From the human T2T-CHM13v2.0 reference genome, Homo sapiens: DNA of 64,000 nucleotides. Positions 1-64,000 of the stretch are shown here, one piece after another. Both the position numbers and the translations under genes were made by a program. Every line of letters begins with the position of its first letter. Within the stretch, counting starts at the first letter, position 1. The notes below the pieces were generated by a model. The model made no database searches and was not told the DNA's origin. It saw only the letters and a list, made by a program, of their open reading frames with translations. The stretch is from the NCBI RefSeq assembly GCF_009914755.1, contig NC_060947.1, one strand, 5' to 3'.

Positions 1-2
1 TA

Positions 3-325
3 AAAGCTTAGTACATTTTTTACTTGTATAAATTCCAAATAGGCTAAAAGCCTACTGACAGTATTGACAGTAGCAATGATGATGTAGGTGTCACTTGGGT
101 TAAGTCACAGGAAAACTCAAACCATAGTGTCACAGAGGCTACCCTTTAGCTTTGCATGCCCAGAACACAATTTAATAGCAAAGATAGTGGATCTGTCTTC
201 TGGGAGGTGTGTATATTGACTAAGATCATAAGTTTTATATTATTATTGAGAGAAACTATTTGTCCTGTTCATTTTCTTATTATGTTTCAAAGTCATTGAG
301 ATTAAGAATTTATATTTCAGCACTA
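3..325 (+). repeat. Dispersed direct duplication, copy A
   Basis: Ungapped match to 8062-8384 (offset 8059), 12 mismatches in 323 bp by hand count. Confidence 0.95.
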
Positions 326-771
326 TTAGTTCTATAATTATGTGGCACTAATGTTTTCATTTGTGAAATAACCTCTCAGCTACATAGCTATCTAGCCCTG
401 AAGCTGACTTAACAATGTTTAAACTTTAAGTATTTGTTTTAATTGAAGTGTAATTTATATACAGTAAAATTTACCCTTGTTAAGTGTACGGTTCTATGAG
501 TTTTGACAAATAAATACAGTTGTGGAGCTATCACCAATCAAGATATAAAATGGTTCCATCGCCCCCAAAAGTTCTTCCTTTGTATAGTCAGTTTGCTCCT
601 TTGTAGTCAGCCCCACTCCCAGCTCCTGATAAGTTTTCTATCCCTATAGTTTTGTCTTTTTGAGAATGTCATATACATGGAATCATACAATACGTAACCT
701 TTTGAGTCTGGCTTCTTTCACTTAACCATAATGCATTTAAGATTTATCCATGTTGTTGCATGTATCAAGAG

Positions 772-1079
<308 letters not shown>

Positions 1080-1307
1080 TAATTGCTGAGTGGTATTCCG
1101 TTGTATGGATATATCACAGTTTGTTTATCCATTCATCAGTTAAAGGACATTTGGGTTGTTTCCAATTTTGGTAATTATGAATAAAGCTACCATAAATATT
1201 TGTGTACAGGTTTTTGAGTGAACATAAGTTTTCATTTCACTTGGGTAAATACTCATGAGTGGGATTGCTGATCATATGGAAATTGTTTATTAAACTTTAC
1301 AAAAAAC

Positions 1308-1632
<325 letters not shown>

Positions 1633-1679
1633 CTATTTTTCAAAGTGGCTATGCCATTTTGCCTACCAGCAGTATATGA

Positions 1680-2032
<353 letters not shown>

Positions 2033-2512
2033 CTTTAAAAAAAAATGTTTAGCCATTCTAATAGGTGTGTAGTGATGTTTCATTGTAGTTTAACTTGCAT
2101 TTCCCAAATGACTTGTATTTACCTAAATGTTGAGCATTTTTCATGTACTTATTTGCCATCCATATATCTTTGGTAAAATGTTTATTCAAATCATTTGCCC
2201 ATTTTTTTATTGGGTTATTTGTTTTCTTATTATTGAGTTTTTCAGAGCTCTTTATATGTCCTGGATACAAGTCCCCTGTTATATATATGTTTTGCAAATA
2301 CTTTTTTCCCAGTTAATAACTTGCCTTCTCTTAAGAGTGTCTTTTGAAGAGCAAACATTTTCAATTTGAGTAAAAGTCCAATTTCCACTCACTTTTTCTT
2401 TTGTGGATTGTGTTTTTGGTTTCACATCTAGGAATTTTTTTTCTTTTTCTGAGACGGAGTCTTGCTGTGTCGCCAGGTTGGAGTACAGTGGCGCGATCTC
2501 GGTTCACTGCAC

Positions 2513-2923
2513 TATATGTATATGTATGTATGTATGTATGTATATACACATACACCATATATATGTGTGTATATATATACATACATATACAAAACAATTG
2601 CTTACTAGATGCACAAATCAATGGAATAGAGAGTTCATAAACAGGCATATCTCTCTTTACATATATATATCTATATCGATCACACTATATATATGTGTGT
2701 GTGTATATATACACACATATATGTGTGTGTGTATATACACACATATGTGTGTGTGTATATACACACATGTGTGTGTGTACATACACACATGTGTGTGTGT
2801 ATATATATACACACATATATGTGTATATGTGTATATATGTGTGTATATATGTGTATATATGTGTGTGTATATATATACACGCATATATATGCGTATATAC
2901 ATATATATGGACTCATATATGTG

Positions 2924-2954
<31 letters not shown>

Positions 2955-2955
2955 G
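2513..2955. repeat. Complex (TA)/(TG)/(CA) low-complexity microsatellite
   Basis: Alternating purine-pyrimidine runs such as tatatgtgtgtgtgtatatatacacacatat. Confidence 0.95.
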
Positions 2956-2964
2956 GACTCACAG

Positions 2965-3118
2965 TGTGTCCTTGGACAAGTTATATAGTCTCTGTGTGCC
3001 TCAATTTTCTCAAGTATAAAACAGAGATAATTATAGTACACAACCCTTATGGGGTTTTTATGGATTGAGTGAATGATTATAGAGCACTTAGTATGGTGCC
3101 TGGTACATATATAGTGCT
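2965..3118 (+). mobile_element. MIR
   Basis: gtgtccttggacaagtta...ctctgtgtgcctcaattttctc...agagcacttagtatggtgcctggtacata. Confidence 0.7.
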
Positions 3119-3381
3119 TCTTATACTCCTGAATCTTTTTACTTCTATTCAGACTGGATTTTCATTGGAATTAACAAATCCCATTATTTTATCTCACATT
3201 ATCATTATGGAAATTTAACTGTGGAGATGAATTTTAATGAAAAATTTGTATTGCCGCTTAGTAAGATAATAAGATGTTCATTTTTGTTTTCTGTTAGGAA
3301 AATAATGCTTAACTTGGTTTAATAGCTGTAGGACATTAAATTGATATCAGACGAATTACAACTCTTGAAATTTTTCTTTGA

Positions 3382-4545
<1,164 letters not shown>

Positions 4546-4783
4546 CTAATGCTTTTTGTTTTGAAAAACTTTCAGGAATTGTTGAGAAAGTACAGCAACA
4601 TAAATCTTAAATTTCTCCTTGGAAGGCCGTGCTGACAATCCAACTAATTTTATACTACAGAACTATTTAGCTATAAAATCTTTAGCTATCAGATTAATTT
4701 CTCCCTATGAGCTAGGAAAAGTGGAGCGTCCAGAGAAAATACTTAGGGTAGTAAATTACATTTAACTCCTCAGCATTGGCAGC

Positions 4784-5227
4784 TGTTATGGACTGAATGT
4801 TTGTCAAATTCATATGTTGAAGCCCTACCCCCCTACACATGGCTGTATTTGGAGATGGGACCTCTAAGGAAGTAATTAAGGTTAAGTGAGGTCATAAAGG
4901 TAGAGTGCTGATCTGATAGGATTAGTGTCCTTATAAGAAGATTCAGTTAGCTTGCACTTGCTCCCTCCCTCTCCTTCACACAGAGGACAGGTCTGGTGAT
5001 GACATAGCAAGAGGTTGGCTTTTGCAGTCTGAGCAGACTAAAACAGGCTGCCATAACAAAATACCACAGACTGGTGGCTTAAATAACAGAAGTTTATTTC
5101 TCACAGCTCTAGAGCCTGGGAAGTCCAAGATCAAGGTGCTAGCAGATTCAGTGTCTGGTGAGGGCTCTCTTCCTGGCTTACAGACAGCTGCCTTCTTGCT
5201 GTGTCCTCACATGGCCTTTCCTCTGTG
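4784..5227. mobile_element. MaLR LTR pieces: MLT1A-like (+, 4784-5045) abutting MLT1A0-like (-, 5046-5227)
   Basis: tgttatggactgaatgtttg...cagactaaaaca, then ggctgccataacaaaataccacagactgg...aagtccaagatcaaggtg. Confidence 0.75.
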
Positions 5228-6351
5228 ATTCATCCTTCTGCCTTACCTCCTACAGCCATTGAATTACCAGTCTGCTGATTCTGTTTCCTCAGTATTTCTC
5301 AAATTCATCCCATCTTCTTCTTCCCTACTAATTACAGCTCTGGTTCCAGCCCTTTCTGTATGACTACAATAGTCTCTCCGATCAATCCATGTTGCATGTG
5401 TCCTTATCTCATCAGAGTAATTATCCTGACATGTAAATTTTGCTTATTTAAATCTTTCTGTGGTTCCCTCTTGTCTGTGGATAACTTCTAAGCTTTATAT
5501 AATACGGTTTCTGCCTACCTCTGTAGCTTCATCTACTAGCATTCTGATAGCATGTGTAACACCAAACTACTTTCAGTTTTCCTCCTACTCCCTGAAGAAT
5601 TTTACTTTGTTCCGTCTGTTACTTTTGCCTGGCATGGGAAGGGAGGGTCCTTTATTCCTACCCCTTTTACCTAATGAGCTCTAGCTTATCCATTCTCATG
5701 TTTTGCAGAACTTCCGCCCCACTTCTCTTCCCCGCCCCAGATGTCCCTTCTCTGTCCCCTCCAAAATATTCTCAGCATCTCTCATTACATGGTCAAGTTG
5801 TTTTTAGTTTAGATGAATGTTTACTTTTATGGAAAGAGCTGGTCCTATTCATTTTAGTGCCTAAAACAATGTCTGGCTCATACTGGGTATTCAAATATTG
5901 GTAGAGTGACTGAACATCCAGAAAGTTAAGGGGATTTTTTCAAGATCCGGTTGCTTATAGGGGACAAAATTGGGACTGGAAAATGAGTACTTCTTTTATT
6001 GCCTCATACTGCAGACCAGTGTTCCTCCTAGTACAGCATGTAAAACTGGCTAAGTACAATATCTATTGTGCAATTACTAAGTCAATTTAAGCTCATTTGC
6101 TAATCATTAAGATGATTAAATTTTGCTTTGTAAATCAAATTTTTACATATTGTATATATGGGAGCCTATGGTGCATGAATGGTTTTGCATGAAGTTTATA
6201 TAGTCACAAACAGTTAAAACAGTTGAAGTAGATAAGAAAGTCACATGGAAGAAACAAAAATAGGCTTTTAGTGACCATATTTTGATAGGTCAGGTAAAAT
6301 AAAAAAAATTAATGTGACATTTTCCAGGCATACTGTTTAAAAGATTATGTG

Positions 6352-7204
<853 letters not shown>

Positions 7205-7205
<1 letters not shown>

Positions 7206-7330
7206 AAGAGAGAGAGAGAAAGGAGGGAGGGAAGGAAGGGAAGGAAGAGAGGAAGGGAGGGAGGGAGGAAGGAAGGAAGGAAGTAGCGAAGGAAGAAAGG
7301 AGCGAAAGAAGGAGTGAAGGAAGGAGCGAG
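7205..7330 (+). repeat. Polypurine GA/GGAA-rich repeat derived from an Alu tail
   Basis: gagagagagaaaggagggagggaaggaagggaagg... Confidence 0.9.
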
Positions 7331-7495
7331 CTATAGTTTGGAAGATCTAAGAATAGAAATGGCCAAATTTGAAAAATTGCGTTGTAGCTTAATAAATGCT
7401 TGAATCAAATTTGCTTGCATTTACATATTGTGATTCTTGTGCCTTCAGGTTCTTCTGTTTTCTGTAGCATATTGCAGAAATCAGTTGGGGTTTAG

Positions 7496-7982
<487 letters not shown>

Positions 7983-8061
7983 TAGGATATGAGTTGAATT
8001 TTTCATAGCGCTTTTATTAAAACAATCATTTAAAAATATATTTTTGACCCTGGTACTCTAC

Positions 8062-8384
8062 AAAGCTTAGTACATTTTTTACTTTTATAAATTCCAAATA
8101 GGCTAAAAGCCTACTGACAATATTGACAGTAGCAATGATGATGTAGGTGTCACTTGGGTTAAGTCATGGGAAAACTCAAACCATAGTGTCACAGAGGCTA
8201 CCCTTTAGCTTTGCATGCCCAGAACACAATTTAATAGCAAAGAGAGGGGATCTGTCTTCTGGGAGGTGTGTATGTTGACTAAGATCATAGGTTTTATATT
8301 ATTATTGAGAGAAACAATTTGTCCTGTTCATTTTGTTACTGTGTTTCAAAGTCATTGAGATTAAGAATTTATATTTCAGCACTA
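8062..8384 (+). repeat. Dispersed direct duplication, copy B
   Basis: Ungapped match to 3-325. Confidence 0.95.
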
Positions 8385-8430
8385 AGAACTGTGCCTGGCA
8401 GCCAATAGTCCTTTAGTTGATACTTGTTGA

Positions 8431-9252
<822 letters not shown>

Positions 9253-9291
9253 TAGTCCTTTGCCACCACCCCCTCTCCCAACAGACTCATC

Positions 9292-9461
9292 TGTAAGTAG
9301 ATTGCTTGGGCCTCAAAATACTTTCTCAAAGAAACTTTTAAAAAATATAATTCAATTCAGTAAGCATTAAGCATTTGTTTGTAAGTAGATTGCTTGGGCC
9401 TCAAAATACTTTCCCAAAGAAACTTTAAAAAAATATAATTCAAATCAGTAAGCATTAAGCA
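9292..9461 (+). repeat. Tandem duplication, 88-bp period, 2 copies
   Basis: tgtaagtagattgcttgggcctcaaaatac...gtaagcattaagca at 9292-9373 and 9380-9461, 3 mismatches. Confidence 0.95.
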
Positions 9462-9735
9462 CCTATTATGTGCTAGTTACTGTTATCATATTTCACTGAT
9501 GATAGGATGCCTATTTGTTTTCCATGATTTTGCTTATCTGGAATGCATCTTATAATTGATAGCAACTCAGAAATGATGAACTATAGTGTATGCTGGAGAT
9601 GAAGATACATAGACAAAATTCTCTGCCCTTAAAGAGTTTCCATTATACTAGATGATTTCCAGAGAAGCTCACAAAAGTAGTACTGCTTAGTAAAGCATGA
9701 CATTTTATAATTATTTAGTGGGGAAATTTCTTTAG

Positions 9736-10763
<1,028 letters not shown>

Positions 10764-11409
10764 GGAAAACTCATCAAGTCTCTTTTTGAATGGATTTTTT
10801 TTTTTTAAGTTGGAACATATCAAAAGGAATGATTTTAGGAAAATACTAAAAATGAATACCTCTCAATAGCTATATATTCCACAATGTAGAAAACCCATGT
10901 AGAAATGTCTGAAATCCACAAAGTATATCTGAGGTATAGTTTTTAAACCAACAGAAGCCAAAGTTTAATTTTAAGACTTTTATATTTTCTCTTTTGCTTA
11001 TGCCTATGTGATAAAAACATTCCATGAATCTGGTAAGATACAGAAAAATGTGCTTCTGGCTTTTGAGCTATCTGATCACATGTTAATCCAACATCTGAGA
11101 GGTAAATGCTTTCATTATGCAGTATGGTGATTTAAAAAAAAACTACAAACAGTTTTCAAAATATGTAATTATTTAGGTTAAACTCCTTTTTCATAGGTAA
11201 TGAGGAGTGGACATAAAGAATATTTAGCATGTTTAAAGAAAAAGCCATCAAAACAGTGTTTCTTCATGAATCACCAAATGTTCTTAACCTTTTAACCTTT
11301 GGTATCTGGTATGTGAAATGGCAGTGTTGTGTGCCCTTGAAAAGAATATGACCAGGAAGAATGATATTCTTTAGATATCCTCTGGAATACAATATAAACA
11401 ATCCCACAG

Positions 11410-11650
11410 CGATAATAATAACTAACACTTACATAGTGTTTACTATATGCCAGGCACTATTGTAAGGAATTTAAATGAATTAACTCAATACTCAAAACAA
11501 CTCTATGAAATAGGTGCTATTATTCCCCATTTTACAGATATGAAAAATAGACCATAAAGAGGGTAAGTACCTTGCAAAAGGTCATTCAGCTGGAAAAAGC
11601 AGAGCCATGATTCCAATCCAGGCAGTCTGGCTGTGTAGGCCACACCTTAA
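11410..11650 (-). mobile_element. MIR
   Basis: actatatgccaggcactattgtaag...tattccccattttacagat...gattccaatccaggcagtctggct. Confidence 0.75.
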
Positions 11651-12277
11651 CCCTTAAACATGATGCTGTTATGCTCCCTCAGTGGTAAAGGAAAGTTGCT
11701 GAATGCCTGGTGGAGCAGGAATGTGACTGAAAGCATGTGGACTCTAGGGCCTTCCAGTCTAGGGACTATTTGGCTATAGTTATCCTATCTTATTCTGAAA
11801 GTACAGAATTAAGGAATGAAGAGAACAAACAAAAATAAAAAATAAAATACCAAGTACATGTGAAGAGGGTATCAAAACATGCTGAAAGACAAAAGACTTA
11901 TATATTATATTGAGAGATTACATTTTTTAAAAAATGAGATGAGTTCGCAGGGAAATATGTATAGAAGCTAGTGAATCTTGAGATGAAAAAAATAAAACTT
12001 GAGTCTTTCTCATGTCATAACACAAATGTCTTAGGACAGCTTAGACTGAAACTATGATTGCTAACTCTATATTTGTTAAACCCCAGGAGGATTACAGAAT
12101 TTTGTTTCACATTGTTTTAATGCATTAAATAATGATTTTTTTTTTTTCGCAATAGGAAGTATACAATTTGAGAGAGGTTAGGAAGTCCAAAAAGGCTGGG
12201 TAAAGCAAAAAGACATTCCATAGGGAGCCAAGAGAAGTTACTAGACTTTGGTTTTCTCACCTAAAAATCAGATTCCA

Positions 12278-12575
12278 GCCGGGCGCAGTGGCTCACGCCT
12301 GTAATCCCAGCACTTTGGGAGGCCGAGGCGGGTGGATCACGAGGTCAGGAGTTCAAGACCAGCCTGGCCAAGATGGTGAAACCCCGTCTGTACTAAAAAT
12401 ACAAAAATTAGCCAGGCGTGGTGGTGGGTGCTTGTAATCCCAGCTACTCGGGAGGCTGTGGCAGGGAATTGCCTGAACCCACGAGGCGGAGGTTGCAGTG
12501 AGCTGAGATCCCACCACTGCACTCCAGCCTGGGCGAGAGGGCAAGACTCCGTCTCAAAAACAAACAAACAATAAA
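12278..12575 (+). mobile_element. AluSg-like
   Basis: gccgggcgcagtggctcacgcc...ggatcacgaggtcaggagttc. Confidence 0.9.
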
Positions 12576-13471
12576 AATTGTTTTTCTTTCCTCGACTTCT
12601 CTTACCTACATCACAGATATGTACAGGATAAAATAGAGTAAAATAGTTTGAGAGTACTTCATCATCTGAAATTGAAGTTGGGTAGTTACCACTATTTTCA
12701 AGTCTTTAAAAGTAGAATTTTCATGAAAAGGAGTCTCTTCAAATATCTGCAGTGAAATATTAAAATATAGTTTATTATTTAGGTAACATTATTTTGAAGT
12801 AATCATCATAATCTCATCAGTTTGTGTTTATAAAATCAGAGATGATAAGCACTCTAGAAAATAAGAGAGGTAGAATTGTTTCTGATATTTTTATTTTACA
12901 GTCATCTGGCAGTGATGTCCATGTAATTCTCTACAATTTTTAAATGTATGTTTCTTTTTTTGGAGGCAGCATTGAATGAGGGTTCTGAAATAGGATTTGA
13001 GTTTAATAAAATTCGATGGAATGGTATGGAATAATGTAGCCATAGGATGAAATACTATCAGCCATTAAAACTGACTTTATGTAGAAAATGTCACAATTAA
13101 GTAAGTGAAAATTTGTAGAATATTAGGTAAGTAACTGATTTTTTTAAGTAGGTAAGTCTGGAAAGTTATAGATACTTAAATGTTAACAGGCATGCTTATT
13201 CTTAGGCAGTTGATTAACAGCAGGGTTTTCTTTTTTTGTAGTTCTATGGATTTAACAGTGAGCATATATTATTTCTGTAATGGGAGAAAAAGAAAACTGG
13301 GAGGGTATACCTGTATGGCAGTAGCATCTTTTAGTTGCAGCACCCTGGTTGATATTTCTTCATTTCTATTTTTTATTTTTCAAATGTTCTGTGTTGAGAA
13401 TATATGTTACTTTTAATTATTAAAAACCTAACAAGCTTTGCTAAAAATTAAGTGGTTGGAATATGACTACA

Positions 13472-14520
13472 TTTTTTTTTTTTTAAAGACAAGGTTTTGC
13501 TCTATTGTCCAGGCTGGAGTGCAGTGGTGAGATCATAGCTCAGTGTAGCCTCTAACTCCTGGGCTTAAGGGATCCTCCCACCTCAGCCTCCTGAGTAGCT
13601 AGGACTACAGGCACACACCACCACACCTGGCTAATTTTAAATTTTTTTTTATAAAGATGGGGTCTTGCTGTGTTGCCCAGGCTGGTCTCAAACTCCTGGT
13701 CTCAAGCAGTCCTCCCACCTTGGCCTCTCAGAGTGCTTGGGATGCATGTGTGAGCCATGATGCTGGGCTGACTGCATTTTTAAAAACTACTTTCATAATT
13801 ACTTTAAAAATTAATATGCCCTCATTGTGGAGAATTATAGAAATAAGAAAGAGTAAAATAAGTTTAAAATCAATACATAATTGTACCATACCTTGAATAA
13901 TCTTTTTAGGAATCATTTTTAAATTTATTTAGTCTGTAATTAGATTAACTAGGTTTGAATCACAGCTCTGTCACTTAATTGTTGAATGTCCTTGGGCAAG
14001 TTCCTTAATCACTGTGCGCCTTAGTTTTCATATCTGTACAATGAGGGTAATGATACCTACTTCGTGAGAGGGTTAAATATATATATGTAAAGTACATAAA
14101 ACTGCCTGCCACATGGTAAGTGCTCCATAAGTGTGATCTACCATTATTGTGCTATACTATATAAATTTGTATCATGCCTTTTAAAATTAACATTATTGGC
14201 CAGGTACAGTGGCTCATGCTTATAATTCCAGCATCTTGGGTGGCTGAGGCAGGAGGATGGCTTGAGCCCAGGAGTTCAAGATCAGCCTGGCAACATGGCA
14301 AGAACCTGTTTCTACAAAAAAAATTTTAAAAATTAGCCAGGCATGGTGGCACGAGCTTGTAGTCCCAGCTAGCTGCCTGGGAGGCTGAGGTGGGAGAATC
14401 GTTTGAACCCAGGCGTTTGAGGCTGCAGTGAGCTATGATTGCACCACTACATTCCAGCCAGGGCAACAGAGTGACACCCTATCTCAAAAAAAAAAAAAAA
14501 GAAAGAAAAATAAACAAATA
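13472..14520. mobile_element. AluJ (-, 13472-13768), MIR (+, ~13950-14145), AluJ (+, 14198-14520)
   Basis: Alu and MIR consensus blocks. Confidence 0.8.
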
Positions 14521-14957
14521 AAAGTAAAATTAACATTATTACATAAGCTTTTCCTCATTTTATTATAACATCTTTGTTGTATTTAATGAACTGTGATAAA
14601 TGTAATGAACTGTGGCATTTCATCATGTGACTGTACCATAATTTACTTAACCATTCTCTTCTTATTGGACATTTGCAGTATCACCAAACTAAAACTTCCA
14701 TCTGGTTGTAGAAAAATTTTAATCATGTTTTAAACTTGAGAGATAATTCACATTTATTTGACCCTTAACCTTAACTGCAGTACTAAACCAGAACCACCCA
14801 TCTGTAAGAAAGAATCTCATATAGTGAGAACTTATTATAGCAAACACCCTGAATTAGACTTATAATTAAAACAAAAATCAGTGTGCTGTTGTTGCATTTT
14901 ATACAGAGAAATACTAGAATAGGAAATCATTGTTTTAGTCTCAGAAGTTCATTTTAA

Positions 14958-15170
<213 letters not shown>

Positions 15171-16439
15171 TAACATTTGTTTTACATTGCCTTCTCTTTC
15201 TCATTTGTTCTTTGTTTTTTTTCTATTATTGTTCTGAAATGTCAAAATTTCACATCACTCAAGGAGCCCTAGACAACTAACTAGAAATTAGGCATTCTTT
15301 TTTTTTCCCTATCCTCTGTTCTTAGTACTGAAAGTCACATTTTATTATGTATCTTATTATCATTTTAATTGTTGTATTATTGTTGTACCTTTATAGTGTA
15401 GTGATAAATATTTCATGCTCCCTGCTCAGAGTTGCAAAGCACTTGATGAAGATTCTTTCTACCTTCAGTGTGCTTTAATCATACTGGAAAAGAAATAAGA
15501 AATATAAAGTGGTATACTATTTTATGTATTTAATATGATTGATTAACTTCCATGTATAATTAGAATTGTTTTCCCTAGTGGGTAAATGCCACCAATAAAT
15601 TTCAGATACTGGATATAGGTCTTCAAAGAGAGGAACTTGAGTATGTGTGCCCACTTGAAGGGTTACTGTCTGCCTACCTGTATTTGAAGGTGTATTGATT
15701 CTAGAGGACAGAGTACTCTTTATCTGTTCAGAGTGGGGCCATTGTTTGCTCAAGGCTCATCAGGCTTTCCTTGACTGGCCTGAGCAAATATGTATAGTAA
15801 TACGCAGTGTTGATTGGGTATTCCCTAGAGAGAGGGCACATCTGCATTTTATGTGCTCTTTATGTATAAAAATATTATAATAAACTGCAAAAATCTGTAT
15901 GCAAATGTTAGAGGAATGTTAGGATAATAAGTAATGCTGGGTGTAACTCAGCTGGTAAGTATTAATGCAGTATTTGATAATACTTCTGTGGTTACTGTAG
16001 TGGTAGCAAGGACTTGCTGTGACCCACTGCATGAATCTACCCCAGAATATATGTAGGAAATTCTGACCTGGCCCCTTTGATGCAACCATTTTGACATGGG
16101 AACATTTGGAAGCTTGAAAATGAATGTTTAACTTCTTAGCAGCTTTTGGAAATTGAATCAGGTAATAAGTGTATTGGACATCCTAAAGTGTGAGAGTTAG
16201 GAATAAAGTGAGCATATCGGTAGAGCTAAATTAATGATTTATGTACCTGTGTGATGTTAGTGAAGTCGTATTGTAGAATTGCTCCAACCCAAATATAATA
16301 TCTGCATTTAAGTAACAGAACATTCCACATGGAAGAAGTAAAATGTTCTATTGCTGCAAAAAGTAGAACTAAAACCAATAAGCAGATGTTGCAGGAATTT
16401 CAGCAAATAAATATTATATAAACAAGTCTTAAAAACAAG

Positions 16440-18440
<2,001 letters not shown>

Positions 18441-18568
18441 AAACTTTTAAGCTGCTCAGCAGTGCGCTGATTCCTGTGGAATACTGAGTAGGCTGGCAGT
18501 GGAGATATTCTAGCAGGAGTTGGATGGACTGGGCCCTTATCTAAAAGTGGCCATCAGTCATTCTAAGG

Positions 18569-18785
18569 CAGGGTTTCTCAACTGTGGCACTACAGACATT
18601 TTAGGCCAGGTAATTCTTTGTTATGAGAGGCTGTCCTATACCTTACAAGATGTTTGGCAGCATCTCTGGCCTCTACCTATTAGATGCCAATAAAACACCA
18701 CCCCAGTTGTGGCAACGAAAAATGTTTCCAGATGTCCCCAGGGGTGTGGGAGGGAGGCAAAATTGCTCCCAGTTGAGAATCACTG
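18569..18785 (+). mobile_element. MER20 (hAT-Charlie MITE)
   Basis: Terminal inverted repeats cagggtttctcaac ... gttgagaatcactg with a typical MER20 body. Confidence 0.85.
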
Positions 18786-18983
18786 TACTGAACTAAGGGT
18801 GGTCTTATTTATTTATTTCTTTTGAGAATTCACATGTATCTTAAATAGTTTGCACCTCAGAGTCTCTCAATTTTCCTCTTCAGTTGCAATAGTCACATTT
18901 ATTTTTAATATTTAATAAAGCTATTTGACTGCTTAATAAGAGAATTCATTGTTTTCCATCATGAGGATCTCCAAATCTGACTA

Positions 18984-19706
<723 letters not shown>

Positions 19707-19984
19707 AATAAACAAATTTTCTACTCCCACCCCAGAAAGCCTGATTCAGAAATCTTTGAGATGTACCCTTGGAATGTTCCTTTTTTGATAGTTCTCCAGA
19801 TTAGTCAGACTTGGGTTCTTTTGTTTTAGGGAGTAATTCATTCAATTATTCAACAAACATAGTAGATGAGGTCTGAGAAGTAGAGAGAGAGATAATGAAG
19901 GGCCTTGTAGGCCACTGTAGAGACTTTGGCTTCTATAGTAGTCTGAGTGAGATGAGATGCTACTGGACATTTGTGGGCTTTTTT

Positions 19985-23235
<3,251 letters not shown>

Positions 23236-23237
23236 AT

Positions 23238-25850
<2,613 letters not shown>

Positions 25851-25943
25851 ATCTGTTATTTAATGTTACAATTTTTCCTTTAAGCACTGCTTTAGCACAT
25901 CTCACAAATTTTGATATGTTGTATTTTCATTTTTATTTAATTC

Positions 25944-26405
25944 AGAGTTTGGCAAATTATGGCCCACTGCCTGCTTTAATAAGTGAAGTCTTATTGGAGC
26001 ACAGCCACGCTCATTCCTTTTTTTTTTTTTTTTTTTTTTTTTTGTGAGATGGAGTTTTGCTCTCGTCACCCAGGCTGGAGTGCAGTGGCACACTGCAACC
26101 TCCGCCTCCCGGGTTCAAGCAATTGTCCTGCCTCAGCCTCCCGAGTAGCTGGGATTACAGGTGCCCGCCACCACGCCCGGCTAATATTTGTATTTTCAGT
26201 AGAGATGGGGTTTCACCATGTTGGCCAGGCTAGTCTCAAACTCCTGACATCAGGTGATCTGCCCGCCTCAGCCTCCCAAAGTGCTGGGATTACAGGTGCG
26301 AGCCACCACACCCGGCCACTCATTCTTTTATCTATTACATTATGGTGCACAAAGCCTGAAATATTTCCTGTCTGGCCCTTTACAGAAAAAGTATGTTGAC
26401 CACTG
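25944..26405 (+). mobile_element. MER58-like (hAT) interrupted by an antisense Alu (26018-26317)
   Basis: cagagtttggcaaattatggccc ... tctggccctttacagaaaaagtatgttgaccactg. Confidence 0.7.
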
Positions 26406-26409
26406 ATTT

Positions 26410-28070
26410 AGTTAAAACTATTTTTTAGTTTCCCTTGAGACCTCACTTGATCCACGGATTATTTAGAAGTATAATTGTTTAATTTCCAAACATTTGGGGA
26501 TTGCCCAAGTGTATTTCTATTATTGATTTCTAAATCCTGTTATGGTCCAAGAATACACATTTGTATGATTTCTGTTTTTTATATTAAAATGTATTTTATG
26601 GCACAGAATATGGCTTATCTTGGTGAATATTCTATGTGCATCTGAGAAGAATGTGTAATCTGCTGTTGCTTGGTTGAATTTTCTATAAATGTCCACTAGG
26701 TCAAGTTGGTTGATAGTGCTATTCAGGTTATCTGTATCCTTGCTGATTTTCTGCCTACTTGTTCCATAAATCAATGAGAGAGGAGTGTTGAAGCCTCCAA
26801 CTGTAATTTTGGATTTGTCTGTTTCTCTTTTCAGATCCTGTCAGGTTTTGTCTCATGTATTTTGAAGCTCTGTTATTATGTGCATACACATTTAGGATTG
26901 TTATATCTTCTTGGAGAATCCTTCATGGTTATGTGATGTCCCTCATTTTTTTAAGAGAGGGGTTCTTGCTCTGTCACCCAGTCTGGGGTACAGTGGTGCA
27001 GTCATAGCTCAACTGCAGCCTCGAACTCCTGGGGCTCAAGTAATCCTCCCACCTCAGCCTCCTCAGTAGCTGGGATTACAGGCACAAGCCACCATGTCCG
27101 ACTCTGATGTCTTTCTTTATCTCTGATAATTTTCCTTGTTCTGAAATCTACTTCATCTCAAATTAATATAGCTACTCTAGCTTTCATTTGGTTAGTGTTT
27201 TATTGTAAAGATTTATCTTTTTTTCTTGTAGCTTATCAAGGCTGTATATTTAAAGTGAGTGTTCTGTAGACAGCATGTAGTTGGTTTTTGCTTTTCAATC
27301 CAGTCTCTTTTAACTGCTGTATTTAGACCATTCACATTGAAAGGGATTATTGATACAGTTGGATCAAAATCTTTCATTTTGCTAGCTGATTTGTTCCAGT
27401 TGTTCTTTTTTTCTTATTACCTCTTTTTCTTTTTAGCAGTTTTGTAATTCCACTTAATCTTGTCTATTGACATATTTATACCTCTTCTTCAAAAACTTAT
27501 TTAATGGTTATGTTGGGTTTTACAGCAAATATTTTTAAATAATTTGAGTCTACCTTCTAATATTACACAACTTCACCTGTCATCTAAGGACCTGATAACA
27601 TTATATTCTTAATTCTTCCTTCTCATCTCTGTGTCATTATTGTCATATATTACTGTTGTATATGCTATAAACACCTAATACGTTGTTAATGTTATTGCTT
27701 TGAACTGTCTGGTGTTTTTTTGTTTGTTTGTTTGTTTGTGTGTTTGTTTTTGAGACAGGATCTCACTTTGATGCCCAGGCTGGAGCGCAGTGGCTTGATC
27801 TCGGCTCACTGCAGCTTCGACCTCCAGAGCTCAGGTGATTCTTCTACCTCAGTCTCCCGAATAGCTTGGACTACAGACATGGGCTACTACGCCTGGCTAA
27901 TTTTTGTATTTTTTTGTAGAGATGGGGCTTTGCCATGTTGCCTAGGCTGGTCTTGAACTCCTGGGCTAAAGCGATCTGCCTGCCTCAGCCTCCCAAACTG
28001 CTAGGAATACAGGAGTGAGCCACTGTGCCTGGCCTGAACCGTCACTTATTTTTAGAGCAATTAAAAATAA
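26410..28070 (-). mobile_element. L1M ORF2 (endonuclease region) remnant with FRAM and AluJ insertions
   Basis: Minus-strand ORF 26520-26774 reads SRQKISKDTDNLNSTINQLDLVDIYR...YTFFSDAHRIFTKISHIL, typical of L1 ORF2p EN. Confidence 0.85.
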
Positions 28071-29449
28071 AAATATAGATCATACTTTATAGGCAGTTTT
28101 AGAGCAGAGGAATGTCATGGTCCTTTTAAAGTGTAAATCCTGTCACTGGTCGCTTTAATGGGGAAGCAGAAAGACCAGCTAGGAGGCTGTTGCAGTAATC
28201 TAATTGAGACATAGTGGCTTGTTCCAAGGTCATGTTAGATCTCAGAAGGGTTCACTAGATAAGACATCCAGAAATCTTTTTTGTCTGCTTCAGAGTCTCA
28301 CAATTTTTCATGACAGCTGAAATATTTAGATCTAAAGCTACCATGAACTCTCTGAATAAGATGTTCATATTAAAACACTAAAAACATGACCAGTAATCCT
28401 TGTTGACCTCATAGTTCAGTTAGAAATAATCACAGTAATTGGCATCATCATTAGATAGAGGGACAAATAGTAGTGTTTAACAAGTGTGTTGTCAACATTG
28501 TAGTTTTTAAAAAATTTAGTAGTGCTTAGCAAGTGCATTGTCAACACTGTAGTTTTTTTAAGGGTTTTTGTTTGTTTAATACATATGAAAAGAATGCATA
28601 AACAAAGAATTGAGACATGAGAAAGCATTGGTTCAACACTAATGAATCTAAAGAATTAGGATTTGGGAAGGTGGAAAAGATTACCTAAACATTTTCAAAA
28701 ATTGGAAACTGCAACCAAAATAAGCTGATAAAAATCCCTATTAACACTTATGAAGAGTCTTCAGACTCTTCCCATGATTTTTATTAAACTAGAGAGCCTC
28801 ACCTGGCTGCTATAGGAGTCTTCATATGCAGAACAGAAATAAGGAGACTCCCCTGACGGTTCCCCATGTTGCTAAGTGTTTTCCCCACCCCCACCTGACC
28901 CTGAGCTTCTTAATGAAGCAGGCCTCCATCCTCCTAATTTGAGAGGATGTGAATCATTCCACAGATGTCTGTCTTCTAGCACCACCCCTCATATTTCCTC
29001 TACATACCAGGTCTTCAGCTGCGTTCTAGGAACACCATAAACTACTGAGTTGCAAATCTATGTCAAGCATATAAGACAAACATTGTAGTCTTTTTAAATT
29101 TAAGATTATCCACACATGTTAAAACAAATGCATTTGTCCACTTTTTTGTTGGAAAATTATTAGGTCATTTATTGGAAGTTTATCATATTCTAGTCAATAT
29201 CAATCAAGTTATATACCTGAGTAATTCTACCAAGATTGTATTTCTGAATTCTAGATTACATGTTCTTTATAGAAAGACTGGAACTTTTAATAATAAATGT
29301 CTAACTTAAATACACACACACACTATATTTCCTTGTAGTGATGAAACTATATTCTACCTTAATTCAAACTTTCTACCTTGCAAAACTGGAAACCCTACAT
29401 TTATTATCAACCTTTTCTTTTTAGTTCAGTATTTATTAGGTTTAAAGTA

Positions 29450-30990
29450 CTTTTTAAACTCATTTTGCAAATTTCCAAATGTACTAAATGTAGAGAGTAC
29501 AATGACCCCCATGTGTACCCATCACCCAGTTTCATCAACTTCTTGCCATACTTAAAAAAAAAACTCATTGTTTGCTAAAACATTTTAATCAAATTGATTC
29601 ATCCTGTCATTTCATCCCTAAATATTTCATTATCTTAAAACAAAATTAAAAATGTTTTCTTAACTACAGTGCATTATCACATTTAACAGAATTAACAATA
29701 ATTCCTTAGTATCCTCTAATATTCAGTCTATATGCAGATTTACCTACTTACTAAAATAATTCTTTGTGTTTTTACAGTTAATTTGATCCAGATCTAAAAT
29801 AGACCCACTTACTGTATTTGGTTTTTTTTTTTTAATCTTCTATCGCTCTTAAATCAAAAACAGGTGTTCCCCCTCTACTACTTTTTTCTTGCCTTTGTCT
29901 TGGGAAAGAAGCTTGGTCAATTATGTTATAGTATTTATGAGGTTGTTTAATTCGTTCCTCCATATTTCTTGCAGACTAGAAGTTAGATCAAAGCCTTGTT
30001 TACGTTCAGGTTTAGTTATTTTTTTACTTTTATTTTTTAATTTTTTTTGGCAGGAATACATAGATGGTACTGTTTCCTGTTGCATTAATTGAGAAGGCAC
30101 ATAATGTTTGATTGTTGTACTTTTAGGGATACTAAGATTTAATGGTTGGGTTTACACGGTGACGACCTTCTCTTTTTATTGTAGAGTTTCCTGCAGTCTT
30201 CTCTGTGGGATGCTAAAACCATTGATGATTGTTGCCTGAACCAATTGTTTTAATAGGCGTTGCAAAATGACTGTTTTCTGTATTTTCTTTCTTTTTTTTT
30301 TTTTTTAGCAAACTTACTTTTTAATCTTGTCACTACCTCTGCATTTATTAACAGATGTTAACAGAACTCCTCGTATGCCAGAGCTGTTTGGTTAACTTGA
30401 AATATGCTTCATGTCAGAAAAGCAGAATAAATAAAGAGAAAAATAAGCATCAATTTTCAGAGTAGTGAATTGGTGCCCTAGCAACCTCCATTGGTATACA
30501 GTGAATTTTGTTTCTCTCTTCTTTTTTTATTTTCCTTAAAAATATCTGGTAGTAAGGAGGATCTCTCTAAGTATCATTATGAACTCATGACTTTTTATAT
30601 ATTAATTTTAATAAATCAGAGTCATTATTCCTTCTGTTTCACTATGTCTCATCTTTGGCCATTGGGAGCCCCTTCAGGCTGGCTTCTGTCTCCTTTTGAT
30701 AGAACCCCACTGGCCTTTGATAGCTTCATTACTTTTTGGCTGAAGAAAATATTCCACATTGACCTTAATCCATTTCTTGCCCCAGACATGGAATCATCTA
30801 TTTTTCTAAGATTACTTAGTTATTTTTAGTGGGGAATGATATTTAGAAATACATGTTAGGTGCTATGTATTACTGGGTTGTCATTTCTTTTAAGCTTTTT
30901 CAGTGGACATAGCTAGAAACTATGTATTTTTAAAAAGGAAAAGATCATGAGTTTACATTGATATCTCTAAATAAAAATTTAAGATTTTAA
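29450..30990 (-). mobile_element. Old L1M 3' fragments
   Basis: gtagagagtacaatgacccccatgtgtacccatcacccag...; ggccattgggagccccttcaggctggcttctgtctccttttga. Confidence 0.6.
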
Positions 30991-31046
30991 GCTTTTCTTT
31001 TGTAAGGTTAGATGTTTTATTACAATATGTTCTTGAACTCCTGGCC

Positions 31047-31570
31047 AGGGCTGAAGGCAAGAGGATTGCTTGAGGCCAAGAGTTTGAGACCAGACTGAGC
31101 AACATAGTGAGACCCCATATCTATTTTTTTTTTGAGACATGGTCTCGCTCTGTTGTCCAGGCTAGAGTGCAGTGGCTTGATCATGGCTTGCTATAACCTC
31201 AAACTCCTGGGGTCAAGTGATCTTTCCATCTCAGTCCCTCGAGTAGCTGGGACTACAGGCCTGTGACCCTGCACCCAGCTAATTTTTTAATTTTTTGTAG
31301 AGACGGGGTCTTGCTTTGTTGCCTAGGCTGGTCTTCAACTCCAGGGCTTGTGATCCTCCTGCCTAGGCCTCCCAAAATTCTACGATTACAAGCATGAACC
31401 ACTGTGCCCAGCCGTGAGATTCTATCTCTAAAAGAAATTTTAATACATTTTTAATAAAGTATACAGGAGGATGTGCATAAGTTATATGCAAATACTATAC
31501 CATTTTATTAATATATAAGGGATTTGAGCAACAAATGGAACCAATCCTTGCAGATACCTAGGGACCACTA
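31047..31570. mobile_element. FLAM fragment (+) with an antisense AluJ (31124-31413), followed by a MER2-like end (31445-31570)
   Basis: Alu blocks; gtatacaggaggatgtgcataagttatatgcaaatactatacc...ggaaccaatcc...gatacctagggaccacta. Confidence 0.75.
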
Positions 31571-32451
31571 TATCCTGCCTTTTCTGTATTTGTTGCCTGT
31601 ATTATATCACAAGCCTCCAAGAAAAAAAAAATCACAAGCCTTCAGTTATCTTGATGCCCAATGTAGTGTAACCTTTTCTTTCTCATTCTTGTACCTTGTA
31701 CTGCAGCACACGGTTACATTCAATTTAGTGTTTCATATTCATTCACTCTAGTATTTCATTACTTCGTACTTCATTATTCTGTGTTGGTTTGTATTTGTTT
31801 AATGGGTTTATGTCTTCTTTCAATACATTTGTAATTTCCTGGAGATCAAGACTTTTCCATCACTGTAGGAGGTTTTTAATGTTTTCAAATTAATGTATGA
31901 GAAAGGAGGCACAGATATTCTATTAAAAGGATTAAAAAATAAAAACTTTGTCTATGTTTCTAGAATGTAGCTTTAAGACACACTCAAGGAAAATACTTTC
32001 AGATGGTCATCACTTTTGGTGCCTGGCCTCAATTCTTATTTGGCTTAGCTTCATTATTGGTGGCCTAGAACTTGGCTGGTAAGTAGGAGAGTTGGAAGCA
32101 AGGCTGGCTGCCTGGCAAAACCTACTTATGTTGACTTGGATTGCTTTTGATCTTATTTGCTATTTTATCAACTATTTTTATACTCCTAAATGAGTAGAAT
32201 TTCTGTGGTTTTTATAGAAGAATGAGAACCAGAAAAGCCAGACTATTTACAACACTTTAAAAATGTGACACTAGTCCTATAATAGTACTGAAGCTACTTG
32301 TTATGAGACTGTGTTAATTTGTTTTATGATTAGCGTAGGAAGAAGCAGCTGAGGTGATATGTCCCATCTGTCTGCTTTCCTCTTCCTTCTCTTTCACCCT
32401 CAAAGAAGATGCTGGAGATTCTTCAGGGAAGAATAAAAAGATTAAATTTAG

Positions 32452-32616
<165 letters not shown>

Positions 32617-32697
32617 TAACTTTTCATTTCATCTCCTTTTCCTTACAGTCAAATAATACTTTAATACTTTTGTCCCTAATGTTGCTTGGAATTTTTG

Positions 32698-32699
<2 letters not shown>

Positions 32700-32735
<36 letters not shown>
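32700..32735 (+). repeat. (TG)17-18 microsatellite
   Basis: Perfect TG run. Confidence 0.98.
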
Positions 32736-32737
<2 letters not shown>

Positions 32738-33094
32738 AAAGCAGATCATGATTTTTAGAACCTTTGATAAATAATTGGGAACTAAGCTGTGATTTTTTTC
32801 TTGCCAAACTAAACTTTAATTGTTTAAAATAATTACAAAATAAGAATCTATTTATTAAAAACCTTCTATAGTATATGTTTCTAAAGTAAAAAGTCTCATC
32901 AAATGTCTTTTCAAGTCTTTGCATTTTTAAAAATACTGATTTGTTGAAAATATTTTATTTCTAAGATTATAGTCTTTAGATGGACGATTCTGTTGCCCAG
33001 GGTTCATTTTTACGCCCAGGGTTCATTTTTACTTGCTTCAGTAATGCTTCACCAAAAATTGAACTTCAGATATACATAGAAATCATCACATGTA

Positions 33095-33495
<401 letters not shown>

Positions 33496-33931
33496 TTAGC
33501 AAATCTATAATTGACTACTTTTTGATAAATACCTGGGAGGACATTTTGGTTTTATCATCTGATTTGGCTTATGATTCCTTGAATTTACAAAAATTAAAGT
33601 ACTTTGTCTTTGATCTCATTTTATCATCACAGTAGTACTAAGGGAGAGGGAAAATACCAGGTTGAATAGAAAAGGAAACTGAGAGATAAAATGGTTAGAA
33701 TTTGGACTTTTAGAGCTGAATGATTTAGAGATTATCTAATCCAGCTTTCTCATTTTACAGGTGTAGTTACTGAGCCCACAGAGGTTTATTAAATTGTCAG
33801 CATCATATGCTAGTTTACGATAAAGCTAGAATAGAACCCACATCTGCTCTAATTCCTTGCTGACATTTGTAAAAGCTACTTTAGAAGGGTTCTATTGAGT
33901 ATTGCTTCATTGATGTTTAGCAGATAGTTTA

Positions 33932-34270
<339 letters not shown>

Positions 34271-34690
34271 AATAATATATCTTTAGCAGCTTTGAAAGGG
34301 ATAATCTCAAGTTTTGCTGCTCAGACTACTGAGATTATTATTAGAAAATAGAAGAAACAAAGAGTTTTTTAAGTGACTCTTATTCAGTAGCTTCCGTAAT
34401 ATTGAGTGTTGTAAAAGTCCAGATGTAATAAAATACAACTCAAGTATTATGAAAGCAGAGACCTTAATTATATAAGTGCTTCCAAAAGAGCTTAATTTAC
34501 ATTATAGCTATTCAAAGTGTATTACATGAATTCTAAAGAAAATCTACAGATTAAATATTGTCATTATAAATGATGTACTTGAACTTCTTTTGAATAATTA
34601 GCTTGGAACTTTGTTCTGTGGAGAACATGGGCTTTGGCATTCTGAAGTACTTGGTACTGATTTTTTTTTTTAATTTTCTATTTAAAATAG

Positions 34691-34774
34691 ATGTTTGTAT
34701 CTGAAAGCAAGGAGACGGCATCTGGAGATGTAGACAGCTTCTACAACTTTGCTGATATACAGATGGGAATATGA
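34691..34774 (+). CDS. RP2: RP2 exon 5 coding part to stop
   Basis: tttaaaatag|ATGTTTGTATCT...GGAATATGA; MFVSESKETASGDVDSFYNFADIQMGI*, TGA at 34772-34774. Exon lengths sum to a 350-aa protein if exon 1 supplies 34 codons. Confidence 0.97.
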   Translation: MFVSESKETASGDVDSFYNFADIQMGI

Positions 34775-36469
34775 AGTGCAATGTGGAACCAGGACTTGGT
34801 ATTAAGCCTTTCCCAACTTGTGAATATAGAATTTGATAATACACTTTTGTGTATTAGCAATGGTTTTTACTAATGCTAAAACTTTTAAAGTTTATTTTTT
34901 AATAAATTGTTGAGTATTACATCATTTACTTGAGGTTCAAAAATAATTCATTTTAAATTAAGTAGTTTTAATCAGCTTAAAAGCTATTTAACCCATTTTA
35001 ATAAGCTTGCAGTTTTGTTTCTCTGCATATGATATTCTTATTAGAAAACAGAAGTAGCTAAAAGTTTATTATTTTAATCCTATTTAAATGTTCTTTCAAA
35101 TCTCTAATAATTTAAACTTTCCTCAGTGCTCCATGATACTTTTTTTGAGACTCCATATCATTGCTTATTTTACCTTTTTCAATTTAGAGGGATTTGTTAC
35201 TAGTCGATCAATTAGAATGAACCTATGCACATTTTTATGTACACATATCCAGTTATATAATTGCTTCCTAGTTGCATTATATGGCAAATGAGATTTTGTA
35301 CATGGAGTTGACATAATACTTTGTAAATTGAATTTTTTAAAGAAATAGGCATTTGATAACCAGCTTGGCAAGTAACTCTACTAACAGATGTTGGTATAGC
35401 TATTTAAAGACTACTTCGTAAGTAGTATGATTATTTGAATAAATTACACATTGTTTAGTTTTTTAATACAACTGCTATATGACTCTTCTGCTTCCTGATA
35501 AGAAAAGGTATATGCAATGCTAAAACTGTAGAAGCCCAATCACCAGCAGTTTTTAAAAAGGTGATAACTTTTATTAGCTCTTGTGGGCTATCAAGAGAAT
35601 TAGAACAAAACCTTGTGACTTTTAGGTAAGAAATAGGCATGATGATAAGCTATGCAGATTATTAAAAAGCTTGATACATTTGATTTTTCATTAGATATGC
35701 CATTCATATCAAGTAATGTTCAAGTATGATAAAATTATTTTGGTTGCTTTAAAGCACTGTTTCCCAAATCTACCTGATCATAATAATTTACCAGGAAGCA
35801 GAGGAGAGCTACTTGTTTAAAAATCCACATTCTTGGACCCAATCCTCAGATGCACGGATTCAGTCTTCAGGGGAAACTCTGTTTTAAGGGGTATGTTGTA
35901 ATCTAAAGTAATTGGTTCAGGAGGTGTCAATAGGTTGAACTTGTGAGAAGGCACTGAATCTGCCATCCACATCACATATAGCAGCTATTATGAAATCAGC
36001 TTTCATAGGCCTATTTTTAAAAGGAATCTGAAATTTAATTCTATTTTGATAAAACTAAGACTGAAAATAACCACTTGTAAACATTCCTATGATTGTTACT
36101 AAAATGTATTTTCATGTTTAAAATGTTTTTGGATATTTTTGGGTTAATAACTACTACATTGAATTGCATGTTAAGGTGCAGAAATAATACATTAAAAGAT
36201 TTTCACTTTAAATTAATTAGTAATATTGAGCGCTCACCCTGTGCGTGGCCTTGTGCTAACCATTAGCACTGCATCATTTCAATTCTTTTATAAGGGCATT
36301 CAATACTACAAAATCAACATGATTTCATAAGGTGCAAATAAAAGTTGGTGACAGATTTAATATAATTTTGATCACAATTTACAAATGATCTTTGCAAATA
36401 GTGGTCAGACGGCATTAGTTTTTCCCTTAGTTAAGCTAAATTAAAGGGACTCCATCCTGTTATGATTAT

Positions 36470-36779
<310 letters not shown>

Positions 36780-37340
36780 ATGATGATATTATTAAACACC
36801 ATTATTCACATTTCAAATAATAACAATACTTTTTGTTTTTCAAAAATAAAATGCAATGTTATATAAAGCTATAAACTAAGTTCTTTATGATATTTGAGCA
36901 ACAACTCAGGAATATAACATATAAGGGAGATGTTAATTTAAAAATTTCCACTACACTTATTATCTATTAACCAAAGCTTAAAATTTTGTATTCTTCTGTT
37001 AGATAAGACCTTTTACCCATTTAATTTGTCTTTAAGGACAGTCATTTGGCTTCTGAATGTTTGAAACGATTTTAAAAAATAAGTAGTGCTATGGTTGTTT
37101 CTATAATTCTAACCTTTGATAGTAATCAGAATGTATTACATTTCATTTCTGAATAGCTTTTGAATTTATGAAAAATTATTAACAATGAAAAATTGGTAAT
37201 TTTATTAAGTTATATGTGTTTAAATATTATATTAGCTTATTTCTCTTGCATTAATAGTACTGCTGTTTTTGTTTTGCTTCTTTATATTTATGTCTAGCTT
37301 TTATATGTAATTTATCTAGTGTTTATAAAATGTGATTTGT

Positions 37341-37346
37341 AATAAA
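37341..37346 (+). terminator. Likely main poly(A) signal of RP2
   Basis: AATAAA preceded by U-rich/TGTA sequence and followed by a GU-rich tract (tggtttgtatatggtctgtttgt). Confidence 0.75.
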
Positions 37347-37367
37347 TGTTGTTAAAATGAAAATGGC

Positions 37368-38131
37368 TGCAATGGTTTGTATATGGTCTGTTTGTCCCCA
37401 CCAAAGCTCATGTTGAAATTTGATCCCCAGTGTGGCAGTGTTGGGAGATGGGGCCTAGTGGGAGGTGTTTGAATTATGCAGCCCAATCCCTCCTGAATGG
37501 CTTGGTCCTGTCTCTAGAGAGACTGGATTAGCTCCGTGAGAGTGAGTTGCTATAAAGCAGGGTAAGGGTTTCCTTCTCTTTGCTAATGTCCACTTCCCCA
37601 TTAACCTTCTCCACAATGTTGTGATGTAGCACAAAAGCCTTCACCAGAAGCCAGAGCCATGCCCTTGAACCTCTCAGCCTACAGAACCCCTTTTCTTTAT
37701 AAAGTACCTCTTTTCTTTATAAAGAACCTCTTTAAGAGAGCCTACAGAACCTCTTTTTCTTTTTTCTTTATTTTTTTGAGACGGAGTCTCCTTCTGTCGT
37801 CCAGGCTGGAGTGCAGTGGCGTGATCTCAGCTCACTGCAACCTCCACCTCCCAGGTTCAAACAATTCTTCCTCAGCCTCCTGAGTAGCTGAGATTACAGG
37901 CACATGCCACCACGCCCAGCTAATTTTTGAATTTTTAATAGAGATGATGGGGTTTCGCCATGTTGGCTAGACTGGTCTCGAACTCCTGACCTCCAGTGAT
38001 CCACCCGCCTTGGCCTCCCAAAGTGCTGGGATTACAGGCGTGAGCCACCTCGCCCGGCCCAGAAACTCTTTTCTTTATAAATTACCCAGTCTCAGACATT
38101 CTTTTATAGTAACCTGAAATGGACTGATAAA
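37368..38131 (+). mobile_element. MST-type MaLR solo LTR with an antisense Alu (37755-38058)
   Basis: tgcaatggtttg...ctcatgttgaaatttgatccccagtgtggcagtgttggga...tttataaattacccagtctcag...ggactgataaa; candidate 5-bp TSD atggc/atgac. Confidence 0.85.
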
Positions 38132-38694
38132 ATGACTTACCACTAAGAGCACTCTATAACATGCATTTACTCATACATGTGCCAAAACTTGACGTAATTT
38201 TTTAAATATTAAATGTAAAATGCTCTAATCTACATCTTAAGTTAATGAGATATGAGCTGTGAGCTGTGTGTGTGTGTGTCTGTGTGTGTGTGTAAGACTC
38301 TGGAGCAATGCAAAGGAAGTAGAAAACCTATTTTAATCTAAGGAATTTCCAATATAATGCTTCCTTTGCTAAAAGGAATTTTATTTTGAATGTTATTATG
38401 AATGGATAGTAAGATTAGGTATCTTTCTCTTCCATATTTAACAAAAATAGTGATACACTTTCAGGTTTATACAAATGGACCTTATTTTAAAATTACAAAT
38501 TTTCCAGTCTTTTGTACCCAACTTCTCCCTCTCCTAGCCCATAAATCAGAAGGACTGAAACAACTGCAGATTGATTAGTTTTTAAAATAACATTTATTAT
38601 TTTTATAAAGGTTCTGCATGTACATTTGCAGCATTTGGAGCACTGAGAAAAAACATGCACAAGACAATAACAAAAATTATTTTTTATTGGATAA

Positions 38695-39388
<694 letters not shown>

Positions 39389-39964
39389 ATACTTAACCAT
39401 TCTCTATACAAAGAGAAAGTATTGTAATTAGGATATGATCACTTCTTCGAAACTCATTCTAGAAAATATTTTATCCTTTAAAACTACAACACGAAGAAAG
39501 CTAAACTTCATTTGAATTTTCATAATAGACATCTTTTTTGTGAAAATGGAGTCATTCACTGTTGACTTCTTTTTTTGTAGATGGGGTGGGGTAATAAGCC
39601 TTTAAAATACTTCACCTCTTTCCTTATATGTTTTGGTTCTTAGTGGCAAACTCCAGCAAGATGTTCAGAAATGGCAATTTCTTCCTTTTCTAGTGTTTTA
39701 GTGCTCTCCTGGTGAGGGCTGTTTCTCACCTATAAAAACTGTGAGCATAAGTCATACACAGCCCCACCATTCTCACCTTGGCTTGGATCCTCCCTCTGGG
39801 GCCTGCCTTTACTCTTTCAGTTTTATCTGGTCCACTCCTAATTGGACTAATGAAAATTAACTTGCAAATTGTGTGACAAGTAATTAACTGATGTTTGTAA
39901 AGTGCCTTGAAAATGAAAGGTACTTTATAAATATTAAGCATTATTGTGCTGAGCAAAATGAGTA

Positions 39965-44200
<4,236 letters not shown>

Positions 44201-44369
44201 TGTCATAACAAAAATTTAAGTATACAAATATAGACTATGAGTGCATTTTTATGGGTAAATGTTACTTTCTTCCCCAGCTCAAGTATATGTAAAGAGGTTC
44301 CTCTCACTGTATCTGAAGGGACATAAATCATTTAAGTATAGTTGGGTTTGAGTTTTTAAATGCTGTTAA

Positions 44370-44830
44370 GATATAGCAGCTACTTATATATCAAACTCTG
44401 TGTTTCTGTGTTAAGTACTTTACATATAGAATCTCATTTAATCTTCTCAGCAACCCTAAGAGAGGTACTATTACTATTCCTTTATTATTATTATTATTGA
44501 GGAAATTGAAGCTTAGAGAGCTAATTTCCCTTGGTCAAACAGGTGCTAAGCTCAGAGTCTGGATCCAAGGCCAGAGAGAGCCGTTTAACTCCGAAAGCCA
44601 TGCTCTTAGCCACTACACTATACTGCTTAGCAATAAAAATAATAGCAACCATTTACTGAGCACCTGCTATAATAGCCAGGCACTGTGCTCACTATTTTGC
44701 ATATATTAAGTCATTTAACCTTCACATCAAGTGTATGAAGACTGCATTACTGGTCCCATTTTGCCAGATGAAGAAATTGACACTTAGGTCAAGTACCTCA
44801 TTTGTTCAGGGTCACATGTTTGAAAACTGG
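44370..44830 (-). mobile_element. Two adjacent MIRs
   Basis: ctcatttaatcttctcagcaaccct...gaggaaattgaagcttagagag; catttactgagcacctgcta...cccattttgccagatgaagaaattga. Confidence 0.75.
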
Positions 44831-45641
44831 GAAGAGGGGACCTATTAAAGGATGAGATCAATATGGTTAAGGATGTATTTGGCCAAAATGGAGTAGAACC
44901 AGAATAGAACCTGAATCTTGCCCCAACTACCTGTTTCCAGGCGATCTCAGGGAAATCTATGCCCAGAGTAGAAAACAAAGCAAAGATTCTTCATTATTAG
45001 CTGGAGCTTTGGCCCTAACCACCAGTGTAGAACTGTAAGGACTCGCGCTGGCCCATAGCAGTTTTCCTGTGCTAGATTGGCCTGCGGCCCCCAAAGCACA
45101 CATTCTAGGATCTGCTCTTCCTCCACTGATGGGACGAGGGCCTGCCTATGAGTGCTAGAGGAGGAGAAAATTGAAAGAAAGATGGTTGTATTGATGCTTG
45201 GGAGCCTGTACCTCTAGGCCTGGCTGCTGCAAAGGGAGAGAAAGGGAGAATGAGCAACAGGGCACTTCCAGGCAGAAGATGGAGACAACCACTTACCTCT
45301 TTAGTCTTCTTAAAGTTCCTCTTTCTATGACTGTGGTACAGCCTAGTGCCATGGAATCTTCCCAATCCAGATTAACATTCCTTCTGGGTGGGGGGGTTGG
45401 AGGAGAAAAAGAGAAGAGAAAATCTGAGCTTCCTTTACCCTTAAGACCAGCATTACCACAGCAAGTAAGTGTCTGAACTGGGATCTAAACCAGTATCTGT
45501 GCTCTTAACCACTATTCCAGTGGGAGGGGCATATCAAAATTACATATAACCCTCCAGGCAGTTATAAAGCCTAAACATGGTATTGTGCAAAGCATTAAAG
45601 ATGGGAGAAAAGACTGAAGATGGGTAAAGAAACAACATTCA

Positions 45642-47972
<2,331 letters not shown>

Positions 47973-48404
47973 TAGCATTTTTTACATCAGTGAAAATCAC
48001 TCCATTTTTCTTCAAAATTTCTTCCAATTTTGGTTCCTGGGATATTGAATGCAGTTGTCCCCCATCTATGAATTCACTGAGCACTGCTTCTTGGGCCAGG
48101 AACTGTGCCAGACTCAGTGTTTTCTACTTCTCTGAGACTTAGTCTTTTTGGCTAGCTCCTCATTTCTTTTTTCCTCTACCCTCCTCCACCTCAGCTGTCA
48201 TCACAGTACAAGACTCAGTCTTGAGTCCTCTGCTTTTATCCTTATGTTATTTTTTTTGCTTCTAAATATTAATTTTAATTACTTTGAAGCAACCTAACTT
48301 AGTATCAAATGTTTAACCATTACAATTGCTAAACTGGAAAATCAGCATTATTTGTATCTGACCAATTATATAATACTCATCAATTTTTCTTTTGATAAAA
48401 AATA

Positions 48405-48631
48405 CGGGTTGCGTATCCTTTATCTGAAATGCTTGGGACCAGAAGTGTTTTGGATTTTTTAATTTTTTCGGACTAGAATATTTGTATTATACTTCCCAGT
48501 TGGGCATCCCTAATCCAAAAATCTGAAATCCAAAATGCTCCAATGAGCATTTCCTTTGAGCATGACCACTCAAGTTTCAGATCTTGGAACATTTTAGATT
48601 TCAGATTTTTGGACCAGGGATGTTCAACCTA
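48405..48631 (+). mobile_element. Tigger4/MER46-like MITE
   Basis: TA|cgggttgcgtatcctttatctgaaa ... tttttggaccagggatgttcaaccta|TA inverted termini. Confidence 0.85.
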
Positions 48632-49769
48632 TAGTAGAAATCCTGAAGAGTACGGGAGAGTCTACTAGTTTACTAATTTAGCACCATATTTCCAGTCTTA
48701 GAACCTCCCAAGCAGCTGAAAGGAGGATGGGAAGAGGCAAAGATGTTGGAAAGTAAGGATAGTTTTTAGCTCCATTTTTGTTCTAAGGCAATGCAGGGTC
48801 TAGCAAAGAAGAAAAATCACTGAGGCTGAAGACAAAGCAAAAGTTTTTGGTTCAGATGGTAAAGGAGGGCCTGAAGAGCAGTGGAATCGGTGTATCCAGA
48901 AGGCAGTGCTGGAGTCAACCTCATGAACTAGGGGGTGTCTTCTTGGCACCCAATTCCTTTTTAATTTCTTCACATGTTTTAGCTAGATTTGGTATGTCAT
49001 AGTTCTGAGCCACATACATTCCAACCACATTGCCAAAAGCAAGTGCAAGCAGGAACTGGAACGTGATGTCGACAACAAGGGCAAGGAGGACAAAGAGGTT
49101 TCAATGGGTGGCTGCAGCCCTATATATTCTTTCCTTCAAGTACATGAACCCTTCTCACCACAGATTCAACTGTCACTACAGAGCACAGCCATTCATCTGA
49201 CTGCCATTCCTCAATCTGCCAACTCTCTACCAAATATGCTCACTTGAATAGTTAAATAATTGTTCTCCTCGTCTCACCATGTACTAAATTCAACTCATTA
49301 TATTTCTCTTTCCCAGATGGTCTCCCTGTCCTGGCATTTCCATTTCCATCGATGACATGCAGTTATCTTAGTTATACCATTGACATTTTGGGGTCATTTT
49401 AGCTTGTTCTTTTTTCCACTCTGCTAAGCAGCTGTTAACTAGCCTTGTTGTTGAAATGTTTTTCTTCTCCATCCTCTCCTTTTCATGTCCCTCATCATCA
49501 ACCTAATGACCCCATGGTTACTTACATCAGCCTCCTGATTGGGGTCCTCACTTGGGATCTTTTCATCCTGTACATCCTATACACTGCAGGGTAAAAGAGC
49601 ATAGTAGTTAAGAGCATAGCCCCTGGGGCTGTTATCACCAGTCTTATATCATCTTGTGACACTTTCTATTTTGGAACTCTTAAATAATTTAAAAATCTCC
49701 CTAGCTAGATTGTCAGCTTTCTGAGTAATCCAAATGATGAGTACCTTCACTTTGAGAAAGGAGAGCACT

Positions 49770-50330
<561 letters not shown>

Positions 50331-51160
50331 CAGGCAGCAACTACATGCCAGGTACTTTCAAAAAATTAACCTTGGCATATCTCACAGTGACTATCACAGG
50401 ATATCACAGGAGATAAGTCAATAGATATTATGTGTTTAAAGAACTGAGTCCTCTGCTTTAGTGATTTCATCTCCTGACTATTGAATGGGGCATGATCAAT
50501 GAAAGCTGGTCTTTGCTTATGTTCCTTTCCATACCTGCAATCCCTTTTTCTACTCCCTACCTCGAAGCTTCAAATTTTGCCCATCCTTCAGGACTAGTCC
50601 AAGTTCTATCTCCTCCAGGAAGCCACTGACCCATGATCATTTTGGCTAGTTGTGTCAGAGTTGCAAAGAACAAGTGTGGATTTGAGAACCATCAGACCTG
50701 AGTTTGACTTATATTCTGCTACATACTACCTGCCTAGATCTTCATCAGCTATGTAATGTCTTTAGTTTCCTCCTCTGCAAAAAGAGAGTGATGCATGCTT
50801 TGCAGTTATTTTGAGCATTCTATAAGTAAAAGCACCAGCCCTAGTGTTAGTTCTCCTTCCCCTTAATCATATAAAACATTGAAGTATTACTTCTCTTATG
50901 TCTTATTTTTTCCAAAATGACACAAAACCCACTGTGGACAACACCAAGACTTCTATATCTGCCCCATCTTGGCCTTAGGCAGCCAAATACTGCCTGAGGC
51001 AGAAGCTGGTAGGATGAATGCAAATATGAATATGTTCGAGGAGGTTCTAGTACATTAATACCACTAAATCAGTAACTTATTGAAATGAGCTGAACACTGT
51101 AGGATGGGGGTAGGAGGGTGAAGAGAACCGTTAGCAGGTTACCAAAAAAGGAATAACATG

Positions 51161-51470
51161 CTGGTTCTCATGTAACACAAAGGCTTGAGGGAGGCAACCC
51201 ACAGTGGGTTAGAAAGTGGGTTAGTGGGATAGAAAGGTCCTGGGCTCTGTCTTCCTTCCTGGCCATCCTAATCATGTAGTTTTTTCTATTTGCTGGTAAG
51301 ATAGCTCTCATACCTGGTTCTCATGTAACACAAAGGCTTGAGGGAGGCAACCCACAGTGGGTTAGAAAGTGGGTTAGTGCGATAGAAAGGTCCTGGGCTC
51401 TTTCTGTCTTCCTTCCTGGCCATCCTAATCATGTAGTTTTTTCTATTTGCTGGTAAGATAGCTCTCATAC
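51161..51470 (+). repeat. Tandem duplication (153 + 157 bp) in an old MLT1-like LTR remnant extending to ~51755
   Basis: ctggttctcatgtaacacaaagg...gctctcatac twice; one substitution and one 4-bp indel. Confidence 0.95.
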
Positions 51471-51797
51471 CTCTTAAGTATTGTGACTGCATTCTAGGCA
51501 GAAAGAATAAAGAGAGTGGCAAAAGGCCAGCTAAGTCTGTCCCCTTTCATCAGGAAAACAATAACTTTCCCAGAAGCCTCATGCAGTAGACTTCTGCTTA
51601 GATCTCATTTGCCAGAGCTGGATCACATGTCCATTCTGGCTTCAAGGGAGTCTGAGGAATTATTTTTACTAGGCACATTGTTTTGCTGAAAAATTGAAGT
51701 TCTGAAAGTAAAGGTGAAAAGAGTGGCTATTGGGTAAGCAACTATCAGTTGCTTACACGAAGCATGCATTATCTGTTTAGTTTAAAATACACCATAG

Positions 51798-52760
51798 GGT
51801 CCTTTCCGCTCGGAGACCTCTCTTTCTATAGACAGAGAGCTGTTTCTCTTTCTCTTGTCTTCTGCCTATTAAACCTCCACTCCTAAACTCCTTGTGTGTG
51901 TCCGTGTCCTAAATTTTCCTGTCGCGTGACAATGAACCCCAGGGTATATACCCCAGACAACGTAGTCACTTCATAATGGGGACCTCATCCGAGATACCAA
52001 GGTGCAACATTCACCGAAACGATGAATAGATGAGGGGACTCCAACTCTGTCCTTTCATTTCGAGGCTCTTGGCTTCCATTTTAGAACCAAATCAAACCAA
52101 ATACTGGGCCCCCTTCAGCCATTTAAAAACGATTAGTGTGGCTGCCAGCCTTAAAAGACTTGGGGGACAGGCTTACTAGGGAGAACATGGAGAATCTCCC
52201 GGCACCCATGGGTTGCTGGGCATATTGGCCATGTTTGAACCAGCTTCCTTTCACGGAAGACTTAGCCATCAGGTGGGGCTGGAAGAAGTCCTGAGGCAGC
52301 TGAGGATTTCTGACCAGGGCTAGCTCCCAGTGTTATCCAAAGGCTTCTGGACTGGCCCCAGCCTCCAATTGCCTCGATGGGGTGTCGGCAACAGGATCTC
52401 CAACTTTCCTTTTGTAATTTCCTCCTTTCCTGTCTGCGACCGCCATATCTCTTATCCTCTCTGTATGCAATGTGTGGGAAGCTTTACAGTTCAGGGAAGT
52501 AATCTTGTTTGGCAAGACCAGGGAATGTCATAGTCCATGTAAACGTCATACCTGATCAAACCAATCTGTGAGCCCCATGTAAATCAGACACCCCTCCTCA
52601 AACCTGACTATAAAATCTGGCACATGGGCCGCCTGCTGGTCCTTTCTGTTCGGAGACCCCTCTCTCTATATATAGAGAGAGCTGTTTCTCTTTCTCTTCT
52701 CTTCTGCCTATTAAACCTCTGCTCCTAAACAAAACAAAACAAAACAAAAACAAACAAAAA
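51798..52760 (+). pseudogene. Processed retrocopy of an ERV1 (LTR9/MER61/HUERS-P3-like) transcript: R-U5, PBS, leader, partial U3-R, poly(A)
   Basis: R repeats at 51798-51888 and 52638-52730; LTR end ...cacttca at 51973; PBS-Pro-like tggggacctcatccgagat at 51977-51995; CCAAT 52561, TATAAAA 52609, ATTAAA 52710; A-rich tail 52731-52760; TSD aaaatacaccatag/aagaaacactatag. Confidence 0.8.
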
Positions 52761-53640
52761 AAGAAACACTATAGATAGGTGGGAGGAACTCTTCAACTGG
52801 CTCAAACTCCAATGCCCTAAGCTGGGGAGCATCCCCCTCCACCACCACCACCACGTGTGGATACCCCCTTATCCTGTTTGAGCTTTGATGTTTGATGCCC
52901 GCACAAGGTCACTTTAGGAGGATTCTCTCTAAGTACTCCTTGGTCTCTGATACCCCATACCTGACTATCTCCACTGGACAAAATAGGTTCTTGAGTCAAG
53001 CACTAAGTAAGGAATATGAAGATTTCATAATTTGTGTGCAGTTTCAGATAAATTCTTTCCAAAGTTAGGAGAAGTAAGAATAAAATATGTAACTGGAATC
53101 AGTTGCTACCTAAAGATGTCTTTTTTTAAACCTCACCATGGTACCTGGGGTTAGAAGCAATGCTTTGTTTACTCTTTTTAAAAAGCAACAGAATGGGAAT
53201 ATTGTAGTAAATCTCTGGGGGAATTCCTGTCTTCACACCAAAAATAGTTGTTATTCTCTTAGTTGGTTTGGTTTTATCTCATGGACATTTTGAAGTATAT
53301 ATTTTTTCTTATTTTTTTCCAATTTTTGAGCCACATACATTTTATAGACTACTATTCATTTTTAATCTGTTTCCTTTTTTCTTTTTCACTTTCTCCTTTT
53401 CTCTCCTACTCTTTTTTATTTTCCTTCTTTACTTTCTCTTTTTTCCTGCCAATTTTAGTTTTTATCTTTGTGCTGTATTTAATTGTATCATCACAGGCCA
53501 CATTAAATCATTTCTGGAAGATCAGTTTTAAATAAATAGATGAATAAAAAAATAGCAGTTAAAAAAAGGGAGAGAAAAGATTTAAGAACATTTCTAAAAG
53601 TAACCCCAAAATTTCTTCAGGGGGATAAAAAGTGGGATGA

Positions 53641-53988
<348 letters not shown>

Positions 53989-54031
53989 TTATTGATGTTA
54001 TGATTAAAAAACAAACAAACAAACTGGTTCT

Positions 54032-54219
54032 ACTATAGAATAATAGACATTGGCAACTCAGAAGGATGGGAGGGTGGTGAGGAATAAGAAATTACTTAAT
54101 GGGTACAATGTATATTATTCAGGTGATGGTTATGCTAAAAGCCTGGACGTTACAACTATGCATTATATCCACGTAACAAAACTGCACTTTTACCCCTTAA
54201 ATGTACACAAATTTTTTGA
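54032..54219 (+). mobile_element. Short 5'-truncated L1 (L1PB/L1MA-type 3' end)
   Basis: attacttaatgggtacaatgtatattattcaggtgatgg...aactgcacttttaccccttaaat; TSD aaactggttct (54021-54031, 54220-54230). Confidence 0.8.
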
Positions 54220-54380
54220 AAACTGGTTCTTGCACCTCAACAGACACATAGGATTTATGAATGGACTTGGATAGAGCATAGAGGAAGGCCTGGAGCAGTT
54301 TTCATGGGCTTTTGTCTCCTATGGCCCTGGTGCGTCTATCTTCAGGAAGCTAAATACAGAGGCTTCTGAGAATTCACTTA

Positions 54381-54740
<360 letters not shown>

Positions 54741-54921
54741 AATTATGGATAGTCTCTGAAGCTGAGCATTCTCTGGAGTCAGACACTTTCTTAATCCCTT
54801 TTGAAATTTCTGATGGAGAAAAATCCAATCCAAAGAAAGAATATGAAATCCAGGGAAAATTAGTTTTTTTTTCTTAAGTGCATATAAGTTATGGATTTAT
54901 ATATAAAATAAAGATAGTGAT

Positions 54922-55717
<796 letters not shown>

Positions 55718-56720
55718 TCATTTTGATTTTAACTTCCATCAGTGAACATTTTGTTCTTTGTGAAAATAAATCACAAGCTAAGATAGGCTTCTATGGAGAG
55801 AGTGTCAATATTACGGATCCATGGCATCAGTTGTAACATGTATTTGGTCTATGAAGGTCATTAGCCATCTGGTAAAAGGAAGCTATACTGATTATAACTC
55901 ACTCATTGGGTGTATGCTATTACCTAATTCCACTAAACTGTTTTCCGTTCATTGATTTAAAAAATTAGTTATTCAATTCAATTGAAGTTAACACCTGAGA
56001 AGGATTTCAAAGAACAGATGTGTATTTCATTTGTAGAAATCATTTTCTCATGTCACAAATGTTTAATGAATCCACTCTCCCTTGAGTTAGAAATGGTAGG
56101 TGCTTTGAAATACTTGAACCTACACAAGAGCAGAAAGCATTTTATTTTGAAGTGTGCCTACTGTCCAGTAATAATGTTGGACAAGTTATTTTCTCTCTGA
56201 GCCTTAGTTTGCTTACCTGTAAAATGGGAAATAATGATTATTGTCTTGAGGGCTTGGGAAGGATTAGATGAGAAAACATAAGTTAGACACTTGAAACACA
56301 GTAGATGTTCCACAAATATTGATTTTTTTTGCCTCCTTCTATGAATACAGACTTCATAAGTGAAGTCCTATGAGTTAAAAGTCCTCTCCAATTTTTTTGC
56401 AGATTCTATCTAGCAGCACTATTTTGGATATCACTGTGTAGCGAAGAATCAAGTGAGGTTTCCAGTGCTCATTAATTTATCAAATTGACTATAAAGATTC
56501 ACTGTAGGTGGCTTTGTATTTACTTATGTGCATAGGGAGACCATTTTTACATGTTATCACTTCAACAATAAATACAGATAAAGTTGCTGGAGTTTACAAT
56601 TGCTTTTTATTTGAAAAATCAGCAATTTTCCTAATTTTATCTGAAAATGTTCTTCGGAGTCATGGTGGTGAAATTCTGAGCAAATATTAGGTGTCACTAG
56701 TTTTCAAGAGTGTGAAATAA

Positions 56721-58255
<1,535 letters not shown>

Positions 58256-58329
58256 CTCATTAATTTATTTTAAAATGTAAGGTAACCAAGCTTCAAACAA
58301 GATGACATAGACCCATTTCTCTTTGCTTT

Positions 58330-61300
58330 TCCATGCTAAGTACAATTAAAATTCCTAAAAGTAATACAAAAGTCCATCATAAGGGGACTGGTAGGTGGAA
58401 AGAAGAAAGTGGACTGGCTAGAGACTTCAGGACTTGAGGAACGACACTGTGATGGGCTCCTGGCTTTTCTTTTTATCTTCTGTATGTTCCAGACTGGGTG
58501 CTGGAGAAGCCTGCAACCTAGAATCTCCAATCAGAGCAGACAAACAAAACAAAACAAAAACCTGTTCTTTGTGGCCAAAGGACTGGGAAAGGAGAAAAAC
58601 CCAGCCCAGCATAAGTAAAACCCTGTGGACAGCACCAGCCCTACCCAAGCTGAACCCTGTGGTGTCAGCAGAGTGAGACTGAGTAGGGACTGGAAGAGCT
58701 CTGTCCCCCATTCAGTAGCCTCAGGTGGCTGGGCAAAAAGCCGCCTTCTTCCCCCATGGGAACACCAGACAGGATTGAGTGGGAGTCCCAGCGGTACCAG
58801 GGAAGCACTTTCCTACCACGCTGGGCAACAGCCAAGAGCTAGGGGGAGCCCCAGTCACACCAGGCAGCCGGAGGAGGCGTGCTCAGCCCTGCTGGCAGCA
58901 TCAGCGTATACCCAGCACGGAGTCCAGACGCTTGTCCCCGACCCAGCAGCAGCAGGTAGGCAGGATTAGTACTTTCAACCCCTACCGGCCTAGCATCTCC
59001 CAACCCCTCACCCAGTGGCACCAGACGGCCCAGGGAGGCACTTTCCATCACAGGCACCATGACGGGGACCAAGTGGGGAGTCTCCCGAGCCCCATCAAGT
59101 GGCAGGCAGCTGGGAAGGTACTTTCCTTTCCCACCAGTGGTGTCAGCAGAGAACTAGTGGGGAATCTGGACATCTGCTGCCCGGCTCCCAGCAGGCATCA
59201 GCAGAGGATGCAGACAGGTGCTCCCCTCCCCACTGTTGCCATGTCAGTGGAGACTGAGTGAGGAGTCTGGACTTTCACCCTTATCTGCCAGTGGCAGCTG
59301 GTGCCCCTCACCCTTCCAATTAGAGTGCAGAAGGGATCTCAGAGAGGAAGGAGCTGCAGAAAGGCATTCTTTACATCTGCATAGGAAGTCCTGGAAAGAC
59401 ACCTGTCTGACCCAAGCGTGAAACTAAGTAAATCACCAGGTCTGCAGGTCTGACAACTGAACTACTGTGTGGCATACCACTCAGGTTTTCAACGTGGCTT
59501 GGGAGTAGCACACAAAGCAGACCAGAATAGTGCCACAAGGGTTCTAAAAACTAAACTGTCATTGGAACTACACAGTCCACAAAAGTAGGCCAGGAAAACC
59601 CAAAAATATCCACACCAAGACACATCATAACTAACTTTTGAAAACTAAAGATAGAGAAAAAAAATCTTGAAAGCAGCTAGAGAGAAAAACACACATTACC
59701 TATAGAGGAACACTGATTTAAATCATAGTGGATTTCTCATCTGAAACCATAAAGGCCGGAAGGAAGTGGTACATTTTTCAAGTGATGAAAGAAAAGAACT
59801 GTCAACTTGGAATTCCATGTTCAGTGAAAATATCCTTCAGGAATAAAGGGGAAATAAAGACATTCTCAGATGACAGAAAATTTATAAAAATTTCACTAGC
59901 AGACTTACTATTAATGAATAGCTAAAGGAAGTTCTCCAAACGAAAAGGAAATGATAGCAGGAGGAGGCCTGAAACTTCAGAAAGGAAGGAAAACAATGAA
60001 ATGTATAAAAAATAAGGATAAATATAAATAGACTATCCTTTTCCTAATGAATTTCTTTCAATTATGTTGAATTGTTGAAGCAAAAATTGTAACACCATCT
60101 GATGTGGGTTCAATGTATGTACAAGAAATAGAAATTATATTTTTAAAGTGGGAGGACAGGCCGGGTGCGGTGGCTCACGCCTGTAATCCCAGCCCTTTGG
60201 GAGGCCGAGGCAGGCAGATCACTTGAGGCCAGGAGTTCGAGAGAAGCCTGACCAACATGGAGAAACCTCAGCTCTATTAAAAATACAAAAATTAGCCAGG
60301 CGTGGTGGTGCATGTCTGCAGTCCCAGCTACTCGGGAGGCTGAGGCACGAGAATCGTTTGAACCCAGGAGGCAGAGGTTGCAGTAAGCTCAGGTTGCGCC
60401 ATGCACTCCAGCCTGGGCGACAGAGCAAGACTATGTCTAAAAAAGAAAAAAAAGTGGGAGGGTAAGGGATAAAGGAACCTAAAGGAAAATAAAGTTTCTA
60501 CCCCTTACTAAAAGTGGTAAAATGTTGATAACAATACACTATAAGTTATATGTGTATATTTTAACACCTAAAAAACAGAAAACTATACACACTGATATAC
60601 TCAAAAACATTATAATAAAGTAAAACGGAGTTCTAAAACATATTCAAGTAACCCACAGTAAGGCCAGAAACAGCAAACAGAGGAATGAGAAATAGAGGGA
60701 ACAGACAAAAAGCAAATAATAAAACATTAGACTTAAGCCCTAAGATACCAATAATTATCTTCTAATTAAATGGTCTAAATACATGAATTAAAAGGCAGAG
60801 AATCACAAAATGGATTTTTAAAAAAATAACCCTCTATGTGCTGTCTATATGAAACTACTTCAAATACGATAACATAGGTAGAAAGTGAAAAGAAAAAGAT
60901 ATACTACACAGACATTCATTTATAAAAACAGATATGGCTATATGTTAATATCAGAAAAGTAGACTTTGGAGCAAATAAAATTACCAAGGACAAAGAGAGA
61001 TATTACACAATGATAAATGAGTCAATCCACCAAGAAGACAAAGAAATCCTAAACATGTATGCACCAATAAATAGGGCTTCAAAATACATGAAGTAAAATC
61101 TGATAGAACTGAAAGAAAAACAGGTAAATCCATGATTATAGTTGGAGACTTCAATACCCTCCTCTCAGCAATAGAAATACTAGACAGAAAATCAGCAGGA
61201 TTATAGAACTCAACAATACCATAAAGCAACAGGACCTAATTTATAGGACATTCTACCCAATAGCATAACTCACATTCTTTTCAAATACCCATGAAACATT

Positions 61301-64000
61301 CACCAACATAACCCATATTTTGCATCATACAAAATTTCAACAAATGTAAAAGAATTGAAACCATGCAGAGTATGTTCTCTTGAACTCCTGGCTTCAAGCA
61401 ATCCTCCTGCCTCAGCCTCCCAAAGTGCTGGGATTACAGGCATGAACCACTGTGTCATGTTCTCTGACTATAAGGGAGTCAAACCAGAAATCAATAACAA
61501 AGTCAGCAGGAAAATCTCCAAATATTTGAAAACTAGACAACACACTTCTCATTAATACATAGGTCAAAAAAGGAGTCTCAAGGGAAATTTTTTAAAAATA
61601 CAATGAACTGAATGAAAATGAAAATATAACATATTAAAATTTGTGGAATGGAGCTAAAGCAGTGCTGACAAGAGAGTTTATGGCACTAAATCCTTACATT
61701 AGAAAAGAGGCTGCCGGTCACTTGCCACTAAAAGAAAAATTTGTAATATATTTTTTTAAAATTTTTAAAAAAGAAGAGGTAAGGTCTTAAATCAATCAGG
61801 TAAGCTCCCACCTCAAGAGACTATAAAAAGAAGAGCAAAATTAAAACTTCAAAGCAAGCAGAAGGAAAGAGACAACAGCAGAAATCAATGAAATTGAAAA
61901 TAGGAAAACAATAGATAAAATCAATTAAGCAAAACGCTGTTCCTCTGAAAAGATCAGTACAGTTGATAAACCTATAGCAAGATTGACTAAGATAAAAAGA
62001 GAGAAGGCATAAGTCACTATAATCACAAATGAGACAGGGGATCTTACTACAGATCCTGCAGGCATTGAAAGGAAAATAGAGAAATTCTATCAAGAACCCT
62101 ACATATATAAATTCAACGACTTAGATGGAATGGACCAATTCCTTGAAACTACAAACTACCAAAACTCGACCAATATGAAATTTATCATCTGAATAGTCTA
62201 ATAACTATTTTAAAATAGGATTTATAATGTAAAAATTATTGAAAAAAGAAGGCTCCAGGTCCACATGGTTTCACTGGAATATTTTACCCAACATTTAAAG
62301 AACTAACACCGATTTTACACAATAGATTCTATAATACCAAAGAGGAGGGAACACTTCTGTGCTAGGGGTCCCCCAAACCATTCCCAGGCTTGATGATTCA
62401 CTATGAGGACTCAGAATGCAGCAGACAGTCACATTCATGGTGAGAGCACACAGAACAAAATCTTCAAAGGCAAAAGGCACATGGAAGTATAGAAGAAACG
62501 AGGTACAAGCTTCCAAGAGTCCTCTCCCAGTGGAGTCACGCAGGATGTACTAATTCCTCCAGCAACAAGTTGTGACAACACGTGTGAAATGTTGTCTATC
62601 AGGGAAGTTCATTAAAAACTCAGCTCCCAGGACATTTACTGGGGGTTGGTCATATAGGCACCCTCTGCCTAGCGCTTACCAAAACTCCAGACTCCTAGAA
62701 GGAAAACAAGTGTTCAGCATAAACCATATTGTTTGTACGAACAGTTTAGGCCCAGTGAACAGTCTCATCAGCCCTGGGAATGGTGAGAGCCCTCTTCAAA
62801 TCTAAGTTCCAAATGCCATCCAAGGACCGACCTTGCATGCAGGGCTTTCAAAGGATAGCACTGAGGCCTTTCACGTTAACTCTTTTCTGCACAGCTTGAG
62901 AATCAGGAGACTTGAGTTCTAGTCCCAGCATAAATAACATTTGTACAAACAGCTTAGATATAGTTAGCCATTCTTATCAGTTCTGGGAACAATGAGAGCT
63001 CTCCTGAAATCCAAGTTCACAGATGCCTGCCAAGGGCCTGTTATGTTAACTCTTTTCTGCACAACTTCCTCAACTCATTTTATAAGGCCAGTATTACCCT
63101 AATACCAAAACCAGACAAGGACTGTAGCAAAAATCTCCCCCAAACTACAGACTTTTATCTCTTATGGGCTTTAACACAAAAATCTGCAACAAAACATTAG
63201 CAATATAGAATCCAGCAAGGTATAAAAATAATTATTTTATGGCCAAATGGGGTTTATTCCAGCTATGAAAGGTTGGTTCAAAAATCAATATTCTATCAAT
63301 GTAATCTACCATATCCACAGGCTAAAGAAGAAAAATCACACGATCATATAACTTGATGCAGAAAAGGCATTTGACAAAATTCAGCATTCACTCATAATAA
63401 AAACTCTCAGCAAACTGTGAATAGAGAGGTACTTTCTCAACTCAATAAAGAGCATCTACAAAAAACCTGCAACTATCATATTTAATGGCGAAAGACAATG
63501 TTTCCCCTTAAGATAAGGAACAAGGCAAGTATGTCCACTCTCTCCACTCTTATTCAACATTGTACTGAATGTTCTAGCTAGAACAAGACGGCAAGAAAAG
63601 GAAATAAAATGCGCACAGATTGGAAAGGAAGAAATAAAACTGTCCCTATTCACAGATAATATGATTGTCTACATAGAAAATCCCAAAGAATCTGCTGAAA
63701 AATTCCTAGAACTAGTAAGTGAGTTTAGTAAGGTCAGAGGAAACAAGATCAACACATAAAAATTAATTGCATTTCTATATATTAACAATGACCAATGAAT
63801 GTGAAGACAAATTAAAAACACAATACCACTTACAATCATGACAAAGAAAATGAAATACTTAGGTATATATTTAACAAAACATGCATAGGTTCTGTATGCT
63901 GGAAATTCAAAAATGCTGACGAAAGAAGTCAAGGAAGATCTAAATAAATGGAGAGATAGACATATCGTGTTCATGGATTGGAAAATTCAATATACAATAG
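58330..64000 (+). mobile_element. Large decayed L1M (5'UTR-like region, ORF1 3' part, ORF2 EN and RT), running off the window; contains Alu 60159-60452 and MER21
   Basis: ORF 59728-59925 DFSSETIKAGRKW.IFQVMKEKNCQ...KISFRNKGEIKTFSD is the L1 ORF1p C-terminus; ORF2 motifs atagttggagacttcaataccc, gatgcagaaaaggcatttgacaaaattca and ctattcacagataatatgattgtctac; many stops and frameshifts. Confidence 0.85.
62358..63063 (-). mobile_element. MER21-like LTR plus a second partial LTR start, inserted in L1 ORF2
   Basis: gttaactcttttctgcaca terminus occurs twice (ending 62893 and 63063); 5-bp TSD acttc at 62353-62357 and 63064-63068. Confidence 0.8.

What the first reader, a model, noticed from the sequence alone, without database searches (positions are those of the whole stretch)
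51784..52774. L1-mobilised RNA copy of a miniature LTR9/MER61-type endogenous retrovirus
Seen in the sequence: (1) The insert starts at ggtcctttc (51798). The same sequence in the downstream LTR copy (52638) lies 29 nt after the T of TATAAAA (52609), so the 5' end is at the expected transcription start and there is no 5' U3. (2) It continues R-U5 to the LTR end ...cacttca (51973), then a tRNA-Pro-like PBS (51977-51995) and ~550 nt of leader. (3) It then jumps at ~52535 into the distal U3 (CCAAT, TATA) and R. (4) It stops 15 nt after ATTAAA (52710), where the 5' copy would enter U5, and turns into an A-rich tail. (5) Flanks are a 14-bp imperfect duplication (aaaatacaccatag / aagaaacactatag, 3 mismatches) at a ttt|aaaa site, the L1 endonuclease consensus. 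Established knowledge: R-U5...U3-R-polyA with a long TSD is the signature of L1-processed ERV RNAs, best known for HERV-W, whereas retroviral integration gives complete LTRs and 4-6 bp TSDs. Inference: this is a ~0.95 kb processed copy of a spliced or internally deleted HUERS-P3/MER61-class RNA. It would map the element's TSS and cleavage site, and it may belong to an overlooked SINE-like family of LTR-derived retroposons. The two R copies differ at roughly 10% of sites, so the event is old.
Basis: partly seen in the sequence, partly recalled or inferred. Interest (0 to 1): 0.82.

Follow-up and report, generated by a model that had tools for sequence, protein, structure and literature searches.

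The report
L1-made copy of an ERV RNA
This 0.95-kb stretch is an ancient copy of an endogenous-retrovirus RNA pasted into the genome by the LINE-1 machinery, one of at least about 45 such copies from a retrovirus group other than HERV-W, the only group a 2017 review credits with this behaviour.

Summary
The element (51798-52730) runs R-U5-PBS-leader, then distal U3-R, then an A-rich tail, between 14-bp repeats matching at 11 of 14.

Its own target duplication is weak, but relatives in the same genome make the LINE-1 reading strong:
- Many full proviruses show that the 5' end is the R start and that 52534|52535 joins the leader to U3 about 100 nt upstream of R.
- At least about 45 other places carry the same R end followed by an A tail. 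Most of those I could read start at the same R nucleotide.
- A target-duplication score of 8 or more occurs in 17 of 28 copies, against 45 of 756 mismatched controls.

These copies come in four forms: R alone (about 95 nt), canonically spliced RNA, 5'-truncated RNA, and internally deleted copies like this one.

The junction here is not a splice, and no other copy among those scored shares it. Internally deleted copies arose at least three times. One other junction recurs in four copies.

Across 10 junction classes the two breakpoints obey x+y≈constant (permutation p≈1e-4). An RNA-duplex explanation failed my tests, so this stays unexplained.

The LTR9/MER61/HUERS-P3 name could not be tested.

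The parts
51784..51797 (+). 5' copy of the target-site duplication (AAAATACACCATAG), preceded by TTT, giving a TTT|AAAA site
   Evidence: It matches 52761-52774 at 11 of 14. Of 6109 control 14-mers, 6 match as well.
51798..51888 (+). 5' R (91 nt). The copy starts at the transcription start, with no U3 upstream.
   Evidence: 82 of 91 identical to the 3' R. Other retrocopies start at the same nucleotides. Full proviruses have about 415-440 nt of U3 upstream of this point.
51889..51973 (+). U5, ending ...CACTTCA
   Evidence: It aligns to the end of the LTR of the chromosome-12 provirus (LTR = ref5 1063-1679).
51977..51995 (+). Primer-binding site, tRNA-Pro-like (TGGGGACCTCATCCGAGAT)
   Evidence: The same site is seen in relatives. 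The tRNA-Pro assignment rests on a recalled tRNA 3' end, not on a tool result.
51996..52534 (+). Unspliced leader. It holds a decayed 5' splice site at 52021|52022 (CG|ATGAAT here, G|GTGAGT in relatives) and ends at the breakpoint 52534.
   Evidence: leader ends at ref5 2226. The splice donor is defined by the spliced copies L069, L073 and L085.
52535..52637 (+). Distal 103 nt of U3, with CCAAT (52561-52565) and TATAAAA (52609-52615)
   Evidence: U3 resumes at ref5 1396 of a U3 spanning 1063-1500.
52638..52730 (+). 3' R (93 nt) with ATTAAA at 52710-52715. It ends at the cleavage site, with no U5.
   Evidence: The same end followed by an A run occurs at 34 places in the genome, against 0 for the reversed pattern.
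52731..52760 (+). Degraded poly(A) tail (83% A)
52761..52774 (+). 3' copy of the target-site duplication (AAGAAACACTATAG)

Best explanation
A class I endogenous retrovirus with a tRNA-Pro-like primer site was transcribed from its LTR promoter. The RNA started at R, was capped, and was cleaved and polyadenylated about 15 nt after ATTAAA in the 3' R. The LINE-1 endonuclease and reverse transcriptase then nicked a TTT|AAAA site, primed on the poly(A) tail and copied this RNA into the chromosome. That left R-U5-PBS-leader...U3-R-(A)n between 14-bp target duplications.

The copy lacks about 5 kb of internal sequence and the first roughly 330 nt of U3. The join (52534|52535) is not a splice junction. 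Most likely it arose either by template switching of the reverse transcriptase or in an already deleted template RNA.

The copy has no promoter at its 5' end and is inert. It lies in an intron of LINC01545 on the opposite strand.

Shown: the anatomy, the common start and end with many relatives, tails, target duplications, and the non-splice junction. Inferred: LINE-1 as the agent, how the deletion arose, and an age of tens of millions of years.
For: Anatomy of this copy:
- It is confirmed base by base.
- Of the 29 relatives found with the element as query, 23 have a full 5' LTR and a long internal region. This fixes what is missing here.
- An RNase H domain (PF00075, E 5.8e-6, 27 bits against a cut-off of 25.8) in the chromosome-12 copy shows these are proviruses.

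Polyadenylated relatives:
- The R end followed by an A run occurs at 34 places, against 0 for the reversed control. A second pattern gives 31 places against 0, of which 11 are new.
- The 30 loci I could read split as follows: 7 internally deleted copies like this one, 3 spliced-RNA copies, 1 5'-truncated genomic copy, 16 R-only copies, 2 truncated R, and 1 false positive.

Insertion hallmarks:
- Retrocopies start within a few nt of the same GG(G)TC/GGGCC, about 30 nt after the TATA box.
- A target-duplication score of 8 or more occurs in 17 of 28 copies, against 45 of 756 mismatched pairs.
- Most duplications start with an A run after T or C.

Splicing:
- The spliced copies join ...GAAACG to CAACATCTGG. 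The donor is followed by GTGAGT in unspliced copies. The acceptor is preceded by TTTCAG in L067.
- This proves that processed RNA of this virus was being copied.
Against: - This copy's own duplication has 3 mismatches in 14, and scores below the 90th percentile of controls in the position-free test.
- No orthologous or paralogous empty site could be examined.
- No source locus with this junction was found. How the deletion arose is not shown.
- LINE-1 involvement is inferred from hallmarks only.
- Each DNA search scored only the 40 best of about 580-1250 candidates. 'Unique junction' and all counts are therefore lower bounds.
Confidence: 0.85

Rival explanations
1. It is a retrocopy of a spliced subgenomic RNA. 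The 52534|52535 junction would then be an exon-exon junction.
For: Spliced RNAs of this virus were retrocopied (L069, L073 and L085; 3 places for the junction pattern). In 6 of 11 internally deleted copies the U3 breakpoint follows an AG in the reference. I read this from the and 25 output and ran no formal test.
Against: In this copy the true splice donor (52021|52022) is unspliced. At 52534 the reference leader continues AA, or GTAA only if the join is shifted by 2 nt. The U3 base before the breakpoint is not preceded by AG. Ten different junction classes exist in the same 170-nt windows, and most donors lack GT.
Confidence: 0.04
2. It is a member of a self-propagating, SINE-like lineage of miniature LTR-derived retroposons descended from one deleted master.
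For: One other junction class is shared by four copies with different flanks: L023, L027, C1:27040334-27040882 and C12:108749040-108749257. At least one deleted template was therefore copied repeatedly. L023 and L027 are sisters on the tree.
Against: - This junction has no contiguous match among the 40 candidates scored, and neither does L003's.
- The 8 internally deleted copies on the tree need 7 label changes. Well-supported branches force at least 3 origins, and 262 of 500 label shuffles are as clustered.
- The copies carry no promoter at their 5' end.
Confidence: 0.07
3. It is an ordinary provirus or a full-length processed pseudogene that lost its ends or its interior by later deletions, next to a chance A-rich tract.
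For: The element is old (about 10% divergence per branch), and deletions are common in old repeats. Its target duplication is imperfect.
Against: - Both ends fall on the R boundaries, which dozens of other copies also use.
- Ten independent junction classes have breakpoints confined to the same two 170-nt windows and correlated with each other. Random later deletions would not produce this.
- The tail begins exactly at the cleavage site.
Confidence: 0.04

Closest known systems
HERV-W processed pseudogenes (LINE-1-mobilised retroviral RNA copies)
   Same: [quoted passage not shown] These are the hallmarks listed by Grandi and Tramontano 2017 (PMC5537654, passages read).
   Different: - This is a different virus group: a PBS-Pro-like site rather than Trp (recalled), and a different LTR.
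- That review calls HERV-W the sole HERV group mobilised by L1.
- This copy is not colinear with genomic or spliced RNA. It carries a non-splice internal deletion.
- The population also includes R-only copies of about 95 nt.
SVA (its SINE-R part derives from a HERV-K LTR/env) and other LINE-1-dependent non-autonomous retroposons
   Same: Both are LTR-derived sequence moved by LINE-1, with a tail and target duplications (recalled; SVA mobilisation by L1 is mentioned in PMC5537654 and PMC5753468).
   Different: SVA is a propagating lineage with master copies. Here most copies look like independent dead-on-arrival events, and only one junction class recurs.
LINE-1 chimeric retrocopies formed by template switching (U6-L1 and similar)
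   Same: Two RNA segments are joined at a non-splice junction with little or no microhomology, inside one insertion bounded by one tail and one duplication. Two relatives (L072, L084) join a leader fragment exactly to the start of R, as if a complete R-only RNA had been copied first.
   Different: The known chimeras (recalled, not read here) join two different RNAs at the 3' end of a small RNA. Here both parts come from the same virus, and the breakpoints are correlated.
Solo LTRs and truncated proviruses of HUERS-P3 (LTR9/MER61 group in Repbase)
   Same: Probably the same virus group. It has a PBS-Pro-like site, several LTR subtypes, and old age: 85% identity between the two LTRs of the chromosome-12 provirus. 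HUERSP3 is listed among the oldest groups in PMC4724089. HUERS-P3 is linked to LTR9A1/B/C/D and MER61A/B/E/F in PMC5753468.
   Different: Integrase products have complete LTRs and 4-6 bp duplications (recalled). This element has neither. The name itself was not tested.

Membership tests
LINE-1-processed retroviral pseudogene | 5' end at the start of R, with no U3 | tested here: met
   The element starts at 51798, the same word that lies 29 nt after TATAAAA in the 3' copy. Full proviruses carry about 415-440 nt of U3 upstream of this point. Other retrocopies start at the same place.
LINE-1-processed retroviral pseudogene | 3' end at the cleavage site in R, with no U5, followed by a poly(A) tail | tested here: met
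   The element ends at 52730, 15 nt after ATTAAA, and the next 30 nt are 83% A. The same end plus tail occurs at 34 places, against 0 in the control.
LINE-1-processed retroviral pseudogene | Target-site duplication of about 5-20 bp | tested here: met
   The two copies match at 11 of 14, and 6 of 6109 control 14-mers match as well. Alone it is weak, scoring 6 against a control 90th percentile of 7. At family level, 17 of 28 copies score 8 or more, against 45 of 756 controls.
LINE-1-processed retroviral pseudogene | Insertion at a TT|AAAA-like endonuclease site | tested here: met
   The site here is GTTTAGTTT|AAAATAC. Most relatives have Y|AAAA-type sites (output, read by eye, no statistic).
LINE-1-processed retroviral pseudogene | Colinear with a genomic or spliced viral RNA | tested here: not met
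   The leader joins distal U3 at a non-splice junction. Colinearity is met by three relatives copied from spliced RNA and by the 5'-truncated L067.
LINE-1-processed retroviral pseudogene | An empty orthologous site holding a single copy of the duplicated word | not testable with these tools
   No other primate genome is held. No paralogous empty site exists.
HUERS-P3 / LTR9 / MER61 (Repbase/Dfam names) | Sequence match to the library consensus of the LTR and the internal part | not testable with these tools
   No repeat library is available. One lead only: L029 lies at C6:31.28 Mb, and PMC7848197 lists an LTR9 between MICA and MICB at hg38 chr6:31423445-31424086. I could not lift coordinates between assemblies.
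HUERS-P3 / LTR9 / MER61 (Repbase/Dfam names) | Primer-binding site for tRNA-Pro | tested here: inconclusive
   TGGGGACCTCATCCGAGAT here, and TGGGGACCTCGTCCGGGAT in relatives, resemble the complement of the tRNA-Pro 3' end as I recall it. No tRNA sequence was fetched to check.
HUERS-P3 / LTR9 / MER61 (Repbase/Dfam names) | An old class I provirus | tested here: met
   The internal part has an RNase H domain. The two LTRs of one provirus are 85% identical. Terminal branches have a median of 0.13. PMC4724089 lists HUERSP3 among the oldest groups. Class I itself was not tested.
Propagating SINE-like retroposon family | Many copies sharing one structure and junction, forming a clade | tested here: not met
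   This junction has 0 contiguous matches among 40 scored candidates. Deleted copies need 7 changes on the tree, with at least 3 origins. The feature is met only by another junction class with four copies.
Propagating SINE-like retroposon family | A promoter carried inside the copy, upstream of its start | tested here: not met
   There is no U3 at the 5' end. The retained CCAAT and TATA boxes sit near the 3' end and could only drive the 3' R.

The most novel reading that the evidence does not exclude
In 10 independent junction classes of internally deleted retrocopies, the leader breakpoint x and the U3/R breakpoint y obey x+y≈3625±22. Each ranges over about 165 nt, and the slope is about -1. 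The most novel reading is that the gag-proximal leader and the 3' U3/R of this extinct virus's RNA lay antiparallel and in register in the particle being copied, and that the LINE-1 reverse transcriptase crossed from one to the other. On that reading the copies are fossil records of a long-range RNA contact and of reverse-transcriptase jumping some tens of millions of years ago. With the R-only and spliced copies, they would also show that LINE-1 sampled the whole transcript output of a second retrovirus group.
Probability: 0.2. Interest if true: 0.8.

Novelty: new member of a known kind. Interest (0 to 1): 0.6.

Why it matters
Reviews state that HERV-W is the only human endogenous retrovirus group whose RNAs were moved by LINE-1 (PMC5537654, passages read). 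They treat the reason for that restriction as an open question.

This window's element belongs to a different and older group. That group left at least about 45 tailed copies, including copies of a canonically spliced RNA and of the roughly 95-nt R transcript. So the restriction to HERV-W is not absolute, and what makes a retroviral RNA a LINE-1 substrate can be studied by comparing two groups.

The copies also fix the transcription start, the cleavage zone and one intron of an extinct virus without any RNA data. Repeat annotation is likely to show such copies as LTR fragments next to simple A repeats. Counts of 'solo LTRs' and of LTR promoters may therefore include promoterless retrocopies.

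I found no report of this in six full-text searches. Subscription papers were not searchable, among them the original 2002 HERV-W studies, so earlier mention cannot be excluded.

Tried and rejected
(1) RNA-duplex or hairpin-skipping explanation for the correlated breakpoints. One provirus looked promising:
- Co-folding ref5 1501-2500 with 1063-1592 gave 62 intermolecular pairs in the junction register. None of 26 shuffles reached that number (maximum 25).
- A narrower co-fold gave an interaction energy of -26.8 against -14.1±4.2. One of 100 shuffles was as low.

It did not hold up elsewhere:
- 0 of the 10 other proviruses tested (of 21 in hand) show any in-register pair.
- The interaction-energy z-score is below -3 in 5 of 21 copies, with a mean of -0.95.
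- A junction-centred hairpin is not seen beyond shuffles in the 11 deleted copies. This copy, L010 and L027 have 0 such pairs.
- The best local pairing of the leader with the LTR lies in the register in 2 of 22 copies.
- Averaged over 21 copies, the register bands score 31-37.5, against 40-44 for three other registers.
- An unrestricted search in ref5 put the best pairing elsewhere.

I reject it as shown, but decayed copies are a poor test.

(2) Splicing at the junction. Rejected; see rivals.

(3) A single evolving master with progressive nested deletions. Breakpoints are nearly nested (9 of 10), but the tree forces at least 3 origins.

(4) A paralogous empty site. The 5' flank holds only an old repeat that ends more than 110 nt before the site. 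The 3' flank has one 69% match elsewhere.

(5) Other blanks:
- Rfam gave no match in 51500-53100.
- Pfam on 8 reading frames of the gag-side internal region of L015 gave nothing.
Two loci already in hand served as 5' and 3' references.

Full report
**The observation**

- GGTCC at 51798 repeats at 52638, 29 nt after the T of TATAAAA (52609).
- The 5' copy runs on through U5 to CACTTCA (51973). A tRNA-Pro-like primer site follows at 51977-51995, then about 540 nt of leader.
- At 52534|52535 the sequence passes into distal U3, with CCAAT at 52561 and TATA at 52609.
- The 3' R stops at 52730, 15 nt after ATTAAA. Thirty bases of 83% A follow.
- AAAATACACCATAG and AAGAAACACTATAG flank the whole element, matching at 11 of 14. 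The 5' copy sits after TTT.
- The two R copies share 82 of 91 aligned bases, plus a 2-nt indel.

**What the genome adds**

The window's own assembly could be searched. With the element as query, 29 other loci were fetched.

Twenty-three of them are proviruses. Homology among them begins about 415-440 nt upstream of the R start, in an LTR of about 617 nt. It continues more than 1.5 kb beyond the point where this element's leader stops.

One provirus on chromosome 12 served as a coordinate system, using two loci as ref5 and ref3. Its two LTRs are 85% identical, and its interior holds an RNase H domain (PF00075, E 5.8e-6).

Against these proviruses, the window's element lacks three things:
- the whole 5' U3;
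- everything between leader position 2226 and U3 position 1396 in ref5 numbering;
- the 3' U5.

**A population of tailed copies**

A pattern made of the R end followed by an A run matched 34 places. The reversed control matched 0. A second pattern, for tails starting 2 nt later, matched 31 against 0, and 11 of those places were new. Both patterns allow only 3 mismatches in copies that are 15-25% diverged, so these are lower bounds.

The 30 loci I could read are:

| Form | Count |
|---|---|
| Internally deleted copies like the window's | 7 |
| Copies of a spliced RNA | 3 |
| 5'-truncated genomic-type copy (L067) | 1 |
| R alone (about 95 nt) plus tail | 16 |
| Only the last ~45 nt of R plus tail | 2 |
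| Ordinary LTR (false positive, L086) | 1 |

Four more internally deleted copies came: L003, L010, L019 and L023.

The spliced copies join ...CATTGAAACG to CAACATCTGGTGG. In unspliced copies the donor is followed by GTGAGT. In L067 the acceptor is preceded by TTTCAG. The junction pattern finds 3 places in the genome, and L069 carries a variant of it. Processed RNA of this virus was therefore a substrate for copying.

**LINE-1 hallmarks**

The retrocopies begin within a few nucleotides of the same GG(G)TC/GGGCC.

I tested 28 copies with defined ends for a target duplication. Left out were L019 (tail lost), L084 (5' end split by an Alu), L067, L062 and L070. I required the 5' repeat to end within -4 to +3 nt of the R start.
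- A score of 8 or more occurred in 17 of 28 copies, against 45 of 756 pairs that matched one copy's 5' flank with another's 3' flank.
- By class this was 12 of 16 R-only copies, 4 of 9 internally deleted copies and 1 of 3 spliced copies.
- The window's copy scored 6, against a control 90th percentile of 7. Alone it is weak.

With the position fixed next to the tail, 6 of 6109 control 14-mers match as well as the window's 3' repeat does.

Most duplications begin with an A run preceded by T or C (output, read by eye).

**The junction is not a splice and not a family marker**

- The true donor at 52021|52022 is unspliced here and has decayed to ATGAAT.
- At the breakpoint there is no GT..AG in the reference.
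- A 416-nt query across the junction found no contiguous match among the 40 candidates scored, of 1040 found. L003's junction is likewise alone.
- L023's junction, in contrast, aligns contiguously in L027, in C1:27040339-27040882 and in C12:108749040-108749257. At least one deleted template was copied four times.
- L072's junction region aligns through L084 at 77%. Both join a leader fragment to the very start of R.

I built a tree of the first 630-640 nt from 22 proviruses and 8 internally deleted copies. L074, L084 and L090 were left out because Alus interrupt them. Spliced and R-only copies were too short to include. The results:
- The tree is star-like.
- The deleted copies need 7 label changes.
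- Well-supported branches force at least 3 origins.
- 262 of 500 label shuffles are as clustered.

Internally deleted copies therefore arose repeatedly from different source lineages.

**An unexplained regularity**

I placed the two breakpoints of 11 deleted copies on the reference. The leader breakpoint x ranges over 2129-2288, and the U3/R breakpoint y over 1355-1518. Their sum stays at 3625±21.
- With all 11 copies, Pearson r is -0.91, and a permutation test on the spread of the sums gives p = 8e-5.
- Collapsing copies that share a junction leaves 10 classes: r = -0.91, slope -0.96, p = 1.3e-4.
- Without the two extreme points, r = -0.80 and p = 0.01.

Retaining more leader goes with retaining more U3, symmetrically.

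The natural explanation is an antiparallel duplex that the reverse transcriptase skips across. It looked good in one provirus but failed in every wider test. Junctions show 0-7 nt of microhomology (read).

I cannot say whether the deletions arose during LINE-1 copying or in the templates. The four-copy junction argues for a pre-deleted template at least once. The many different junctions, drawn from several source lineages, argue for a recurrent process.

**Age and context**

The terminal branch of the window's copy is 0.10 changes per site. At a recalled neutral rate of about 2e-9 per site per year, that is some 40-50 million years.

The element lies in an intron of LINC01545 on the opposite strand (hub annotation). 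It has no promoter at its 5' end. No Rfam family matches the region.

**Comparison with what is known**

The hallmarks are those listed for HERV-W processed pseudogenes (PMC5537654, passages read). That review states that HERV-W is the sole HERV group mobilised by L1.

Vargiu et al. 2016 (PMC4724089, passages read) list 16 canonical and 40 other HUERSP3/LTR9 chains. [quoted passage not shown]

Kojima 2018 (PMC5753468, passages read) links HUERS-P3 with LTR9A1/B/C/D and MER61A/B/E/F. That fits the several R subtypes seen here.

Six full-text searches found no report of L1-made copies for this group.

**Verdict**

The core interpretation is well supported, mainly by the relatives. The 'spliced' and 'miniature provirus' parts are not supported, and the 'overlooked family' part is half right. 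The breakpoint regularity is a real loose end.

Noticed in passing
L061, L064, L065, L066, L068, L071, L075, L076, L078-L083, L087, L089 (about 1420-1600 in the oriented loci): Sixteen copies consist of R alone (about 95 nt) plus an A tail. They start at the transcription start. Twelve of the 16 have target duplications scoring 8 or more (up to 20-22 bp). They come from at least three R subtypes. They look like retrocopies of the short RNA made when the LTR's own poly(A) signal is used. Later R-R recombination is the alternative.
   Followed up: partly
L069 about 740-760, L073 about 855-870, L085 about 770-785 (oriented); also C5:138933840-138933870: These are retrocopies of a canonically spliced RNA. 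The donor G|GTGAGT lies about 45 nt after the PBS. The acceptor TTTCAG|C lies about 270 nt before the 3' LTR. A full U3, R and tail follow.
   Followed up: partly
11 internally deleted copies: window 52534|52535; L003, L010, L019, L022, L023, L027, L072, L074, L084, L090: The leader and U3/R breakpoints lie on an anti-diagonal: x+y = 3625±22 over a 165-nt range, permutation p about 1e-4. A leader:U3 duplex was tested and not supported.
   Followed up: yes
L023, L027, C1:27040334-27040882, C12:108749029-108749956: Four copies with different flanks share one leader|U3 junction, with AATCT microhomology. One deleted template was therefore copied repeatedly. No source provirus with this junction was seen.
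   Followed up: partly
U3 breakpoints in L010, L074 and L023 (ref5 about 1434) and in L072 and L084 (ref5 about 1500, the R start): U3-side breakpoints recur at a few spots. In 6 of 11 copies they follow an AG in the reference, while the leader-side breakpoints differ and mostly lack GT.
   Followed up: no
L052 2811-3191 (minus strand), the chromosome-12 provirus: The RNase H part of pol lies only about 800-1170 nt upstream of the 3' LTR. This provirus (about 6.1 kb) seems to lack integrase and env.
   Followed up: no
L011 (C11:88.8 Mb) and L014 (C11:49.9 Mb); C5:70429604 and C5:71480595: These are pairs of near-identical proviral copies (terminal branches 0.012 and 0.019 for the first pair). 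They are most likely carried by recent segmental duplications rather than being separate insertions.
   Followed up: no
L010 about 2296-2551; L073, L074, L084 and L090 (interiors): Alu elements were inserted into five of the retrocopies after their arrival, which fits their age.
   Followed up: no
window about 51490-51680: An old dispersed repeat (29 other matches at 69-85% identity) lies in the 5' flank and ends more than 110 nt before the insertion site.
   Followed up: no
window 51818-51839 and 52653-52688: A CTCTCTATAGAGAGAG-type palindrome near the 5' end of R could form a hairpin in the RNA. It is present in all R subtypes seen.
   Followed up: no
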